DNA from: an uncultured Poribacteria bacterium
GTDB taxonomy: Bacteria > Poribacteria > WGA-4E > WGA-3G
Direction of reading: 5' to 3'
DNA: 64,000 bases
Assembly (NCBI GenBank): GCA_958296135.2
Contig: CATQHZ020000001.1
Span: 1,504,001 to 1,568,000 of the forward strand
Under the pieces are notes generated by a model. It was not told the DNA's origin and did not search any database. It worked only from the letters and a program-made list of their open reading frames with translations. Within the stretch, counting starts at the first letter, position 1. Each line of letters opens with the position of its first letter. The translations under genes were made by a program, and so were the position numbers. This document shows positions 1 through 64,000 of this stretch, one piece after another.

Positions 1-518
1 GTTGCGAAAAGCCTGCGCGTCCGCGCTATTCCCACCGCATCTTTCCGATGCGAGACGAAGATGACGCTTACTTCTTCGCGGTTGAGTTCTTCGCTTTCTG
101 CAAGTGCCTTTTTAATGCCTTCAACGCGGTGCTGTCCATCAATCGCGAACAGCGTCTCCGCGCCATCAAGCCGGAGGATGCCGAGGGCTCCCTCCAAATA
201 GAGTGGGAGTGCCTCTGCGTCAAAGTGGCGGTTCGTGCCAATTGCCAATTCATACCAATCCGGCGAGCCTCCGTAAACGCCAACGATGAGGGCATTAAAG
301 AACCGCTGCGGTTGATTTAGCAGGTAGTCCGAGATTTCACCGGCGCGCTTGGCAATCTGCTGTTGCACCATCGCCTTGAGTGTTGGGCTTGAGTGGATTT
401 CCTCGGCGATGTGGACGCGCTTGGCAATCTCTTCCATTTGAAGAAAGGTGACATAGTAAACCCAATCGCCCATGTGGGCTCTCAGCGCAGGGAGAAGAAG
501 TTCGTTGGTTTTTGTCAT
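1..518 (-). CDS. DGQHR-domain (DndB-like) protein, 3' end runs off window
   Basis: Absent from the ORF track because it is open-ended. My translation from ATG 518: MTKTNELLLPALRAHMGDWVYYVTFLQMEEIAKRV...QRFFNALIVGVYGGSPDWYE...TLFAIDGQHRVEGIKKAL...RTRRLFA. The start overlaps the upstream TAA (TAATG). Confidence 0.85.
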   Translation of the reverse strand, partial: MTKTNELLLPALRAHMGDWVYYVTFLQMEEIAKRVHIAEEIHSSPTLKAMVQQQIAKRAGEISDYLLNQPQRFFNALIVGVYGGSPDWYELAIGTNRHFDAEALPLYLEGALGILRLDGAETLFAIDGQHRVEGIKKALAESEELNREEVSVIFVSHRKDAVGIARTRRLFA

Positions 519-774
519 TAGAAAACACCTCTGACGCGACGAACCCCTGAAGGGAGCTGCTCATTACAAGGCGGCACGAACGAAGTGCTGAGTGCATCTT
601 CTATTTCGTGAATCCGTTCAACTTGCGGAATTACCGCATAACAGAAATGGAGATAGCCTTGATACTTGTTCAACAACCGCAAGATGTTTGAGCGTCCTGC
701 TGGATTGTTCTGCTCACGAAGATACTCGTTGATCGGGAGCCCAAACAAGTCAAGATCCGACGAGTTTTACCTAT
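518..774 (-). pseudogene. Probable 5'-truncated, frameshifted GIY-YIG-like nuclease remnant
   Basis: ORF 518-748 (NEYLREQ...GYLHFCYA...IEDAL...PPCN) resembles a GIY-YIG C-terminal half. An IGKTRRIL string lies in another frame starting at 774, overlapping the miaB stop codon. Confidence 0.45.
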
Positions 775-2207
775 AGAACAATCTGCCCTATCAACGTATG
801 CGCCGTGGTGCTCTCAATGCAAACATCAACCATGTCCCCTACCGCGCTGTTCGCCATCGGAAACACCGTCGTTTTGAAGCCGTCTGTTTTTCCGTAATAC
901 CGGTTTGCGTCGCGGCGGGATTCGCCTTCTACCAGCACAGTAAACGTCTCGCCGATAGCGGCATCGTTAATCTCTGCAGAGATTTTCTCTTGGAGCGCGA
1001 TAATTTCCCTGAGTCGTCTCCCCTTCTCCGTTTCCTGCACATCGTCTGGGAACGCCTTATGCGCGAGGGTGCCCTCCCGGTCGGAATACTTGAACATGAA
1101 CGCCGAATCGTAACGGATGTCTGCCATCATCTCATACGTCTGCATGAATTCCGCTTCGGTTTCACCACAGAACCCGACGATGATATCTGTGGTGAGGACG
1201 ATGTTGGGGATGCGTTCGCGGAGTTTCGCGACTAAGTCGCGGTATTCCTCCGCCGTATAGGTGCGGCGCATCCGCTCCAACACCGATGTAGAACCGGATT
1301 GCAGCGGCAGGTGCAGGTGGTTACAGACGTTTGGCGAGTTCGCCATTGCGTCTATCATGCTGTCGGTGGCATCTGCTGGGTGCGGAGACGTAAAGCGCAC
1401 GCGTTCTAGTCCGTTCACGTTGCTAACGGCATGGAGCAATTCGCCGAAGTCAGAACCACTTGTTCCGGTGGGCGTGTTCTCCCTATTTTGACTTTCATAG
1501 CGATAGGAGTTGACAGTCTGGCCGAGGAGGACTACCTCCTTGAACCCCTGTTCTACTAGTTTTTCGACATCTTCGACGAGCAGTTTGAGCGGCAGGCTTC
1601 GTTCTCTGCCTCGCACGAACGGGACGATACAGAAGGTGCACATCTTATCGCATCCCCGCTGGATTGTGAGCCAGGCGCGAATTCCCTCCTTTCGGATAGG
1701 GGCGATATCGGCGTAATCCTCGCTTTTGTCCAACCGCACGCCTAAAAACGGGTCGCGATTTGTCACAGCATTCAGTGCCATCGGCAGGTTCCGATAGGCA
1801 TCGGGGCCCATCACCAGATCGACGTACGGTGCGGCCTCCACCAGCCGGTCGCGGAGGTGCTGCGCCATGCAGCCACACACGCCGATGATGAGCTCCGGGT
1901 CGCGGCGTTTACGGTGGTTCAACTGCTTTAACCGATTGAGCACCTTCGTCTCGGCATTCTCCCGAATGGCGCAGGTGTTGAGTAGCACGACATCTGCATC
2001 GTCCAAGTGTGACACCGTCCGATGTCCACTTTGAGTGAGAATGCCGGCCATCAGTTCGCTGTCGCTGACGTTCATCTGACAGCCGTAAGTCTCGATGTAT
2101 ATCTTACGCGCTTGCGAGAGGGCCGCGGTGTGTTGTAACCCTGCTTTCTGATAGATGGGTAAACGAGTGATTGTGCTTTTTTCCACGTTTTGTGCCTCTA
2201 TAGCCAT
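771..2207 (-). CDS. miaB: tRNA-2-methylthio-N6-dimethylallyladenosine synthase
   Basis: TYGCQMN, NTCAIRENAE, radical SAM motif CDKMCTFC, C-terminal TRAM domain. Confidence 0.95.
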   Translation of the reverse strand: MAIEAQNVEKSTITRLPIYQKAGLQHTAALSQARKIYIETYGCQMNVSDSELMAGILTQSGHRTVSHLDDADVVLLNTCAIRENAETKVLNRLKQLNHRKRRDPELIIGVCGCMAQHLRDRLVEAAPYVDLVMGPDAYRNLPMALNAVTNRDPFLGVRLDKSEDYADIAPIRKEGIRAWLTIQRGCDKMCTFCIVPFVRGRERSLPLKLLVEDVEKLVEQGFKEVVLLGQTVNSYRYESQNRENTPTGTSGSDFGELLHAVSNVNGLERVRFTSPHPADATDSMIDAMANSPNVCNHLHLPLQSGSTSVLERMRRTYTAEEYRDLVAKLRERIPNIVLTTDIIVGFCGETEAEFMQTYEMMADIRYDSAFMFKYSDREGTLAHKAFPDDVQETEKGRRLREIIALQEKISAEINDAAIGETFTVLVEGESRRDANRYYGKTDGFKTTVFPMANSAVGDMVDVCIESTTAHTLIGQIVL

Positions 2208-2307
2208 TAAGCTCTTAAGGGTTTTTTATTCGGAATGGGGCTTTTTTGTGATTGCCTCATCGGTTCTGCTTTTGCGAGAACTGCGTTCATCTGAATGCTA
2301 TGCGTTA

Positions 2308-2336
2308 ATTATACCATAATATCTGTGTTAATGCAA
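2308..2336 (-). promoter_or_regulatory. sigma70-type promoter for miaB
   Basis: TTGCAT-17 bp-TATAAT with TG extension on the minus strand. Confidence 0.6.
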
Positions 2337-2430
2337 ATTGATTTGCATTTTGCCGAGGGAATAGGTTACACTATATTGAGATAAGTCGCGACCTTGCGAA
2401 AAAATAAGACATTTGAAAGGAGGGCGCATC

Positions 2431-3141
2431 ATGCCCGTCATCGGAATCACGTCCAAAGATAGGACAGGGATGACTAATTATATCAATGCAATTCAGGAAT
2501 TCGGTGGAGAACCGCTTGTCTTTGCTTCACTAGACAGATCTGTTCGCGCGCACCACGCGGCTATTCCCGAATACCTCGATCAAATTGATGGACTGCTGCT
2601 GCCGGGCGGCGGCGACATCAATCCATGCCTTTATTTTCAGGAACGGCACCGTAACGTTAGAGGTGTTAGTAGATCGCGCGATGCACTAGAGATATGGCTG
2701 TTCCAAAATGCTTTGGAAGCCAACCTTCCGGTCCTCGGCATCTGCCGCGGCATCCAGATTATGAGTGTTGCGATGCGAGGAAGTCTGTATCAGGATATTG
2801 CGGATACGGTGCCGCGGGATACCTTATGTCATACACGAGTGGATGGCACCGATTCTCGGCATGACATTGAGATAGATGATGGCAGTTTACTGCGTCACAT
2901 CGTGGGTAGTCGCGGTGCTGAGGTGAATTCGGCGCATCATCAGGCAGTGGACGCAGGTGGTGAAGGGCTCGTCGTCACAGCGCGTAGCACCGAGGATGGC
3001 ATCATTGAGGCTATTGAGCGTCCCGACAAGCGGTTTATGCTCGGCGTGCAATATCACCCGGAACGGATGCTCAAGGCGCGCGAGTTGCGCGAACACGGTG
3101 CGAAACTCTTTACGGCGTTCATTGAAGCGGCGGCTTCCTAA
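2431..3141 (+). CDS. Gamma-glutamyl-gamma-aminobutyrate hydrolase family (peptidase C26, PuuD-like)
   Basis: LLPGGGDI, GICRGIQ nucleophile, VNSAHHQAV, GVQYHPE; AAGGAGG SD before ATG 2431. Confidence 0.9.
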   Translation: MPVIGITSKDRTGMTNYINAIQEFGGEPLVFASLDRSVRAHHAAIPEYLDQIDGLLLPGGGDINPCLYFQERHRNVRGVSRSRDALEIWLFQNALEANLPVLGICRGIQIMSVAMRGSLYQDIADTVPRDTLCHTRVDGTDSRHDIEIDDGSLLRHIVGSRGAEVNSAHHQAVDAGGEGLVVTARSTEDGIIEAIERPDKRFMLGVQYHPERMLKARELREHGAKLFTAFIEAAAS

Positions 3142-3147
3142 TTATTA

Positions 3148-3293
3148 CCGTAGGGCGAGGGTCTGTCCCTCGCCGTGCGCCGATAGCTACGGCTTGTTTC
3201 CGTAGGGCGAGGGTCTGTCCCTCGCTGTGCGCCGATAGCTACGGCTTGTTTCCGTAGGGCGAGGGCCTGTCCCTCGCCGTGCGCCGATAGCTA
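3148..3293. repeat. Tandem 52-bp repeat (about 2.8 copies) of a GTAG-type REP palindrome
   Basis: ccGTAGGGCGAGGGtctgtCCCTCGCcgtgcgccgatagcta starts at 3148, 3200 and 3252 with identical linkers. Confidence 0.9.
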
Positions 3294-3315
3294 GATAAAA
3301 AAAGGAGCACACAAC

Positions 3316-4005
3316 ATGTCCCCTATTATCGGAATCACGTTAACAGACAATATTGCGGACACCGGGATGAATAACTATACGTGCGCTGTGGAGCAGCACG
3401 GTGGAGTCGTTCGCTGCATCACCCCGGGTGAAGAACCTAGCATCTCTGGGCTTGATGGGCTGCTGCTCACCGGCGGCGGCGATATCCATCCCGACTACTT
3501 TCACCAACCGTGGCACCCCTCGCTGAAATACGTTAACGAAGCGCGCGACGAACTGGAGATACCGCTGTTTCAACAAGCGTTGGAGGCAGACATCCCTGTC
3601 TTCGGGATTTGCCGCGGCATCCAAATTATGAGCATCGCGATGGCCGGAAGTCTGTATCAGGATATTGAGGATACGGTGCCGCGGGATACCTTATGTCATA
3701 CACGAGTGGGCATCACCGATTCTCGGCATGACATTGAGATAGATGATGGCAGTCTACTGCGTCACATCGTAGGCGGGCGCGTCGCCGAGGTGAATTCGGC
3801 GCATCATCAAGCAGTGAATGAACTCGGCGAGGGATTCGTCGTCACGGCGCGCACCGAAGATGGCATAATTGAGGCGATGGAGAATCCGTCCAAACGGTTT
3901 ATGCTCGGCGTGCAATATCACCCGGAACGGATGCTCAAGGAGCACGAGTTGCGCGAACATGGAGCGAAACTTTTTGAGGCGTTTATCAGGGCAGCGGCCT
4001 CCTGA
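3316..4005 (+). CDS. Second peptidase C26 / PuuD-like paralog
   Basis: LLTGGGDI, GICRGIQ, VNSAHHQAV, GVQYHPE; AAGGAG SD. Confidence 0.9.
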   Translation: MSPIIGITLTDNIADTGMNNYTCAVEQHGGVVRCITPGEEPSISGLDGLLLTGGGDIHPDYFHQPWHPSLKYVNEARDELEIPLFQQALEADIPVFGICRGIQIMSIAMAGSLYQDIEDTVPRDTLCHTRVGITDSRHDIEIDDGSLLRHIVGGRVAEVNSAHHQAVNELGEGFVVTARTEDGIIEAMENPSKRFMLGVQYHPERMLKEHELREHGAKLFEAFIRAAAS

Positions 4006-4016
4006 GAATTGGCGGC

Positions 4017-4038
4017 GGGCGGATAGAGACATCCGCCC
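4017..4038. repeat. REP family B palindrome GGGCGGATAGAGACATCCGCCC
   Basis: Other copies at about 14766-14785, 15341-15369, 21869-21894, 39374-39399, 41988-42016, and inside a CDS at 49848-49873 and 52389-52414. Confidence 0.85.
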
Positions 4039-4125
4039 ATACAATCCGAGGCAGAGGCATTTCAGCAGACATGAAGGAATGTCCTAACGGCACTAAAGAA
4101 ACGTGTGGCGGTGTGACATCCTGCG

Positions 4126-5049
4126 TTAAAAATTTGCCACTAACGAGAACCGATGCGTTAACCCTAACACTCCGAACGGCACCAGCGCGTAATCGATCTG
4201 GAACCGCCGAAGCGTGAGCCCAAAACCGCCTGTTAACCCAGAAGTGCCGCCTAAATCGTTGCCGCCCAACTTGTATTTGTAGCCGGTGCGCAGTTGCAAG
4301 ATGCTGGCTATTGTATAGGCGGCACCCACGCCGGTGGTAATGTCATTATCAGAAGGACGCACGACATCGGCTGTTAGCATGAAGGCATCGCCCCACGGAC
4401 GGTAAGCCGCGCCGAACCGAAACGTAAACGGCAACCCGAACGCCTCCTCTACGAACCTCACGCGTGGTCCGACGTGCTGCGCGTTGAAGCCGAGAGATAG
4501 GGGAAGTTTTGGGAACGTGTAAAGCCCCCCGAAATCGAAGGCGATGCCGGTGCCGCTCTCATCGGCAATCTGCTCGCGCAGGAACTTTGCATTTGCGCCG
4601 AACGCGAGATTCGGGGTAACGGCGTTCGCATACGAGACGATAAGTGCCAGATCATAGGGCCGGAAGATAGTTGTCTCGTTGCCATCCCGGTCGCGGCCTT
4701 GCAATTCGCCGAAGGATAAGTAATTCGCGCTCGCGCCGATTGTCCCGATATCGCCGATTGGGAGCGCGAAGCCGATGAATTCGTGGTTGATGCCCGCGAA
4801 CCATTCGTTATGCATCAGCGCGAGTTGCGGCTGCTGGAGCCGTGCGAGGCCGGCGGGGTTCCAGTAGGATGCGTAAAGATCATCGGTTGCGGCGACGTGT
4901 GATTCGCCCATGCCCATCGCCTTCGCGCCGATTCCGATTTTGAGGAATGTCATTGCGCGGGTGCCGGCGTTTTGGTGGATGTCGGTATTTTGTGCCGCTG
5001 CTGGTATGGCTGCGATGATGAGGGTTATGATGAGGAGAAATCGGTTCAT
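4126..5049 (-). CDS. PorV/PorQ-family outer-membrane beta-barrel protein
   Basis: Signal peptide, FLKIGIGAKAMGMG, YWNPAGL, C-terminal THRFSL...F. Confidence 0.8.
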   Translation of the reverse strand: MNRFLLIITLIIAAIPAAAQNTDIHQNAGTRAMTFLKIGIGAKAMGMGESHVAATDDLYASYWNPAGLARLQQPQLALMHNEWFAGINHEFIGFALPIGDIGTIGASANYLSFGELQGRDRDGNETTIFRPYDLALIVSYANAVTPNLAFGANAKFLREQIADESGTGIAFDFGGLYTFPKLPLSLGFNAQHVGPRVRFVEEAFGLPFTFRFGAAYRPWGDAFMLTADVVRPSDNDITTGVGAAYTIASILQLRTGYKYKLGGNDLGGTSGLTGGFGLTLRRFQIDYALVPFGVLGLTHRFSLVANF

Positions 5050-5062
5050 GCAGTGTCTCCGG

Positions 5063-8000
5063 TTAGTCGGTTGAGTCTTCGTCGGTATCGTCGGTGCTTT
5101 CGTAATAGGCCAGAACTGCTTTCATGTCCCGCCAGTGTCGCTCCACAAACCGAAGCGTTATCTGACGGTTGCCGAGTTTCAAGGGAACTGAAAAATTGCC
5201 TGAATTTGAAACCATCAGCAAATTTTTCAATTCCTCCATTGCTTCGGGCACTTGCTTGATAAACTCCTTGTATTGTGGTGAGCACTTTGGACAGAGAGCC
5301 AAGAATTGCGCCTCGTACTCTTTCGTGAAACAGTCTTTCAGAACTTCAACGGCAGCAAAGTGGTACTCACCGCTGCGGTTCTTAAAAGGCATTTCCTCGT
5401 GACATATCTGGCACACCATCTGGTCTGCCTCGTTCGTGTACGACTGCTTCAGATAAGTCTTTGGGAAAATCCAGTCTCTTGAAGCTCGAACGCTTTTCAT
5501 CTGATGCTCGTACTTCTGATCCGGGGCTTCGTCAAGGTCTGCTAAGGTTCTCCTTGTTCTCTGTGCAGGATCTGGCACGGGCCTTTCTGGAAAATGGGGA
5601 GATGTGGAAGGAATTAGGATAGGTTTAGGCTCGGGCGGGAAGAGAATAGCCGATAGTTCCTCTGGAGTTCTCTCCATTATGTTTGCCAGTCTACGGATGA
5701 GGCTTGACAGATCGTCGCGCTCACTTTGCATACCTAGTTGGTTCGCTAGCCGCTCATCACGTTTGAATGAGTCCGGAAGTTGGTCTAGGGTAAGTTCGCT
5801 GGGTTTGCACAGGGTTCCATTGGCCCCTGGGAGCCACGCCGTATCAATCAGTAAACGCCCAAAATGTTGGGATACTGTTTCCACGACATCATAAGTTGAT
5901 GCGAAAGACGAAAAATCCTGTCGGCTTGACCAGATGACCTTCCCACTAATGCAGTGACAATAAGGGATCGCTAAGCGGTTCCAGATTATCTCGCTTTTTG
6001 CAGGTGATGGGTTCATCAAGGCATTTTCGAGACCGTCAATTTTGATGTCTGGATCAAACCCTTCTAATCCGCGTCTGTAGCAGTCGCTTCTAGAATCAGG
6101 ATATATGGAATTGTTAAGATGAATATCATATGTCGTTCCAGGGGTTGACTCGCAAGTGACACGAATACTCCGTGAAACCCCTAATTCCTTGAGCATGTCA
6201 TGATGTCCTTCAGCATATTCAGGACTGACAAACTGATAGGAAGCGTATCCCTCAAAATACACGCGCAACTCATTGGTTGGAAGATAGAGTTCCTCGGGTT
6301 TCCGATAAACCGGGCCGTTTTCGTCCAGACTTTCGACAAGAATAAACGGTGTCTCCTGCAGCGCGTTTCGGAGTCGCCTTCTCGCCTTGTCGGAATCTGT
6401 GTTATTGGCGCGTTCGATTCTGTCAAAATCTCTTCTGTGAGTTTCAACAGGGACTATAGAGGAAGCGTCCTTATATTTCGGTAGGATATTTCTGATGACA
6501 TCCTCAACGATATCCCACTCGCGAAGCCCCAGATTTTCCAGAAATCGGCGAGCTTCTTCATCTTGAGAGATTTCCAACATCACAATCGGCAATGAAGTAT
6601 CAGTATCCGTTCCGATGGGCAAATACGCGTTAGGTGGGCCGTCTGCCGCGAATGGACTAACGTGCGTCCTGTCCTGGAGGCGGAGGATAGGCTCTGTCCG
6701 GAGGATATGTGCCACTGCCGTTTGGTCTAATAAGAACCTATAGAATTCAATAAACCAATCGTTAGGTTGCACGGAGAGGAACGGTATGGATAGTCGGCGC
6801 GCGAACATAACCGGAGTGACTTCTTCAATACCCAAGTCCATGAGGTACCGACGAAGAGTAAGCGTGCGATCTAACGTAATGTCGGCGGATAACCACTTGA
6901 TTTCGCTCTCATCCCTGGGAAACAACTCTCCTAATTGGGCGTGGCTGAGAAGATTTCTAATAGCATCCCCACGCGCAAGTTTGGCGTTTTGTGCAGAAAC
7001 AAACGTGCCATCGTTAGCGGGAAGAAACTCCTGCGTTCTGAAGGCTTCGCACGCTTCGCTGTGTATAGGGTAAAATAGGTTCCCTCCCTCCAGATTTTTC
7101 AGACTACTCGCGAGTGTGTCAAGGAAACAAACGGTTAAGAGTTTCTGCTCCTTTAAGAGAGGGAATAGTCCGGAAGTGACTACATCGGCAACGCAGTCGA
7201 TCAACCAGTGATTCCAGAGATTGTCTTGCTGAATGCGTTCGCGCGAACTTGTTAGAATGAAATCGGCGTTGATTAAAAATGGAAAATCCGTGTCGGATAC
7301 AGGCAGATAGGCGAAAATCTTTTTGATACCCGTGGAATTTTCATCTAGCGGAAATGCGATTGAGACACCTCGATCTGCTATTCCTTCCCGCTTTTCGTGA
7401 TGAATTTCCGTTGGTTTGTGAAAGGTTTTGGTACACACTAAAAACTCATCAACGGTGGAGAAAGAATCCTCTTGTTTACTACCTTCAACGAGGACCTCAA
7501 TTTTGGGGAACTCATCAGCGTTTTTCAAAATTGCTAAATCGGTTCCGGTATCTGTCTCTATTCGGATTTCCTGTAATTTTGACAGAAAAAGGATAGTTTC
7601 CGGCTCGATCTCTAGGAGCATTTCTTCGATTTTATCATAGCCAAATTCCGCCTTCGTTAGCGGCAGGATGATATTGGTTTGGGAGAGATCTAAACCTTCC
7701 GGCGATGTATCAACCCATTGCGGTACGATGTATCCAAGTCCTGTTTGCTCATCGCGTTCCGGCAGACAGAAATGGTAGCCGTTGGAAAAAATGTGAGGGT
7801 TTTCCGTTACGCGAAAAACAGACTTAAAACCGATCCCTTTTTCCCCGATATAACCTTGTGCCTTCTCCTTTGTTGTTTCACCAACAGCACAGATAGCATC
7901 CACATTACGATCTGTAAAGCCGGTTTCGTTGTTGTGGATAATCAGCGCGCCATCGGCCCCTTCGCTACCGGTTGGGTCTATTTTCGTTAACCGGAAGGAG

Positions 8001-8203
8001 AGAGAAGGCGAAGACTCATGATAAGAGTTGTCTTCAGCGTTCTGAATCAACTCAAAGATAAAATGGGTATGTTTGTTGTATAGGTCGTCCGCAAGAGTCC
8101 GAACTGAATTGTTCAGGCTATCTTTAAGACGCTTAAGTTGTTCGCTGGCCGGCTGAAAGTCATTCCGAATTTGCTGAATGTGGAGAAATTGTTTGCTTGG
8201 CAT
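5063..8203 (-). CDS. Sacsin-like GHKL ATPase with C-terminal HNH-like Zn-nuclease domain
   Basis: FELIQNAEDN, NNETGF, IGEKGIGFKSVF (GHKL motifs); C-terminal CQIC...LALCPKC; AAAGGAGG SD before ATG 8203. Confidence 0.75.
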   Translation of the reverse strand: MPSKQFLHIQQIRNDFQPASEQLKRLKDSLNNSVRTLADDLYNKHTHFIFELIQNAEDNSYHESSPSLSFRLTKIDPTGSEGADGALIIHNNETGFTDRNVDAICAVGETTKEKAQGYIGEKGIGFKSVFRVTENPHIFSNGYHFCLPERDEQTGLGYIVPQWVDTSPEGLDLSQTNIILPLTKAEFGYDKIEEMLLEIEPETILFLSKLQEIRIETDTGTDLAILKNADEFPKIEVLVEGSKQEDSFSTVDEFLVCTKTFHKPTEIHHEKREGIADRGVSIAFPLDENSTGIKKIFAYLPVSDTDFPFLINADFILTSSRERIQQDNLWNHWLIDCVADVVTSGLFPLLKEQKLLTVCFLDTLASSLKNLEGGNLFYPIHSEACEAFRTQEFLPANDGTFVSAQNAKLARGDAIRNLLSHAQLGELFPRDESEIKWLSADITLDRTLTLRRYLMDLGIEEVTPVMFARRLSIPFLSVQPNDWFIEFYRFLLDQTAVAHILRTEPILRLQDRTHVSPFAADGPPNAYLPIGTDTDTSLPIVMLEISQDEEARRFLENLGLREWDIVEDVIRNILPKYKDASSIVPVETHRRDFDRIERANNTDSDKARRRLRNALQETPFILVESLDENGPVYRKPEELYLPTNELRVYFEGYASYQFVSPEYAEGHHDMLKELGVSRSIRVTCESTPGTTYDIHLNNSIYPDSRSDCYRRGLEGFDPDIKIDGLENALMNPSPAKSEIIWNRLAIPYCHCISGKVIWSSRQDFSSFASTYDVVETVSQHFGRLLIDTAWLPGANGTLCKPSELTLDQLPDSFKRDERLANQLGMQSERDDLSSLIRRLANIMERTPEELSAILFPPEPKPILIPSTSPHFPERPVPDPAQRTRRTLADLDEAPDQKYEHQMKSVRASRDWIFPKTYLKQSYTNEADQMVCQICHEEMPFKNRSGEYHFAAVEVLKDCFTKEYEAQFLALCPKCSPQYKEFIKQVPEAMEELKNLLMVSNSGNFSVPLKLGNRQITLRFVERHWRDMKAVLAYYESTDDTDEDSTD

Positions 8204-8234
8204 GCGATAGCCTCCTTTGCCTTTAATTTTACCG

Positions 8235-8458
8235 AAGTCTGGACAATTTGCATCAAGTTCCCGTTGCTTTATCAAACTACGAAATAAACTCTATGGAGTT
8301 GCAGTGCCGAATCTCAATTGCCGACGCTGCAAGTTGACTGCCTCCGTCTTTGAGTCGTCGGGGGTTACGAAGCGCGAGACGCGCGCTTATGCCGATGCGG
8401 GAATGGATCCGATGCAACCGTTCGCATCCCCGCGCGTTCTGACAAATTGTCCAAACTT
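8235..8458 (-). ncRNA. Candidate structured leader/ncRNA enclosed by a 16-bp inverted repeat
   Basis: Arms 8235-8250 and 8443-8458 match 15/16; the mismatch is a G.U pair on the minus strand. Internal hairpins are present. Lies between promoter and SD. Confidence 0.4.
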
Positions 8459-8471
8459 TAAGATAATGTTA

Positions 8472-8501
8472 ATTATACCACAATTCGGCGGCATTTGTCA
8501 A
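8472..8501 (-). promoter_or_regulatory. Consensus sigma70 promoter upstream of the sacsin-like gene
   Basis: TTGACA-18 bp-TATAAT with TG extension. Confidence 0.7.
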
Positions 8502-8625
8502 GAGAAAAAATGCGCGCCTGTTCAGAACAATTCAGGTACGTAGCGGGCAAAGTCTGCCGTGTTGAACTGCTGTTGCTATCGCCGATTTCGTTGTGGCGAC
8601 ATGCAGTGCGTCTATGCCGGAGGGA

Positions 8626-10314
8626 TTAAGTCATCCGCACTGCTTGTTCCGCTACCGCTAAAATCCTATTAAGTACTTCGGAGACTTCGGTGTCAATCGC
8701 ATCCGTGGGAACATATTGGACGAGCCGGTGATAGTTCGTTTTGCGCATAAGATTGTCAACTCCCAGTTTTTTGAAAAATGCTTCAAAAAGGGGGTCGAGA
8801 AAATCATCGCTGGCTTTGGTATCTGGAGACCAGGGTGAGCCGTCACCAATTTCTGAAATCGCTTCTTCCATTATGTTAGCCCAATGCGCGGAAAAGAGAG
8901 ACCCGCCAATCTGTTTTTCTGCTTCGTCTCGTGCCCATGCGATGAGAACCTCTTTGTGGCAAAGGTAATTCTCGATTTCTCGCCGCTGCCACGTATGCCC
9001 CTGCAACTCAGGCGTGTTTTGAAATGCTGTTTCTAGCCGGTCGAAGAGACAGAATCCAACCAAGTCCGGTTTCGCTTCTCGCAATCCATAAAAATGTTTG
9101 CGGGCATCCACGGGTTTGTTGTTTCTTATGTATACCACATAAGGGCTCTCCAAGACATCCTTCGCGGGATGCTCAAGTTTCTCAGCAAACGCTTTTAAGA
9201 TCGCTAAGTCCGTTGCACCCTCAAGATAGAGAACCCAACCTTGCAGGGCCGCCTGATAATAGTTCTCAAAGCCAATCTCCTTAAGCGATTTCAGGAGGTG
9301 GCTGCCCCGGTTATCAATGCGATGCGGCTTACCCAGAAAAGCGATGACGACATCCCGATCGGCGGCCTCGTTTAAGATAACCTCGGAGTGGCTGGCGGCG
9401 ACGATTTGGCTGTTATGTTCCGTTGCCAACTCGGTGAGCGTCTGGTAAATCTGTCGTTGCCGGAGGATTTCCAGATGTGCGTCTGGTTCGTCGAGAAGCA
9501 GCACTGAGCCCGGGTGCACGGCGATATAGGCGAGCAAGAGGAGCGTCTGTTGAAGCCCACGTCCCGATGAAGAAAGGTCTAGCGATATGCCCTCCCGGTC
9601 TTTATAGCTCATTGCAATCTCACCACGTTCCAAAATGTAATCGGGTTTATCTAGTTGAACACCGAACAACTTTTGGATTTGCTCGCGGATTGTTTGCCAT
9701 GTTTCGCCGTTTTGCCGCTCAACTGAAACTTGATAGCACAGATTGCGCAGCACTTCTGCGGTGCGTCCTTCGCCAATCCGGACGTTGATTGCACCCGGAT
9801 CGAGTCGTGTCTCGTTTGATGCGAGCCCAGACATCGGTGGTAGAAAGGCGACATCAAGAGTTGCCGCCTCGTCAGGAACCGGCATTCGTTCGGTATCTGA
9901 GAGTCGAAGGGGACGGCAGTAAAAGGATTCGGGATTGCCGTAATAGAATTCCAAGCCACATTCCCACTTCTTTTCCGCAGTCATACCCTCAACGATGATG
10001 TCGATACAGATGTTTCTACCGCCGGGTCTCTGAGCATCCCGAACGCGCAAATTTTGCCAGAGCAATCTTGCGTTCGGAACAGGGACAGAGATGAGGTCGC
10101 GGCGGTTAATTGTAACACCGGGACGCTTTGCAGGGTTAGCTTGCCCCTTCCGGTTCTCGTTCCACCGTTTGAGCCCGATTTCCCATAATGCAAGGGCCTG
10201 CAGCGCGGTTGTTTTTCCGGAGTTATTCGGGCCGATGAATACGACAGGATTTCCTAATTCGACCTCGATCTCCTCGAAGCATTTGAAGTTGCGGCAGATA
10301 AGTTTCGTAAGCAT
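8626..10314 (-). CDS. ABC-type AAA ATPase with TOPRIM-like C-terminus (OLD/AAA_15-like)
   Basis: Walker A GPNNSGKT, signature LSSSGRG, Walker B LLLDEPDAHL, then YLEGATD...FDR...REIENYL. Confidence 0.75.
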   Translation of the reverse strand: MLTKLICRNFKCFEEIEVELGNPVVFIGPNNSGKTTALQALALWEIGLKRWNENRKGQANPAKRPGVTINRRDLISVPVPNARLLWQNLRVRDAQRPGGRNICIDIIVEGMTAEKKWECGLEFYYGNPESFYCRPLRLSDTERMPVPDEAATLDVAFLPPMSGLASNETRLDPGAINVRIGEGRTAEVLRNLCYQVSVERQNGETWQTIREQIQKLFGVQLDKPDYILERGEIAMSYKDREGISLDLSSSGRGLQQTLLLLAYIAVHPGSVLLLDEPDAHLEILRQRQIYQTLTELATEHNSQIVAASHSEVILNEAADRDVVIAFLGKPHRIDNRGSHLLKSLKEIGFENYYQAALQGWVLYLEGATDLAILKAFAEKLEHPAKDVLESPYVVYIRNNKPVDARKHFYGLREAKPDLVGFCLFDRLETAFQNTPELQGHTWQRREIENYLCHKEVLIAWARDEAEKQIGGSLFSAHWANIMEEAISEIGDGSPWSPDTKASDDFLDPLFEAFFKKLGVDNLMRKTNYHRLVQYVPTDAIDTEVSEVLNRILAVAEQAVRMT

Positions 10315-10404
10315 GTTTCTGCGCCAAATTTGATTAAGATTTACGGAAATTTTAAACGAATTCCATTTTTTTTGTCAAGCGAAACCGTGGGTAGCTCTGT
10401 GCAT

Positions 10405-10454
10405 GGCGAGGGGAGCCCTCGGCGATTCGCGTTCGCCGGGCCCTCGCCCTACGG
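10405..10454. repeat. REP family A composite palindrome
   Basis: ggcgaggggagccctcggcgattcgcgttcgccgggccctcgccCTACgg; close homolog at about 61493-61542. Confidence 0.75.
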
Positions 10455-10488
10455 AGATTCGGCGGGAGATTGGAAGACGGCTCGCATC

Positions 10489-13400
10489 TCATTCCACTTC
10501 AAGGATGCCATACGCCACGGCTTCTGTCGTAATCTCGGCTGTCCTTATTGCTTCATCCAGTTCCTGAATGCGGCGGTTGTAGTCTGCTTGCGCGTTGGCG
10601 ATTTCGCTTTCGCGCATCCGGCGGATGTTCGCCTCCTGCACCCGGTCGCGTTGGCTTTCAAGGAGTGCGATGCGTTTCTGATGACTCGTTGACAAATTCT
10701 TTTTGCGGTGATTTGCCAAGTCTCGCGTGCGCCGCTGGTGTTCTTCACGTGCCTCAGCCCACAGCTGCTGATGCGCCGTTTCTAACGCCTCACGTTCCGG
10801 CGGTGAATCACTCTCTCGGATGTGACTATCCGCCGCTTTCTCCAGAAGCTTGTTCAGATGCGGCGTTAATGCCGCCGAGGAAGAGACCGGTTTCAGCACC
10901 AGATTCCCCTTAATGCCGTGAAACTGCCATTGGTAAATGGCGAAATCATAACGGCCGGCGGGGACATCGCGCGTGCGCGTCTTCAATTTGGCGAAGACGT
11001 TGGGTTCAATTTTTAACCGCGCCGCCGCCTGTTTCACCAACGGGTGCGTCGGCACGATGAAGGTAGCCTCCGGATGCTGTCGTTTGCACTCCGAATCAAA
11101 GGTGATGGACAAATGCGGGACTGCACTCTTCAACCAGTCTTCCCACTCACGATAGACGGGGCTTCTTTCTCTGGAGAGTTCCCGGAAATCTTGCAGCAGT
11201 GTGTTACGCGCCTCTTCGGAAAGCCGAAGCGTTTTCAGCGTTCTTTCGCCGAGGATGAATTCCCTGTCCTGCCCGAAGTGCTGCTGCAGATAGTGCGTGA
11301 CGAGCCGCTGGATGGAGTACGCGGATAACCAGAAATTGGTGGCGTTTTCGACATCTTTCTCCATCTGTTTATCCGGGAGATGAATGCTGAAGAGCTCTAA
11401 CTGCTGCGCTTCGAGGCTTTCATGTTCCTGCATCAGCCGGATTTGGTTATCCGCCAATTGTTGGAGTTTCTCCTTCCGTTCTTCTCTGCTGAGTGCATGG
11501 TTTTCGGCGATATTCTGGATTTCGGTGGTGATTTCGCCGAGGATTTCTTCGGTGCCGCCGAGGGCACTCTCGAACACACCGATGCGGAGGAAGCACCGTT
11601 CGTAGATGTCGGCATCGACAGTGCCGGGGGTAATTAGGTTGATGATGGTAACCCGTTCGCTTGTTTGCCCCTTCCTGTCGATGCGGCCGATGCGTTGTTC
11701 AATTTTCATCGGATTCCACGGCAAATCATAGTTGACGATGCAGTCGCAGAACTGATAATCCAACCCTTCGCATCCGACTTCGGAAAACAGCATGACATCA
11801 ATGCAGTCGTCCGCGGTTTTTGGTTTCTCAAACCGATTTCGCAGCGCGAGGCGTTCTTCGTCCGGCACACCGCCGTGAATCATCCCGACGCGCACGCCGT
11901 CCGATTTGAGGTACTTGTAAAGGTAGGCGAGCGTGTGCCGGAAGCTGCTGAACAGCATGATTTTGTTGTTGCGCAACCGTTGCCGCTCTCGGACAATTTT
12001 GCGGAGAGATGCCAGTTTCAAATCGTCGGAATCGACAGATTGCGCTTGGTTCAGAACCTCTTCGACTTGAGCGCGAATCCGAGGGATGGCTTCCTCATTC
12101 GGCATCGCGTCGACAGCATCAGCTTCCGCCCAGGCGAATTCGTCAAGGTGGCGATGCAAGATATCCTCAAGGAGCGGTTCAAGTCCGTAGAGGCAGCTTG
12201 CAAGTTGGCGGCGCAGCGTCGTCATCATGAAATTGACGTTCCTGTCTCCGTGAAGCGTGCGGAATATCTCCTCTTGCATTTCCAAGAGTGCGTTGTGAAG
12301 TTCCTCCTGGTCTGCCGATAATTCAACCTCTACGGTTCGTGGCTGTCGCAGGGTAAACTCGCCGATGTCGCGCCGACGCGTGCGGTTGATTATCCCTGAG
12401 AAGGTGTGCTGCGCTTCCATCTCTGTGATGAGTTGCACCCGTTCTTCCGGCGTAACGCGCCCGGAGGCAATGTGCCGTTGGATGCGCTGGAATTCCGGGT
12501 TGTCCTTGAGGAACGATTGTCCCCAGGCGGTGGCTACTGCCTTGTCCAATTCTCTAGCGGCTTGCTGCGTCCATCCCCGTGTTTGCGCCCGTGCCACGTC
12601 AACAGCGCGGTTAATAAACGGGTTCGGTTCCGCCATGTCATTGAAACTCTCCTCGTCTAAAACCAGGTCTGGACGTAGCACGTTGAGCAGCACGAACAAA
12701 TCATGGCTGCCGAGTTGGATAGGGGTGGCGGTGAGGAAGACTGCTGCCTCCGCATGCACGCAGAAGAAGCGAACTGCCTCGTGATTCGCAGTGTTCTGGT
12801 TTCGGATGTGATGTGCCTCATCGACAATAACCAAGTCAAAGCGTGGCGGCGGATCCAGATCCAACAGTCCCTTGCGGCTTTTTTGCCTGCGCCTTCCCTC
12901 GGGTCCAAAAAGGAGCGTCTTATCTAACAGCGAATAGGGAATAATTACCTTCTGATGCTGCACGGGCCACTCGCCATCAAGATGTGTCTCGCTGATGCAG
13001 TATCGCAACGTTTTTCCATCTAGCGGCGTGAAACTTTCGTCAAACCGCTTCATCTCCTGCTCCCATTTTTTCTCAGCGACGAGGGGCCGCGGGCAGATAA
13101 TAAGCGCGGATTTAATTTCGCGGCGTGCTTGGAGTTCCCGCAAAATCAGGCCTGCCTCGATGGTTTTGCCCACACCGACACTATCGGCGATGAGTATCCT
13201 CGGCAGTTCTGCCTTGATGAATTTCATCACTGGCCGATACTGATAGGGGATGAAGTCAATGCTTGCCGTGTTAAGCGAATAGAGCGAGGATAACACCGGG
13301 TAGCGGATATGAAGAGCGGTGAGATAGGCGTGAAACGCGTCGCCAGATAACCCTTGAAAGGCTTCAACAGGACGTGTTTCAACCTGTAACTGCGAAGCGT

Positions 13401-13563
13401 AAAAGGTTTGAACGTTTCCGTTCAGGAAGACGTTGAATCGGTTTTCAGGTGTGCCCGGTAACACGGCGACTACCGCGCCGCGGATAGACGGGTTTGATTG
13501 CAGGCACACAATTTGGCCTGGAGAGAACTCCAAAGCCGGAGGCGTGTTTGCATCCATGTTCAT
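10489..13563 (-). CDS. SNF2-family helicase (RapA/DrmD-like architecture)
   Basis: LIADSVGVGKTIEAG, VDEAHH, LTATP, EGLDYQ, YDLPWNPMKIEQRIGRIDR; likely start ATG 13563 after AAGGA. Confidence 0.85.
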   Translation of the reverse strand: MNMDANTPPALEFSPGQIVCLQSNPSIRGAVVAVLPGTPENRFNVFLNGNVQTFYASQLQVETRPVEAFQGLSGDAFHAYLTALHIRYPVLSSLYSLNTASIDFIPYQYRPVMKFIKAELPRILIADSVGVGKTIEAGLILRELQARREIKSALIICPRPLVAEKKWEQEMKRFDESFTPLDGKTLRYCISETHLDGEWPVQHQKVIIPYSLLDKTLLFGPEGRRRQKSRKGLLDLDPPPRFDLVIVDEAHHIRNQNTANHEAVRFFCVHAEAAVFLTATPIQLGSHDLFVLLNVLRPDLVLDEESFNDMAEPNPFINRAVDVARAQTRGWTQQAARELDKAVATAWGQSFLKDNPEFQRIQRHIASGRVTPEERVQLITEMEAQHTFSGIINRTRRRDIGEFTLRQPRTVEVELSADQEELHNALLEMQEEIFRTLHGDRNVNFMMTTLRRQLASCLYGLEPLLEDILHRHLDEFAWAEADAVDAMPNEEAIPRIRAQVEEVLNQAQSVDSDDLKLASLRKIVRERQRLRNNKIMLFSSFRHTLAYLYKYLKSDGVRVGMIHGGVPDEERLALRNRFEKPKTADDCIDVMLFSEVGCEGLDYQFCDCIVNYDLPWNPMKIEQRIGRIDRKGQTSERVTIINLITPGTVDADIYERCFLRIGVFESALGGTEEILGEITTEIQNIAENHALSREERKEKLQQLADNQIRLMQEHESLEAQQLELFSIHLPDKQMEKDVENATNFWLSAYSIQRLVTHYLQQHFGQDREFILGERTLKTLRLSEEARNTLLQDFRELSRERSPVYREWEDWLKSAVPHLSITFDSECKRQHPEATFIVPTHPLVKQAAARLKIEPNVFAKLKTRTRDVPAGRYDFAIYQWQFHGIKGNLVLKPVSSSAALTPHLNKLLEKAADSHIRESDSPPEREALETAHQQLWAEAREEHQRRTRDLANHRKKNLSTSHQKRIALLESQRDRVQEANIRRMRESEIANAQADYNRRIQELDEAIRTAEITTEAVAYGILEVE

Positions 13564-13577
13564 ATTTTCTTCCTTGA

Positions 13578-14735
13578 TTAGCGCATTAGCGTAACAATCA
13601 GCGTTGTGATGGCAGAGGCAGTGGAGACGATGGTGCTTACCAAACCCCAATTCCATTGAAACCGCTTATCTACCTCCAAAATGTCGCCCGGGTAGAGTAA
13701 AATCGCGTCCGTGCCTATGTTGAATGTAAACGGATGCTCAAGACTGGTGCCATCGCGACGATGAATCGTGACATTTTTCCGGTCTGCCGCTTCTTCAAAC
13801 CCACCCGTTAAGGCAATAGCCTGTGCAATCGTCAGTGGGCCGCGGATGCGCTGCGCGCCGGGAATGCGCACGTAGCCGATGACGTAAATCGGCTCTACCT
13901 TGAACGCATTCGGCACGAACAGCACATCCCCATCGGACAGTAGGATAGCCCTTCCTGTCTCGGCATTTGCCGCTCGGTTCGGCGTGGATTTCCAAAACTG
14001 CTCTGTCACGCTGAATTCGGAGAGGGCTCCGTCGCGGCTCACCTTGACGAGTGCCCCGAGGTCTGCCTCTTCCGTAGAGCCGCCGGCCCTTGCCAACGCT
14101 TCGGCGATGCCGATTGTGCCGCGGATAAAAAGTTTGCCCGGCACCTGTACCTGTCCCTGAACCTCCACCACGCTGAGCGGCATGACGAACACTAAATCGC
14201 TGACATTCACTTGGACATCGCGGTAAGGTTGATTTATGGAGATATCATAGGTTTCAACCTTTCCCGCGGTAGGCACGGTTTTCAAGCGCGCCCGCTCACG
14301 AATGAGTTGCACCTGTTGGACATCAGCATTCTCTGCCATTCCGCCTGCAAGGGTTATCGCGCGGTATAGCCCGATGTCTGTTTTTGGTGAGATAACGTAA
14401 CGCCCCGGGGTTTTCACTGCGCCGCCGACGAAAATGCCGTTCTCTTGCGGCACAGGGGATACCATGATGACGGGATTGCTGACGAGGTTCTCCGAGACGA
14501 GAAAGTCACGAATGCGTTGGCTCACCGCGTCCGCTGTCTTGCCGGCGACGTGAAGATCGCCGATGAAGTAGCTCATCATGCCGTCTTCTCGGACTTGCAC
14601 GGTTTGCGTATATTCGGGTTGCCCGATGATGGCAATGAGGAGCGTATCGCCTTCGCGGATGCGATACACATCGCCGAGAACCGAATTGTTCGCTGTCCAA
14701 ATAAGGAAAATTAGGGTGAAGAGAATTTTTTGCAT
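13578..14735 (-). CDS. Polysaccharide export protein with SLBB repeats (Wza-like)
   Basis: Signal peptide, YRIREGDTL, three SLBB-type repeats (V.G.V..PG...A..LAGG), C-terminal helix. Confidence 0.8.
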   Translation of the reverse strand: MQKILFTLIFLIWTANNSVLGDVYRIREGDTLLIAIIGQPEYTQTVQVREDGMMSYFIGDLHVAGKTADAVSQRIRDFLVSENLVSNPVIMVSPVPQENGIFVGGAVKTPGRYVISPKTDIGLYRAITLAGGMAENADVQQVQLIRERARLKTVPTAGKVETYDISINQPYRDVQVNVSDLVFVMPLSVVEVQGQVQVPGKLFIRGTIGIAEALARAGGSTEEADLGALVKVSRDGALSEFSVTEQFWKSTPNRAANAETGRAILLSDGDVLFVPNAFKVEPIYVIGYVRIPGAQRIRGPLTIAQAIALTGGFEEAADRKNVTIHRRDGTSLEHPFTFNIGTDAILLYPGDILEVDKRFQWNWGLVSTIVSTASAITTLIVTLMR

Positions 14736-14829
14736 GCGCGCTTCCCTTGTTACAAAAATCCCAATGCGGATGTCTCTATCCGCCCGTGTCCATCGGAGAA
14801 AGATGCCCTGTTTATTTCCTTAATCTTCA

Positions 14830-15102
14830 TTAGGGCTGCCACGTCTCTAGGGAATCAAAATAGGTTTTGAGGCATTCCCGTGCTTGCGGGAGAGAATCTG
14901 CTGGCACGAGGACATCGCCCCATTCGGATTTTCCTGCGTTACCCTTAAGGGCACCGCCATAGGCAGGTGTGTCGTGTGGCCGTAGGTAGACAGCGATACC
15001 TGCCTCTTCCAAAACGCTTTTAATGATATTTCCCGCGACTTCATTCGGCACGGATTCGATGGCATGCCAGTTATCAGACTCTGGTTTCGCAAAAAAAGAC
15101 AT
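14830..15102 (-). CDS. DUF2007-like small protein
   Basis: IIKSVLEEAGIAVYL...VLVPADSLPQARECL pattern. Confidence 0.65.
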   Translation of the reverse strand: MSFFAKPESDNWHAIESVPNEVAGNIIKSVLEEAGIAVYLRPHDTPAYGGALKGNAGKSEWGDVLVPADSLPQARECLKTYFDSLETWQP

Positions 15103-15240
15103 GGGTTTTTCCTCTGTGTCTAGCGTCGTGTTTCTATGATAGCATACACGCGGGAATTTGTCAAATTCTGATGCGTCTGATGAAATGTAAAAAATGTGAC
15201 ATTCCGAGACATTTTGTGGTATACTTAAAAATCACTCGCG

Positions 15241-15315
15241 AGCGAAGAGGAGATTCTTGATGCCTATTCCCATTTAACCAAAGCGGACATTCAGGCGTGC
15301 CTGAGTTATGCCGCG
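15241..15315 (+). pseudogene. 5'-truncated DUF433 antitoxin remnant
   Basis: Frame at 15241 reads SEEEILDAYSHLTKADIQACLSYAA, typical of a DUF433 C-terminus; no start codon or N-terminus; followed by a REP. Confidence 0.6.
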
Positions 15316-15436
15316 CGTTGCCACCCGACTGCATGTCGCGGTAGGGCGGGTAGAGACATCCGCCCTTACCCTCCCGGCACGTGCACGCTTTCCGAAGAGA
15401 CCGGACGACTGAATGCTTCTGGCTTCTTTAGGGAAA

Positions 15437-16258
15437 CTATTTGTTGAATTCCCAGAGCCGCAACGCTGTTTTCCCCAAAACCCATTCCCTATCTTCAGGC
15501 GTGAAGAAGTCCATTTCGTCGCGCACAACCGCCAGCGTTTGCGCATAACTTGCACGCTTCAAGCAGACGGGCCAATCCGTGCCCCACATTATCCGATTGC
15601 CGCCGAAGGCGTGATATACCCGCTTCACCTGGGCGAACGTATCTGTCCACGGATACCCTGTGTTGGAGAGGGACCAGGTATGGCTAATCTTGACATAGAC
15701 GCGCGGGAATCGCGCGAGGTTCAGGAGCCATTCAAGTTTTTCGGGTGCCGCAGGCGAACAATCCGCCATGTGGTCTACCACGACATCCAGGGCCTCATGC
15801 TGTTCCAAGAGTGGCACCAGGTCAGCGAGTCGTTCGGGCCCCGTCAAGATAAGCATGGGCACGCGGAGTGTTTCGGCGCGTTTGAAGATGGGTGGCATTA
15901 AGGGCCCGGTGAACCAATCGCCGGCGGGGCCGACAGCAGGACTCAGTCGAACGCCATGGAAACCGTGTTCCTCTGTCCAGCGGCTGAGGTGCTCTGGTGC
16001 GCCCGGGTCTTCCGGGTTAATTCGGCATACGCCCATGAGTTTATCGGGATACCTCTTCATCGCGTCTGCGGCGTAACTGTTGTCCCACCGATAGTGGATG
16101 ACTTGGACGAGTACAGTCTTTTCAACGCCGTTGGCTGCCATCAATTCCAGCAACATCTCCGCTGTGGCATCTTCGGTAGGTGGGTTCGTTGTCTCTGGTG
16201 CCCACGGGAACCTCGGGTCATTTTTCCATACGTGAACGTGCGGGTCGATAATTCTCAT
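15437..16258 (-). CDS. Amidohydrolase_2 family protein
   Basis: IDPHVHVW, VVVDHMA, VKISH, MWGTDWP. Confidence 0.85.
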   Translation of the reverse strand: MRIIDPHVHVWKNDPRFPWAPETTNPPTEDATAEMLLELMAANGVEKTVLVQVIHYRWDNSYAADAMKRYPDKLMGVCRINPEDPGAPEHLSRWTEEHGFHGVRLSPAVGPAGDWFTGPLMPPIFKRAETLRVPMLILTGPERLADLVPLLEQHEALDVVVDHMADCSPAAPEKLEWLLNLARFPRVYVKISHTWSLSNTGYPWTDTFAQVKRVYHAFGGNRIMWGTDWPVCLKRASYAQTLAVVRDEMDFFTPEDREWVLGKTALRLWEFNK

Positions 16259-16259
16259 G

Positions 16260-17297
16260 CTATTTCTCCTTTACAGGTTCGTGCTGCGTCTGTCCGAATA
16301 AGAATCCGAACGCGCCTAAAGGCAGGCAATACAACAAAATCATCAGGTGGAGGCTAAACCCGACGACGGTGCCAGTCTCTTTTGAGGTGCCGAAGAGGTG
16401 GAGCAGCCATACAAACGGAAACTCGGTTGTTCCGAAGTTGCCGACGGTTTGGATAGGTAGCAGGTTAAATCCATTTGTAAAGACGAGCGCGAACAGCACC
16501 TCAATCAACGGAATCTCAACGCCCATTTCGGCGACGAGGTAGCACTGAAACCCAAAACGAATTGCGAGGCAGAGGCATGAATATGCCCAAACCTTCAGAA
16601 ACGGATGGATGTGGCTTTTCATGGCCGTGGCCATCCGGACAATCTGCGTTACTTCGCGAATGACAGCCATTCCCTTGTTGACTATCCATGTGAGCGGCGT
16701 TTTATTAAGCCGCAGCAGCGGCATTGCGCATCTCTCGGCGAGAGCCGTGCAAGAATTGGGTGCAGCGCAAGCGAAAACCAGCACTGTCAGCAGCCCGCCT
16801 CCGATAAGCAGCGGCATCAGATAGAGCAATGTCCAACTGATGCTTTGCAAGCGCGCTTGCAGGAGTGAGGCTGTGCCTACCATCAAACCGATTAACAGGA
16901 GTAGATCGATGAGACTTGCGACGAGAAGCGATGCGATGCCTTGCGTTGCATTGACTTTCTGCCGCCGTTGCATCAGATAGACATAGGAGACATCCCCGGT
17001 CCGCATCGGCAGGAAATTCCCCCAGAAGGTGTGCAAGGCGAGAATGGGGAAGAGTTGATGCACCGGGCGGCTCTCCAATCCCAGTAATTCGCGGAAGCGG
17101 AGCGTTTTGCACCACACCAGCAGGCAGTAACAGCCGAATCCGATGAGCAGTGCCTTGATGGACAGTCGGCTCAGCGTTTTCGGTATCTCTCGGATGTCGA
17201 TTTCCTTTAATAGAAAGGAGGTGATGATTATCGCCAGTGCCGTGGGTAAGACGATTTTGGCAATTTGCCGGCATCGCGTTGTGTTTAAAAGCAGCAT
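16260..17297 (-). CDS. Lysylphosphatidylglycerol-synthase TM / flippase-like membrane protein
   Basis: Multiple TM helices, NFLPMRTGD, NLLP...GNFGTTE. Confidence 0.75.
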   Translation of the reverse strand: MLLLNTTRCRQIAKIVLPTALAIIITSFLLKEIDIREIPKTLSRLSIKALLIGFGCYCLLVWCKTLRFRELLGLESRPVHQLFPILALHTFWGNFLPMRTGDVSYVYLMQRRQKVNATQGIASLLVASLIDLLLLIGLMVGTASLLQARLQSISWTLLYLMPLLIGGGLLTVLVFACAAPNSCTALAERCAMPLLRLNKTPLTWIVNKGMAVIREVTQIVRMATAMKSHIHPFLKVWAYSCLCLAIRFGFQCYLVAEMGVEIPLIEVLFALVFTNGFNLLPIQTVGNFGTTEFPFVWLLHLFGTSKETGTVVGFSLHLMILLYCLPLGAFGFLFGQTQHEPVKEK

Positions 17298-17303
17298 TAT
17301 GTG

Positions 17304-17594
17304 CTATTTGCGTTTAAGTGCTTCCTGCGCGCGCCGCAGCGCGAAACGGGCATCAACATCATTTGGGTTTTGTTGAATCGCCGCCTTGAAGTCCTCAATA
17401 GCGGTATCAAGTTGCCCCAACCGATCCTTCGCCATTCCACGATTGTAGTAGGCATCAACGCGAGGGTTGAGTTGGATTGCCTTGTTATAGTTGACAATAG
17501 CGGCATGATATTGCCCAAGCATGTTCTTTGGCTCTCCCTGATTACGGAATGCTTCGGCACCCGCCTGTTTGGTTTGCATAATAGTATCCTCCAC
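17304..17594 (-). CDS. Small TPR-repeat protein
   Basis: AIVNYNKAIQLNP, AYYNRGMAKDRLGQLDTAIEDFKAAIQQNP. Confidence 0.8.
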   Translation of the reverse strand: MEDTIMQTKQAGAEAFRNQGEPKNMLGQYHAAIVNYNKAIQLNPRVDAYYNRGMAKDRLGQLDTAIEDFKAAIQQNPNDVDARFALRRAQEALKRK

Positions 17595-17626
17595 ATTTCT
17601 AAATCTTATTGAAGTTTACCTGATAA

Positions 17627-17655
17627 AGTATACCACGAAAATTTGTTTTTGTCAA
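17627..17655 (-). promoter_or_regulatory. sigma70 promoter for the TPR-flippase-amidohydrolase genes
   Basis: TTGACA-17 bp-TATACT with TG extension. Confidence 0.65.
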
Positions 17656-17670
17656 TTTTTACGAAAAAGT

Positions 17671-17700
17671 TTGACATAAGAATGCGAACTATGGTATGCT
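17671..17700 (+). promoter_or_regulatory. sigma70 promoter (presumed original mutS promoter, now upstream of tnpB)
   Basis: TTGACA-18 bp-TATGCT with TG extension; followed by AAAGGAG at 17754-17760. Confidence 0.55.
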
Positions 17701-17760
17701 ATATTAGGAAGATTTTTATGTCGCTTGCGAAGTTTGGGTTAAATAAATCACTGAAAGGAG

Positions 17761-19152
17761 GACGTTCCTAGCCCCCGAAAATCGAGCCACATCGTGGTAA
17801 AAGCGGATTTATCGTGATAAACGCCAACATAAGTGTTACCGTGTTGGGCAATGATATCACCGCCAGCGCATTGCCCACCTTGTGATAAAGGCAAACACGG
17901 CATACGGGAACACCTCATGAAAACGCACAATATTGCACTGCGCCCGACAGCGGCACAGGTTACCCAATTCCATCAGCACGCGGGCTATCGCCGATTTGTC
18001 TATAACGCTGCTTTGTCCGATTTCAAAGCAGGCTTAGCTGAAGGCGAATGGCGAAACGGCCGCACGTTGCGCACTCGGTTTAATGCCGTGAAGGACGCGC
18101 AGTTTGCGTGGCAGCAGCCGCTCATTGCGCGTGTTGCATCACATGCCTTCGATGATTTTAACACGGCGTGTCAACGGTGGAAAAACAAACTTGCCAAGTT
18201 TCCAAAGTATAAGCGGAAGTCGGGAAAGCAGTCCTTCCGCGTTGACAATAAACGTAACGCCATAACTTGTGATGGCAAGCGGCTTTTCCTGCCGAAGATA
18301 GGCTGGGTGCGGACGTTTGAAGCGTTGCGGTTCAAAGGCGACGTGATGCGCGTAGTGATTAAGAAGCGAGGGCATCGTTGGTTTGCATCGGTGCTCGTCG
18401 AAACCATGCCACTAGCCAAACCCGATTTACGCGGTTTGCCTACCGTGGGCATCGATGTGGGTATCAACACCCTCGCCACTTGCTCTGATGGACGCACCTT
18501 TGGAAACCCACGCGCCTTGGCCCGTTATCAACGTCAACTTTGCCGTGCGCAACGCGCCCTGAGTCGTTCAGTCTATCGCAGTCAGAATTGGTGGAAGAAG
18601 AAGGAACGTGTTGTCCGTATCCACTATCGCATCGCTTGCATCCGTGAGGATGCACATCACAAGGCAAGCACGGCGATTGTGCAGGGCGTGTCGGCGATAG
18701 GCATTGAGTCTCTGAACGTCAAAGGTATGCTCAAGAACCGTCGGCTTGCGAAAGCATTGTCGGACGCTGCACTGGGTGGATTCCTCACCAAGTTAAAGAC
18801 GAAGGCACAGGCACTCGGCGTGCGGATTGAGGAAGCCTCTCAGTGGTTCGCTTCATCGAAGACGTGCAGTGCATGCGGACATAAAAAGGATACCCTCACG
18901 TTATCGGAACGTGAGTATCACTGCAGTGACTGTGGGTTGCGGGCGGACCGCGACTGGAACGCTGCTATAAATTTAACCCCCTCGCCGCTGGTTTGACGGA
19001 GAGGTATGGGTGTTACCTCTCGTATCCGAGAGTTAATACCTTAAACGCTTGTGGAGCTCGTGTCAGACTTCGTTTGGAAGCAGTGAGTGTTGAAGCAGGA
19101 ACTTTAGAAATCGGACATAAGTATCCAGATATGTCTCGATTTCAGGGAACAG
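17761..19152 (+). mobile_element. tnpB-only IS607/IS1341-like element
   Basis: Both ends are homologous to the element at 54533-55162 (left ga..t.ctagc.cccgaaaatc; right tgaagcaggaactt...hairpin...ttc.gggaacag); no tnpA; boundaries +/-2 nt. Confidence 0.75.
17917..18996 (+). CDS. tnpB: RNA-guided endonuclease TnpB
   Basis: N-terminal HAGYRRFVYN; RuvC-I VGIDVG, RuvC-II IGIESLNV, Zn finger CSAC...CSDC, RuvC-III DRDWNAAINL; catalytic D-E-D intact. Confidence 0.92.
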   Translation: MKTHNIALRPTAAQVTQFHQHAGYRRFVYNAALSDFKAGLAEGEWRNGRTLRTRFNAVKDAQFAWQQPLIARVASHAFDDFNTACQRWKNKLAKFPKYKRKSGKQSFRVDNKRNAITCDGKRLFLPKIGWVRTFEALRFKGDVMRVVIKKRGHRWFASVLVETMPLAKPDLRGLPTVGIDVGINTLATCSDGRTFGNPRALARYQRQLCRAQRALSRSVYRSQNWWKKKERVVRIHYRIACIREDAHHKASTAIVQGVSAIGIESLNVKGMLKNRRLAKALSDAALGGFLTKLKTKAQALGVRIEEASQWFASSKTCSACGHKKDTLTLSEREYHCSDCGLRADRDWNAAINLTPSPLV

Positions 19153-19172
19153 AACGATATGCCACGTGTAAG
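18983..19172 (+). ncRNA. Predicted TnpB omega-RNA scaffold plus guide (guide covers the mutS start codon)
   Basis: ctggtttgac...aaacgcttgtggagctcg...tgaagcaggaac, terminal hairpin, gggaacag. TnpB guides are established to derive from the right flank. Confidence 0.6.
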
Positions 19173-21846
19173 ACTGTCCGAACCTTCGTTGATAGAAATC
19201 TATAAACAGGTTAAAAAACAGCATGAGGATGCCATCCTGCTTTGCCGGGTGGGTGATTTCTACGAGGCTTTCTATGAAGACGCGGAGTTAATCGCGCGCC
19301 TGTTGGAAATTACCCTGACGGCCCGGAGCCACAAGAACCAGAAAAAACCGTCGCCGCCGATGGCAGGTATCCCGCACCACGCGCTTGATTCCTACCTCTA
19401 TAAATTGGTGAAAGCCGGGCACAAAGTCGCCATTTTGGAACAGACGGAAGACCCGAGGCAGGCGCGCGATGAGAACCGTCTTGTCAAGCGCGATGTCGTC
19501 CGCATCGTGACACCCGGCACCGTCACCGATCCGAAGGTGCTTGAGCGTAAGGTGAACAACTACCTCATCTCGCTCTATCTGCGCAAGGGTACCTACGGGT
19601 TCGCCGCCGCCGATCTCTCCACCGGCGAATTTCTCGTCACAGAAGTGGCGGAGCTCTCCAAACTCTGGGCTGAAATCCATCGGTTTGCGCCGAAGGAATT
19701 CCTCTTCTCGGAAACCTTCAACGATGAGGAGATGTTGGAGCGGCTCAAAACCGAAGTGAAAGCGACGCTCAACTTTCTACCGGAGTGGCGGTTTGAATTC
19801 GACACCGCGCGCACCGAACTCCTGCAACACTTCCGCACGGTTTCACTGGATGGGTTTGGATGCGAACATCTGCCGATGGCTATCTGTGCCGCCGGCGCGC
19901 TCATCTATTACCTCCACGAAACCCAGAAGCAGGAGGTAGAACATATTCTGTCCCTCCAGCCCTATACGCTCTCGGATTTTATGGTGCTGGATGCCGATAC
20001 ACAGCGCAACCTGGAGTTGACGGCCTCTATTCGCGATGGCACTTCAAAGGGCACACTGCTTGAAGTGTTGGACCAGACGGCTACCTCGATGGGCGGCAGA
20101 AAGATTCGGCAGTGTCTCTTGCAACCGTTGCTTTCAACGGTAGAGATTGCGGCGCGCCTAGATGCAGTTGACGAGCTCAAGACGCAGATTAACCTTCAGG
20201 AAGAATTGCGGGAAGCCCTCGGACAGATGTATGATATGGAGCGGCTCATCTCCCGTATCAGCCTCGGGTCTGTGAACGGCCGCGACCTGCATTCACTCAA
20301 GGACTCGCTGTGCCTGATACCCGCGGTCAAGGCGCAGCTGGAGCACTGTGAGTCCCCGTTGTTAGTCGCGCAAAACGAGGCACTCGATCCGAGGACAGAT
20401 TTGGTGGCATTGATTGAGCGTGGTATTCATCCGAAGCCTCCGGTAACGATTCGCGAAGGTGGCATCATTCGCGATGGGTATAGCGAGGAGCTTGATGAGC
20501 TCCGACAGATTGTCGGGCAGGGGAAGGAGTGGATGGACGCGCTACAAGAGGCGGAACGCAAGAGCAGCGGCATTACCTCCCTGAAAATCGGATACAACCA
20601 GGTCTTCGGCTATTACATTGATGTGACGAAACCGAACCTGCACATGGTGCCGGACTACTACATCCGGAAGCAGACTTTGCGTAATTCCGAACGGTTCATT
20701 ACGCCGGAGCTTAAGGAGAAAGAAGCAATGGTGCTGAACGCGGAGGACCGGATTCAGACGCTGGAATACGAGCTCTTCTGTCAGATTCGGGAGGAGGTGG
20801 CGAAATGGACGAAGGCGATTCAAACTGTTTCTGCTGTTATCGCGATGGTTGACGTTATCGCAAACTTCGCTTATGTCGCCTCCAGATACAACTACGCCAA
20901 ACCTACTGTGGAGGATAGTGACGAGGTGATTATCCGCGATGGACGGCACCCGGTAGTGGAGCAATTGTTCACGCAAGAGGGATTCGTTCCGAACGACACG
21001 CGGCTTAACTGCGCCGATGAGCAGCTGCATATCATTACAGGCCCGAATATGAGCGGGAAAAGCACCTATTTGCGCCAGACAGCCCTCATCGTGTTGATGG
21101 CACAAGTGGGGAGTTTTGTGCCGGCCTCCGCTGCGAAAATCGGGTTAGTCGACCGGATTTTCACGCGCGTTGGCGCGTCTGACAACCTTGTGATGGGACA
21201 AAGCACGTTCCTCGTCGAGATGAACGAAACGGCGAACATTCTCAACAACGCCAGCAGTAAAAGCCTCGTCATTTTGGACGAAGTCGGGCGCGGCACTAGC
21301 ACATTTGATGGGCTCAGCATCGCGTGGGCAGTCTCGGAGTATTTGCTAGACGAAAAGCGGATGGGCGCGAAGACGCTCTTCGCCACGCACTACCACGAGC
21401 TGGTGGAGCTCGCTAGCAAGTACAAGCGCGCGAAGAATTACAACGTCGCCGTTCATGAAGATGGCGAAAAGGTGACGTTTCTCCGGAAAGTCGTGCCCGG
21501 TGGCGCAGACCAGAGTTACGGCATCCACGTCGCGCGATTGGCAGGATTGCCGCACGCGGTGATTGCGCGTGCGCAGCAGATTCTGGAGGTGTTGGAACAG
21601 CACAATATCAGCGTTGAGGCGGACAGCGCGACGGGACGGCCGCCGAAGGCGCATCCGAAGATGCCGCGGCCGCGGCGGCGTACCTCTCGTCAAACGCTGC
21701 AGAGCGACGCGTTGCAGATGGCACTCTTTACGCCGAAGACGCATCCCCTCGTTGAGGAAATCCGGCGGCTAGAGCTCTCGCAGGTGACACCTTTGGATGC
21801 GGTGAACATTCTCTACGATCTGAAGGCGCGGGCGGAAGAGGCGTGA
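19159..21846 (+). CDS. mutS: DNA mismatch repair protein MutS
   Basis: GDFYEAF, ITGPNMSGKSTYLRQ, IFTRVGASD, STFLVEM, DEVGRGTSTFDG, LFATHYHEL. Confidence 0.97.
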   Translation: MPRVRLSEPSLIEIYKQVKKQHEDAILLCRVGDFYEAFYEDAELIARLLEITLTARSHKNQKKPSPPMAGIPHHALDSYLYKLVKAGHKVAILEQTEDPRQARDENRLVKRDVVRIVTPGTVTDPKVLERKVNNYLISLYLRKGTYGFAAADLSTGEFLVTEVAELSKLWAEIHRFAPKEFLFSETFNDEEMLERLKTEVKATLNFLPEWRFEFDTARTELLQHFRTVSLDGFGCEHLPMAICAAGALIYYLHETQKQEVEHILSLQPYTLSDFMVLDADTQRNLELTASIRDGTSKGTLLEVLDQTATSMGGRKIRQCLLQPLLSTVEIAARLDAVDELKTQINLQEELREALGQMYDMERLISRISLGSVNGRDLHSLKDSLCLIPAVKAQLEHCESPLLVAQNEALDPRTDLVALIERGIHPKPPVTIREGGIIRDGYSEELDELRQIVGQGKEWMDALQEAERKSSGITSLKIGYNQVFGYYIDVTKPNLHMVPDYYIRKQTLRNSERFITPELKEKEAMVLNAEDRIQTLEYELFCQIREEVAKWTKAIQTVSAVIAMVDVIANFAYVASRYNYAKPTVEDSDEVIIRDGRHPVVEQLFTQEGFVPNDTRLNCADEQLHIITGPNMSGKSTYLRQTALIVLMAQVGSFVPASAAKIGLVDRIFTRVGASDNLVMGQSTFLVEMNETANILNNASSKSLVILDEVGRGTSTFDGLSIAWAVSEYLLDEKRMGAKTLFATHYHELVELASKYKRAKNYNVAVHEDGEKVTFLRKVVPGGADQSYGIHVARLAGLPHAVIARAQQILEVLEQHNISVEADSATGRPPKAHPKMPRPRRRTSRQTLQSDALQMALFTPKTHPLVEEIRRLELSQVTPLDAVNILYDLKARAEEA

Positions 21847-21907
21847 GCCTCTCACGAGGCGAAAAAATGGGCGGATAGAGACATCCGCCCTTACGCATTG
21901 TCGAGAA

Positions 21908-22876
21908 CTACAACGTAATTGAGTTGCCGGTTCTAGCACATTCATAGATGGCCATGTTCAGCGCGACAGAACGCTTGCCTTCGTGGCCGTCTACCGCTGG
22001 GGATGCGCCATCGTTGATAACGCGGAGCGCGTCCTCAATGACATTGTTCGGATAAGGCGGCAGTTCGATGTTCGGTTCGTCGCCATCCGTGAATTCCCAC
22101 ATATCTGGCCCGAGCCCGACGATGCCTTTTTCGCCGTGGACGTGAATCATGGAGACGCTGCTGCCGGGGAACGTCGTCGTTGTGAGGACGTGTCCGAGTG
22201 CGCCGCTTTCAAATTCCAGAATGGCGGATGTCATATCCTCGGTTTCGCAATTCCCGTGGTCATAGACATCAAAATGCGCGCCGATGACACGCTTGACGGG
22301 CCCCATAAACCAGAGCATCAAATCGATGTAATGCACGCCTTGGTTCATAATGGAGCCGCCGCCGTCCAATTTCCACGTGCCGTGCCAGCCGACGTAGTAA
22401 CTATCGGGGCGTTTCCATTTCATGCGGAGTTCGCATAGCAATGGTCTGCCGATTTCCCCTTGTTGCAGCGCGGCTTGGATGCGCCGGTTGTGGGTGCCGT
22501 AGCGTTCCCCGAAGTCAACAAGCAGTTTGACCTCGTTGTTCTCGCAAGTTTGGATGAGTGCGTCGCAATTTTCGACGCTGACATCCATCGGTTTGGTGGT
22601 GATGACGTGCTTGCCGCGCATCGCTGCCGCCCTGCCAAACTTGCCGTGGAGGCCGCTCGGTGTCATAATCATCGCAACGTCAATATCGTCCCGGTCAAAC
22701 ATTTCAAGCGCGTCGCCGTGGCTTTCGCAGCCGAAGCGTTCTTCTGCGGTTTTCCGGCGTTCCTCAACCAGGTCTGCAACAGCGACGAGCTCGGCACCGT
22801 CTGTCTGGTGAATCATGCCGGACCGGTTCATACCCATGCCGAGTCCGACAACGCCAAAACGTAGTGTATTAGCCAT
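21908..22876 (-). CDS. Gfo/Idh/MocA oxidoreductase
   Basis: GVVGLGMG, HVITTKPM, GGGSIMNQGVHYIDL. Confidence 0.88.
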   Translation of the reverse strand: MANTLRFGVVGLGMGMNRSGMIHQTDGAELVAVADLVEERRKTAEERFGCESHGDALEMFDRDDIDVAMIMTPSGLHGKFGRAAAMRGKHVITTKPMDVSVENCDALIQTCENNEVKLLVDFGERYGTHNRRIQAALQQGEIGRPLLCELRMKWKRPDSYYVGWHGTWKLDGGGSIMNQGVHYIDLMLWFMGPVKRVIGAHFDVYDHGNCETEDMTSAILEFESGALGHVLTTTTFPGSSVSMIHVHGEKGIVGLGPDMWEFTDGDEPNIELPPYPNNVIEDALRVINDGASPAVDGHEGKRSVALNMAIYECARTGNSITL

Positions 22877-22891
22877 GAGAAAATCTCCTAT

Positions 22892-22978
22892 AGGACTTAC
22901 GAACTGAGTGCCGTAGGCGCGGGCGCGGGGTTTCCAACCGCGCCTATTTGTGGAAAATACGGCATTTGCGTAAGTCCT
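22892..22978. mobile_element. MITE/REPIN-like element
   Basis: Perfect 10-bp terminal inverted repeat AGGACTTACG...CGTAAGTCCT enclosing a GTAGGCGCGG..AACCGCGCC palindrome; a further end copy at 24737-24746. Confidence 0.65.
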
Positions 22979-23021
22979 CTCCTATAAACGAATTTTCACC
23001 ATTATAGCACACTGCTGAGTT

Positions 23022-24653
23022 ATGCGATACAAAAAAATAGTCTTCGTCGCGATATTCTCTCTCGTGCTTCTCGCCATGCCCTGCGCAGATGCCCAGATTT
23101 TTACGGATGTGACAGCAGCATTCAGAACCCTTCGGTTCCGCCACATCAATGGCGCGAGCGGACAGAAGTATTTTATTGAACCCCTCGGAAGTGGTGTCGC
23201 GCTCTTCGATTTTGATAATGATGCCGGTCTGGAGCTCTATTTTGTTAACGGCAGCGTGCTGCCCGGGTCTGCCGATTCAATTCCGCCTACAAACGTCCTG
23301 TATCGCAATGATGATGGCAGGTTTACGGACATCACGCGCGAAGCATCTGTCGGCGATACCGGCTATGGGTTCGGTTGTTGCGTCGGCGATTACAATAACG
23401 ATGGATTCCGCGACCTTTATGTGACAAACTACGGCACAAATGTGCTTTATGAAAATAACGGTGATGGCACGTTCACAAATGTGACAGAAAGAGCGGGCGT
23501 TGGCGGTGCGATGCTCAGCACCGGATGTGCCTTCGTTGACTATGATACAGATGGATGGCTAGATCTCTACGTTGTCAATTATGTCCAATTTAGCACTGAG
23601 GCGAATCCGGAATGCTCGCGGCAGGGTATTCGCACTTACTGTACCCCGGAGGCACTCCGCGCCGAGGCGGATATCCTCTACCGTAACAATGGCGATGGCA
23701 CGTTCACAGATGTGACGCAGGCGGCAGGCATTGCTGAATCTCTTGGAAAAGGGTTAGGTGTTGTCTGCGGCGATATAGATAACGATGGGGATGTGGACAT
23801 CTTCGTCGCGAACGATACCACGCCGAATTTTCTCTACCTGAATAACGGCGATGGCACGTTTACAGAAGACGCGCTCTTCGCTGGGGTTGCGCTCAGCGAA
23901 GAGGGCCGCGCCTATAGCGGCATGGGCGCAAACCTCGGCGACTTTGATAACGATGGGTATCTTGACATCGTCATCACCAATTTTCAGGAGCAAACTAACA
24001 GTCTCTACCACAATGCGCAAGATGGGTTTTTCACCGAGGTCAGCTTTGCCAAAGGTGTCGGTGAGAAGAGCCTGCCTTATCTGGCGTGGGGTGTTGATTT
24101 TGTCGACTTTGATAACGACGGTTGGCTGGAGTTGTTTATTGCCAACGGCCACCTTGACGATAATGTCGCGAAGATCGATCCGGTTGGCACGTATGCACAA
24201 CCGAATCAACTTTTTTGGAACGACCGGGGCGACAGTTTTGCCGCGTCTGTTTTAACGGAACGGCGCGTCTATAGCAGTCGCGGTGCCGCCTTCGGCGATA
24301 TAGATAACGATGGGGATGTGGACATTGTCGTCTCTAATATGAACGACGTGCCAACGCTGCTGCGAAACGATAGTGGAAACGCTAGGCGATGGCTGCGCCT
24401 CAAGTTGGTGGGCACGCACTGCAATCGGGATGCGATTGGTGCACGGGCGACGGTTGTCTCTGGGGAATTAACGCAGATTCGTGAGGTGAAGAGCGGTTCT
24501 GGATACCTTAGCCAGAATGAGCTGCAATTACACTTCGGATTGGGTGATGCAGAAAAGGTTGATTCAGTGACAGTCAGATGGCCGTGTGGACAGATTGACA
24601 CCGTGCGAGAGGTAAAGACGAGTCAGATGCTGGTTGTGGAAGAATCCCGATAA
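23022..24653 (+). CDS. CRTAC1-family (FG-GAP + ASPIC/UnbV) secreted protein
   Basis: Signal peptide, repeated DYNNDG/DIDNDGDVD motifs, SRGAAFGD, SGSGYLSQ, LHFGLG. Confidence 0.88.
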   Translation: MRYKKIVFVAIFSLVLLAMPCADAQIFTDVTAAFRTLRFRHINGASGQKYFIEPLGSGVALFDFDNDAGLELYFVNGSVLPGSADSIPPTNVLYRNDDGRFTDITREASVGDTGYGFGCCVGDYNNDGFRDLYVTNYGTNVLYENNGDGTFTNVTERAGVGGAMLSTGCAFVDYDTDGWLDLYVVNYVQFSTEANPECSRQGIRTYCTPEALRAEADILYRNNGDGTFTDVTQAAGIAESLGKGLGVVCGDIDNDGDVDIFVANDTTPNFLYLNNGDGTFTEDALFAGVALSEEGRAYSGMGANLGDFDNDGYLDIVITNFQEQTNSLYHNAQDGFFTEVSFAKGVGEKSLPYLAWGVDFVDFDNDGWLELFIANGHLDDNVAKIDPVGTYAQPNQLFWNDRGDSFAASVLTERRVYSSRGAAFGDIDNDGDVDIVVSNMNDVPTLLRNDSGNARRWLRLKLVGTHCNRDAIGARATVVSGELTQIREVKSGSGYLSQNELQLHFGLGDAEKVDSVTVRWPCGQIDTVREVKTSQMLVVEESR

Positions 24654-24720
24654 TACGCAATGAGTTGGACTGACACAAATGCCATAATTCCTCTGCCGTA
24701 GGCGCGCTTTCAAAGTGCGC

Positions 24721-25491
24721 CTACGGGGTTCTTCTGCGTAAGTCCTCTGTATAATACACACACGCGTGCCGCAAACTGCATTCCTCACATTTGGGCGTTT
24801 TTTGGCAGATTCTCGCGCCGTGCCGAACGATGAGCGCGTGATATTCATTGAACAGTTGGACATCGTGTGGGAGGTTCTCCATGAAGAGGTGGCGCAGTTT
24901 CGCGTAGTGATAGTTCCCTTCAATCCATCCCAACCGCGAGAAGAGGCGATGCGTATAGGCATCGACGACAAAGCTTGGTTTCTCGGCGGCGTAGAGGAGG
25001 ATAGTATCCGCTGTCTCCGGTCCGATGCCGTAGATGGAGAGCAGTTCCTCGCGTAATTCCGAGATGGTTTGTTCAAACATCACGTGCATTGGGCGTTTTG
25101 CGAGGTGTTCCACAAATGCGCGCACCTTTTTCGCCTTGGCGCGATAATAGCGAGAGGGCCGCAGGAGTTTTTCAAGTTCGCTTTGGCTAGTGGCGCGAAT
25201 CTGTGCGGGTGTCCAAGCACCGGCGGTTTTGAGGTTCTCAAAAGCCTTTTCCACGTTTCTCCACGACGTGGCTTGCGTTAAGATGCCGCCGAGTGCCACT
25301 TCAAAGGGTGTTTCTGCGGGCCACCACATCAGCGCGCCGTGTTGCAAACGGAGTTGCTCGTAGAGGGCGAACAACTTTTCATTGAGGTTTTCTTGACAAA
25401 CAATTCGCATGAATTGAATTCTATCATCATTTCGTTTTTGTGTCAATATCAGGATGATTTCGTTTTCAATTGCCGGTCTCTCCATTGTCAT
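24721..25491 (-). CDS. Endonuclease III-related HhH-GPD protein (start may be downstream)
   Basis: WWPAETPFEV, ILTQ, GIGPETAD, VVDAY, C-terminal 4Fe-4S motif C-x6-C-x2-C-x5-C. Confidence 0.85.
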   Translation of the reverse strand: MTMERPAIENEIILILTQKRNDDRIQFMRIVCQENLNEKLFALYEQLRLQHGALMWWPAETPFEVALGGILTQATSWRNVEKAFENLKTAGAWTPAQIRATSQSELEKLLRPSRYYRAKAKKVRAFVEHLAKRPMHVMFEQTISELREELLSIYGIGPETADTILLYAAEKPSFVVDAYTHRLFSRLGWIEGNYHYAKLRHLFMENLPHDVQLFNEYHALIVRHGARICQKTPKCEECSLRHACVYYTEDLRRRTP

Positions 25492-25599
25492 GGTAGATGT
25501 CTATATCTGTCCTGACTGTTTATCCGAGAGCTGAATTGTTCTGGTGTCGGCCTGACATTCGGTTGCGATTTAACCGGCTTTGTGTTAAACTATTGGGAA

Positions 25600-26718
25600 A
25601 TGAACAACCAATTACAGCCTAAATCACACAGAATAGCGATTCTCGCAGAAGGTTCGTTTGGCATCCTAGCATCGAAGACAGCGACGGTGCTGGTGCGTTA
25701 TCTTCCGGACAACGTTGTCGCCGTGATTGATAGCGCGAAGGCGGGACGAGACGTTAGCGAGGTTATTGAGATTGGGGCGGGTATCCCGGTAGTCCGCGAC
25801 CTGGCGGAGGCGATGCAGTTTCAACCGACGATGCTGGCCATCGGCATCGCGCCGCCCGGTGGCGAGTTACCGAGTGCGTGGCGCGCTGTTCTTCGCGAAG
25901 CCATCGCTGGCGGGTTGCATGTCATGAGCGGGCTTCATCGATTTCTGAGCGAAGATGCCGAACTCGCCGAGCTCGCCGCGAAGCACGATGTTGTCTTGTG
26001 GGACGCGCGGAAACCGCCGGCTCATTTGCCGGTGGCGACGTGCAAAGCTGCGGAAGTGAAATCCACCGTTATCCTCACCGTCGGTTCGGATTGCCGCGTT
26101 GGGAAGATGTTGTCGGGCATAGAGGTGACGAACGCTGCGAAGGCACGCGGGGTCCGCGCCGAATTTTGTCCAACGGGACAGAACGGCATTATGGTATGGG
26201 GATGGGGTATTGCGATTGATGCTGTCGTCTCCGATTTCACTGCTGGTGCTGCTGAGCAGATTGTGCTGGCAGGCACGCGGGCCCATGATGTGTTACTCGT
26301 TGAGGGCCAGGGTTCCCTTGTCCATCCGGGGTATTCCGGCGTGACGTTAAGTCTGCTCCACGGAAGCCTACCGGATGCGATGATATTTTGTCATCAACCG
26401 TCGCGGGACACGGTGGCGCGTTATACGGTGCCGTTGCCTTCGCTGCTGCAGATGATTGCGCAATATGAGATGATGGCTGCGCCGATTAAACCGGCGAAGG
26501 TTATCGGTTTGGCGTTGAATTGCTTCGATTTATCTGAATCGGAGGCACTTGCAGCTATCGCTGCGGCGGAGGCGGAAACGGGCCTGCCGGCGACAGATGT
26601 GGTGCGGTTTGGTGCGGATAAGTTGGTGGATGCAATTCTGAAGGTGCATCCGGCAAAGTCGGCTGAGGAGAATGAGCATGCGCGAAATAAAACAATGTCA
26701 CACTCCCCCGAACGTTGA
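25600..26718 (+). CDS. DUF1611 family (DgcN-like) protein
   Basis: GIAPPGG, SGLH, VGSDCRVGK, TGQNGI, VEGQGSL.HP.Y, LLHGS.PD. Confidence 0.85.
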   Translation: MNNQLQPKSHRIAILAEGSFGILASKTATVLVRYLPDNVVAVIDSAKAGRDVSEVIEIGAGIPVVRDLAEAMQFQPTMLAIGIAPPGGELPSAWRAVLREAIAGGLHVMSGLHRFLSEDAELAELAAKHDVVLWDARKPPAHLPVATCKAAEVKSTVILTVGSDCRVGKMLSGIEVTNAAKARGVRAEFCPTGQNGIMVWGWGIAIDAVVSDFTAGAAEQIVLAGTRAHDVLLVEGQGSLVHPGYSGVTLSLLHGSLPDAMIFCHQPSRDTVARYTVPLPSLLQMIAQYEMMAAPIKPAKVIGLALNCFDLSESEALAAIAAAEAETGLPATDVVRFGADKLVDAILKVHPAKSAEENEHARNKTMSHSPER

Positions 26719-28153
26719 AATTTCGGTTAGAAATTTTGGCCCGATAGTTGAAGGCACGGTGGATTTGCGTCCGCTGATGGTATTTGTCGGTCCGAGCAAT
26801 ACTGGGAAAACCTATTTTGCGACGCTTCTCTATGCGTTGCACGGCGTTTCTAGCGGTTTCTCGCGCTTCTTGTTGCCGAGAGCACTCGGGGGTCTGATTG
26901 AGAAATTCGGCGGACGTTCTCGTACCGCGCTTTCGGCTGCTTTCGCAGCGTCGTCACTGGAAGAAACTCGCCGTATCGTCAACAAATTGATGGAGAGCGG
27001 CCGGCCTTTCACCTTCAGGGATCTGCCACAAGCTACGCGTGAGTTAGTGCAGGAGAGTTTCAAGCAATCGGAACTTTTTGGGCAGGAGTTGGCGGCAGAG
27101 CTCATCCGTTGTTTTGACATCAAAGCCGTTTCGGAGATGATTCCGTTAACCGAAGAAAATGAGATGGCGGTAGGGTTGAGAGTCAGTGAGGAAATGCAAG
27201 AACTCTGGCAGTTCAAGATGCGGGCGACGGATTCGGATATCAACACGGAGAGCGCGTTCAACGAGGATATGGTTATCCTCTCCAAGGAGAATTGGCGCGG
27301 GAAGAAGAGTCTCAGCCATGACGAGCTCTCAGTCCTTTTTCCAGAATTTTTCCATGGGCTGAAGGGTGCAGCACGCCAGCGTTACTATTTGCCGGCTGCT
27401 CGGAGCGGCATTATTCAGAGTCACCGTATCATTGCAAGTTCGCTTGTTGAGCGGGCGGCGCGTGTGGGTTTGGCCCCCTTGGAGGTTCCAACGTTTTCAG
27501 GCGTGATAGCAGATTTCATGAAAAACCTCATCCTCTACGATGAATCTGATGAGCCTGATGAGCGGATAACTTCCCTTGCTGATGCCTTGGAGTCAGAAGT
27601 TCTTGCCGGACAGATATTCATGAAGCCCGGGCGCGGAGGATATCCGGAGTTTTTCTATCGGACAAAAAAACTGAAAGAGGCGGTTCGTTTGACTCGGGTT
27701 TCGTCAATGGTATCTGAACTTGCGCCATTAGTGTTACTGCTCCGCGGCGGCATCGGTCCAGGGGATACGCTCATCATTGAGGAACCGGAGGCTCACTTGC
27801 ATCCGGGGGCTCAGTCAGAAATGGCGGTAACTTTAGCGCGCTTAGTCCGCGCGGGGGTGCGTGTGGTGCTCACGACGCACAGCGACTGGTTGCTCAAAGA
27901 GATTGCGAACCTGATTCGGCTGGGTGAACTCAAGCAGAAAGGCGGATGCTGGGAGGATGGGGACATCCGGACGAATTGGCTGTTACCGGAGGAAGTTGGA
28001 GCGTGGTGGTTTCATGAGGGAGACGCGGTAAAGCCTATTCCGTTCAACCGCGGTGTCGGCGTGGAACCGTCGGATTATGAAGACGTAGCTGATAAACTCT
28101 ATAACAGGTCCGTTCATCTCCAAGACCGGCTTGAGGAAATTGATAGGAGGTAG
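26672..28153 (+). CDS. ABC-type AAA ATPase (AAA_15/AAA_21-like)
   Basis: NFGPI, GPSNTGKT, SSMVSELAP, IIEEPEAHLHP, TTHSD. Confidence 0.8.
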   Translation: MSMREIKQCHTPPNVEISVRNFGPIVEGTVDLRPLMVFVGPSNTGKTYFATLLYALHGVSSGFSRFLLPRALGGLIEKFGGRSRTALSAAFAASSLEETRRIVNKLMESGRPFTFRDLPQATRELVQESFKQSELFGQELAAELIRCFDIKAVSEMIPLTEENEMAVGLRVSEEMQELWQFKMRATDSDINTESAFNEDMVILSKENWRGKKSLSHDELSVLFPEFFHGLKGAARQRYYLPAARSGIIQSHRIIASSLVERAARVGLAPLEVPTFSGVIADFMKNLILYDESDEPDERITSLADALESEVLAGQIFMKPGRGGYPEFFYRTKKLKEAVRLTRVSSMVSELAPLVLLLRGGIGPGDTLIIEEPEAHLHPGAQSEMAVTLARLVRAGVRVVLTTHSDWLLKEIANLIRLGELKQKGGCWEDGDIRTNWLLPEEVGAWWFHEGDAVKPIPFNRGVGVEPSDYEDVADKLYNRSVHLQDRLEEIDRR

Positions 28154-28159
28154 GAACAG

Positions 28160-28687
28160 GTGATATTGAGTGAAGTTCTTGGCGAAATTCGGAGGCAGGT
28201 AAGTGGGCAATGCCTTTGTCATTCGTGTAGTGGCGACGGATGCCGTGTCTACCTGACTGATGTCCCGCCCGAGCGGGTTATCGTCGATCTGGAATGTGAG
28301 TTTAGACAGCGCAAAACACACACGCGCCGATGTGATTATGTCTTGTTCTACGCCGACGTTGCACAAAGTAGTCTGGTTATCGTCCTGATTGAACTCAAGA
28401 GCGGCACTTTCAAAGCATCGATGGTGGCCAGCCAATTGCAAGGTGGGGCTGACTATGTTTCAGACATATTTGGACGTTTGAACGAAGAAGTCCGTTCGGC
28501 TCTCAGCGCGTTCAAAACTACCTGCGTTCCGATTCTGTTTCACGGCGGTGGAATGGATAGGGCGCAGCGCTACAAACTTGAACGTGCCAAAGTCCGCTTT
28601 CGGAACCAGAATGCAGCGATTAAGAAGAGTAAATGCGGACAAAGCAGGAATTTGGCAGCGGTTTTGTCCGATGCCGGTAATCTCTAA
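28160..28687 (+). CDS. Hypothetical protein with putative PD-(D/E)xK nuclease motif
   Basis: RCDYV...LIELKSG...SQLQGG; starts 7 bp after the ATPase stop. Confidence 0.55.
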   Translation: MILSEVLGEIRRQVSGQCLCHSCSGDGCRVYLTDVPPERVIVDLECEFRQRKTHTRRCDYVLFYADVAQSSLVIVLIELKSGTFKASMVASQLQGGADYVSDIFGRLNEEVRSALSAFKTTCVPILFHGGGMDRAQRYKLERAKVRFRNQNAAIKKSKCGQSRNLAAVLSDAGNL

Positions 28688-28704
28688 TCTGCTGAAGGTT
28701 TGGC

Positions 28705-29808
28705 TCAGTTCCGATTCCGCGCTGCAACCTCCCACGTTTCCCGGCAATACCCATCTGTATCCACCACATAGTAAAATTGATGCAATGCCACCGAAGGGCA
28801 GATATGCGTCGGACAGACGTAGACTTCCTGTCCGATGCAAACGGAGTTCCCCGCTGGGACGTTAGCTGCCCAGTGTTCCTCATGCTGTTTGTCTACCTCA
28901 GCACTGGGCACGTTTAAGATGACACCGCGCACGCCGTCCGGGTCTGCAGCGATGGCTTTGTGCCCTAAATCTAGGGTAAAGCGGTTTTCGGTAGGAATGC
29001 TAATGACGCGGCTTAGCAACAACGCCGCGGGCGTAAACCCGAGGTCTGGGTAACGCGTAGCATAACCGGCATCGTGGAAGACGAACGTGCCGGGCGATGC
29101 CTCAACCCCCGGTGTCTTTGCATAAATGGGGAATGTGGGTGTGCCGCCCATAACGACTAAGGGCACGTTGAGGCCCTTGGCAGTGAGTCTATCCTGCATT
29201 TCTTCGACCTGGGCGAGACTGTGGTTGCAAGAGACGCGGCGTTCGGCGATGTCTTCATCGTGGATATGCCCATCGTAGACGTGCAATCCCCACGGTTCCA
29301 ATCCAGCAGCACGTTCGATCTGCGCGTATATCTCCACGGCGGCATCGCCAATGGAAATGCCGGTGCGATTCATTCCGACGTTCAGGTCGAGCATGACTTT
29401 GAGGGTTAACCCGTGCTTCGTCATCGCGGCAGAGAGGGCAGCGACGATGTCGGGATGGTCTGCCAGAATCTTGAAATCGGTATTCGGGAACGCTTGCTGT
29501 AGCGAAACGAGCCGAGCGATATTTGGGCCGACTAGTTGATACGCGATCAGAATATCCTCGACTCCCGCCTGCGCCAGCATTTCCGCTTCGCGCAAAGTGG
29601 AGCATTTGTGCTTGAGGATGCCTGCCTCGCGCGCCAGCGCGACAACCTCCACTGTCTTATGCGTCTTGACGTGCGGCCGGAGTTTGGAGGTATCTCCTTC
29701 GACGAGCGCGATGGCGCGTGCAATATTCTGCTTGACAATTGCTAAATAAACGACGAGCGAAGGGCTCGGTATCTCGTTAAGGTTGTGGATGCGATATTTT
29801 ATGTCCAT
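28705..29808 (-). CDS. D-threonine aldolase/D-serine dehydratase family PLP enzyme
   Basis: LRPHVKTHK, MNRTG, YDGH, GGTPT, DLGHKA, EEH, HICPSV. Confidence 0.85.
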   Translation of the reverse strand: MDIKYRIHNLNEIPSPSLVVYLAIVKQNIARAIALVEGDTSKLRPHVKTHKTVEVVALAREAGILKHKCSTLREAEMLAQAGVEDILIAYQLVGPNIARLVSLQQAFPNTDFKILADHPDIVAALSAAMTKHGLTLKVMLDLNVGMNRTGISIGDAAVEIYAQIERAAGLEPWGLHVYDGHIHDEDIAERRVSCNHSLAQVEEMQDRLTAKGLNVPLVVMGGTPTFPIYAKTPGVEASPGTFVFHDAGYATRYPDLGFTPAALLLSRVISIPTENRFTLDLGHKAIAADPDGVRGVILNVPSAEVDKQHEEHWAANVPAGNSVCIGQEVYVCPTHICPSVALHQFYYVVDTDGYCRETWEVAARNRN

Positions 29809-29811
29809 TTT

Positions 29812-30366
29812 TTACCTACCATTAAACCGATTCATTGCGGTGAGAATTCCGTCACTGACGAAGGTTTCAATCGCTTCAACGGCGCGTTGGATGGCTTCTT
29901 CTATCGCCGGTTCCTCTGCTTCTGAAAATTCGCTGAGGACATAATCTACCTGCGCGCCGGTGGGTTCTCCAACCCCGATGCGTAAGCGCGGAAACTCATT
30001 TGTGTGCAGGCTGCCGATGATAGACTTCATGCCGTTATGGCCGCCGTCGCTTCCCTTCCGGCGCATCCGAATTGTGCCGACATCCAAGTGAATATCGTCA
30101 TAGACGACACAGAGTTCCGTGGGCGGCACTGCCAGTTGATTCACTAGTGCTGCGATGGCTCTGCCGCTGTTGTTCATATAGGTAAGCGGCTTTGCAAGGA
30201 CAATGGGTGTTTCGTGAAGCGTTGTCTCCATGACGAGAGAGTTGTAGCGCGGTACGATTTTGTTACGTCCCCGCTCCATCAGGGTGTCAAGCACGCGAAA
30301 ACCGACGTTATGTCTCGTGTTTGCGTAGCGCGGCCCGGGGTTTCCCAACCCGATGATGAGTTTCAC
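29812..30366 (-). CDS. pth: Peptidyl-tRNA hydrolase
   Basis: GLGNPG, TRHNVGF, KPLTYMNNSG, GGHNGMKS. Confidence 0.95.
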   Translation of the reverse strand: MKLIIGLGNPGPRYANTRHNVGFRVLDTLMERGRNKIVPRYNSLVMETTLHETPIVLAKPLTYMNNSGRAIAALVNQLAVPPTELCVVYDDIHLDVGTIRMRRKGSDGGHNGMKSIIGSLHTNEFPRLRIGVGEPTGAQVDYVLSEFSEAEEPAIEEAIQRAVEAIETFVSDGILTAMNRFNGR

Positions 30367-30469
30367 AGGTTTGTTTCTCCATCAGGACTCATACCAAATT
30401 AACTACTGTAGTTTGGGCTCGCAACCCTCCGATGTTAGTGACATAAGAAGTTGCGTCAGGTTATCCGTG

Positions 30470-31030
30470 TTAAAACCGCAAGGGTTGCGAAAGATTCAGG
30501 TGCCCGGCAAGTGTCTCAACTTCGTTACCATCAATGAGAAACTGCACCTGTTTGATTTTATCTGGGAATGCGTCAAAGACAGTTTTCAGGATAGCCGCCA
30601 CGGTCAGAAATTCTGCTTGGGTTCCGCCGATGTGTCCGTCGGTGAGGTGTCGTGAAAAATCCAAATAAGCGGTGCCTTGGCTATCGACATAGACTTCGTG
30701 AAGTTGGGTTCCGCCTGGGATGGGGTTTCTGAAGTTGGGTGGTTTCGCCTGAATGAGTGCTGTGACTATCTGTTTGAGGCGTTTGGTTCTTTCTGCGTAG
30801 AGTCGCCGGTCGGTTTTCACGGGGACGAGTTTGAGCGTTGTGGGTTGTAAAAGAAAGAGGTTGACATTTTGAGGCGGCGGCGTATCAGTTGGGTTTGCCG
30901 CTGCTGGCAATGGGGGTGGCGGCAGCGGAATTGCTGTCAGCTTTGACTGGGAAATCAGGTATAGCGTTGCGGCGAGTCCAATTGCGATGCCGGCTAAGGT
31001 GATGCCCCATACTAGCAAGAGTCTTTTCAT
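30470..31030 (-). CDS. GerMN-domain membrane-anchored protein
   Basis: N-terminal TM helix, AYLDFS, VQFLIDGNEVETLAGH. Confidence 0.8.
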   Translation of the reverse strand: MKRLLLVWGITLAGIAIGLAATLYLISQSKLTAIPLPPPPLPAAANPTDTPPPQNVNLFLLQPTTLKLVPVKTDRRLYAERTKRLKQIVTALIQAKPPNFRNPIPGGTQLHEVYVDSQGTAYLDFSRHLTDGHIGGTQAEFLTVAAILKTVFDAFPDKIKQVQFLIDGNEVETLAGHLNLSQPLRF

Positions 31031-31061
31031 TGGTTTTACCTCTATCCTTTTTCTTGTGCAG

Positions 31062-31186
31062 GCGAGGGACAGTGGACATCTCTGCAGCGGGATTGCAGAG
31101 ATGACAACGTTGAAGGTAGCGTGCTAACGCGGGGCGACACACGCACATTTTCTGTAGGCGTGACCGTAACGGCCCTCGCCCTACGG
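31062..31186. repeat. About 125-bp dispersed REPIN-like element
   Basis: Homologous to 56281-56409 (ggacagtggacatctctgcag...gcgacacacgcac.ttttctgtaggcgtgaccgt). Confidence 0.8.
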
Positions 31187-31273
31187 TAAAGGCTGCTGAG
31201 AGATGCACGGCGAGGGCCAAAAACGAAGGAAAGTCCCTCGCCCTACGGTAAAGGGCAAATTTGAAATCAACGA

Positions 31274-32386
31274 TTACTGGCTAACGGAAGCGCGGTATGT
31301 CTGGATAGCACGGGCGATTGCCTGCGCTATGCTTGTAATATGCTCTCGGTTGGCGAGTCTGCCTGAATCTTCCGCATGAGAGAGGTATCCGAGTTCCACC
31401 AGCACGGCCGGCATATAGGCCTTTGACAATGCCACAAGCGGTAATTCGGTGATGACTACCGGGGTTTCTGTCAAGAAATTGAGTTCCTTCTGCAGCACTG
31501 CGGCAAATTCTTGGCTCTGTTTCAGAAAATTGGCTTGGGATAAAATCTTTAATCGGTTTCCAGTCAGCGTTGAATTCGCAGCGGTTGGGAAACGGAGTTG
31601 CCCTTTGGGGTTATTGAGGTAAATCCGAATGCCTTTTTCCTGCGGTGAAAAGGAGGCGTTGCAGTGTAAACTGAGCAAGAGTTTGCCCTGATTTCGGTTT
31701 GCAATCCGAAGACGCTCAAGCTGCGTTTTTTTCACATCCGTTTCACGGGTAAGGTGCACCTGATATCCGTGCTGTCTGCTGATGATTTGGACTTGTCTCG
31801 CCAGCGCGAGGACGACATCTTTCTCAAGAAGCCCGGTGCTGCTTTCACATCCCCGGTCGGTTGGGCCGCCGTGCCCCGGGTCGATGATGACTGTCCATTC
31901 TGGCGCGGTTCCTGCCTCGGAAGGTTCCCAGACAGTTTTCGGCATGAGCCGGATGCGCTGTAAACTGGGATTGTAAAGCACCTCGATGTCGTCTAGAACA
32001 GGTAGCACCTCGGTGAAAAAAGCGATGGGCAGCATCGGTTTCCCTTGGATAACCCGTGGCGGCGTTGAGAGTTCAATCGTCCGTTTGCCGGCATCGATGC
32101 TGACGGTAGCTGTGCCCATTTCCAATCGGAGGGTTTTCCCCTTTGTTTTCAGGGTGAGCCGTTTTCTGGGCAGATTGTATTGCTGCGTCATCGCCGCATC
32201 AAATACCGTTTTCACCGCGTCGACAGGTAAGTAAATCCGTTCGGATTGAAGGACGGTTGGCACGTCAGCGAGCGTCTTTCCCGCCGCGTCAATGAAGCGC
32301 ACGGAGGGGGTTTGCGCGACACTGCTGAGTGCCATCAGCGTCCACAGGAGGATTCCTGCGAGAACGCTTGAACTATTCACCGGCAT
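31274..32386 (-). CDS. N-acetylmuramoyl-L-alanine amidase (Amidase_3) with N-terminal stalk domain
   Basis: IIDPGHGG, LLEKD, LSLHCNA, MPAVLVELGYLS. Confidence 0.85.
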   Translation of the reverse strand: MPVNSSSVLAGILLWTLMALSSVAQTPSVRFIDAAGKTLADVPTVLQSERIYLPVDAVKTVFDAAMTQQYNLPRKRLTLKTKGKTLRLEMGTATVSIDAGKRTIELSTPPRVIQGKPMLPIAFFTEVLPVLDDIEVLYNPSLQRIRLMPKTVWEPSEAGTAPEWTVIIDPGHGGPTDRGCESSTGLLEKDVVLALARQVQIISRQHGYQVHLTRETDVKKTQLERLRIANRNQGKLLLSLHCNASFSPQEKGIRIYLNNPKGQLRFPTAANSTLTGNRLKILSQANFLKQSQEFAAVLQKELNFLTETPVVITELPLVALSKAYMPAVLVELGYLSHAEDSGRLANREHITSIAQAIARAIQTYRASVSQ

Positions 32387-33050
32387 CGCGCTTCTTGGAA
32401 ATAACCTCAGGTTCAGCGGGCGCATCGGTGGTTTCTTCCCCTTCACTTTCGCCTTCCCCTTCTCCCTCTTCGCTCTCTGTCGTCTCAGTTTGGATGCGCG
32501 GCTGGCTCACTGTGACAACTATTCGCTGCAGGTCATCCAATATCTCAACTTCCTCGGCGAAGGAGAAGTCGCTTACATGGAAAGTGTCGCCGATTTCCAT
32601 CGCGCTGACATCTACGAACACCTCGTTGGGCATCTGTGCTGGAAGGCAGTGAAGGGCTATGTTACGGAGCGGGAGTTCAAGCACGCCGCCCTGCTGCACG
32701 CCAGGTGCGGAACCTGTCAAAACAACCGGCACAGCTGAAGTGACTGGTTCATCTAACGAGATTCTGATGAAATCCGCATGCACCAGAACCTGTTTTTCCA
32801 CCGAATCGCGTTGAATCTCTTTGATAATTACCGTTTCGGCATCACCCCCGGTGCCTTCCATATTAATGATGACGTTCTCGCCATAGGTACGGAGGAACTG
32901 TTTAAAGTCGCGCGCGTTGATTTGAATCGGCACGGTGCCCTGCCCGCGGCCATATAAGACTGCTGGGAAATCGCCTGCCCGACGCATCGCACGCGCGCGC
33001 TGCTTCCCGAAAGTGTTGCGTGGTTGAACCTCTAATTTCGCTTGTTGCAT
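32373..33050 (-). CDS. rplY: 50S ribosomal protein L25 (Ctc form)
   Basis: PAVLYG, KEIQRD, HADF, GVQQGG; acidic tail. Confidence 0.93.
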   Translation of the reverse strand: MQQAKLEVQPRNTFGKQRARAMRRAGDFPAVLYGRGQGTVPIQINARDFKQFLRTYGENVIINMEGTGGDAETVIIKEIQRDSVEKQVLVHADFIRISLDEPVTSAVPVVLTGSAPGVQQGGVLELPLRNIALHCLPAQMPNEVFVDVSAMEIGDTFHVSDFSFAEEVEILDDLQRIVVTVSQPRIQTETTESEEGEGEGESEGEETTDAPAEPEVISKKRDAGE

Positions 33051-33054
33051 TTTT

Positions 33055-33139
33055 ATACCAAATTCGTTTGAATCGTCTCGTTTCTGTCGGGTTTCCTGCG
33101 AAGCAGGGCGAGCCCGAACTACAGAGGTGAATTGCGTAT
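33055..33139. mobile_element. MITE/REPIN-like element with ATACCAAATT-type ends
   Basis: ATACCAAATT...AATTGCGTAT enclosing gagcccgaaCTAC; related copies at 46827-46876 (perfect TIR), 30391 and about 43155. Confidence 0.6.
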
Positions 33140-33162
33140 TATTCCCTCATAAGAAAAGAAAA

Positions 33163-33234
33163 CAGGGCGGGTAGGATTCGAACCTACGCATGCAGGTTCC
33201 AAAGACCTGTGCCTTACCGCTTGGCCACCGCCCT
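33163..33234 (-). tRNA. tRNA-Gln (TTG), CCA not encoded
   Basis: Acceptor stem AGGGCGG/CCGCCCT, anticodon arm CAGGT-CTTTGGA-ACCTG, T-loop GGTTCGAATCC; typical position after ispE. Confidence 0.95.
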
Positions 33235-33241
33235 TTAAGAA

Positions 33242-34141
33242 TCAATCAATAGACACTCCAACGGAACTTGTCGCTGTCGTTGTGCAGAAAGGGAGGTTGT
33301 TTTTAAAGAGCGATGCACTCCGCTGCGCCGCCGCAATGTCCTTCATCAGTCCGAACACCGTGGCCCCACTCCCCGACATCAACGCGCCGTGACACGCAGT
33401 CTGCGTAGCTAACTCGGTTTTGAGCGCGGCAATTTCGGGATACATGGAAAACGCTGGTGCCTCGAGAAGATTGTATAAATTCTTCCCGAGCCCGACAATA
33501 TCACCCTTTTTCACAACTGTCTCTATAATTATACTACATTTTTCCGCGTTTGTCAAGAAAAAATTCAAATTTTTGAAAATATTTGCAGTAGAAACTGCAA
33601 TGCCGGGGTTTAAAAGCAGGAGGGGGATGTCCGGGAGCGCGGGAAGCGGCGTTAGCACATCCCCGATGCCGCGCCCGAACGCCGCGCCGCCGTGCAAACA
33701 GAACGGCACATCTGCCCCTAACCGTGTCCCCATCCGCATTAATTCGTTTTGTGTGAAACCGAGGGCGAAAAGTTGATTGATTCCGTGGAGGACCGCGGCT
33801 GCATTCGCGCTCCCGCCAGCAAGCCCTGCCGCGACGGGGATACGTTTGTGGATGTCAATCACAACGCCGCCTATCCCGCCGATGGCATCGCTGAGGCACT
33901 GCGCCGCGCGATAGGCGAGATTGCGAGTATCATGCGGAACACCTGGGTGTTCGCAGCGGACTACTATCTCATTCGCATTGTGTTCTCTGATGATAACGTC
34001 GTCATGCAGTGCAACCGAATGGAAAATCGTCTCTAGTTCGTGGTAGCCATCGTCGCGCTTGCCAAGTACGTTGAGATAGAGGTTAATTTTGGCGTGGGCG
34101 TGAACCCGCAAGGTGCGTTTTTTCATCAGAGAATTTTCCAC
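33242..34141 (-). CDS. ispE: 4-diphosphocytidyl-2-C-methyl-D-erythritol kinase
   Basis: AKINLYL, DGYHEL, KRIPVAAGLAGGS, GADVPF, MSGSGATVF. Confidence 0.95.
   Translation of the reverse strand: MENSLMKKRTLRVHAHAKINLYLNVLGKRDDGYHELETIFHSVALHDDVIIREHNANEIVVRCEHPGVPHDTRNLAYRAAQCLSDAIGGIGGVVIDIHKRIPVAAGLAGGSANAAAVLHGINQLFALGFTQNELMRMGTRLGADVPFCLHGGAAFGRGIGDVLTPLPALPDIPLLLLNPGIAVSTANIFKNLNFFLTNAEKCSIIIETVVKKGDIVGLGKNLYNLLEAPAFSMYPEIAALKTELATQTACHGALMSGSGATVFGLMKDIAAAQRSASLFKNNLPFCTTTATSSVGVSID
33528..33556 (-). promoter_or_regulatory. Perfect consensus promoter inside ispE driving tRNA-Gln/rplY
   Basis: TTGACA-17 bp-TATAAT plus an AT-rich UP-like tract within the coding sequence. Confidence 0.75.
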
Positions 34142-34142
34142 G

Positions 34143-34988
34143 CTAGGGCGTAGTTAAAGGAATTATCTCAATATCCTCCGTCAAAAACGGTTCAAGGTTA
34201 AACTTGCTATTTGGAATCTCAACGTTCATTTCAACTTTGGCGATTTTCACCGTGACGCGAGTTTGTTCGAGGGGCCGTTCAATTTCAACGTTATGAGGCC
34301 GGAGGATTCCGTCTACCTCTCGGTAGTCAGCGAATGCGGCGCGTTGCTGGAGCGCGCCGTTTTTGTCATGGACGCGCCATTCTGTCACGCGCGGCTCCTC
34401 GTCTCGCACGAAGCCGGTGATAGTATCCACGTCTCCTTCTTGAACCCCCGGGCGCGTGATGACGAACTTTGCGCCGGAACTTTCAAGCGTGAGCGTATCG
34501 GTGCGTTTGTCAAGGAACGGGTTGGCGAAGATGGCACTCAGTACATCGGAGACGCGCAGATCTACGCCGAAAATTTCGCGCAAAGCACCGTCGGATAACT
34601 CGCCGACATAAGCCTTCTGTTCGTTGATGAGCGCGAGGAGGAATTGGTTCGCGTCTTGGTTTGCAATGGCGACACCTCGGGTCTCATTGAACGCGCCCAA
34701 TGCTTGGATATGGAGGAGTTCTCCGCCTGCAGCCGATTTCTTATACCATAACAATTCGCGGAGTTCCTCGCTGCGTTCGCCCTCTTCAATCGTCACCATC
34801 ATCTTGGTAATTTTGAGGGAGCCGGTCAGCGCGTATCGCGCCTGAAGCGTGTTCAGGATAAAGTCTAACTGTTCCGCGTCTGCCGGCGGCATCTGCACGT
34901 TGGAAGTTGTCCCGGCACATCCCGCGCTCACGGCGAGGAGGCAAAACAGCGCGAGAACGTGGTGCAGTCGGAAAGAAAATCGGTTCAT
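34143..34988 (-). CDS. Lipoprotein, LolA/LolB-like fold (DUF4292-like)
   Basis: Lipobox SAGC; occupies the lolB position upstream of ispE; DYREVDGILRPH. Confidence 0.6.
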   Translation of the reverse strand: MNRFSFRLHHVLALFCLLAVSAGCAGTTSNVQMPPADAEQLDFILNTLQARYALTGSLKITKMMVTIEEGERSEELRELLWYKKSAAGGELLHIQALGAFNETRGVAIANQDANQFLLALINEQKAYVGELSDGALREIFGVDLRVSDVLSAIFANPFLDKRTDTLTLESSGAKFVITRPGVQEGDVDTITGFVRDEEPRVTEWRVHDKNGALQQRAAFADYREVDGILRPHNVEIERPLEQTRVTVKIAKVEMNVEIPNSKFNLEPFLTEDIEIIPLTTP

Positions 34989-34991
34989 AAA

Positions 34992-37900
34992 TTAACTCTT
35001 CGCCTTTTTCAGGCGGGTTTCAACGAGGTTCCTAACCGCCTCGTAAACGCCATCGCGTTCGCCTTGCGTCAATTCTAAGATGTCAAAGATGACGTTGTCG
35101 ATTGCGATGCGCGCTGGTGAAGGCCGTAAAACGTCCCATTCTTCGGATGCGAGGAGGGATGCGTCTACCCCCCCCCACCTTCACATACATGAAGTTAGGA
35201 TTAACACATAGTAGATTCTTTAATTCGTAATTCGTGATCTCCAACACGCCGCCGCCTAGATTCGCTCTCCCTCCCAGATTCGCCATTAACTGAAAGAGCG
35301 TGGAATTGAGCGAGAAACAGAGGGGAATTCTCAAGCTGTCCGGCACAGAGATTTCTATGAAGCCGTTTAACACATAGCATCCGTCGCGAGCGTACAGCGT
35401 TCTTGATGTTGATGAACTGCGCCTCTGGAAGCTGAGATGTGAGAGCGAAGGGTGACGCAAATCGTACCAAATCCGTCTGGCTTGGATAGCCGTTCTTCGG
35501 TTAAAACGTTCTGACTCACCCCATTCAATGTATGCCAAGGCAGAAGTGCCTATCAATTGCTCTTTCGTTTTTGCGCATAGAAAGAGTTGATTCCGAAGTT
35601 CGTCCAGAGCTACCTCAATGCTTTTCACGTTTCTCGGACTGGCGATAATTGGGCGTAAAAACTCTGCCTCAATACCCCAGTGTGAAATTGTTTCCGGAGC
35701 CAGTATGAAAAAATCGTTTGCCCCGGTCGTAATTCCCATCCGAAGTTTGTCAACGACATCCTCCACGCGGACAAATTTATCTTGTGCTTTTTCCAAAAGA
35801 TGCCAATAGATGTCGGGTGAACGGAGATATTTTCCACCCCACCTGTCGCCTTTGTATCTCGCCTGTTTGTCCATTCCACTGGCTAGAAGTGCCTTCTGTG
35901 AAATGGGATGAACTCGGTGCTCCGGTGTACGAGTGCGCTCTGTTGCCGTTTCGATTTCGTAGAAGATGACAGCATCTAAGACTGCCTCAAACGGTTCGGT
36001 GAAGGTGCCGAATCGCGCGGTATGTTGTAAACCTGAGTCTTGGCTGTTATCTGTAACTGCGACCAGACAAATAACGGTGTTGACATCTGCCGAGGCGAAG
36101 GAACGACGCACCGAATTGTCTAAAACCATTTTGAGGTGGCACTGTCTGAGGCAGAACTCCTGCAAATCTGTGCCGTAGAGTGTATCTAACCACGCATTAG
36201 AGGTAATGGGGCAGAAGGGGCCCTTCGGATTTAGCAACGAGAGCCCATGAAAATAGAAGTAAACGTAGAGGTCGCTGTTGCCATCTAATTTGTGTGTGAC
36301 AGCAGCGGCCGGGTTTTCCTTCGTATCCTTCTCCGGTTGATACCCGAAGAATTCGGGGAACGCCTGATAGACAGAACGCGCCAACTTCGCTTTATACGCC
36401 TTCGTGTTAGCGGGTGTTACCTCGTATCGGGATAACGTCGGATCGGCGATCTTTTTCGTGGAAACATAAGGCGGGTTCTCAATTATGATGTCAAACCCAC
36501 CGTATTGATTGAAAATTTCCACGAAGGCGATATCCCACACAAACGGCGGCGCAGTGTTCGTTTTCAACGCACCGAGGGCCTGCTGGACCTGGGCGAGGTT
36601 CGCCTCGTGCCGTGCTAATTCCGCCTGCTTCTGCTGCGTCAGCGCGTCAAGCTGCGTTTCTTCCGGTCCGCCTATTTCTGAAATCATCAGTTGTTCGGCA
36701 GAGAGAGCCTTCAGCAAGTCCCGCGTTGTTTCGATTTGCCGCGGCAGTTGGGTTTCGTAAGCTGCCAAGATGTCTCGGAAGAGCGCGTTCTCGGCGCGTT
36801 GGACATCCGCTTTCTCCGCATATTTCCGCTCGCGCTCGTTGTGGTAAAACTTGAGTTTCTCGGCTTGCAGATTTGAGATGTTGCGCGAGATGGCACTCGG
36901 CACGCCACTGCCCAACGCGCGCGTCTGCGCGAGGTTCATCCCGCCGATGTCCTGCACCAGACTATCCCCGTGCCGAAGGTTAAACGAAAAATCAGGGAGC
37001 AGCGGTGCCTCGCGAATCTGCAGTTCTGCCTCGCGAATCTCCGCCTCAATGATGAGCGCGAGCCATAGCCGCAGCTCGGCGACTTTGCAGGCCCACGGCA
37101 TCACGTCCACGCCGTAGAGATTCTTCCCGATGATGGCCTTGCGGCGTTCAAAACGGGAGGGGACAGATGCGCCGAGGTGCCGCGCGGCGCGTTCACCCAG
37201 GTCATCGAGAATGTGGAGCATGCCGACGAGGAACGAACCGCTTCCACACGCCGGATCCAACACGGTGATGCGGGTGAGATGCGCGGCGATGGCTGCCCAC
37301 TGCTCGGCGAGTTGTGCATCGGCGGCTGCCTTCTCTGTCTCGTCAAACGTGAAGAGTGCCGCGTAAAGTTTATGCTTGTGTGCTTCACCGATGTGATTTG
37401 TGAGGTTATCCACGAGCGCGAGGCGGCACATCAAGTCGATTTCAATGCGCGGCGTGTAGAAGATGCCGGCATCGCCGCGTTCATCGGTTTCGGTAGAGAC
37501 ACTGACGAGACTCTCGTAGACTTTGCCGATCATCTCGGGGTCTACGGCGACTTCCTGTTCCAAGGGTGTATCCTCGGCGATGGTAAAATTATATCCCTCA
37601 AAGAAGGTGAATATCTCTAGCCAGAGGGTATCAGGAATGGTTGTCGCATACTCGGTATCCCATTCGTTTTCTCGGAACAACCCGCCGTTGAGATAGGGAG
37701 CGTGTTGCAGTGTGTCACGGATGTCGTGTGGGAAATAGCGATACCCGCCATGAAATCGCTTGTTAAACGCGGCAAAGAAGAGGACGTTGAGCCACTTGTC
37801 GACAAATTCTCCCGGTGTCGTGCCCGTCGGGTTTCGCTGTTCTTCGGTAGGAGAGCCCTCCCGGTGTCGATGGCGTTGATACGCTTCCCAGAACGTCCGG

Positions 37901-38637
37901 AGGAAGTCCGGATTGTCTCCCAACCACCGCTTTCGCTGGAGGAAGTAGAGGAAGAGACAGCGGCTGAGGAATTGTTGCGCGGCATCGTGCGCCCACTTTT
38001 TATCAGCGGTTTGCGTTTCCAATTCGGTGTGGAGGCGTTTGAAGACGCGCTGGTAGTCGGCGAAAAACTGCGCTGTCACTGCATCGACATCAAAGGCGGC
38101 CTCGTGTTGGTTGGAAATGTCCAGCGGTGTCAGGTGGTCGAGGTTTTCAAAGAGCCCATCGGTGCCGAGTGTTTCCAGATTGAGCATTGCGATGCGTTCG
38201 GCGGCGGTGCGGAGTCGTGCGTCGGGTGCGATAGTGATGCGCCGGTAGCGGTGGCGGGCCTTGCGTTTTTCGCGTGCCTCTCGAACGAGTGTGACGTTGA
38301 CGAAGTGCCAGTGGTCTTGCGCAGCATTGCTGAAAATGTAGAGCGCGTGCGAGAATCGCGTCTGCAGGTGCGCGATGAGTTGGCGTTCATCGGTTTTCCG
38401 AAGTTTTTCGGTGTTGAGGTGCGCGTAGAGGATGTGGAAATCGTTGTTGCTGCCGGCGGCGGCAAATCGGCGCGGTGGTTCAGCGAGGCAGTCGGCGAGA
38501 GAATCGGGCAGTTCGGCGATAGGCTCATCGATGCGGGTATAGTTGAGTTCTCGCCAGAAGAGTTCGCGCAGGGGTTCGAGGCCGCGGAGATTCTGTAATA
38601 GGTTTAAGATGCGTTCGATGTTTTCGGGTGTCGGCAT
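34992..38637 (-). CDS. Type IIG (Eco57I-like) restriction-modification enzyme, frameshifted at a G9 tract near the 3' end
   Basis: GIFYTP, LDPACGSGSFL, ENPPY. After G9 (35168-35176) the typical tail IDNVIFDILELTQGERDGVYEAVRNLVETRLKKAKS* continues in another frame to TAA 34992. As sequenced the ORF stops at 35083. Confidence 0.8.
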
Positions 38638-38750
38638 TTTTGTTTTTCTCGAAGCGTTTGGTTAGGGCTTCTGGGTTTCAGTGGGTGTGACTGACCAGGC
38701 CGTCTTGACGCTTCTTTAAGGTTTTTCACATTATACAGAATAAGCGGATT

Positions 38751-39320
38751 TTAAGTCAACGCAAAAACAGAATAACCCGCCACCGAAAAAAGATTCACTC
38801 CCACCAAAACCCACAGGCTTGCCCGCGTTTGCAACCGCCGAAACAGATAGAATGAAACTGCGAGTGTCGCCAAGACTTCAATGCGGGCGACGATGTGCCC
38901 GTAATGCGCCGCGTCCCAGTAGGAGATAGGGCTTTGGAAGGCGAAGTCGGAGAGTGGGAAAAAGTGATGGTGCGCGTCGTCGTTGTGCAGAAAAAAGTCA
39001 AAACTGCAGTGGATGAGCATGCTCCAAGCCAACACCGTTATTTTCTCTGAATTGAGATGATAATAGGCTACCCCCAACAAGATGAAGATCAGCGGGATAG
39101 AATTGGAAAAATCAAAGAAGTTCTGCCATTCTTGGATGAAATACCGCGTGTTCCAGAGTTCGTGCTGCGGTGTTCGGCGGATAAACGCCTCAACGGCAAA
39201 GAAGATGAACATCGGCAGGTCTGGGAGCACCGCGCCTATCAAGGCGTAGCGGTGGCGATACGGCTTTCCTTGCCGAGAGAGTAGCGCAATATTGAAGATG
39301 GCATGGGCTTGCGTCGTCAT
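38751..39320 (-). CDS. Membrane-bound metal-dependent hydrolase-like protein
   Basis: MTTQAH, GAVLPD, HCSFDFFLHNDDAHHHFFPLSD, TM helices. Confidence 0.7.
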   Translation of the reverse strand: MTTQAHAIFNIALLSRQGKPYRHRYALIGAVLPDLPMFIFFAVEAFIRRTPQHELWNTRYFIQEWQNFFDFSNSIPLIFILLGVAYYHLNSEKITVLAWSMLIHCSFDFFLHNDDAHHHFFPLSDFAFQSPISYWDAAHYGHIVARIEVLATLAVSFYLFRRLQTRASLWVLVGVNLFSVAGYSVFALT

Positions 39321-39400
39321 TTCAATCTAATGAAGCTTCAGTAAGGGAACCGGGACTTTTTGCAGCGGGTTATGGGCGGATAGAGAGATCAGCCCTTACA

Positions 39401-40723
39401 TCAACTCACTCGCCACACCTCGCTGGCAAATGGCGGAAACAGGCAATCAAGCAACACAGCTGCTGTGTCATTTGCCCAGCAATCGACGAAATTGGCGATT
39501 AATTCATTTGTGCGGCACCGGCCACAGAGCAGTTGCAAAAAGGTAAGTTCTGGAAAAGCGGCATCGCCATCTTCTACTGAGTCCGCGCGCCAATCGGAAA
39601 TATCCGTTATCCGGCCGCTATTGAATTTCAGGTGCAAGCCGCTCCGATAGAGATTGAGTTTCAGTTCGCCGGTGTAGCCTTCCGCCACCGTGCCGATGAG
39701 GTGTTTCTCTAGTGCAGGCTGGATGTGCCGCAGGAACGCGATTAAATCCGGCACTCGTATAAACCACGCATACGGCTCTCCCTTTCGGGTGACATCTTTC
39801 GGTAACGCCGGATAGGCGGGATGCTCGCGCCCCAGCATGAATTGGATACCCGTCGCTTTTTCGCGCTCAGTCTGATTCGCGGGAGGTGTTCGTTTCGCCT
39901 GTTTCCACAGTTCACGTAGCAGCGATGGCATCAGATGTAGATAGCCTATCCCCGGTTTGCGCTCGAGTTGCGTGACGATGAAGTTATCGAAATGCCACGG
40001 TAAATATTGCACATACCCAAGCCGGGTGTCTTCCATATCTTCAATAATCATCCACTCCACCCGGTCTCCACTGCCTTCGGAGCGGCCGTTGAATTCATAC
40101 TCCCACATTGCCGGCGAACGCGGGCACGCGAAGAGGTTCTTCTCAATTGCGTTTTCGTAAACTTCCTGAATGAAGGCGTTGTCCGCAGCCATCCGCGGGC
40201 GGAGGCGACACGTTTCGGTTTGCCCTTTTTTTAACTGGGGGATGTGGAGCGCGTCAATAACCCGCTCCGCTTCCATATCCAGTGCCATTTCATAACCGAA
40301 CAGGCGATAATACCACGGGATGCCGGTGATACCGAGCATCAGTTCGCCGCGTGTCTCACTGAGCGCGTGAATGACGTCAAACTGCTTTCTCACTAACCCG
40401 CGCCGCCGATATGCCTCCTCGGTGGCGACAAGCTCGGGCCGTCCCAGTTGAAACGGAATCCCGCTGTATGTCCATGTCTGCGAGATAAGGCACATTGATG
40501 AGACGCTCTTCCCGGTCTGCGTATCTTCAACGACGGTGAAATCGCTCGCCTTGCAGGTAGGATGCCCCCCGGACATCAGGTCGCGAGTAGACACCCCATT
40601 ATCTTCTCCTTCGTGGAGACGCGTGTTGAAATCGGCAAGTGCGTCAACGTCCTCCAGCGTGGCAAATCGGAGGAGCAGATTATCGCCCAAATCGATGGGC
40701 ATTTGCGATAAAATGGTGTTCAT
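39401..40723 (-). CDS. GNAT acetyltransferase (Eis-like)
   Basis: VATEEAYRRRGLV acetyl-CoA motif, GIPWYYRLFGYE. Confidence 0.75.
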   Translation of the reverse strand: MNTILSQMPIDLGDNLLLRFATLEDVDALADFNTRLHEGEDNGVSTRDLMSGGHPTCKASDFTVVEDTQTGKSVSSMCLISQTWTYSGIPFQLGRPELVATEEAYRRRGLVRKQFDVIHALSETRGELMLGITGIPWYYRLFGYEMALDMEAERVIDALHIPQLKKGQTETCRLRPRMAADNAFIQEVYENAIEKNLFACPRSPAMWEYEFNGRSEGSGDRVEWMIIEDMEDTRLGYVQYLPWHFDNFIVTQLERKPGIGYLHLMPSLLRELWKQAKRTPPANQTEREKATGIQFMLGREHPAYPALPKDVTRKGEPYAWFIRVPDLIAFLRHIQPALEKHLIGTVAEGYTGELKLNLYRSGLHLKFNSGRITDISDWRADSVEDGDAAFPELTFLQLLCGRCRTNELIANFVDCWANDTAAVLLDCLFPPFASEVWRVS

Positions 40724-41890
40724 TTAGCCTTCCTCAATCGCCTCAACATTGGCGCGAGGCAACGTCACCGTTTGTCCCTCTTCCAATTCAACCTGCAACA
40801 CCCGCACATCTGCCTCTGTCTCCAATTGTTGGAGTGCCACGGGCAGCGCGGTGACACGTCCCAATTTGCCAAAATAGGGCTCACGAATGACGCGGACGGG
40901 GCTTCCAATTGCTAAAATACCCTCGGTGCTTTCTGCCTCTTCACGCTGATAGACAGGCCCTTGCGCTCCAGCGTCCGCCTGCGCTGCTAACGGAATAAGG
41001 ATTTCGGGCCTCACCACCCCCGCACGGATTTGTGTGGCACCGTTGATGGAGGTCTGCATTCCCTCGCGCGATTTGAGGAGTGAGAACGTCTGTTCCGCCA
41101 TCGCGATACTCCCGAATCCTTCGGTAATTACAAGCGTGATGCCGATTTCTTCAGAACCGGTAATTGCTACGCCGAGTTCGTAGCCGAGGAGTTCGCGCAG
41201 GTCTGCGTCATCGATGCCCCCCGCGATGATGCCTTTCACACCGCGGCGGATTGCCTGCTGAATTGCATCGGTTGTCACCAGCGAACCGCCAACCAGAATG
41301 TTATCCCGATGCGTTTCCTGTATGTGGGCTTCTGTCAAGGTATCGCCGGCGGCATCTGCTACAACGACAAGCGCGCCTACCGTTTCGCCGCCAACGCCGA
41401 AGATGCCCTGGATGTAAGTGCCGTAGGTTTCCACGGTAACACCTTCCTGCGGCACCGTTTCCGTTATTGCGCCATCCGCGTAAGCCTTCACTTCAACCGG
41501 AATCGGCGGCTCGCGGAGGATAACCTGCCCGGTCACATCGGATACGGATTCGATCTTGCCATCAATCGGTGAACGTGCCTGCGATTTGAAAAGCCCAAAA
41601 ATCCCTTTCGTCATGGCGATGACTTCGTCCTTCGCGACCGGCGCGCCTACCGGTTTTATCATGTATTCCGAAACTTCACCAGCGGGGACACTGAGCAGAT
41701 TTGCAACATTGAGTAGTTGAACGTTGCCCGGCAAATCCGCCTTCGCGACGACATCTTCCGCTTTGACGGTATCTCCCACTTGCACAAGAACCTCGCCTTG
41801 AAGGGGAAGTCGGCGTTCTTTCTGAGTTGTCATCCCCGCTGTTACTTTAAGTCCGGGGGTATATGCGTGTGCCAGTTGTTTTTCCTCCAC
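40724..41890 (-). CDS. Conserved hypothetical protein (barrel-sandwich repeats, C-terminal KOW-like)
   Basis: HAYTPGL, GEVLVQVGDTV, VITEGFG, VRVIREPYFG, PRANVE. Confidence 0.6.
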   Translation of the reverse strand: MEEKQLAHAYTPGLKVTAGMTTQKERRLPLQGEVLVQVGDTVKAEDVVAKADLPGNVQLLNVANLLSVPAGEVSEYMIKPVGAPVAKDEVIAMTKGIFGLFKSQARSPIDGKIESVSDVTGQVILREPPIPVEVKAYADGAITETVPQEGVTVETYGTYIQGIFGVGGETVGALVVVADAAGDTLTEAHIQETHRDNILVGGSLVTTDAIQQAIRRGVKGIIAGGIDDADLRELLGYELGVAITGSEEIGITLVITEGFGSIAMAEQTFSLLKSREGMQTSINGATQIRAGVVRPEILIPLAAQADAGAQGPVYQREEAESTEGILAIGSPVRVIREPYFGKLGRVTALPVALQQLETEADVRVLQVELEEGQTVTLPRANVEAIEEG

Positions 41891-42106
41891 GTGTATCCGG
41901 TAGGCGCGGTTTATAACCGCGCTCCTAGCAACAGACGCGCTTCCATAAAGAGTAAAAAAATAAATCAGGTTGTTTCGCGCTGGATACGGGCGGATATGAA
42001 CGACATCCGCCCTTACACTCCCCGGGCGCGCACATTTTGAAAAAATAACCCGCTCATTTTCTGAAACTTCATCAAAGCGCGTCTACCGCGCCTTGGAAAT
42101 GTCTGT

Positions 42107-43135
42107 TCACTGCCACCGTTTTAACTTCTCATGCAGTTTTGGGCTATCCACCACGGCGGAATTCACAATCCAAGATGGCAGCTGTCCGGCGGCGACGCGC
42201 GCGATGCTATCACACGCGCTCTGACTGATGCGTTGGAAACACTCATCTGTCCAGCAGATACTATGCGGCGTGACAATAACGTTGTCCAATTCCAAGAGCG
42301 GGTCGGCGGCATCAATGGGCTCTTTCTCAAAGACATCGAGCCCTGCGCCTTGGATGCGCCGATGGCGCAGTGCGTCGGTGAGTGCCGCTTGGTTAACAAT
42401 GGGCCCTCGTGCCGTGTTAATCAGGTACGCGGTAGGTTTCATCAGCCCGATGCGGCGTTCATCAATGAGTCCGCGCGTCCGGTCATTCAACGGACAACAA
42501 ACACACACGAAATCGGCGGTTTGCATTAACGTATCTAGTCCGACGAGTTCAACGTTAAGTGCAGCTGCATCAGCGGGTGAAACGTAAGGGTCGAAGGCGG
42601 TGTGCCGCATGCCGAAGGGTTGCGCGAGCCGGAACACCTCCGCGCCGATATTGCCCATGCCTACAAGTCCAAGCGTGCGTCCGACGAGGCCCATGCCCAT
42701 GTAATCCTGCTTATGTGCCCATCCGTCGCCGCGAGTGAGCCGGTCTTTTATGAGAAGTTGATGGCTGAGCGCGAGAACAAACGTGATGATGGAGGTAGCA
42801 ACCGGGCGGCGCACGCCATCGGGAGCAATTGTCAGCAACACGCCGTTTTCGGTGCAGGCATCAAGATCGACTTTATCGTAGCCTACGCCGAATCTCGCAA
42901 TGATTGCCAGTCTATCTGCCCCGGCAAGCGTTTCGGTAGTGACACCCGCGCCGAGTACTAAGAGGGCATCGTAGTTCCGCGCCTGCGCAGCGGTGAGAGT
43001 GGATGTCAGAGTTGGCAGATATTCCCAGTGTAATCCGGCGTTGTCAAAGGACGGGGCACCGATAGTGTCGAAATCGGAGGTGCCGTCGGGTTTCAGGAAG
43101 TCACGCGTGACTCCGATAGAAAATTTTTTGTCCAT
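42107..43135 (-). CDS. D-2-hydroxyacid dehydrogenase family
   Basis: GVGYDKVD, GMGNIG, INTARGPIV, LDVFEKEP, TPH. Confidence 0.9.
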   Translation of the reverse strand: MDKKFSIGVTRDFLKPDGTSDFDTIGAPSFDNAGLHWEYLPTLTSTLTAAQARNYDALLVLGAGVTTETLAGADRLAIIARFGVGYDKVDLDACTENGVLLTIAPDGVRRPVATSIITFVLALSHQLLIKDRLTRGDGWAHKQDYMGMGLVGRTLGLVGMGNIGAEVFRLAQPFGMRHTAFDPYVSPADAAALNVELVGLDTLMQTADFVCVCCPLNDRTRGLIDERRIGLMKPTAYLINTARGPIVNQAALTDALRHRRIQGAGLDVFEKEPIDAADPLLELDNVIVTPHSICWTDECFQRISQSACDSIARVAAGQLPSWIVNSAVVDSPKLHEKLKRWQ

Positions 43136-43223
43136 TATGTTCCAATAATTTGCAATACCAACGTAACTTCTGTAGTTCGGGCTCGCCCTACTTCGCAGGA
43201 AATCCGGAGTGCGCCTCCGGGCT

Positions 43224-44975
43224 TTATTCAGTTATGGAGACAGGCCGTAGATACTTCCACTGCAAAGGCGGCAGCAGGAGATTTTTAACGCTTCTGTTAA
43301 TGACGAGCAGCCGTTGGGCGTGCGCTATCGGCACCCAGGGCGCGTCCTGATGGAATATCGCCTGTGCCTGCTGATACAGTGCGATACGTTCCGCCTGTAT
43401 GGTGCTGGTTCTTGCTTGCTCCAACACCTCCTGCATCTCATCGCTGCGGTAGAACGAGATGTTCCACGCCGGTTTATCGGCTGCAGTTTTGCTCAGGAGC
43501 GGGAAGAAAAACGTATCCGGGTCGCCTGTATCAGCGATCCATCCCAAAAGAGCCATGTCGTGTTCGCCGTTTTGGGTTTTGTCCAGATAGGTTGCCCAGT
43601 CAAACGTAACAATCTCCGCTTCAATGCCGACGTTTCGCAAGTCGGATTGAAGGGCGACAGCTAGCATGCGGCCATCGGGAATATAGGGGCGCGGGACAGG
43701 GAGTGCCCAGAGCGTTGTCTCAAACCCATCGGGATACCCTGCCTCAGCGAGGAGTTGCTTTGCGAGTTCTGGGTTATAGGCGTAATCTTCAATTGTGTCG
43801 TCATAACTCCAGAGTGCTGGCGGAATTGGCACTTTCGCGGGAATTGCTGTGCCTTGGTAGAGCTGCGCGACGATTGCCGCCTTGTTAATGGCATGGTTTA
43901 CCGCTTGCCGCACCTTGAGGTTGTCAAACGGCGGTTTATCCATGTTCAACCCCAAATAACCGACGTTCAAGCCGGATTGCATGACGAGTTCAAGCCGTGC
44001 ATTGTTCTGAATCTGCGGCAAGTCGTCAGGGTTTGGAAATTCCATCACATGCAGGTTTCCGTTTTGGAGTTCCATGAACCTCACGGAATTATCGGGAATC
44101 GAGCGAAAAATCACTCTATCTAAAACGGGCCGGCCGTTCCAGTAGTTATCGTTCGCTTCTATCACGATTTTATCTTTCCTGTCCCACCGCACAAACTTAA
44201 AGGGCCCAGTGCCGATTGGGTTCTGCGAGAACGCCTCTCCCCATTTCTGTGCGGCCGTGGGACTGACAATCGAAAACGGCGTTGATGCAATGTCGTAGAT
44301 AAATGGCGCGTGCAGCCGATGGAGACGGAACTCAACGGTGAACTCATCCGGCGCGGTAATCCTGTCCACGATGTCACTTAAGCCGGTGCTTTCCCATTGG
44401 TAATAGATGCCGCCGACGTTGTGGTACGGGTGCGTCGGTTCGTGCTGGCGGTTAAACGAAAAGAGGACAGCCTCGGCGTTGAAAGGCGTTCCATCGTGAA
44501 ACGTGACACCCCGCCGGAGGTGGAATGTCCACGTGAGTCCGTCTGCGGAATTTTCCCACGATTCGGCGAGGGCTGGTTCAAGTTCAGTTGTCCCGGCACT
44601 GTATTGCACGAGGGTATCGTAGATGTTGTCGCAGACTTTGATGGATTCGCCTTCGATTAGGTGGCCCGGGTCCAGTCCAATGGAATCGCTGCCGCGCCCG
44701 AAAATCAGGGTGCCGCCGGTGCTGATGCTCACTGTCTCGCCAAAGTGTAGGGAGACGAGCTGCATGTCCCGGATATCCACGGTGCCGTCGCCGTTGGCAT
44801 CGGGATTCGGTTGCTGCGTCGGCGGGACATTCTGGCCGAGGTGTGAGGCAACAAGTGTCAAATCGAGAATATTGACAACGCCATCGGCGTTCACGTCGGG
44901 ACCAGCTGCGTGCCCCAGCGTCAAAAACAGAAGGCACAATCCGAGTGTTAAGATAGAAAAGATTGTGTTTTTCAT
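43224..44975 (-). CDS. Dockerin-like domain fused to DppA-family (SBP family 5) peptide-binding protein
   Basis: Signal peptide; DVNADGVVNILDL / DANGDGTVDIRDM repeats; LAESWE, FHDGTPFNAE, GTGPFKF. Confidence 0.85.
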   Translation of the reverse strand: MKNTIFSILTLGLCLLFLTLGHAAGPDVNADGVVNILDLTLVASHLGQNVPPTQQPNPDANGDGTVDIRDMQLVSLHFGETVSISTGGTLIFGRGSDSIGLDPGHLIEGESIKVCDNIYDTLVQYSAGTTELEPALAESWENSADGLTWTFHLRRGVTFHDGTPFNAEAVLFSFNRQHEPTHPYHNVGGIYYQWESTGLSDIVDRITAPDEFTVEFRLHRLHAPFIYDIASTPFSIVSPTAAQKWGEAFSQNPIGTGPFKFVRWDRKDKIVIEANDNYWNGRPVLDRVIFRSIPDNSVRFMELQNGNLHVMEFPNPDDLPQIQNNARLELVMQSGLNVGYLGLNMDKPPFDNLKVRQAVNHAINKAAIVAQLYQGTAIPAKVPIPPALWSYDDTIEDYAYNPELAKQLLAEAGYPDGFETTLWALPVPRPYIPDGRMLAVALQSDLRNVGIEAEIVTFDWATYLDKTQNGEHDMALLGWIADTGDPDTFFFPLLSKTAADKPAWNISFYRSDEMQEVLEQARTSTIQAERIALYQQAQAIFHQDAPWVPIAHAQRLLVINRSVKNLLLPPLQWKYLRPVSITE

Positions 44976-45043
44976 AAAGTTTCTCCAATTCAAATAGGGA
45001 GCGCGGTTACAAACCGCGTCTATCGGGTGCGTCTCGCCAAAAG

Positions 45044-46609
45044 TCATTTTTCCAGCGAGACGTGTCGGAGGTATTTCCACGTTAACGGATGCAGTTTGAG
45101 ATTCTTAACCTTGTTGTTAACCACCAAGATCTGCTGCGCGTGCGCGATTGGCACCCAAGGTACATCCCGATGGAATATCTGCTGCGCCTGTTGATACAGC
45201 GCGACACGCTCTTCACGATTCGTGGTGGCTCGCGCTTTGTCAAGCACCTCCTGCATTTCATCGCTGCGGTAAAACGCGATATTCCCCGCCGGTTTTTTGG
45301 TGGCAGTTTTGCTCAGGAGATAGTAAAGAAAATTATCCGGGTCACCGAAGTCAGCGAACCATCCTAAAAGAGCCATGTCGTGCTCGCCATGCTTGGTTTT
45401 TTCGAGATACGTCCCCCAGTCAAACGTGACAATCTTTGCCGTAATGCCAATCTGCCGCAGGTCGGACTGTAACACTTCGGCGAGGGCGCGGCCGTCGGGG
45501 ATATAGGGACGCGGGACAGGCAGTGCCCACAGCGTTGTCTCAAAGCCATCCGGATACCCTGCCTCGGCGAGAAGCCGTTTCGCTTTTTCCGGATTGTAGT
45601 CATAATCTTCAATCGTGTCGTCATAACTCCAGAGCGTCGGCGGAATCGGGTTTTTCGCAGGGATGCCGGTGCCTTGATACAGATGCTCGACAATCGCCGC
45701 CTTGTTAATGGCATGGTTCATCGCGAGCCGCACCTTGAGGTTGTCAAGAGGCGGTTTATCCATGTTCATCGCCAGATAGCCGACACTCATGCCGGGTTGC
45801 GCGATGAGCTCAAGCGTATCATCATCTTGAATCTGCACCAGATCATCGGGGTTCGGGAACTGCATCGCGTGGAGACTACCGTTCTGAAGTTTGATAAACC
45901 GCACGGCGTTATCGGGGATCGCGCGGAAAATGAGTCTATCCAACTGCGGCCGCCCATTCCAATATGCCTCGTTGGCGGTAAGCACGATTTTATCGTTCCT
46001 ATCCCACTGCACAAATTTGAACGGCCCGGTGCCGACAGGATGGTTGGTAAAATCATCTCCCCATTTCTCCGCAGCTGTTGGACTGACGATGGCAAAGGCT
46101 GTCATCGCCATCGTATAGATGAACGGTGCGTAGGGCCTTTTGATGCGAATTGCCACCGTGAATTCATCAGGCGCGGTGATTTTATCCACCAGAGATGCCA
46201 AACCGGTATCTATCCAATAGCCGTATGCACCGCCGACATTATGATACGGATGCGTTGCCTCGTGCTGGCGGTTGAGTGAAAAGAGGACGGCCGCCGCGTT
46301 GAAAGGCGTTCCATCATGGAACATCACGCCTCGGCGAAGGTGAAACGTCCAAGTTAGCCCGTCCTCGGAACTTTCCCACGATTCAGCAAGACCCGGCTCA
46401 AGTTCGGTATTTTCTGCTTTGTATTGCACGAGCGTATCGTAAATATTGTCACAGACTTTGAAGGATTCACCGTCCATTTCGTGTCCCGGGTCCAGCCCGA
46501 CGGAATCGCCGCCGCGCCCGAAAATCAGGGTGCCGCCGCTCGCACTAGCATGCATCGGAAGCCATGCCAACGCCACGAGAATGGCGATGAAGAGTGTCTT
46601 GTTTCTCAT
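45044..46609 (-). CDS. DppA-family ABC peptide substrate-binding protein
   Basis: LDPG, PGLAESWE, FHDGTPFNA, GTGPFKF, RPYIPDG; paralog of 43224-44975. Confidence 0.9.
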   Translation of the reverse strand: MRNKTLFIAILVALAWLPMHASASGGTLIFGRGGDSVGLDPGHEMDGESFKVCDNIYDTLVQYKAENTELEPGLAESWESSEDGLTWTFHLRRGVMFHDGTPFNAAAVLFSLNRQHEATHPYHNVGGAYGYWIDTGLASLVDKITAPDEFTVAIRIKRPYAPFIYTMAMTAFAIVSPTAAEKWGDDFTNHPVGTGPFKFVQWDRNDKIVLTANEAYWNGRPQLDRLIFRAIPDNAVRFIKLQNGSLHAMQFPNPDDLVQIQDDDTLELIAQPGMSVGYLAMNMDKPPLDNLKVRLAMNHAINKAAIVEHLYQGTGIPAKNPIPPTLWSYDDTIEDYDYNPEKAKRLLAEAGYPDGFETTLWALPVPRPYIPDGRALAEVLQSDLRQIGITAKIVTFDWGTYLEKTKHGEHDMALLGWFADFGDPDNFLYYLLSKTATKKPAGNIAFYRSDEMQEVLDKARATTNREERVALYQQAQQIFHRDVPWVPIAHAQQILVVNNKVKNLKLHPLTWKYLRHVSLEK

Positions 46610-46919
46610 AAAATTTCTCCTATCTACCATGTTTATTACATAATACACGCATTTCAAGGTAAATGTCAAGGAAAATATAGCGTGTATCTTTTTGAGGGAT
46701 AATTCGTTTTATCTATTAGTTTCTTATTCGCGCAGAAGCACAGACTGTTAGGCCCGCTTTGGCATTGAAAACGGCTCAGGTATGCAAGTTTTGACAGCGT
46801 CAAACCGACCTGGGCAGAGATGACTCATACCAAATTAGTTCGCAGGAAACCCGGACTACATAAGTTAATTTGGTATCATCACCTAGAGACGCACGCCGAA
46901 CGCATTGCGAAATACAAAA

Positions 46920-48941
46920 ATGTCGTCCTTTGAGCAACACATCCAGAATTTAACAGATTCAACGCAACCGAGTGGTGCGCGCCGGACAGCCGTTGCGACT
47001 CTCGCCGCGCAAGGCGACGCGAGGGCGGTGCCGTATCTCCTTGATGCACTTGCAGACACAGATTCAATGGTGCGGCGTGAGGCAACCAAGGCACTCCAGC
47101 ACCTGAATGCAACTGCCGCCACCGAGCCGATCCTTCGCGCGTTAGAAACGGAGCCGAACGACTTAACGGTTTGGGCGATGCTGGAGGCAATCGGCGAACT
47201 TGGCACCCCCAGGGTGCTACCCACGTTGCAGGCGTTCCAAAACGTTACCTCACTGCTCACGCGGATGGAAGCGACGAAGAGCGTCGCCCGAATTGAAGCG
47301 CGTTTTCCGGATGGAGAACCCGCGCCTCAAGAGCAAAACACGGCGGAGATAGAGCCCCCCGAAGAAGAGGATACCTCCGAGTCCGAGTATATTGAGACGG
47401 TATTCTCTCCCAATGGCGACACCGAAGTGCCTCAATCTGAAGAGCACGCCTATCGTTCAGAACCGCCTGAGCCGTCGAAACCTTTGCCCCCTGAAGACCG
47501 GTTCGACAACTCAGCGACAACAGTTCTGCCGATTTTAGAAGCCGCCGCCCCAGGTCCCAAGCAAACGGCGGAGGCACCGCCCGCGCAAGAAACCGAATCC
47601 ATCGAAGAGTTCTCTGTAGGATTGGACGAAGAAGCGGTGCCGCGGGACGTTGAAATTGTCCCCGAAGATAACAACGAGGAACTGGACGAAATCGCGGTGG
47701 AAGAGCCGGTGCCGCGGGATGCTGAGATTATCGAAGAGGACGCTTCCGCTTACGAAGGACTGGATGAGGTTGCGCTGGAAGAGCCAGGTGAAATCACTCC
47801 GAGTGAACTAGAAGAATCGGCAGCATTAGAAGAACTCTCCCTATCCATCTCACAGTCGTCACGTTTAGTCGGACAGCCCGTTATCCTACCCGTGTTAGCA
47901 CCGAGCGCGCCCGCGGTATGGCATAGTCCGATGGGGTATGGTGCGCCGCCGGAACCGCCGCGTCCAAATGTCTTCGCGCTCTTGCTGCGTCCGAGCACTT
48001 ATCTTTCTAAACGTTGGGTGTCCCGCACGCGCGTCTATCTGATGTTGTGGTTCACCCTTATTGCGGCGACACTCGGTTTTATCCGATTTCAAGGCAGGAG
48101 TGGCTCGGAGCTCAGTCCGCTCTCTCGGATGGGAATTTCTGTTGTTGAGGCACCGGAGCAGGTGAGGCGTTGCCTCGCCGAGGGCGATTTTTATATCCAG
48201 GAAGGCTATTATCGGCAAGCGATTAGTTCGTATGAACTCGGCCGTCGCCTCGGTCCGATTCCGATTCAGTTTTATAAGAAACTCGGTTTTGCCTACCTCA
48301 AGGAGAACCAATATGCTCTGGCAGTTGATGCGTATGAGTTCTTCGTCGCTGCGCAGCCGCCTGAACCCCGCAACCCGTTCATTGCAGAGGCATCGGTGCA
48401 AGAACCGTGGCAGCCGGATTACAAAACTTACAACGCGCTCGGCACAGCCTATCTGAAGTTGGGCCGCATGGCGGATGCACAGCGCGCTTTCGCGCAAGCG
48501 GTTCTGCTGACACCCAACGATGGACAGGCGTACAACAACCTCGCTTGGCTGTATGCGGATTTTTCGCAGGTTTCCGTGCGCGCCGTTTCTGCTGCCGCGA
48601 CACGTTCCCTGCATGCCTCACACGAGGTTTCTGATACCGCGCGCCGGTACTGCCAGAAACTGCGGTTCGCCGAGGCGTTGGCGCGTCAAGCGGTTACCCA
48701 CAACCCCGATGTCGCGGCGTATCATGCAACACTCGGTTGGATCTTGGCAAAACGCGGGCATACGCAGCGGGCGATAAACACACTATCGCGCGCCATTCGT
48801 CTGCAGAGTGACCAGGTTGACGCGCACTATCACCTCGCCCTGGTCGCCTTGAAGGCAAACGAACGTGAGAAGGCTCTCAAAGCGATTCGGAATGTGCTGA
48901 AGTTAGACCCGGGTTTCGTGCATCTCAATTTCCGTGCGTAG
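46920..48941 (+). CDS. HEAT-repeat / acidic linker / TM / TPR protein
   Basis: N-terminal HEAT_2 repeats, Glu/Pro-rich linker, one TM helix, TPR motifs (YNALG.AY, AYNNLAWLY). Confidence 0.75.
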   Translation: MSSFEQHIQNLTDSTQPSGARRTAVATLAAQGDARAVPYLLDALADTDSMVRREATKALQHLNATAATEPILRALETEPNDLTVWAMLEAIGELGTPRVLPTLQAFQNVTSLLTRMEATKSVARIEARFPDGEPAPQEQNTAEIEPPEEEDTSESEYIETVFSPNGDTEVPQSEEHAYRSEPPEPSKPLPPEDRFDNSATTVLPILEAAAPGPKQTAEAPPAQETESIEEFSVGLDEEAVPRDVEIVPEDNNEELDEIAVEEPVPRDAEIIEEDASAYEGLDEVALEEPGEITPSELEESAALEELSLSISQSSRLVGQPVILPVLAPSAPAVWHSPMGYGAPPEPPRPNVFALLLRPSTYLSKRWVSRTRVYLMLWFTLIAATLGFIRFQGRSGSELSPLSRMGISVVEAPEQVRRCLAEGDFYIQEGYYRQAISSYELGRRLGPIPIQFYKKLGFAYLKENQYALAVDAYEFFVAAQPPEPRNPFIAEASVQEPWQPDYKTYNALGTAYLKLGRMADAQRAFAQAVLLTPNDGQAYNNLAWLYADFSQVSVRAVSAAATRSLHASHEVSDTARRYCQKLRFAEALARQAVTHNPDVAAYHATLGWILAKRGHTQRAINTLSRAIRLQSDQVDAHYHLALVALKANEREKALKAIRNVLKLDPGFVHLNFRA

Positions 48942-48951
48942 GCGCGGAAAA

Positions 48952-51900
48952 TTAGCGGACGATAGACACCTTGCCCATGCGTTGCTCCGTATCTGTCTCA
49001 AGCCGGTAGATATAAACGCCGCTGCTAATTCCCGCCGCGTGCCAAACTTTTTTGCCCGCGTCGAACGCTGTCGTAGCGAGGAAGGCGACGCGGTTGCCGT
49101 TGACATCATAGATGCCGATGCGGGTTGCTTCAGGTAGGTTAACAAACGTGACCTGGTTACACCGGGTAGGATTGGGGTAGACAATCGCGTCGGCGAGTGT
49201 CGGAGCGGCGATGACTACGGTTAACGTCCTCGCATCATCGGCGATGTAAGTGCCATGGATGTCAGAAATCTGGAAGGTTTCAATCTGATAACGGCCGCCT
49301 GCCTGAAAAGTGCCGGGAGGGAATGTTAGCACAACTCGCTGTTGCGTCCGGTCGAGAATGGCAGATTGCGGCGCGTAAGCAACGGTAGCATCCAGATTCT
49401 GCAGTTGATATCGTCCTGGATGCGTCGCGGATGTCCCCATCTGTTTGTCAAACTGCAACAGCAGTTGATTCGGTGGGGAATAGACAGCGGAAGTCAATTT
49501 CAGCGGCACAGTCTGCACAGCAGATACCGATTCTGTTTGCGCTGCCGACTTTCCATTCCGCTCAAAAACGGACAACACGCCATTACTGTTGAACAGCAAT
49601 TCATTCATGCCATCGCTGTCAACGTCAGCGACAATCGGATTAGCAGTGCTACTCGCCGGATAGTGCCAGACCGGGACGTAATCAGTTCCATCATATTGGA
49701 CGAGGTAGAAATTCGGCCACACGGCGATGCACAATTCATTTTTTCCATCGTTGTCTGCATCTGCAATGTTTAGTCCGTTGCCGCCGTTCCGTGCGTTTTG
49801 AATACGTTGGCTCCACACTGCGCGGTAGGTGTTACCGCCTGTTGTCTGTAAGGGCGGATTTCTATCTCCGTCCGTATGCGAGAAAATCGTGATGAGCCAG
49901 TGGTAACGCTCGGGGTCAGAATCGTCTGTCCATACCTTCGCGCCGACAGCGAATTCCGAACGTCCATCGCCATCCAAATCGCCAGCGGCAAAGAGTTGCG
50001 GGCGGCCCTCCGGGAGAGTGCCTCGCCATACTTGTTCATACCGGTTATTCCCGATTGCTTCGTAAGCAAAGAGTTCTCCATCCGTGTCGCCTGCGAGAAT
50101 CTCCATGCGTCCGTCCCCATCAAAATCGCCGGTTGCGAAGCTGGTGCCCATGTTATTTTCGCCTTCTGTCGGGTTTACAAGTGCTGCGATGTTGCGATAA
50201 CTGTTATCTCCGATGGCTTCATAGACAGCAATGGAAGCTGTCGTAGAATCGCGAGAGTAGATTTCGGGGATGCCATCGCTGTCCAGATCTGCAATTGTTC
50301 CACCCCACAGTTGCGGTGCGTCCCAGGTGCGCACCGCTGGAAATTCACCTTCGGCGGGTTGCTCTAGCAAAAACGTTCCAGTTAAGGCGTGTCCTAAAAT
50401 CTCAACGAGCCCGTCTCCATCAGTGTCTGCAGAGTCCCAAGGGCGCATGGGTTCTGATAAGGTGAAGACTTTCCGGTAGGTTCCGTCGGCATCAGCCTCA
50501 AAGATGTGCGGGGAGCTCCAACCTCTCGCTTCTGTCTCCACAGCGATAAGTTCTCTCTTGCCGTTGGCGTTCATATCCGCGGCGGCGACAATCGCGTGCA
50601 AACCGTGCTCCGCCGATGCCGCTTGTGCGAGATGCGAAGTCGGAATACGCGCATCAAGTACCTCAATGGGATATAGATTTCCCGCGTTGTCATCAATTGT
50701 TTGGAGTCCAGAACGATTTTTCGCTACCAGACGATAGGCGTATGACACGGGTGGCAAGCCTAATTCAGAGAGGTAGAGGAGATGACGGTGGTTTATGGAA
50801 GCGGTGCGCGCGCGTCGCGAGCGAGGGACAAGCCCGCGCACTACGGTATTTTTATTATCCGGGAAAATCTCCACTTCTCCGATAGTCAGCGCATCCGTTT
50901 GCCACGTGATGACAGACTCAATCCTATCGCCTGCAAACCATGCCCCTGCATCATGTTTGGAAATAGTGGGTGCTGTGTGGCTCACCTCCACGACGATTTT
51001 TTCAGTGACAGTTCTTCGGGTTTCAGAAGGCGCGCGTTGGCGGTTATAGCGTTTCAATTTCGGGTTTTCACTGCCCGGTCTTCTCTCTGCAGGGATAACG
51101 CGCAAACGCAACGTGTAGGTGCCTTCTGCTAAGCCGGAGACATCCCATTCGTGCAGGAGCGCGTTAAACTTCGGTTCGGTTTGCGGGGGGAGAATGGGGC
51201 CCCATACCTCCGGCGTTTCGCCGCGTCCGAAGTCTAGCCGATATTCGGCGAAGCCGTTTCCGCCGGCACTACCGTAGATTTCTACGATAGGCATTCGATA
51301 GGTGACAGTGAGCTGCGCGATGAGGCCCGTGGCGGCGGTAAGCGCGAGGTGTGCATCCGGCAAACCTGCACCGACGAGGCCCCCCTGCGGATAAAGTGAG
51401 CTCGCAGTGAGCATCTGCCGAATCTCGGTGTTGCTGCACGTTGGATTGGCAGCGAGCATCAACGCCGCCACGCCGGAGATGTGCGCCGCCGCCATGGAAG
51501 TTCCCGATTTTGTGCTATAGTTTTCCGCTAATTCAGTGCTGAGGATGCTGTCCCCAGGCGCGGCAATGTCGACGGTGGCACCGAAGTTAGAATCTCCTGC
51601 CAACCGGCCGTTTTCCTGCAACCAAGCGACAGAGATGACATTTTCAAGCGCGGCGGGATACCACGGTTCGGCGGTTCCAGAGTTGCCTGCGGCTGCAATG
51701 AGCACACACCCGCGCTGATAGGCGTATGCCACGGCATCCTGCACAATGAAAACCTTGGCCGGGTCGCCCAAGCTCAGGTTAATGATGTGCGCGCCGTTAT
51801 CTGCGGCGTAGACGATGGCGGCGGCGACATCGTCACTCTGCAGAAACGCACCCGCATCCGAAATAAACCCGGCTCTGAGCGGCATCAGGCGACAGTTCCA

Positions 51901-52692
51901 TGCGATACCGGCAATGCCGATACCGTTATTCGGCTCAGCGGCGATGATGCCGGCTACATGCGTGCCGTGTCCGCTTTCGTCGTCGGGTGCGTTATCGCGT
52001 TCTGTCCAATCGCCGCGTCCCGGCATTGTCGGGGCATCGCTGAAGTCCCAGCCGTTGATGTCGTCAACGTAGCCGTTCCGGTCATCGTCAATCCCATTAC
52101 CGGCAATTTCATTGGAATTCTGCCAAAGTTGCGAACGGAGCTCTGGGTGCAGTCTGTCTATCCCGCTATCCACAACAGCGACGATGACTTCAGGCGTTCC
52201 TCGTTCAACTGTCCACGCCTTGGGGAGATTGAGAGCTCGGAGATTCCACTGCTCTTCATAACGCGGATCGGTAGGCACAACCTGTTCACCCACATCCGCG
52301 CAGAATCTGTTGAGTGTGTTAAACTGAACTGCTTCAACCCACGGATAGTTTTCGTATTGCCCGCGCAGTTGTTCCAACCGATTGTTTTGTAAGGGCGGAT
52401 GTCTATCTCCGCCCGTCCCTGCACGCTGAAATCGAATCAGATAACTGCGTCGGAGGAGCGGATGTCTTCCGGCAGGCGTGTTTGGGGAAAAAATAGGGGA
52501 GACCGAGGTTGCGCCGGCCTCGCGGAGTTTGTCCACGTCAGTAGTCTCGCGGAGCCGCACAAGCAATTCTGTCGGTGCATAATGCGCCGCTACGTCAGAA
52601 GAACTAGAACTATCAACTGTTAACTCTGTCCATCCGTTTTGTGAAAAAAGAAAAATGAAGATTATTAAGAGCGTTACGCGAGTTTTTTTCAT
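48952..52692 (-). CDS. Secreted S8 subtilase with FG-GAP repeats and C-terminal T9SS/FlgD-like sorting domain
   Basis: VAVVDSG, GHGTHVAGII, SGTSMAA catalytic triad; GDFDGDG repeats; YPNP...IYDVNG...SGVYIY. Confidence 0.85.
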   Translation of the reverse strand: MKKTRVTLLIIFIFLFSQNGWTELTVDSSSSSDVAAHYAPTELLVRLRETTDVDKLREAGATSVSPIFSPNTPAGRHPLLRRSYLIRFQRAGTGGDRHPPLQNNRLEQLRGQYENYPWVEAVQFNTLNRFCADVGEQVVPTDPRYEEQWNLRALNLPKAWTVERGTPEVIVAVVDSGIDRLHPELRSQLWQNSNEIAGNGIDDDRNGYVDDINGWDFSDAPTMPGRGDWTERDNAPDDESGHGTHVAGIIAAEPNNGIGIAGIAWNCRLMPLRAGFISDAGAFLQSDDVAAAIVYAADNGAHIINLSLGDPAKVFIVQDAVAYAYQRGCVLIAAAGNSGTAEPWYPAALENVISVAWLQENGRLAGDSNFGATVDIAAPGDSILSTELAENYSTKSGTSMAAAHISGVAALMLAANPTCSNTEIRQMLTASSLYPQGGLVGAGLPDAHLALTAATGLIAQLTVTYRMPIVEIYGSAGGNGFAEYRLDFGRGETPEVWGPILPPQTEPKFNALLHEWDVSGLAEGTYTLRLRVIPAERRPGSENPKLKRYNRQRAPSETRRTVTEKIVVEVSHTAPTISKHDAGAWFAGDRIESVITWQTDALTIGEVEIFPDNKNTVVRGLVPRSRRARTASINHRHLLYLSELGLPPVSYAYRLVAKNRSGLQTIDDNAGNLYPIEVLDARIPTSHLAQAASAEHGLHAIVAAADMNANGKRELIAVETEARGWSSPHIFEADADGTYRKVFTLSEPMRPWDSADTDGDGLVEILGHALTGTFLLEQPAEGEFPAVRTWDAPQLWGGTIADLDSDGIPEIYSRDSTTASIAVYEAIGDNSYRNIAALVNPTEGENNMGTSFATGDFDGDGRMEILAGDTDGELFAYEAIGNNRYEQVWRGTLPEGRPQLFAAGDLDGDGRSEFAVGAKVWTDDSDPERYHWLITIFSHTDGDRNPPLQTTGGNTYRAVWSQRIQNARNGGNGLNIADADNDGKNELCIAVWPNFYLVQYDGTDYVPVWHYPASSTANPIVADVDSDGMNELLFNSNGVLSVFERNGKSAAQTESVSAVQTVPLKLTSAVYSPPNQLLLQFDKQMGTSATHPGRYQLQNLDATVAYAPQSAILDRTQQRVVLTFPPGTFQAGGRYQIETFQISDIHGTYIADDARTLTVVIAAPTLADAIVYPNPTRCNQVTFVNLPEATRIGIYDVNGNRVAFLATTAFDAGKKVWHAAGISSGVYIYRLETDTEQRMGKVSIVR

Positions 52693-52845
52693 GAATGCCA
52701 TGGAAATCCTAAAAAAAAGTTGCAATGTTAGCAGCGATCTGTTATACTATTGTATCAGATACAAACCGAGAAGGCAAACTTCATTTTTTCTGGCGTGATA
52801 AACTTTAGTTAATCAAGACGAACGGAGATATTTTACGGAGCACAC

Positions 52846-54483
52846 ATGAAAGCATCTGAACTCACTATCAAATGTCTCGAAAACGAGAACGTTGATTACA
52901 TCTTCGGGATACCGGGCGAGGAAAATCTGGATTTAATGGACGCGCTCTTGGAATCCCCAATCCAGTTTATTCAGACGCGCGATGAACGCGGCGCGGCCTT
53001 CATGGCAGATGTCTACGGCCGCCTCACCGGTAGAGCCGGGGTCTGCCTCGCTACACTCGGTCCGGGCGCGATGAATCTTGTCACGGGTGTGGCGGATGCC
53101 AATATGGATAGGGCCCCCGTGGTGGCTATCACTGGGCAAGCCGGGCTGGACAGGATGCACAAGGAATCGCACCAATACATGGATGTCGTCTCCGTTTTCA
53201 AGCCGATGACAAAGTGGAATACGCTGCTGCATCTGCCGGAGATTATTCCGGAAGCGATTCGCAAGGCGTTCAAGGTAGCAACAGCGGAGAAGCCGGGCGC
53301 GACGCACATTGATTTTCCTGAAGACCTGGCGAAAATGCAGATTATCGGCGAACCGGTTCCTCACGATTTTCCGAGTGACGCTGAACCGGTCGATGCATGT
53401 TTGGCACGCGCCGCGCAGCTCATTCAGGACGCGAGGCAACCGATTATCCTCGCAGGAAACGGGGTTGTCCGGCAGGGTGCCTCCCGAATTCTGACAGAGT
53501 TTGCGGAAGCCACTAACATCCCGGTTGCGCACACGTTCATGGGCAAAGGGTGCATCCCGTGGACGCATCCGTTGTCCCTCCTGACCGTGGGGTTGCAAGC
53601 GCGCGATTTTGTCTCCTGCGGATTTGACCGGGCAGATTTGGTGATTTCCATCGGATATGACATTGTGGAATACCATCCGCGTCTCTGGAATCCTGGGCAC
53701 GATAAGAAAATTGTCCATATTGACACGGAACCGAGCGAGAGTGATGCAGCTTATGTCACCGATGTTGAGATGGTGGGCAATATTAAGCATAGCCTCACGT
53801 GTCTGCTCGCGCAGGGGATTCAGCCGAAGGACCCGGCCTATGCCTCCGATACGCTGCGGAAAATTATTCTAGCTCAGATAACAGAACACCGCGACGACAA
53901 GGCGTTTCCGATGAAACCGCAAAAGATTTTGAGCGACATCCGTTCCGTGCTCGCCGAAGACGACATCCTCATCTCCGATGTCGGCGCGCATAAAATGTGG
54001 ATTGCGCGGATGTATCCGTGCTATCAACCGAATACGTGCATCATTTCCAACGGCTTCGCCTCCATGGGCATCGCGGTGCCGGGGGCTTACGTCGCGAAAC
54101 TTATCTATCCCGAACGCAACTGCTTAGCAGTCTGCGGCGATGGCGGTTTCCTGATGAACTCACAGGAATTGGAAACAGCAGTGCGTACCGGTGTCCCGTT
54201 CGTCACGCTCATTTTCAATGATGAGGCCTACGGCTTAATCGAATGGAAGCAGATGAACGCTTTCGGCAGACCGGCACACATTGACTTTACGAACCCTGAT
54301 TTTGTGAAGTATGCCGAGGCATTCGGTGCAAAAGGATACCGTGTGCAAGGGAGTGACGAATTGGTGCCGATTCTCAAGGATGCTTTCAGGCAGGCAGTGC
54401 CCTCTGTCATCGATTGCCCTGTCAATTACGCCGAAAACCTGCGTTTGACAGATGAACTTGGAAATTTGACGTGTCCTATCTAA
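52846..54483 (+). CDS. Acetolactate synthase large subunit-like TPP enzyme
   Basis: FGIPGEEN, TLGPGAMNL, SDVGAHKMW, GDGGFLMN...ND. Confidence 0.9.
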   Translation: MKASELTIKCLENENVDYIFGIPGEENLDLMDALLESPIQFIQTRDERGAAFMADVYGRLTGRAGVCLATLGPGAMNLVTGVADANMDRAPVVAITGQAGLDRMHKESHQYMDVVSVFKPMTKWNTLLHLPEIIPEAIRKAFKVATAEKPGATHIDFPEDLAKMQIIGEPVPHDFPSDAEPVDACLARAAQLIQDARQPIILAGNGVVRQGASRILTEFAEATNIPVAHTFMGKGCIPWTHPLSLLTVGLQARDFVSCGFDRADLVISIGYDIVEYHPRLWNPGHDKKIVHIDTEPSESDAAYVTDVEMVGNIKHSLTCLLAQGIQPKDPAYASDTLRKIILAQITEHRDDKAFPMKPQKILSDIRSVLAEDDILISDVGAHKMWIARMYPCYQPNTCIISNGFASMGIAVPGAYVAKLIYPERNCLAVCGDGGFLMNSQELETAVRTGVPFVTLIFNDEAYGLIEWKQMNAFGRPAHIDFTNPDFVKYAEAFGAKGYRVQGSDELVPILKDAFRQAVPSVIDCPVNYAENLRLTDELGNLTCPI

Positions 54484-54490
54484 ACGTGGC

Positions 54491-54520
54491 TTGCAAAATT
54501 GCAGGCTATCATGTTACAAT
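54491..54520 (+). promoter_or_regulatory. sigma70 promoter (presumed mtnA promoter) immediately before the SD and the inserted element
   Basis: TTGCAA-18 bp-TACAAT with TG extension, then AAAGGAG at 54526-54532. Confidence 0.55.
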
Positions 54521-54532
54521 ACAAGAAAGGAG

Positions 54533-55162
54533 GAGAGTGCTAGCGCCCGAAAATCCGAGTAAATCGATTGAATTCTCGGTAAGTCTCGTTAATTCGTAAC
54601 ATATCTGATTTAAGTAGTTTTATCTCTCAGGTGAGAGGATGGCGAACGGAGCGTGAAGAGCGTTTCCTGCTGCACGATACCAAGAGGCAGGCGTAATGTC
54701 CTAACCCCCCGTGTGAAGCGGATTAATAGTCGGTGGTGCGAATGCATCGCTGACGGTGGAGGGGGCCGTAAGTCCGACGCGATTCCCTGCCGATTTTTGC
54801 GTAGGTAGTTTGTAATAACAAACTACCGAAGATGTGCTGTTTGGCTTTCGCAAACAGCACTGCGCAAAAATCGGAGAAAGGATTGTTTCGCTGCAGTATC
54901 TAGAACTACAAAGAAAACGTCGCGGCTGGTTTGACCGAGACGCAAAACGCCTGTGGAGCTCGCGTAAGACCTCGTAGTATTCGCATTTCTCCGATTTTGA
55001 CGCAGTGTTATTCGCAAAGCCGAATAACACATCTTCGGCATGCTTGGCTTTCGCAAGCATGCCTACGTCAAAATCGGCAGGTGCGTTTCGGAGGCGGTAA
55101 GTGATGAAGCAGGAACTTAGAAGTCTCGACTTATCTCGATCTGTTGAGACTTCGGGGAACAG
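54533..55162 (+). mobile_element. Non-coding IS607-like derivative carrying an orphan omega-RNA-like scaffold
   Basis: Both ends and the scaffold (ctggtttgac, aaacgcctgtggagctcg, tgaagcaggaactt, ttcggggaacag) align with 17761-19152; no tnpA or tnpB ORF. Confidence 0.7.
54786..55081. repeat. Inverted pair of about 95-bp three-way-junction palindromic units
   Basis: 54786-54879 and 54986-55081 are inverted homologs with a shared outer stem, a GAAGAT junction and covarying inner hairpins. Confidence 0.8.
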
Positions 55163-55174
55163 ACAGAAGCCACT

Positions 55175-56212
55175 ATGGCAGTCTCAACAATTGAATGGGC
55201 AGCTGGCAGAATTCGGATGATCGATCAGACACTGCTGCCCACTGAATTTAAGCAAATTTATTGCGATGACATCGCATCGGTGTGGGAAGCGATTAAATCT
55301 CTGCGCGTGCGCGGTGCCCCCGCTATCGGCATCGCCGGTGCACTCGGAGCTGTCCTCGGAATTTGGGATTCCACTGCGGCAACTTATGACGTATTCGCAG
55401 CGGAACTGAAATCCGCAACGAATTATCTGGCGACCTCGCGCCCGACAGCCGTTAACCTGTTCTGGGCACTAGACCGGATAAACCGCACGGCGGCGGAAAA
55501 CAGCCACCTTGAAATTCCCGCGCTCAAAGAACGGCTACTGGCAGAAGCACAGGAAATCATTGAGGAAGATAAGGCGATGTGTCGCGCCATCGGGCAGCAC
55601 GGGCTGGCGTTGTTGAATGAAAACGATACGATTCTGACGCATTGCAACGCCGGCGGCTTGGCGACATCCGATTACGGCACGGCGTTGGCTGTCATGTTCA
55701 GCGCGCACGAAGCCGGGAAGAATATCCAGGTCTACGCCGATGAGACGCGTCCCCTCTTACAGGGCGCGCGCCTGACAACGTGGGAATTGATGCAGGCCGG
55801 CATAGACGTGACACTCATCTGCGACAACATGGCGGCACAGGTGATGAAAGAAGGCAAAATCCAGTGCGTTATCGTCGGTGCCGACAGAATCGCTGCGAAC
55901 GGTGACACGGCGAACAAAATCGGCACTTACAATGTCGCTATCCTCGCCGAAGCGCACGGGATTCCGTTCTATGTTGCCGCGCCTACTTCTACCTTGGACT
56001 TCGCTTTGAAAACCGGCGATGAGATTCCGATCGAGCAGCGCGCCGCTGCAGAGGTAACAGAAGGGTTCGGCAAGATGACAGCCCCTGAAGGGGTGAAGGT
56101 CTACAGTCCCGCGTTTGATGTCACGCCGGCGGCGTTGGTTACGGCGATTATCACGGAGAACGGAGTCGCACGGCCGCCCTATACGGAGAGTCTGAGTGCG
56201 TTTCGGGAATAG
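55175..56212 (+). CDS. mtnA: S-methyl-5-thioribose-1-phosphate isomerase
   Basis: IDQTLLP, VRGAPAIG, SRPTAVNL, THCNAGGLAT, ETRPLLQGARLT, GDTANKIGTY. Confidence 0.95.
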   Translation: MAVSTIEWAAGRIRMIDQTLLPTEFKQIYCDDIASVWEAIKSLRVRGAPAIGIAGALGAVLGIWDSTAATYDVFAAELKSATNYLATSRPTAVNLFWALDRINRTAAENSHLEIPALKERLLAEAQEIIEEDKAMCRAIGQHGLALLNENDTILTHCNAGGLATSDYGTALAVMFSAHEAGKNIQVYADETRPLLQGARLTTWELMQAGIDVTLICDNMAAQVMKEGKIQCVIVGADRIAANGDTANKIGTYNVAILAEAHGIPFYVAAPTSTLDFALKTGDEIPIEQRAAAEVTEGFGKMTAPEGVKVYSPAFDVTPAALVTAIITENGVARPPYTESLSAFRE

Positions 56213-56280
56213 CAAAAATGATAACCGAAACTGGTTCTCCTGCCCGTAGGGCGCGGGGCTGTCCTTCGCCACTAAACGCA

Positions 56281-56409
56281 CGCGGGGGACAGTGGACATC
56301 TCTGCAGCGAGGCTGCAGAGATGATAGCGTTAAAGTAAGGTAGCGTGCTTTCGCGAGGCGACACACGCACGTTTTCTGTAGGCGTGACCGTGACGGCCCC
56401 CGCGCTACG
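56281..56409. repeat. Second copy of the about 125-bp REPIN-like element
   Basis: Homologous to 31062-31186. Confidence 0.8.
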
Positions 56410-56429
56410 TTCCAAGAGTTCATCGGATG

Positions 56430-57716
56430 CTACGCTGCTTTCTGGATGTTGGCGCGCGTGCCTTCGACATCAAAGCAGGCATACTGGTTCGTATGCATTA
56501 TGCGGGTGGCGAGCTCCATCGCCTGTTTTTCCGTGAGGTAGCCGTCAGCGATTTCTCCCTCAAGTGCGCGCCGGATTTCGTTTCTTGCCTGGATTGCGTA
56601 AGCCATGGCACTAGTGGGCCAACCGGTGTCGCCGCCGAAGGCGAACAACTTGTTTGATGGCACAGCATGGATGCACCGGCGCAAGAAATCACGCGAACTA
56701 TAGGGATCGATGCTCCACGCCCAGCAGAAGTCAACCCAGATGTTGCGGTAATGCTTCGCCAGCGCGACGAGTTCGTCGTTGTAAGGATAGGCGATGTGCA
56801 TCAGGACAAACTTTGCGTCAAGATATCGGGCGAACAAGGCGCACATATTCCCCGCGGGGATGCGCCGGACCGGCATCCGGTCGTTGCCAGCATAATACCC
56901 AGTGTGAATCTTGAACGGGAGATTGTGCTCGGTGGCGAGTTCAACCCCGCGCGCCCAACACCAATCGCCGAGGCAGAGGCGCGTTGGTTCGTCAACCTGC
57001 TCTGACGATTGCGTCAGCACGGCGTTGAGTGCTTGTGCCGCTTCGTTATCGCTGCGTTCAATCCAGTTGAGCGTGCGGTTATAGGCATGCTGCGATTTCA
57101 CAGCGATGGCGAGCGGCGCATGTTTCGCGAAAATCGCCTCCATACTGCGTCTGAGAGAACCGAGGTCAGTCACGTCAATGTCTGTCTCGGCCTGAATTGC
57201 ACTGGGGTTGACTTGTCCGTTGCAAAACGTCGCCCAGGACAAATCGTAGAGGAAAAAATCGAGGCCAGATGTATCGGGAGGACACGGCCAACTGAAATCG
57301 TCGGTCTGAACGTGGTCCAGATTGGCGACATCGTGGAGAATGCGGTAACGTTCGCCAGGTTCTTGGAGTGCCTTCACCTTGTCTTGTGCGGTGGTGAGTC
57401 CTCCGCCGGTGAGTTCATCCAGGCCGTAAATATGCTTGGCGATGAGGCGCACAGCTTCGCCGTAGCCGGTGAATTGTGTCGCTTCCCATGCCTCGCGGAT
57501 GCCTTCAAACCGGTCGGCGACATCCTGCGACGCGTCCATCAGGTTCCGCATTGCTTCTGGCGATGCACCCGCTGTCTGGAGATCGGCGGGGACGTAGTTA
57601 CCGAACAGGTCCTGCAGAATATCAGGTCCTTTTTCTACCCAGTCGTTCTCGCGGCGCATGTGTTCATGCGTGTCAACGAGACGGATAGTCTGAATGTGAT
57701 GTGTGAGGTCGGTCAC
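56430..57716 (-). CDS. Amidohydrolase-family protein (uronate-isomerase-like)
   Basis: VDTHEH, KIHTG, LMHIAYPY, FGGD; GTG start after AAAGGAG. Confidence 0.8.
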   Translation of the reverse strand: MTDLTHHIQTIRLVDTHEHMRRENDWVEKGPDILQDLFGNYVPADLQTAGASPEAMRNLMDASQDVADRFEGIREAWEATQFTGYGEAVRLIAKHIYGLDELTGGGLTTAQDKVKALQEPGERYRILHDVANLDHVQTDDFSWPCPPDTSGLDFFLYDLSWATFCNGQVNPSAIQAETDIDVTDLGSLRRSMEAIFAKHAPLAIAVKSQHAYNRTLNWIERSDNEAAQALNAVLTQSSEQVDEPTRLCLGDWCWARGVELATEHNLPFKIHTGYYAGNDRMPVRRIPAGNMCALFARYLDAKFVLMHIAYPYNDELVALAKHYRNIWVDFCWAWSIDPYSSRDFLRRCIHAVPSNKLFAFGGDTGWPTSAMAYAIQARNEIRRALEGEIADGYLTEKQAMELATRIMHTNQYACFDVEGTRANIQKAA

Positions 57717-57744
57717 GATGAAATTTCTCCTTTGCAGATTTTGG

Positions 57745-57774
57745 TTGACAAATAGCATCAAAATACGATAAAAT
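57745..57774 (+). promoter_or_regulatory. sigma70 promoter for the cold-shock/Hfq-like gene (leader about 310 nt)
   Basis: TTGACA-18 bp-TAAAAT; a facing minus-strand promoter lies at 57810-57837. Confidence 0.55.
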
Positions 57775-58091
57775 GTTTTGCAGGGTGACAGGATAATTCC
57801 TTTCGCCTTATTTTACCAGAGAGACGATTTGTGTCAAGAGAAAAAACAGAGGGATTCAGTTGTCCGTTTTTGATGTCACCGGCGAAAATCAACAACGGGC
57901 CCTCACCCTATAAGGCAGTTCTCCCGGTCTGGGCCCGTTTGCGCTCAGGCGAGCTCAAACGACAGATGCGGGAGAACTCAGTGTTTCATAGAGAAAAAAC
58001 GGCTTCATTGCAGGCGCGGGTGCGCGGTTTGCAACGGGCCGCACGACGATAGGCACCTTCCTGAAGTGGAGGAGAACGACAGGAGCAGACT

Positions 58092-59039
58092 ATGCCTACA
58101 GGACGGATTAAGTATTACAATTTCGATAAAGGGTTCGGTTTCATTGCGCAAGATAGCAGCGATGCTGATGTCTTCTTGCACAGTTCGGCGATGAAACAAC
58201 CCGAATACGAAGAGCTTCGCGTTGGGCAGCGGGTGAAGTATAACGTCGTCGAAGGCGAGAAAGGGCTCGTCGCTCAGCACGTTGAGGTGTTGCTGACTCC
58301 GACGGAACGCCGCTGGCTGCGGCAAGGGAAGGCGATTATCCCGCGCGGTTACTCCGGGTTCCCCGGTCAGAACCAGGGGCAATTTGTCGCCGAAGAGGCG
58401 GTGCATGCCGACGCATCCGCTCCGTCAAGACCTGGCCCTGGCCCCCGCAGGCAGCCGCACTCCGAAGATGCGGCACATCCCGTGCTCAAAGGGAGACCCG
58501 GCCTTAGTGCTGCACCGCCTGCTGTTCGGCCGCTTGAACAAGCCTCTAAGCAGCTCAGCTTCGGCGATCTTTACATCCTGAAGCAGATTAACCTTGAGAC
58601 ATCCATGTTTTTCGCGTTGTATAACCGTGTGCAGCTCCCGGCTATCGTCTTAGAAATGACGCTTTCTAGTTTGACGCTCAACAGCAACGGGCAGGAACAG
58701 GTTCTCGCCAAAACGGATGTGAAATACTGCTACAAAGACATGGATGCGGCGAAAGTGCAGGCATCTCTGGAGGTGGACGATGCTGTCAAGGGACTGCGGT
58801 TGGAGCCGGTCTTGCGTGACGAAGAAGCGTATGCGCTAGATACGGAAGTGGTGCGGGCGGCCCGGAAAAACGGCGATTCAATTGAGGTGACTCTCCGTGA
58901 GGGTGAAATCTTTCGCGGGATTGTTGACTGGGTGAGCCCTTACGAGATCAAGTTGATTTTGGAGAACGGTGCCAAAGTCGTCGTCTTCCTGCACGCGCTC
59001 TACGATTTCAAGGTATTTCCTTCCAAGAAGGCGTTCTAA
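58092..59039 (+). CDS. Cold-shock domain protein with two C-terminal Hfq/Sm-like domains
   Basis: N-terminal GRIKYYNFDKGFGFI...DVFLHSSA (RNP1/RNP2); C-terminal IEVTLREGEIFRGIVDWVSPYEIKL...VVVFLHAL resembles Hfq Sm1/Sm2. Confidence 0.7.
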   Translation: MPTGRIKYYNFDKGFGFIAQDSSDADVFLHSSAMKQPEYEELRVGQRVKYNVVEGEKGLVAQHVEVLLTPTERRWLRQGKAIIPRGYSGFPGQNQGQFVAEEAVHADASAPSRPGPGPRRQPHSEDAAHPVLKGRPGLSAAPPAVRPLEQASKQLSFGDLYILKQINLETSMFFALYNRVQLPAIVLEMTLSSLTLNSNGQEQVLAKTDVKYCYKDMDAAKVQASLEVDDAVKGLRLEPVLRDEEAYALDTEVVRAARKNGDSIEVTLREGEIFRGIVDWVSPYEIKLILENGAKVVVFLHALYDFKVFPSKKAF

Positions 59040-59102
59040 TTTGCAAGGGGTGGCTATAGAAATCCACCCTGACAATCTATGCTCGGTAGGTAGGTAACCC
59101 TT

Positions 59103-59699
59103 ATGCAACCCTATCACGAACTCGTCGCCGATGTGATGAGAGACGTGCGACGGCTCCGCGAAGAATATGGGACATCGCCATGTCCGGCGAACTGCTTTGA
59201 CTGTTGCAAGAACACCGCGACAATGGCGATCAGCGAGGTGGAAGCTCAAGATTTGAAACTCGGATTAGACGCGCTGCCGCCAGAAATTCGCGCGCACATT
59301 TGCCAGAAAGCGGAACGTTCTATCGGACGCATCGAGGCACTCGGTTACGACGCGGCAAATATCACGCAGGAATCAGGCATGGACGTGCTTGCGGTGCTCA
59401 AAGGCACCCCTGAAGCCGAATGTCCGATGCTAATCGGCGGGGTATGCACCGTCTATGAACACCGTCCGGTTATCTGCCGCGTGTGGGGCTATCCGCTTGA
59501 TAACGGGAGAGAATTGGCGTGCTGCCACAAAACGTTCATCGGGCAGCGACGCGACTACAAACCGCTCAATTACGCGCACTATTGGCGGCAGTGTCGAGCC
59601 CTGAGTGAGGAACTCGGTGCCACGCGAAAAACGCCGAATTGCTATCTCGTCGGCGCGCTTTTAGGTTCGGATGCGTCGGCGAGTTCTCGCAAAAACTGA
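59103..59699 (+). CDS. YkgJ-family cysteine-cluster protein
   Basis: CPANCFDCC, CPML...CTVYEHRPVICR. Confidence 0.8.
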   Translation: MQPYHELVADVMRDVRRLREEYGTSPCPANCFDCCKNTATMAISEVEAQDLKLGLDALPPEIRAHICQKAERSIGRIEALGYDAANITQESGMDVLAVLKGTPEAECPMLIGGVCTVYEHRPVICRVWGYPLDNGRELACCHKTFIGQRRDYKPLNYAHYWRQCRALSEELGATRKTPNCYLVGALLGSDASASSRKN

Positions 59700-59974
59700 A
59701 AGGTATAGATGCCTGTGCGATGCCCATCGTTCCAGATGAATCGCACGGCGTAGTGTCCCACCCGCTGAATGTCGACAAGGCGTAGATTGTCATAAAAATC
59801 GTCCGGAGGCAAGATGTGCAGCGGATTTTTTTCGGTGCGCATCGCTTGGCACCGGGCACAGGGGCATTTCTGCCGGAGGAGTCGGTAGGAGAGTTCACTG
59901 TGTGGCGAATCTTTCCAGCGCACCGCCAAGCTATTGCTTGTTCTTTTGAGTTCGGTAGGTTGGAATGTTTGCAT
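59642..59974 (-). CDS. DUF971 (GBBH-like N-terminal) protein
   Basis: LRQKCPCARC, VGHYAVRFIWNDGHRTGIYTF. Confidence 0.85.
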   Translation of the reverse strand: MQTFQPTELKRTSNSLAVRWKDSPHSELSYRLLRQKCPCARCQAMRTEKNPLHILPPDDFYDNLRLVDIQRVGHYAVRFIWNDGHRTGIYTFQFLRELADASEPKSAPTR

Positions 59975-60068
59975 GATAGAGAATAACGGATTATCGTCAA
60001 CATGCTGCTGCAGCGCGCTGACGATAACCAATTACCGGAGGCGCGCTGCGGCAGCGCGCCTTGCAACG

Positions 60069-60326
60069 TTATAGGAAGTATTCCGCGTTGATGTCGATGA
60101 AATGCTCCCATTCTTCGGGCACATCTTCTTCCATAAAGATTGCCTCCACGGGGCATTCGGGCTCGCAGACGCCGCAGTCGATGCATTCTTCCGGATCGAT
60201 GTAGAGTTGATTGACTTCCTCAAACTCATCGGCAGCTGGCAGCGGGTGAATGCAGTCCACTGGGCACACATCAACGCATGCGCTATCCTTTACTTCAACA
60301 CAAGGTTCGCAAATTACATACGTCAT
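60069..60326 (-). CDS. FdxA-type (3Fe-4S/4Fe-4S) ferredoxin, copy 1
   Basis: MTYVICEPC...ACVDVCPVDCI...IDPEECIDCGVCEPECPVEAI. Confidence 0.9.
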   Translation of the reverse strand: MTYVICEPCVEVKDSACVDVCPVDCIHPLPAADEFEEVNQLYIDPEECIDCGVCEPECPVEAIFMEEDVPEEWEHFIDINAEYFL

Positions 60327-60481
60327 AAGAGAAAAACTCCTTGTCGCTTGGTTTAGAATCAGAACCTTCATCAAACCGGCGGCTTGATGAAGGGTATAGA
60401 AAACGTTGTCAATTTTGCGGAAAACCGCGCTGTCAGCTGAGTTGCGATTCAGGGACATTATTAATAATACCACATAGAAAC

Positions 60482-60745
60482 TTATTTGTCAAATTTTTTA
60501 TTCGGTGGTATCTCTTTTTCCCCAAGCACGCGCCGCGGCTTGTAGCGCGAGGGCCTGTCCCTCGCGCTCGCTCGACCGAGGCGAAAACCGCCGCGTTTGC
60601 TGTCCCGAGCACGGCACGGCGGGAGACCGGCACCCGCCCTACGGGGAGAGAGTCGGTAGGAGAGTTCACTGTGTGGCGAATCTTTCCAGCGCACCGCCAG
60701 GCCACTGCTCGTTCTTTTGAGTTCAGTAGGTTGGAGTGTTTGCAT
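60482..60745 (-). pseudogene. Truncated DUF971 copy fused to REP-derived sequence
   Basis: MQTLQPTELK...SELSYRL then diverges into the REP cluster; lacks the CPCARC motif. Confidence 0.75.
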
Positions 60746-60839
60746 GATAGGGCATAACCGATTATCGTCAACACGCTGTCGCAGCGCGCTGACGATAACC
60801 AATTACCGGAGGCGCGCTGCGGCAGCGCGCCTTGCAACG

Positions 60840-61097
60840 TTATAGGAAGTATTCCGCGTTGATGTCGATGAAATGCTCCCATTCTTCGGGCACATCTTCT
60901 TCCATAAAGATTGCCTCCACGGGGCATTCGGGCTCGCAGACACTGCAGTCGATGCACTCTTCCGGATCGATGTAGAGTTGATTGACTTCCTCAAACTCAT
61001 CGGCAGCTGGCAGCGGGTGAATGCAGTCCACTGGGCACACATCAACGCATGCGCTATCCTTTACTTCAACACAAGGTTCGCAAATTACATACGTCAT
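60840..61097 (-). CDS. FdxA-type ferredoxin, copy 2
   Basis: Identical to copy 1 except CIDCSVC for CIDCGVC. Confidence 0.88.
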   Translation of the reverse strand: MTYVICEPCVEVKDSACVDVCPVDCIHPLPAADEFEEVNQLYIDPEECIDCSVCEPECPVEAIFMEEDVPEEWEHFIDINAEYFL

Positions 61098-61312
61098 AAG
61101 AGAAAAACTCCTTGTCGCTTGGTTTAGAATCAGAACCTTCATCGAACCGGAGGCTTGATGAAGGGTATAGAAAACGTTGTCAATTTTGCGGAAAACCGCG
61201 CTGTCAGCTGAGTTGCGATTCAGGGACATTATTAATAATACCACATAGAAACTTATTTGTCAAATTTTTTTATTCGGTGGTATCTCTTTTTCCCCAAGCA
61301 CGCGCCGCGGCC

Positions 61313-61590
61313 TGTAGCGTGAGGGACAACCTGTCCCTCGCGCTCGCTCACGTTTTCTGTCCCGATTGCGGCACGGCGAACAAGTACACCCCGCGGCTTG
61401 TAACGCGAGGGCCTGTCCCTCGCGCTCGCTCAACTGAGGTGAAAAGCGTCTGCAACCCACGGCTATTCACGTTTTTTGTTCAATTCCAGCACGGCGGGGG
61501 AAACCCTCGGCGATTCGCGATCGCCGGGCCCCCGCCCTACGGGGAAAGGAACCGATCTCGGCACGGCGGCGAACAGGCCCCCGCCCTACG
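61313..61590. repeat. Cluster of GTAG-type REP palindromes
   Basis: Several gcgagggcctgtccctcgcgc and cccgccCTACgg units. Confidence 0.75.
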
Positions 61591-61615
61591 GCTAAGGGAA
61601 CGGTTAGATGGCAGA

Positions 61616-62194
61616 CTACCCCGCCATCAGAATTTCTACCGCTTTTTCCAATGCCCCCGGCTCCACCTTCAACTTTGCGTTGTCTACCTCGCGCTTGACG
61701 TAGGTGAGCGTGTGTGTGAGACTCATCGGGGTAGCGATGTCGTTTAAGATTTTCTGCACGCGCTTGACATCGGCTTTCTTAATGCCGGTCTCCGCTTCGA
61801 CCCGGGTCTGCAGTTCCGCGGGGGATGTGGGTGATTCTGCAGGCTGCGCGTCGCTTTCCACTTTCGGTTTCGGTGCCATTTTGGAGGTTTTCGCGCGGCG
61901 GGACTGCCGCCGGGGTGTTGTCTTCTGGATTTTGCCCGCTTCCAACGCCTTCACGCCGCACTCCTGGCACAGCTTTGCAGTCACCTCCGCCAGCGTCATG
62001 GTGACAATTATCTCGCTAATCGTCCCACAGAGTTCACATTCGGCCAGTTTTTCGATGCCGTTAAAGATGTCGGCGTGCAGTGCAAGCATCCTCGCCTTGT
62101 CAGTCTTCGTCGGTTTCTCTTTTTGACAGAGCGCGATAATCTTCTCCGCCGCCTTCTCAATCTGCGCTAAATTCCCCATTTTTCTATCCTCCAC
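61616..62194 (-). CDS. Hypothetical protein with Zn-ribbon (CxxC...CxxC) and basic linker
   Basis: CELC...CQEC; coherent 192-aa ORF. Confidence 0.6.
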   Translation of the reverse strand: MEDRKMGNLAQIEKAAEKIIALCQKEKPTKTDKARMLALHADIFNGIEKLAECELCGTISEIIVTMTLAEVTAKLCQECGVKALEAGKIQKTTPRRQSRRAKTSKMAPKPKVESDAQPAESPTSPAELQTRVEAETGIKKADVKRVQKILNDIATPMSLTHTLTYVKREVDNAKLKVEPGALEKAVEILMAG

Positions 62195-62399
62195 ATCCGG
62201 GACTATTTCTCCGTTTTGAGGGTTCCCCTGTGAAAATTCGCCGTCCAGACTATGTCGTTCAAAATCGTCCGATCTTGACTAGTTTAGTTTCAACAGTCGC
62301 GACAGTTCGGGCTCAGGGGAGCCCGAACTACGAACAGCAGTGACAATTTGAAAACAGAATAGTCTAGTAGGCGCGCTGCCAAAGCGCGCCTCTCAGAAT

Positions 62400-64000
62400 C
62401 TAAAATTCCTCACCGGTGCGCCTTGCAGCCGCCGCGGCAACCTGGTCTTTGTAGAGTTTATACTCAAAACTGTCGATCAACGCTTCGCAGCTGGCGGAGA
62501 TGCTGTTCTCCGAAACGCCGACGGTGCGCCAGGTCGCCTCGCCGTCGCTGACTTCAATAAGCACGCGCACTTTTGAACTGGTTCCCGCTTTGGTATCCAG
62601 CGCGCGTACTTTGTAATCGATGAGCCGCACCACCTGTAACGACGGATAGAAAGACTCTAGTGCCTTCCGAAGCGCGTTGTCTAGTGCGTTGACCGGTCCG
62701 TCGCCATCGGCGGCGATATGTACTTCTTGTCCTTGCGGCATCGCGACTTTTATCGTCGCTTCGGCACGCATAGTATGATCGCTGAATTTCTCGATGATGA
62801 CGCGATAGCCGAGGAATTCAAAGAACGGGGCATGCCCATTAAATACTTTGCGCGCGAGGAGCTCAAACGATGCTTCCGCTGCTTCATACTGATACCCCTC
62901 GCGTTCCGCCGCCTTGAGCCGCTCAAAGAGTTTCAAGACCTGGGGTGAATTTTTGTCGTAGTTCGGGTATTCCTTCTCAATCTTTTTGATGATGGTGCCG
63001 CGGCCTGCCTGGTCGGAGACGAGGATGCGTTGTGTATTCCCGACGCGCTCCGGCTCAATGTGTTCATAAGTCAAACGGTTTTTGCGGATGGCATCCGTGT
63101 GTAACCCGCCTTTGTGCGCGAAAGCGGAACGTCCGACGTAAGGCTGTCGTTCGTCGTGCGGCAGGTTCGCCAATTCACTTATCAACCGCGAGACACCTGT
63201 CAACCCTTTCAACTGGTTCTCCGTGAGGCATGCTATCCCCAGTTTGAGTTGAATTGTTGGGATAATGGAGGCGAGATTCGCGTTGCCGCACCGTTCGCCG
63301 TAGCCGTTGAACGTGCCTTGCACGTGGTTCGCGCCGGCTTGCACGGCTAGGACAGAATTCGCTGCGCCCATGCCTGCGTCGTTGTGCGCGTGAATACCGA
63401 TCGGCAGCGGTGATACTGCATCCTTCGCTGCGTGCACCCCTTCCTGAATTTCAAAAGGCAGTCTGCCGCCGTTGGTATCACAGAGGACGATGCATTGCGC
63501 GCCGCCTGCTGCCGCGGCGTGCAACGTCTCTAATGCGTATGCCGAGTCGTCGGCGTATCCATCGAAGAAGTGCTCCGCGTCGTAAATCACCTCGCGGCCG
63601 TTTTCGCGAAGGTACCGCACGGAACTCTCAATCAGTTCCAGATTCGCTTTCGCTGTCACGCGGAGGACTTCCGTAGCGTGGAGTCGCCATGTCTTCCCAA
63701 CAATCGTGAGGGTGCGCGCGCCGGTGTCAAGCAGCGCGGACAGGTTCGGATCTTCGTCAGGCGTGAATGTCGGATACCGCGTGCTTCCGAACGGCACAAC
63801 TGTGGCGTTTTCCAACGCCAGCCCCTTCGCGCGCTTAAAGAATTCTATATCTCTCGGGTTGGAGCCGGGATATCCGCCTTCAATATAGCGGATGCCGAGC
63901 CGGTCCAGTGCCTCAATGATGATGAGTTTATCTTCAACAGAGAACGCGACACCTTCCGCTTGGCTGCCGTCCCTGAGCGTTGTATCATAAAAGTCGACCA
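62400..64000 (-). CDS. cimA: Citramalate synthase (start just outside window)
   Basis: Frame open to the window edge: YDTTLRDGSQAEG, EGGYPGSNP, YDAEHFFDGY, HAHND, GYGERCGNANL, AFAHKGGLH, GPVNALD. Confidence 0.9.
   Translation of the reverse strand, partial: VDFYDTTLRDGSQAEGVAFSVEDKLIIIEALDRLGIRYIEGGYPGSNPRDIEFFKRAKGLALENATVVPFGSTRYPTFTPDEDPNLSALLDTGARTLTIVGKTWRLHATEVLRVTAKANLELIESSVRYLRENGREVIYDAEHFFDGYADDSAYALETLHAAAAGGAQCIVLCDTNGGRLPFEIQEGVHAAKDAVSPLPIGIHAHNDAGMGAANSVLAVQAGANHVQGTFNGYGERCGNANLASIIPTIQLKLGIACLTENQLKGLTGVSRLISELANLPHDERQPYVGRSAFAHKGGLHTDAIRKNRLTYEHIEPERVGNTQRILVSDQAGRGTIIKKIEKEYPNYDKNSPQVLKLFERLKAAEREGYQYEAAEASFELLARKVFNGHAPFFEFLGYRVIIEKFSDHTMRAEATIKVAMPQGQEVHIAADGDGPVNALDNALRKALESFYPSLQVVRLIDYKVRALDTKAGTSSKVRVLIEVSDGEATWRTVGVSENSISASCEALIDSFEYKLYKDQVAAAAARRTGEEF

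What the first reader, a model, noticed from the sequence alone, without database searches (positions are those of the whole stretch)
17753..19172. IS607-like TnpB element inserted between the Shine-Dalgarno motif and the start codon of mutS: a possible RBS-targeting transposon family
Seen: the element (17761-19152) is flanked by AAAGGAG on the left and AACGAT-ATG(mutS) on the right. Clean removal gives AAAGGAG-AACGAT-ATG, a canonical RBS with 6-nt spacing downstream of a sigma70 promoter. A second, diverged family member (54533-55162) has the same left flank (GAAAGGAG) and also ends just before a housekeeping ATG (mtnA). Established: TnpB TAMs match the element's left-flank insertion motif, guides come from the right flank, and IS607 serine transposases cross over at a 2-bp core. 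Inference: this family uses the SD sequence (about GGAG, AG core) as insertion motif and TAM. It would capture host promoters, and its catalytically intact TnpB would be guided to the restored mutS RBS. The guide AACGATATGCCACGTG... spans the mutS start codon, so omega-RNA maturation could also clip mutS mRNA and modulate mismatch repair. The pattern rests on only two insertions.
Basis: partly seen in the sequence, partly recalled or inferred. Interest (0 to 1): 0.85.

Follow-up and report, generated by a model that had tools for sequence, protein, structure and literature searches.

The report
Transposon wedged into mutS ribosome site
A small IS607-type mobile element carrying an RNA-guided nuclease gene sits exactly between the ribosome-binding motif and the start codon of the DNA-repair gene mutS, and its relatives in this genome and in two other bacterial groups sit in the same kind of spot, a habit I could not find described in print.

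Summary
Window 17761-19152 is a non-autonomous IS607-family element: an intact tnpB, a RAGATH-18-like guide-RNA scaffold at the right end, and no tnpA. It lies precisely between GAAAGGAG and AACGAT-ATG(mutS). A same-genus relative has the empty site cactGAAAGGAG-aacgctATG.

The genome (a Candidatus Poribacteria relative) holds 16 elements with these ends:
- 8 TnpB copies
- 7 short non-coding derivatives, including window 54533-55162
- 1 autonomous copy with a serine-recombinase TnpA

GAG lies directly 5' of the left end in 15 of 15 readable left flanks, and GGAG in 13 of 15. In 12 of 16 a start codon with an ORF of at least 100 aa follows 4-12 nt after the right end.

The same pattern holds for bona fide RAGATH-18 IS607 elements with ...CAG ends: 15 of 17 distinct sites in Bacillus and 5 of 5 in a Secundilactobacillus.

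The TAM 5'-AGGAG is already published for IS607 TnpBs (Ren et al., Cell Res 2024), so the motif itself is not new. I did not find the systematic placement between Shine-Dalgarno motif and start codon in eight literature searches. Promoter capture, homing on the restored mutS site and any effect on MutS levels remain inference.

The parts
17671..17700 (+). Host mutS promoter-like site (TTGACA, 18-nt spacer, TG-TATGCT). After the insertion it would read into the element.
   Evidence: 10 of 12 consensus matches. A TTGACA...gctaYGGTATT arrangement recurs upstream of mutS in family relatives. Function is inferred.
17753..17760 (+). Host Shine-Dalgarno motif GAAAGGAG. It is the left flank, the target motif and the presumed TAM (AGGAG).
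   Evidence: The empty site in G001 keeps it joined to aacgctATG. It pairs with the genome's 16S tail ...CACCUCCUUUCU at -12.7 kcal/mol.
17761..19152 (+). Non-autonomous IS607-family element, family A copy A1, 1392 bp. The boundaries are ambiguous by the 2-bp AG core.
   Evidence: Eight copies in the genome at 83-100% DNA identity with different flanks. Empty site.
17761..17838 (+). Left end. About 35 nt (NNNNGTNCTAGNNCCCGAAAATC(C)GAG..ATCG) are shared with families B and C, so this is the presumed TnpA-binding region. It contains GAAAATCGAG, the inverted repeat of the right-end CTCGATTTC.
   Evidence: Binding is inferred.
17917..18996 (+). tnpB, 359 aa, RuvC D/E/D and zinc-finger cysteines present.
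19045..19101 (+). RAGATH-18-like core of the guide-RNA (reRNA/omega-RNA) scaffold.
   Evidence: Rfam RF03064 matches full length at 20 bits, below the gathering score of 44.9 (E 0.19), and at 27.3 bits in copy A2. In 9 homologues 10 of 15 predicted pairs show compensatory changes. The motif ends 51 nt before the right end, as in ISFba1.
18966..19152 (+). Approximate extent of the guide-RNA scaffold. It is placed by analogy with the 187-nt ISFba1 scaffold and overlaps the last 30 nt of tnpB.
   Evidence: Inferred from PMC11061315. The short family B derivatives retain this stretch, including the tnpB 3' remnant.
19153..19172 (+). Presumed guide template: the first 20 nt of the right flank, spanning the mutS start codon.
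   Evidence: Inferred from the known TnpB/reRNA architecture. No RNA data.
19159..21846 (+). mutS, intact 895-aa ORF, now separated from its SD by 1392 bp.
54525..54532 (+). Host SD-like motif GAAAGGAG, left flank of the second element.
54533..55162 (+). Family B copy B3, 630 bp. It is a non-coding internal-deletion derivative with the left end, a tnpB 3' remnant and a RAGATH-like right end, and it is interrupted by nested palindromic repeats.
   Evidence: Seven copies in the genome.
55175..56212 (+). mtnA-like gene (IF-2B family). Its ATG lies 12 nt after the right end of B3.

Best explanation
Window 17761-19152 is a non-autonomous IS607-family insertion sequence. It carries an intact RNA-guided nuclease gene (tnpB) and a RAGATH-18-type guide-RNA scaffold at its right end, but no transposase. 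It is most likely moved in trans by the serine-recombinase TnpA of the single autonomous element in the genome that shares its ends (C1:4836195-4838048).

That recombinase would cross over at a 2-bp AG core. The core is present at the right end (...AACAG) and in the target (A/G)GGAG, so the element lands scarlessly just 3' of an AGGAG-like motif and in one orientation. In non-coding DNA that motif is mostly the Shine-Dalgarno sequence. The elements therefore end up between the SD and the start codon of host genes, co-oriented with them. Here the gene is mutS.

By analogy with characterised IS607 and IS605 systems, TnpB with its guide RNA recognises AGGAG as TAM plus about 20 nt of right flank. 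That combination exists only at the empty site, so TnpB would cut an excised donor site and restore the element by recombination.

Shown here: the anatomy, the boundaries, the copy family, the target motif, the position relative to start codons, and the occurrence of the same pattern in three bacterial lineages. Inferred: trans-mobilisation by that TnpA, the TAM of this particular TnpB, transcription from the mutS promoter, and reduced MutS translation.
For: Identity of the element:
- Pfam finds the TnpB domains.
- Eight copies with different flanks have intact ORFs, and the median dN/dS over 28 pairs is 0.10.
- The autonomous copy has a MerR-HTH plus Resolvase TnpA and the same terminal sequences.

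Target and position:
- GAG is the left flank in 15 of 15 and GGAG in 13 of 15.
- In 12 of 16 a start codon lies 4-12 nt after the right end, opening an ORF of at least 100 aa. Nine of those 12 ORFs have Pfam support for a true N-terminus.
- Empty sites were found at 3 of 3 loci that have a same-genus orthologue.
- Background rates are 8.3% and 16% for RRGAG sites and 25.7% and 52% for AAGGAG sites.

Guide RNA:
- The RAGATH-18-like motif has 10 of 15 covarying pairs.
- 13 of 20 Firmicutes loci holding TnpB relatives carry bona fide RAGATH-18.

Published mechanism (passages read):
- The TAM is 5'-AGGAG in 18 of 22 strains for IS607 TnpBs with RAGATH-18 reRNA.
- In an IS607 IStron the TnpA target equals the TnpB TAM.
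- IS607 integrates at a 2-bp core without target-site duplication.

Generality:
- In Bacillus AG-type elements, 15 of 17 distinct sites have a start codon 5-11 nt after the right end, with AAGGAG as left flank in the 3 of 3 whose left flank was located.
- In Secundilactobacillus, 5 of 5 have an ATG 6-13 nt after the right end, with left flank AGGAG in 4 of 5 and GGGAG in 1 of 5.
Against: - Four of 16 copies are not at a start codon. A5 and A8 may lie near the 3' end of short frames. B2 has its ATG 30 nt away with its own GGAGG. B7's nearby ATG opens a frame under 60 codons.
- For families B and C the motif AAGGAG together with loss of intragenic insertions already predicts about 52%, so their 6 of 8 is not significant on its own (P 0.17).
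- Rfam's RAGATH-18 model scores below its gathering threshold here and found nothing in copy B4.
- Of the six TAM-contacting residues named for ISFba1, only N61 and N121 are identical, K80 and Y117 are conservatively replaced, and K83 and N122 differ (my reading of the alignment, with an assumed 3-residue numbering offset). The TAM of this TnpB therefore cannot be read from the protein.
- The autonomous copy's own TnpB is only 26% identical and lacks the zinc-finger cysteines. Families A and C share ends, not cargo.
- There is no expression data and no excised form in public contigs; neither bears on the claim.
Confidence: 0.85

Rival explanations
1. The SD-to-ATG position is more than a by-product of the motif. 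Elements persist only where a host promoter transcribes tnpB and the guide RNA, because homing then protects them. Alternatively, the recombinase reads extra features of translation-initiation regions. On this view the family is a dedicated ribosome-binding-site or 5'-UTR transposon.
For: Family A scores 6 of 8 against 16% expected for RRGAG sites outside deep coding sequence (P 3.5e-4). No + strand promoter-like site was found inside the element. In Bacillus and Secundilactobacillus the right ends offer little SD-like pairing (-5.4 and -2.4 kcal/mol). An insertion there should cost the host gene its translation, yet 15 of 17 and 5 of 5 sites are of this kind.
Against: Families B and C fit motif plus purifying selection (P 0.17). 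The promoter scan is a crude consensus match. Kin copies and orthologous sites are not fully independent.
Confidence: 0.35
2. GAAAGGAG belongs to the element, which would then carry its own SD-like left terminus. On this view the flank is not a target.
For: Ten bases (GAAAGGAGGA) are identical at the two window copies. All 6 family B copies show AAGGAG.
Against: Positions -4 and -5 vary among family A copies: AGGAG 4, GGGAG 2, GAGAG 1, AAGAG 1. Relatives without the element keep (A)AGGAG joined to the right flank at mutS and at the TPP-enzyme gene.
Confidence: 0.02
3. The element is an IS200/IS605- or IS1341-type unit moved as single-stranded DNA by a Y1 (HUH) TnpA that cuts 3' of a GGAG tetranucleotide.
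For: The nearest solved TnpB by sequence is ISDra2 of IS200/IS605 (E 3.8e-46), about as close as the IS607 ISFba1 TnpB 8IAZ (E 2.7e-45). A small hairpin lies near the right end. Two Y1_Tnp matches exist in the genome.
Against: The two Y1 matches (C1:3734478 and 4791155) are not next to any of the 16 elements. The only autonomous copy with these ends encodes a serine recombinase. [quoted passage not shown] The same dinucleotide stands at both junctions, as expected for serine-recombinase crossover.
Confidence: 0.04
4. The copy at mutS is a domesticated RNA-guided regulator, like the TldR proteins. It would have been kept because it controls mutS, rather than being a selfish insertion.
For: The guide template spans the mutS start codon. 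tnpB is under purifying selection.
Against: The RuvC D/E/D and zinc-finger motifs are intact in 8 of 8 copies. The insertion is missing from both same-genus genomes searched. Sister copies sit in front of unrelated genes: Macro, TPP enzyme, ABC ATPase, M24 peptidase. While the element is in place, the guide's target adjoins the right end ...AACAG rather than an AGGAG TAM.
Confidence: 0.04

Closest known systems
IS607-family TnpB with RAGATH-18-derived reRNA (ISFba1 and 22 others; Ren et al., Cell Res 2024, PMC11061315, PDB 8IAZ)
   Same: A TnpB of about 360-390 aa is followed by a right-end scaffold RNA containing a RAGATH-18-type motif that ends about 51 nt before the guide. The TAM is 5'-AGGAG, which is the flank seen here. 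The serine-recombinase partner is often missing or decayed. Sequence match to 8IAZ is E 2.7e-45.
   Different: The RNA motif here is a shorter variant that scores under Rfam's threshold (20-27 bits against 44.9). Two of six named TAM-contact residues differ. The host is a Poribacteria relative rather than gut Firmicutes. The passages and word searches of that paper gave no occurrence of ribosom, RBS or start codon, so the SD placement is not discussed in its main text. Its supplements could not be read.
Clostridium botulinum IS607 IStron (Zedaveinyte et al., bioRxiv 10.1101/2023.11.20.567912)
   Same: The serine TnpA excises scarlessly through a circular intermediate and integrates at a short motif that equals the TnpB TAM. 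TnpB cuts the donor joint and promotes retention. The right end mimics the TAM with a mismatch that prevents self-cleavage (TCGG against TGGG there; AACAG against AGGAG here).
   Different: Target and TAM are TGGG with a GG core there, AGGAG with an AG core here. There is no group I intron here.
IS607 of Helicobacter pylori (Kersulyte 2000, recalled; Chen et al., eLife 2018, PMC6188088)
   Same: There are no terminal inverted repeats and no target-site duplication. The TnpA is a serine recombinase with an N-terminal MerR-like HTH. The same dinucleotide stands at the element terminus and in the target.
   Different: The canonical core is GG, with little further target preference. Here the core is AG inside a 5-6 nt SD-like motif.
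IS1341-type tnpB-only elements and short non-coding derivatives of IS200/IS605/IS607 elements (names recalled; IS1341 is described in PMC9956272)
   Same: Family A has tnpB only. Family B keeps only the ends and the guide-RNA region. Both depend on a transposase supplied in trans.
   Different: Here the source of the transposase can be named, because one autonomous copy shares the ends.

Membership tests
IS607 family | Serine-recombinase TnpA with an N-terminal MerR-like HTH | tested here: inconclusive
   Absent from the window element itself. Present in the one autonomous genome copy with the same ends (Resolvase E 6e-14, plus MerR/HTH_17). So the family meets the feature and this copy is non-autonomous. 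The catalytic serine was not checked.
IS607 family | No terminal inverted repeats, no target-site duplication, and an identical 2-bp core at the element end and in the target | tested here: met
   Empty sites join the flanks without duplication. AG precedes both junctions in all copies. The core is AG rather than the usual GG.
IS607 family | Short TnpA-binding repeats in both ends | tested here: inconclusive
   The motif AAATCGAG/CTCGATTT occurs in the left and right ends of families A, B and C. Binding was not tested.
TnpB (OMEGA) RNA-guided nucleases | RuvC-like D/E/D triad and a CxxC...CxxC zinc finger | tested here: met
   GIDVG, IESL and DRD motifs with no internal stops in 8 of 8 copies. 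The cysteines are visible.
TnpB (OMEGA) RNA-guided nucleases | Guide RNA whose scaffold ends at the right end and whose guide is the flank | not testable with these tools
   There is a structured, covarying RNA motif at the expected place, but no RNA run is listed.
RAGATH-18 (Rfam RF03064) reRNA | Score at or above the curated gathering threshold (44.9 bits) | tested here: not met
   20.0 bits and 27.3 bits. Both are full-length matches that keep the GUGGAG...UGAAGCAGGAA signature. The same three-helix layout is supported by 10 of 15 covarying pairs. This works like RAGATH-18 and is best called a divergent variant.
AGGAG-TAM clade of IS607 TnpBs | Measured TAM 5'-AGGAG | not testable with these tools
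   Inferred from the left flanks: AGGAG 4, GGGAG 2, GAGAG 1, AAGAG 1 in family A. It needs a TAM-library assay.
IS200/IS605 family | Y1 (HUH) TnpA associated with the element ends | tested here: not met
   The two Y1_Tnp matches in the genome lie away from all 16 elements.

The most novel reading that the evidence does not exclude
The AG-core, AGGAG-targeting branch of IS607 is a specialised ribosome-binding-site transposon found in distant bacterial phyla. By landing between the SD and the start codon it borrows the host promoter and 5'-UTR to express its nuclease and guide RNA, and it unplugs the host gene from its SD. Because serine-recombinase excision is scarless, it can act as a reversible translational switch. 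At mutS that would mean switching between normal and mutator states, with TnpB homing setting the bias.
Probability: 0.25. Interest if true: 0.8.

Novelty: new member of a known kind. Interest (0 to 1): 0.6.

Why it matters
The element itself belongs to a described kind: IS607 TnpB with a RAGATH-18-type guide RNA and an AGGAG TAM. What the data add is where such elements live.

- In a Poribacteria genome, in Bacillus and in a Secundilactobacillus they sit a few bases in front of start codons, having split the host SD from its gene.
- If this holds generally, it explains how promoter-less tnpB-only elements get transcribed.
- It predicts that each insertion lowers translation of a specific host gene, here the mismatch-repair gene mutS.
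- It offers a natural, scarlessly reversible way to turn genes down.
- It warns annotators that a gene with a TnpB element just upstream may have lost its ribosome-binding site.
- It matters for genome-editing use of these nucleases, since their TAM coincides with the bacterial SD.

Tried and rejected
- Rfam at gathering thresholds and at E up to 1 over window 17000-20000 gave only a spurious microRNA hit. RAGATH-18 appeared only when 241 bases were searched alone.
- No RNA holder is listed for this stretch. Public contigs of four runs covered both junctions but showed no joint across the element. Neither says anything about expression or excision.
- An empty site for copy A7 (M24 peptidase gene) could not be checked. 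The same-genus genomes gave only distant paralogues (31% identity), and the orthologues in other genera have unrelated upstream sequence.
- Reading the TAM from the protein failed. The ISFba1 contact residues are only partly conserved, and my residue mapping assumes a 3-residue offset between the paper and the PDB chain.
- The idea that the right end supplies a substitute SD is weak. Pairing with the 16S tail is -4.9 to -6.6 kcal/mol against -12.7 for the intact site, similar to the -4.3 in front of tnpB itself, and it is absent in the Firmicutes elements.
- Not every RAGATH-like IS607 does this. Five GG-core copies in a MAG labelled Trueperaceae have NGGG left flanks and no gene start nearby (judged by eye, one ATG opens about 22 codons).
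- Many right ends in relatives of this genome end ...ACAACGG. Their flanks were not analysed.
- Eight literature searches, with passages from PMC11061315, 10.1101/2023.11.20.567912, PMC6188088, PMC13565253, PMC9956272 and PMC3231932, found no statement that IS607/TnpB elements insert between SD and start codon. Supplements are closed and subscription journals are not covered, so this is 'not found', not 'not in print'.
- Only 30 of the 78 Bacillus matches were fetched as loci (plus 3 earlier ones). One of the 33 had no recognisable right end and was dropped. Orthologous sites were merged by the first 20 residues of the downstream ORF.
- The downstream ORF of copy B6 (458 aa) was not scanned against Pfam.
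Full report
**What is in the window**

GAAAGGAG lies at 17753-17760. The element runs from 17761 (GACGTTCCTAGC...) to 19152 (...TTTCAGGGAACAG). The spacer AACGAT follows, and the ATG at 19159 opens an 895-aa ORF with all five MutS domains. Inside the element, 17917-18996 encodes a 359-aa TnpB (OrfB_IS605, Cas12f1-like_TNB, HTH_OrfB_IS605).

A promoter-like site lies upstream: TTGACA at 17671, 18 nt, then TG-TATGCT. A simple scan found no + strand promoter-like or terminator-like site inside the element.

The second copy (54533-55162) has the same left flank. It ends 12 nt before the ATG of an IF-2B/MtnA-family gene and has no tnpB.

**The family in the genome**

The window is G000:C1:1504001-1568000, and the genome holds 16 elements with these ends.

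- Family A has 8 copies with tnpB at 83-100% DNA identity. Four of them carry about 200 extra bases near the left end.
- Family B has 7 short non-coding copies of 452-803 bp. They keep the left end, a remnant of the tnpB 3' end and the right-end RNA region. Most are interrupted by a nested palindromic repeat.
- One autonomous element (C1:4836195-4838048, 1854 bp) shares the termini and encodes a 208-aa MerR-HTH plus Resolvase TnpA. It also encodes a divergent TnpB, 26% identical and lacking the zinc-finger cysteines.

The two Y1-transposase matches in the genome are not near any of these elements. Families A and B are non-autonomous and share their recombinase-binding ends with one autonomous copy.

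All eight family A tnpB genes are intact, keep the RuvC and zinc-finger motifs, and evolve under purifying selection. Median dN/dS over 28 pairs is 0.10, with dS between 0.11 and 0.58.

**Target site**

GAG precedes the left end in 15 of 15 readable copies; copy B6 has lost its left end. GGAG precedes it in 13 of 15 and AGAG in 2 of 15. Family A shows AGGAG 4, GGGAG 2, GAGAG 1 and AAGAG 1. Families B and C show AAGGAG in 7 of 7. Every right end stops at ...AACAG, so AG stands at both junctions, as expected for a serine-recombinase crossover at a 2-bp core.

The motif is host sequence, not part of the element. Same-genus genomes without the insertion read as follows:
- at mutS, cactGAAAGGAGaacgctATG and AGGAGaacactATG
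- at the gene behind copy A3, ACAAGGAGacaccccATG
- at mtnA, a site of identical length

**Position relative to genes**

In 12 of 16 copies an ATG or GTG opening an ORF of at least 100 aa lies 4-12 nt after the right end. Nine of those ORFs have Pfam domains that start at the N-terminus: MutS, MtnA, Macro, TPP enzyme, ABC ATPase, M24 peptidase, PhyH, NTP_transf_2 plus HEPN, and MoCF_biosynth. Two have no Pfam match and one was not scanned. Four copies are exceptions.

Background rates in this genome are:

| Sites | All sites | Outside deep coding sequence |
|---|---|---|
| RRGAG | 8.3% | 16% |
| AAGGAG | 25.7% | 52% |

Family A's 6 of 8 is far above expectation (P 8e-6 and 3.5e-4). The 6 of 8 of families B and C is compatible with motif plus loss of intragenic insertions (P 0.17).

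**Guide RNA**

Rfam's RAGATH-18 model matches 19048-19101 full length but below threshold (20 bits against 44.9; 27.3 bits in copy A2). Nine homologues from this bacterial family fold into the same three-helix layout, and 10 of 15 pairs show compensatory changes. The motif ends 51 nt before the right end, as reported for ISFba1. Thirteen of 20 Firmicutes loci that encode relatives of this TnpB carry bona fide RAGATH-18 just downstream.

**What is already known**

- Ren et al. (PMC11061315, passages read) measured TAM 5'-AGGAG for IS607 TnpBs from 18 of 22 strains and GAGGG for 4 of 22, and solved ISFba1 (8IAZ). That paper's main text holds no occurrence of ribosom, RBS or start codon.
- Zedaveinyte et al. 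(10.1101/2023.11.20.567912, passages read) showed for a GG-core IS607 that the TnpA target equals the TnpB TAM. They also showed that TnpB cuts the donor joint and that the right end mimics the TAM with one discriminating mismatch. Here AACAG against AGGAG would play that role.
- Chen et al. (PMC6188088, passages read) document GG targets without duplication.
- A 2026 review (PMC13565253) repeats the AGGAG/GAGGG TAMs without mentioning the SD.

**Generality**

*Bacillus.* RAGATH-18 matched in 40 of 71 genomes searched. I examined 33 loci: 30 of the 78 matches, plus 3 fetched earlier. One had no recognisable right end. The 22 loci with ...GTAGCAG ends form 17 distinct sites, and 15 of those have a start codon 5-11 nt away with an ORF of at least 80 aa (11 ATG, 1 GTG, 3 TTG). 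The 10 loci with ...CAACGG ends form 7 distinct sites, and 4 of those have a start codon at 3-9 nt. The left flank is AAGGAG in the 3 of 3 Bacillus copies whose left flank was located.

*Secundilactobacillus.* Five of 5 copies have AGGAG or GGGAG on the left and an ATG 6-13 nt after the right end.

*Counter-example.* Five GG-core copies in a MAG labelled Trueperaceae have NGGG flanks and no gene start nearby.

**Mechanism and consequences (inferred)**

The element would be transcribed from the mutS promoter. TnpB plus guide RNA would recognise AGGAG followed by AACGATATGCCACGTGTAAG only at an empty site, and would restore the element after excision.

MutS translation is probably lowered. The intact SD pairs with the 16S tail at -12.7 kcal/mol, while the best pairing in the right end plus spacer is -4.9 kcal/mol.

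Whether guide-RNA processing cuts the mutS message cannot be tested here. No RNA run is listed, and public contigs show no excised form.

**Verdict**

The core interpretation is supported and now rests on dozens of insertions in three lineages rather than two. The element is a new member of a known kind. The systematic placement between SD and start codon is the part I could not find in print. The nearest named relative of the genome is a Candidatus Poribacteria MAG.

Noticed in passing
window 54787-54880 and 54986-55081; also G000:C1 at about 20 other places (e.g. 16694-16784, 203000-203102, 1432558-1432649, 3122188-3122290, 4732687-4732789): A palindromic repeat of about 95 bp, MITE-like, is nested twice in inverted orientation inside family B copies. 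It also lies in the roughly 200-bp extra segment near the left end of copies A3-A6. Several copies sit about 250 bp upstream of other tnpB genes, so it may be the end of another TnpB element.
   Followed up: partly
G000 whole genome: The search with the window TnpB gave 37 matches in the genome. They fall into several subfamilies at about 92-100%, 54-56% and 45-49% identity, plus fragments. One is a second tnpA-tnpB IS607 pair at C1:3726105-3727644. A third resolvase gene lies at C1:3568418-3568783.
   Followed up: partly
L035 363-1490 (- strand) = G000:C1 about 4836280-4837407: The TnpB of the autonomous copy is only 26% identical to the window TnpB. It lacks the four zinc-finger cysteines and has no glutamate at the usual RuvC-II position (LLPTFETK instead of IGIESL). 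Elements with the same ends therefore carry very different nucleases.
   Followed up: no
Bacillus loci L212, L214, L220/L230, L222/L223/L226: GG-core RAGATH-18 elements (...GGCAACGG) also lie 3-9 nt before start codons at 4 of 7 distinct sites. This may be the published GAGGG-TAM type. Their left flanks were not fetched.
   Followed up: no
L229: One Bacillus AG-type insertion sits 11 nt before a TTG-started ORF beginning LERQFEIVSAYSPQGDQP. From memory this looks like the N-terminus of the excision-repair protein UvrB. If so, it would be a second DNA-repair gene behind such an element. It was not verified by any search.
   Followed up: no
window 17627-17700: Back-to-back promoter-like sites. 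The - strand has TTGACA-17-TATACT (11 of 12) facing the 99-aa ORF at 17297-17596, which has no Pfam match. The + strand site faces mutS.
   Followed up: no
L082 (G001:C71, - strand): A same-genus genome has a related right end, ...AAAAAGGAACAG, followed by ggctaacATG. This is another SD-ATG-type insertion at a locus not occupied in the window genome.
   Followed up: no

Follow-up and report, generated by a model that had tools for sequence, protein, structure and literature searches.

A probable protein-less IS607-type element with a TnpB guide-RNA scaffold separates the ribosome-binding site of an mtnA-like gene from its start codon

IS607-type transposons, ORF-less PATEs and IStrons are the described systems closest to the locus studied here. 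AGGAG is the published TAM of IS607 TnpB, as given in the article text of Ren et al. (2024; PMC11061315), and the guide length of 16-20 nt adopted in the present work comes from the published TnpB systems described in the same text. The mechanism by which the serine recombinase TnpA(S) uses a core dinucleotide has been set out in the text of Zedaveinyte et al. (2023; 10.1101/2023.11.20.567912), and TnpB is described as acting in trans on the omega RNAs of ORF-less PATEs in that of Meers et al. (2023; 10.1101/2023.03.14.532601); the idea of trans-loading is already in print, on that text, for ORF-less elements. The published TAM is at the same time the core of the Shine-Dalgarno sequence, and a consequence is visible in the genome analysed here: elements accumulate between ribosome-binding sites and the starts of co-oriented genes, mutS and mtnA included.

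In the 64,000-nt stretch of poribacterial DNA that we analysed (the window), one such element, M1, covers positions 54533-55162 of the plus strand. It is 630 nt long, encodes no protein, appears to be non-autonomous and of the IS607 type, and belongs to a seven-copy family designated M. M1 is situated between the Shine-Dalgarno sequence of mtnA, AAAGGAG (54526-54532, plus strand), whose last five bases, AGGAG (54528-54532), correspond to the TAM and whose final AG is the putative recombination core, and the ATG of this mtnA-like gene (IF-2B family; 55175-56212, plus strand; Pfam PF01008, E = 4e-91), the start codon of which now lies 642 nt from its own Shine-Dalgarno sequence. The boundaries of M1 are fixed by 15 copies of M and of a related tnpB-bearing family, T, together with an empty site in another genome of the same genus (G002). 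Its 3' terminus is GGGGAACAG, followed by the flank ACAGAAGCCACT and then by the ATG at 55175. We place the right end at the first ACAG (55162) and not at 55166, because the 15 T and M copies, a remnant designated O1 and two further elements, A1 and A2, all stop at an equivalent motif before unrelated sequence: GGGAACAG terminates 15/15 T and M copies, O1 terminates in the same GGGGAACAG as M1, and A1 and A2 terminate in AAAGGAACAG. With this boundary, 12 nt would separate AGGAG from ATG after excision; a first-pass annotation of this DNA had allowed for either 12 or 8 nt, of which the copy comparison retains the former and discards the latter, which relied on the ACAG at 55166.

The upstream region of mtnA in G002 has no insert and an intact, uninterrupted site, AAAGGAAATAGAAACGACTATGG, that aligns without gaps to the joined flanks of M1, which bears out the earlier proposal that a 630-bp insert splits the mtnA ribosome-binding site from its ATG. 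Likewise, the sister genomes G001 and G002 hold ...AAGGAG/AAC(G/A)CTATG before mutS, the empty site of the tnpB-bearing element T1 (see below). These empty sites hold a single AG. Additionally, in contigs from four DNA runs (all of one sample, from which the assembly may derive), flank contigs enter M1 from both sides and depth is greater inside the repeat than outside; no joint across 54532/55163 was present in these contigs, which drop rare variants and do not allow excision to be judged.

M1 has the same orientation as mtnA, and a promoter-like site, TTGCAA-18-TACAAT (54491-54520, plus strand), precedes both it and the mtnA ribosome-binding site. This site agrees with 9/12 consensus positions, has TG before the second hexamer and is conserved in sequence in G002; it is the sole match of the consensus scan in 54380-55300, where 1.2 would be expected by chance. 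No sigma-70-like site was found inside M1 by the scan of that interval. The longest ORF within M1 (119 aa, minus strand, 54701-55060) crosses nested hairpin units that are missing from another copy, M6.

A BLAST-type copy search of the genome returned seven protein-less M copies and eight tnpB-bearing T copies, and M1 is not the lone orphan that it had been taken for but a member of a transposable family of seven copies. Over aligned segments, M copies are 91-98% identical to M1 by BLAST, and M7, which is truncated and lacks the left end, is 87-91% identical; O1 retains the right part only. The M family was seen in this genome alone among 112 family genomes. As to the T family, the tnpB frame is open in 8/8 copies, and the elements carry no transposase. 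T1 (17761-19152, plus strand; 1392 nt), which comprises tnpB (17917-18996) plus a scaffold (18980-19152), is inserted between AAAGGAG and the ATG of mutS (19159), and its TnpB aligns to solved TnpB structures at E = 4e-46, with the motifs GIDVG, IESL and DRD visible in the alignment. The left ends of M1 and T1 share the identical run GAAAGGAGGA, followed by CTAGC.CCCGAAAATC, and BLAST matches M1 to the T copies at 1e-13 to 1e-14, in line with the earlier observation that the left end and the 3' scaffold of M1 match a tnpB element.

Elements with both tnpA and tnpB are represented by A1 and A2, which encode (i) a 207-aa protein with a Resolvase domain (PF00239, 63 bits) and a MerR-HTH domain (MerR/HTH_17), of which M1 itself encodes no counterpart, and (ii) a 390-aa TnpB. 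Within the left end of M1 (54533-54613, plus strand), the first 32 nt of the stretch GAGTGCTAG... match the left end of A1 and A2 at 94% identity, the only two tnpA(S) copies that share it. Judged from sequence, the M1 family is of the IS607 type (serine recombinase, AG core dinucleotide) and not of the IS200/IS605 type. Elements with the same ends contain a serine-recombinase TnpA, both junctions show the core dinucleotide, and the target site is not duplicated: AG directly precedes the element in 16/16 copies keeping the left end (14 from T and M, plus A1 and A2), and 18/18 right ends (T, M, A1, A2 and O1) finish in AG. M, T and A1/A2 have in common the right-end motif GG(G/A)AACAG, the target AGGAG and an AG at each junction. 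For a Y1 (HUH) TnpA partner, PF01797 gives two weak matches (45 and 30 bits, in frames of 274 and 226 aa), the only Y1 matches in the genome, at unrelated loci unlinked to M or T ends. An alternative assignment, with GAGGA as the TAM and membership in an IS200/IS605-PATE family, was dropped in view of the RAGATH-18 lead, the serine-recombinase elements and the gap-free empty-site alignments.

Insertion at ribosome-binding sites is a recurrent property of these families. Among the 14 T and M copies keeping the left end, the left-junction motif is AGGAG in 10, GGGAG in two, AAGAG in one and GAGAG in one. Moreover, 11/15 T and M copies have their right end 4-12 nt before the start of a co-oriented gene (ORFs shorter than 100 aa not being counted), as compared with 1720 of the 10263 AGGAG sites genome-wide (16.8%) at a like placement before a start codon (binomial about 2e-6), which supports the suggestion that several insertions occupy ribosome-binding sites. 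Pfam domains start near the N-terminus in 9/13 further downstream ORFs, and the genes behind near-identical M copies encode a HEPN/nucleotidyltransferase, a PhyH and a DUF4398 protein. This enrichment may have arisen because tolerated insertions survived, without any targeting. The systematic use of ribosome-binding sites as insertion sites appears to be new: literature searches and a term search of the text of PMC11061315 found no paper linking the AGGAG TAM to Shine-Dalgarno insertion, and the strings 'Shine' and 'ribosom' do not occur in that text. At such sites the host promoter would have to transcribe the guide RNA, and the host gene would be expected to be translated less well.

The 3' part of M1 (54918-55162, plus strand; 155 nt without a nested unit) is an omega/reRNA scaffold, which spans from the helix that covers the tnpB stop codon in T, U and V elements to the right end. 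An nhmmer profile of tnpB 3' ends aligns from 54918 onward and scores 1e-23 on M6. Within the scaffold, the variable loop of the central stem holds a nested hairpin mini-element of 90 nt (54990-55079); once this insertion is recognised, the M1 scaffold is colinear with those of the T family. The loop it occupies varies in length among families. Its presence cuts the score of our covariance model R1 from 90.7 bits in the uninterrupted M6 to 40.9 bits in M1 (E = 2.6e-6), and such a foreign hairpin could disable the M1 RNA. This unit is missing from M6 only and carried by 6/7 M copies. Another nested mini-element of 88 nt (54788-54875), in the loop of helix 14, is missing at the exact point from M6 and M7 and has solo copies elsewhere in the genome. 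These 88-90-nt hairpin mini-elements nested in M appear to be new, and they offer a natural test of insertion tolerance in a TnpB scaffold loop.

The scaffold of M1 is complete and its 3' end abuts the flank, as expected from the earlier description of a protein-less insert with a TnpB guide-RNA scaffold. The would-be guide, so designated from its position only, is the flank at 55163-55182 (plus strand), which lies 3' of the right end and overlaps the mtnA start codon at 55175. Across the genome, R1 finds 42 scaffolds, of which comparison with the tnpB list by coordinates places 32 beside tnpB and leaves 10 as orphans, a count that the covariance-model search proposed at the outset had called for. 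The core of M6 is 84.8% identical to that of T6, 82.0% to T4, 78.9% to the copy at 17917-18996 and 57-69% to the U and V families; T6/T4-type scaffolds are thus closer than that of the TnpB at 17917-18996, which had been the partner first chosen. A terminal hairpin (55120-55153, plus strand) stands directly before GGGGAACAG, and T copies and O1 have hairpins of other sequence in the same place. Folding gives -17.3 kcal/mol (z -2.6) for M and -15.1 kcal/mol (z -4.1) for T1, and the motif GTCTCGA, part of the 5' arm in M, belongs to the 3' arm in T; of the previous claim that these hairpins differ in sequence but keep their pairing, it holds that both fold, but they are not column-by-column compensatory variants. 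The Rfam family RAGATH-18 (RF03064) scores 22.3 bits on M6 (E = 0.1), below its gathering score of 44.9, and we take this as resemblance only; at the gathering threshold RF03064 has no match on the window. The thermodynamic z-score of the full M6 RNA, -0.5, is not significant.

Upstream of the scaffold, M1 contains a closed 5' RNA domain (54614-54909, plus strand; about 208 nt without its nested unit), whose closing helix pairs GUAGUUUUA with UAGAACUAC. By RNAalifold and pair counts, 12 pairs change on both sides in helices 1-14 of this domain, and another 12 do so in helices 15-19 and 21 of the scaffold. For the whole structure, 95.9% of cells are paired and 24/98 pairs are changed on both sides, a count reached by 0/500 shuffles, with slid controls at 31-54%; covariation was counted on the alignment that also yielded the structure, whose 17 rows come from only 3-4 lineages. 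The domain was found by nhmmer only in M copies and in a second protein-less family, N, which combines the 5' domain and the scaffold with different ends, and it is absent from all 32 tnpB-linked scaffolds. N is present in a different genus, with identities of 65-79%; its core and target are of the GG type, as opposed to the AG core and AGGAG target of M, and N elements are not located at ribosome-binding sites. The 5' domain is not homologous to tnpB 3' ends, since the tnpB 3' profile aligns from the scaffold only; a tnpB coding remnant was likewise rejected, on this alignment and on a blastx E of about 0.6. By BLAST, the domain is present in 2/176 genomes of the phylum and has no match in phage and plasmid collections; a pattern scan of species-representative genomes gave nine loci, all in one record. 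A weak nhmmer match (C1:1068532, E = 0.02), which belongs to no Rfam family, was treated as chance. A metagenome pattern scan gave 13 loci; the domain profile matched four of them, over only the roughly 30 nt of the pattern itself, and these matches were likewise treated as chance. The covariation indicates that the 5' domain is a real folded RNA common to two protein-less families, and it appears to be new.

Taken together, these findings lead us to regard 54533-55162 as probably a non-autonomous, protein-less member of an IS607-type lineage that carries a complete TnpB scaffold and would act as follows. A serine recombinase would shift M1, through a circular double-stranded intermediate, into the AG within AGGAG. 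With a strand-specific TAM that is also the core of the Shine-Dalgarno sequence, surviving insertions would be those in 5' leaders, sense-oriented and between ribosome-binding site and start codon. Transcription of the M1 RNA would then start from the host promoter, and a T-family TnpB made elsewhere would load the RNA, trans-loading of this kind being plausible. With the 3' flank as guide, the loaded TnpB would cut the emptied site, AGGAG + ACAGAAGCCACTATGG..., and the element would be copied back; for a T6-type TnpB with the M1 RNA, the predicted target is AGGAG + ACAGAAGCCACTATGGCAGT.

If M1 were instead a dead relic, that is, an immobile and decaying deletion derivative whose RNA no TnpB uses and whose conservation merely reflects recent copying, one would understand the foreign hairpins inside the scaffold of 6/7 copies with their lower model scores, the loss of the left end in M7 and of all but the right part in O1, and the restriction of M to one genome among 112, which leaves little time for selection to show. 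We consider this improbable, however: the N family, with its different ends, other genus and 65-79% identity, retains the 5' domain and the scaffold with 24 compensatory pairs, which is unexpected under neutral decay; the loop that accommodates the nested unit is of variable length from family to family; and copies bearing this unit still multiplied (six copies).

The exact placement of M1 between Shine-Dalgarno sequence and ATG in sense orientation, its last base, G, and its closed multi-helix RNA domain are also what an ORF-less IStron would display, in which the 5' domain would be a self-splicing, group I-like core that removes the element and restores the spacing from Shine-Dalgarno sequence to ATG. 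Group I introns usually have a U-G pair at the 5' splice site. The base preceding M1 is G and not the U of this pair, T elements, which lack the domain, are found at sites of the same kind, N elements have the domain and are not at ribosome-binding sites, and three Rfam scans of M1, M6 and N1 returned no group I intron (RF00028) or any ribozyme at E up to 10; an IStron is thus very improbable here, even though IS607-family IStrons exist and an ORF-less PATE with IStron ends is shown, in the text of 10.1101/2023.11.20.567912, for an IS605-family C. difficile IStron. Even further from what we would credit is a domesticated leader, in which the insert would now regulate mtnA as its 5' untranslated region. 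Structured RNA placed in the leader and preceded by a promoter-like site would suit such a role, but near-identical copies precede unrelated genes, mtnA of G002 does without the insert, and no riboswitch or leader family was matched.

Returning to the guide-RNA element that we favour, it is conceivable, and we put it forward tentatively, that the 5' domain is a functional RNA of a new class, confined to TnpB-dependent elements that are themselves protein-less: M and N carry it in spite of their different ends, cores and targets, and none of the 32 tnpB-linked scaffolds does. If so, the domain may replace the context of the tnpB mRNA, by releasing the guide RNA from read-through transcripts, by stabilising it or by recruiting TnpB in trans. 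Another possibility is that it lessens the harm done by separating the ribosome-binding site from the start codon. Pairing between the left and right ends of M, which would bring the Shine-Dalgarno sequence near the ATG, amounts to 6 bp only, by eye. Together with AGGAG targeting, such a function would make M elements guide-RNA parasites of host 5' leaders. That gene-less copies keep this conserved domain suggests that elements reduced to a guide RNA are not mere remnants of deletion, and makes the domain a compact candidate for a new functional RNA.

Among known systems, IS607 elements whose TnpB uses a RAGATH-18-derived reRNA, such as ISFba1, share with the M lineage, on the text of Ren et al. 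(2024; PMC11061315), the TAM 5'-AGGAG and a scaffold located nearly entirely downstream of the tnpB stop, only the first helix spanning it. A serine-recombinase TnpA is also present in elements with the M left end, and the core motif CCUGUGGAG...GAAGCAGGAA gives a weak match to RF03064. Unlike ISFba1-type elements, M1 has neither tnpB nor tnpA, scores below the Rfam gathering threshold and contains an extra domain of ~210 nt before the scaffold. With ORF-less PATEs, as described in the text of 10.1101/2023.03.14.532601, M1 has in common that it is protein-less and multi-copy, keeps both ends and includes an omega RNA for which TnpB would have to be supplied in trans, but its ends and partner transposase are of the IS607 type (serine recombinase, AG core). 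IStrons, according to the text of Zedaveinyte et al. (2023; 10.1101/2023.11.20.567912), likewise place a structured RNA before the omega RNA and insert in sense orientation into transcribed DNA, whereas M1 shows no group I signature in Rfam scans and has G at the -1 base. Finally, M1 resembles MITEs in being short, non-coding and multi-copy, with ends borrowed from an autonomous element and with nested insertions; in contrast to MITEs, it lacks terminal inverted repeats and a target-site duplication and carries a guide-RNA gene.

The protein-less insert in front of mtnA, M1 (54533-55162, 630 nt), lies between the Shine-Dalgarno sequence AAAGGAG (54526-54532), directly 5' of it, and the flank ACAGAAGCCACT, which is followed by the ATG (55175) of a 345-aa IF-2B/MtnA-family gene. 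Upstream are an acetolactate-synthase-like TPP-enzyme gene, ending at 54483, and a promoter-like TTGCAA-18-TACAAT (54491-54520). The longest ORF within M1, of 119 aa on the minus strand, spans hairpin units missing from another copy of the element. When the mtnA upstream regions of relatives were compared, the leader of the same-genus genome G002 (...TACAAGAAAGGAAATAGAAACGACTATGG) proved to be the uninterrupted counterpart of this site, aligning gap-free with AAAGGAG plus ACAGAAGCCACTATGG at 19 of 23 bases (hand count), and this empty site confirms the view of the first-pass annotation that a non-coding 630-nt insert splits the mtnA ribosome-binding site. The mtnA leader of a second relative, G001, is filled by two REP-like GC-rich hairpins (L035).

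At a distance of 36 kb, the tnpB element T1 (17761-19152) separates AAAGGAG from the AACGAT-ATG of mutS, placing 1392 nt between the start codon (19159) and the Shine-Dalgarno sequence. Both relatives retain an intact AGGAG-6 nt-ATG arrangement at mutS, with CACTGAAAGGAG joined to AACGCTATG in G001 and AAGGAG joined to AACACTATG in G002. Since the empty sites in G001 and G002 align in this way, M1 and T1 are both placed exactly after AGGAG. The TnpB of T1 matches solved TnpB structures (8exa/8h1j, 4e-46; 8iaz, 3e-45), and its alignment with them shows the motifs GIDVG, IESL and DRD. As a speculation, lowered MutS resulting from this insertion could make the strain a mutator.

Across the genome surveyed (G000; 5.19 Mb, 4 contigs), M1 is not a lone orphan but one of seven copies of a protein-less element, M1-M6 being full-length and M7 lacking the left end; BLAST identity to M1 over aligned segments is 91-98% for M2-M6 and 87-91% for M7. 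The tnpB-only family T has eight copies, every frame open, with proteins 92-95% identical to that of T1. All 15 T and M copies share the right end GGGAACAG, and in the 14 that keep a left end the preceding bases are AGGAG (10), GGGAG (2), AAGAG (1) or GAGAG (1), with an invariant AG just upstream of the element and again as its last two bases.

Our first reading of M was a GAGGA-targeting PATE of the IS200/IS605 type. The family assignment changed when a weak match of the scaffold core to Rfam RAGATH-18 (22.3 bits) led to the literature on IS607 TnpBs; according to the available text of Ren et al. 2024 (PMC11061315), these use RAGATH-18-derived guide RNAs (reRNAs) located outside the coding sequence and require the transposon-adjacent motif (TAM) 5'-AGGAG in 18 of 22 strains. 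In this regard, the genome holds only two Y1-transposase matches, both weak and at unrelated loci (contig C1, 3734478-3734807 and 4791155-4791397, in 274- and 226-aa frames), which might be REP-associated transposases. It also holds three ORFs with a resolvase domain, two of them within the 1.85-kb elements A1 and A2 (C1:3567171-3569024 and 4836167-4838024; L099:277-2130 and L100:277-2134), which are autonomous, of IS607 type and 97% identical. Their left end is 94% identical to that of M over 32 nt, their right end is ...AAAGGAACAG, and they encode a 207-aa Resolvase + MerR-HTH TnpA and a divergent 390-aa TnpB with 24% identity to that of T1. No CxxC pairs of the kind in T1 appear in the C-terminal region of this TnpB as printed. 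Judged by its sequence features, M is thus an IS607 element. Reading M1 as an ORF-less IStron failed the tests run.

Against a profile built on tnpB 3' ends, copies of M and of N (a second protein-less family) align only from the stop-codon-spanning helix of tnpB elements onward, the equivalent helix lying at 54918-54944 in M1. R1, a covariance model built from 19 scaffold cores of T, M, N, X and two further tnpB families, U and V (alignment A4: 91 positions, 20 pairs), detects 42 scaffolds genome-wide at E up to 0.01; by coordinate comparison with the tnpB list, 32 follow a tnpB immediately on its 3' side and the other 10 are orphans, namely M1-M7, N1, N2 and a right-end remnant, O1. Orphan copies, which the first-pass annotation had proposed counting with such a model, make up 10 of the 42. 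M6 scores 90.7 bits and M1 40.9 bits, because a 90-nt element occupies the central loop of M1. The core of M6 shares 84.8% identity with that of T6, 82.0% with T4 and 78.9% with T1, as against 67-69% with U and 57-64% with V. On core identity, M would therefore most likely have as its protein partner a TnpB from family T, of T6/T4 type, so that the earlier choice of the window TnpB (17917-18996) would hold for the family and not for the copy. The guide-RNA-cassette interpretation itself is partly supported, its general form being known already.

In 11 of the 15 T and M copies (M1, M2, M3, M6, M7 and T1-T6), the start codon of an ORF that runs for 100 aa or more lies 4-12 nt past the right end, as against 1720 of 10263 AGGAG sites genome-wide (16.8%; binomial probability about 2e-6). 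Of the remainder, M4 is followed at +30 by a start that has a GGAGG of its own, M5 at +6 by an ORF of only 59 aa, and T7 and T8 lie close to the 3' limits of open frames. In 9 of 13 further downstream ORFs, Pfam domains (Macro, TPP enzyme, M24 peptidase, ABC ATPase and PhyH, for example) start near residue 6-26. A1 is outside this pattern; A2, inserted after AGGAG with the ATG of a MoCF-biosynthesis gene 12 nt past its right end, is within it, as is O1 (C1:4423283-4423367), a T-like scaffold plus GGGGAACAG that lacks a left end, has a third sequence variant of the terminal hairpin and adjoins a 279-aa Laminin_G_3 protein with its ATG 9 nt on. Start codons do not adjoin the U, V and N elements, whose last bases are ...GCGG. 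We infer that the pattern is produced by the TAM itself together with the loss of insertions inside genes, targeting and survival being inseparable here. Two tnpB relatives in other genera of the family (L119 in G080, L121 in G094) end in ...GAACAG with an ATG 5-6 nt on, so that in this bacterial family such elements may commonly split a Shine-Dalgarno sequence from its start codon. Of 112 family genomes, 92 have a T/U-like TnpB at E up to 1e-60. M6 is flanked by REP-like GC-rich hairpins (GCGCGCTTACAAAGCGCGCCTACCGG; L008:1440-1480).

Between left end and scaffold, M and N share an extra RNA domain of ~210 nt (M1 54614-54909, broken by a nested unit). N (C1:2911xxx and 3280xxx, L018:1267-1719 and L019:1267-1723; L076-L084) has two copies in G000 and nine in record OY282383.1, the latter bearing a different nested hairpin (GGTATTTACCCTGCAAAGCAGGGCGAATACC); its ends are U/V-like (GGGCTCGGTGCAGTGGCG ... 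ACAGAGCGG), it also has the scaffold, and it is not at ribosome-binding sites. With nhmmer the domain is found at only nine M/N loci in the genome and in none of the tnpB elements; by BLAST, 2 of the 176 genomes covered for the phylum carry it and no record of the phage and plasmid collections does, and a search of Rfam returned no family. In the structure given by RNAalifold, a helix of 9 bp, GUAGUCUUA/UGAGACUAC, closes the domain. In alignment A3 (17 rows from few lineages, the structure being derived from the same alignment), 95.9% of cells over 98 counted pairs are paired, compared with 90.2% in shuffles, and 24 pairs change on both sides, 12 each in domain and scaffold; none of 500 shuffles reaches these values, and slid controls give 31-54% paired cells and 2-5 such pairs. 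One-base indels between M and N argue against a coding role, and the domain is possibly a novel component.

M1 also carries two palindromic nested units, of 88 nt (54788-54875) and 90 nt (54990-55079), both missing from M6. In such units (88-95 nt) an outer stem encloses two hairpins, with CCGAAGATG/ATCTTCGG as the core. BLAST finds them, at 50 nt or more, at 25 loci, 11 within M copies; others lie at C1:16694-16784, 203000-203092, 3122188-3122280 and 4732687-4732779, for instance, and in the left ends of T3, T5, T6 and T8. Their hosts are loops of other repeats and the units themselves: M2-M5 hold further units inside units, up to three levels in M5. Unit 2 is at the same point in six of the seven M copies, and M therefore multiplied after gaining it. 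The loop that holds it varies in length among families and may be equivalent to a tolerant loop of ISFba1, in which, as far as the available text of PMC11061315 describes, disordered scaffold regions, among them the loops of stem-loops 1 and 3, could be deleted or mutated without detectable effect.

In the literature surveyed, supplements aside, we found no IS607-type protein-less guide-RNA family, no counterpart of the extra RNA domain and, with a term search in PMC11061315, no link from the AGGAG TAM to elements that systematically part a Shine-Dalgarno sequence from its start codon. The AGGAG TAM itself is published in the accessible part of PMC11061315, and that of 10.1101/2023.03.14.532601 already contains the idea that elements without an ORF carry omega RNAs that have to be used in trans. 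The IS607 IStron, in the portion available of 10.1101/2023.11.20.567912, follows a serine-recombinase mechanism in which the two junctions each hold a core dinucleotide, and the junctions of M, T and A match it, with AG as the dinucleotide on both sides.
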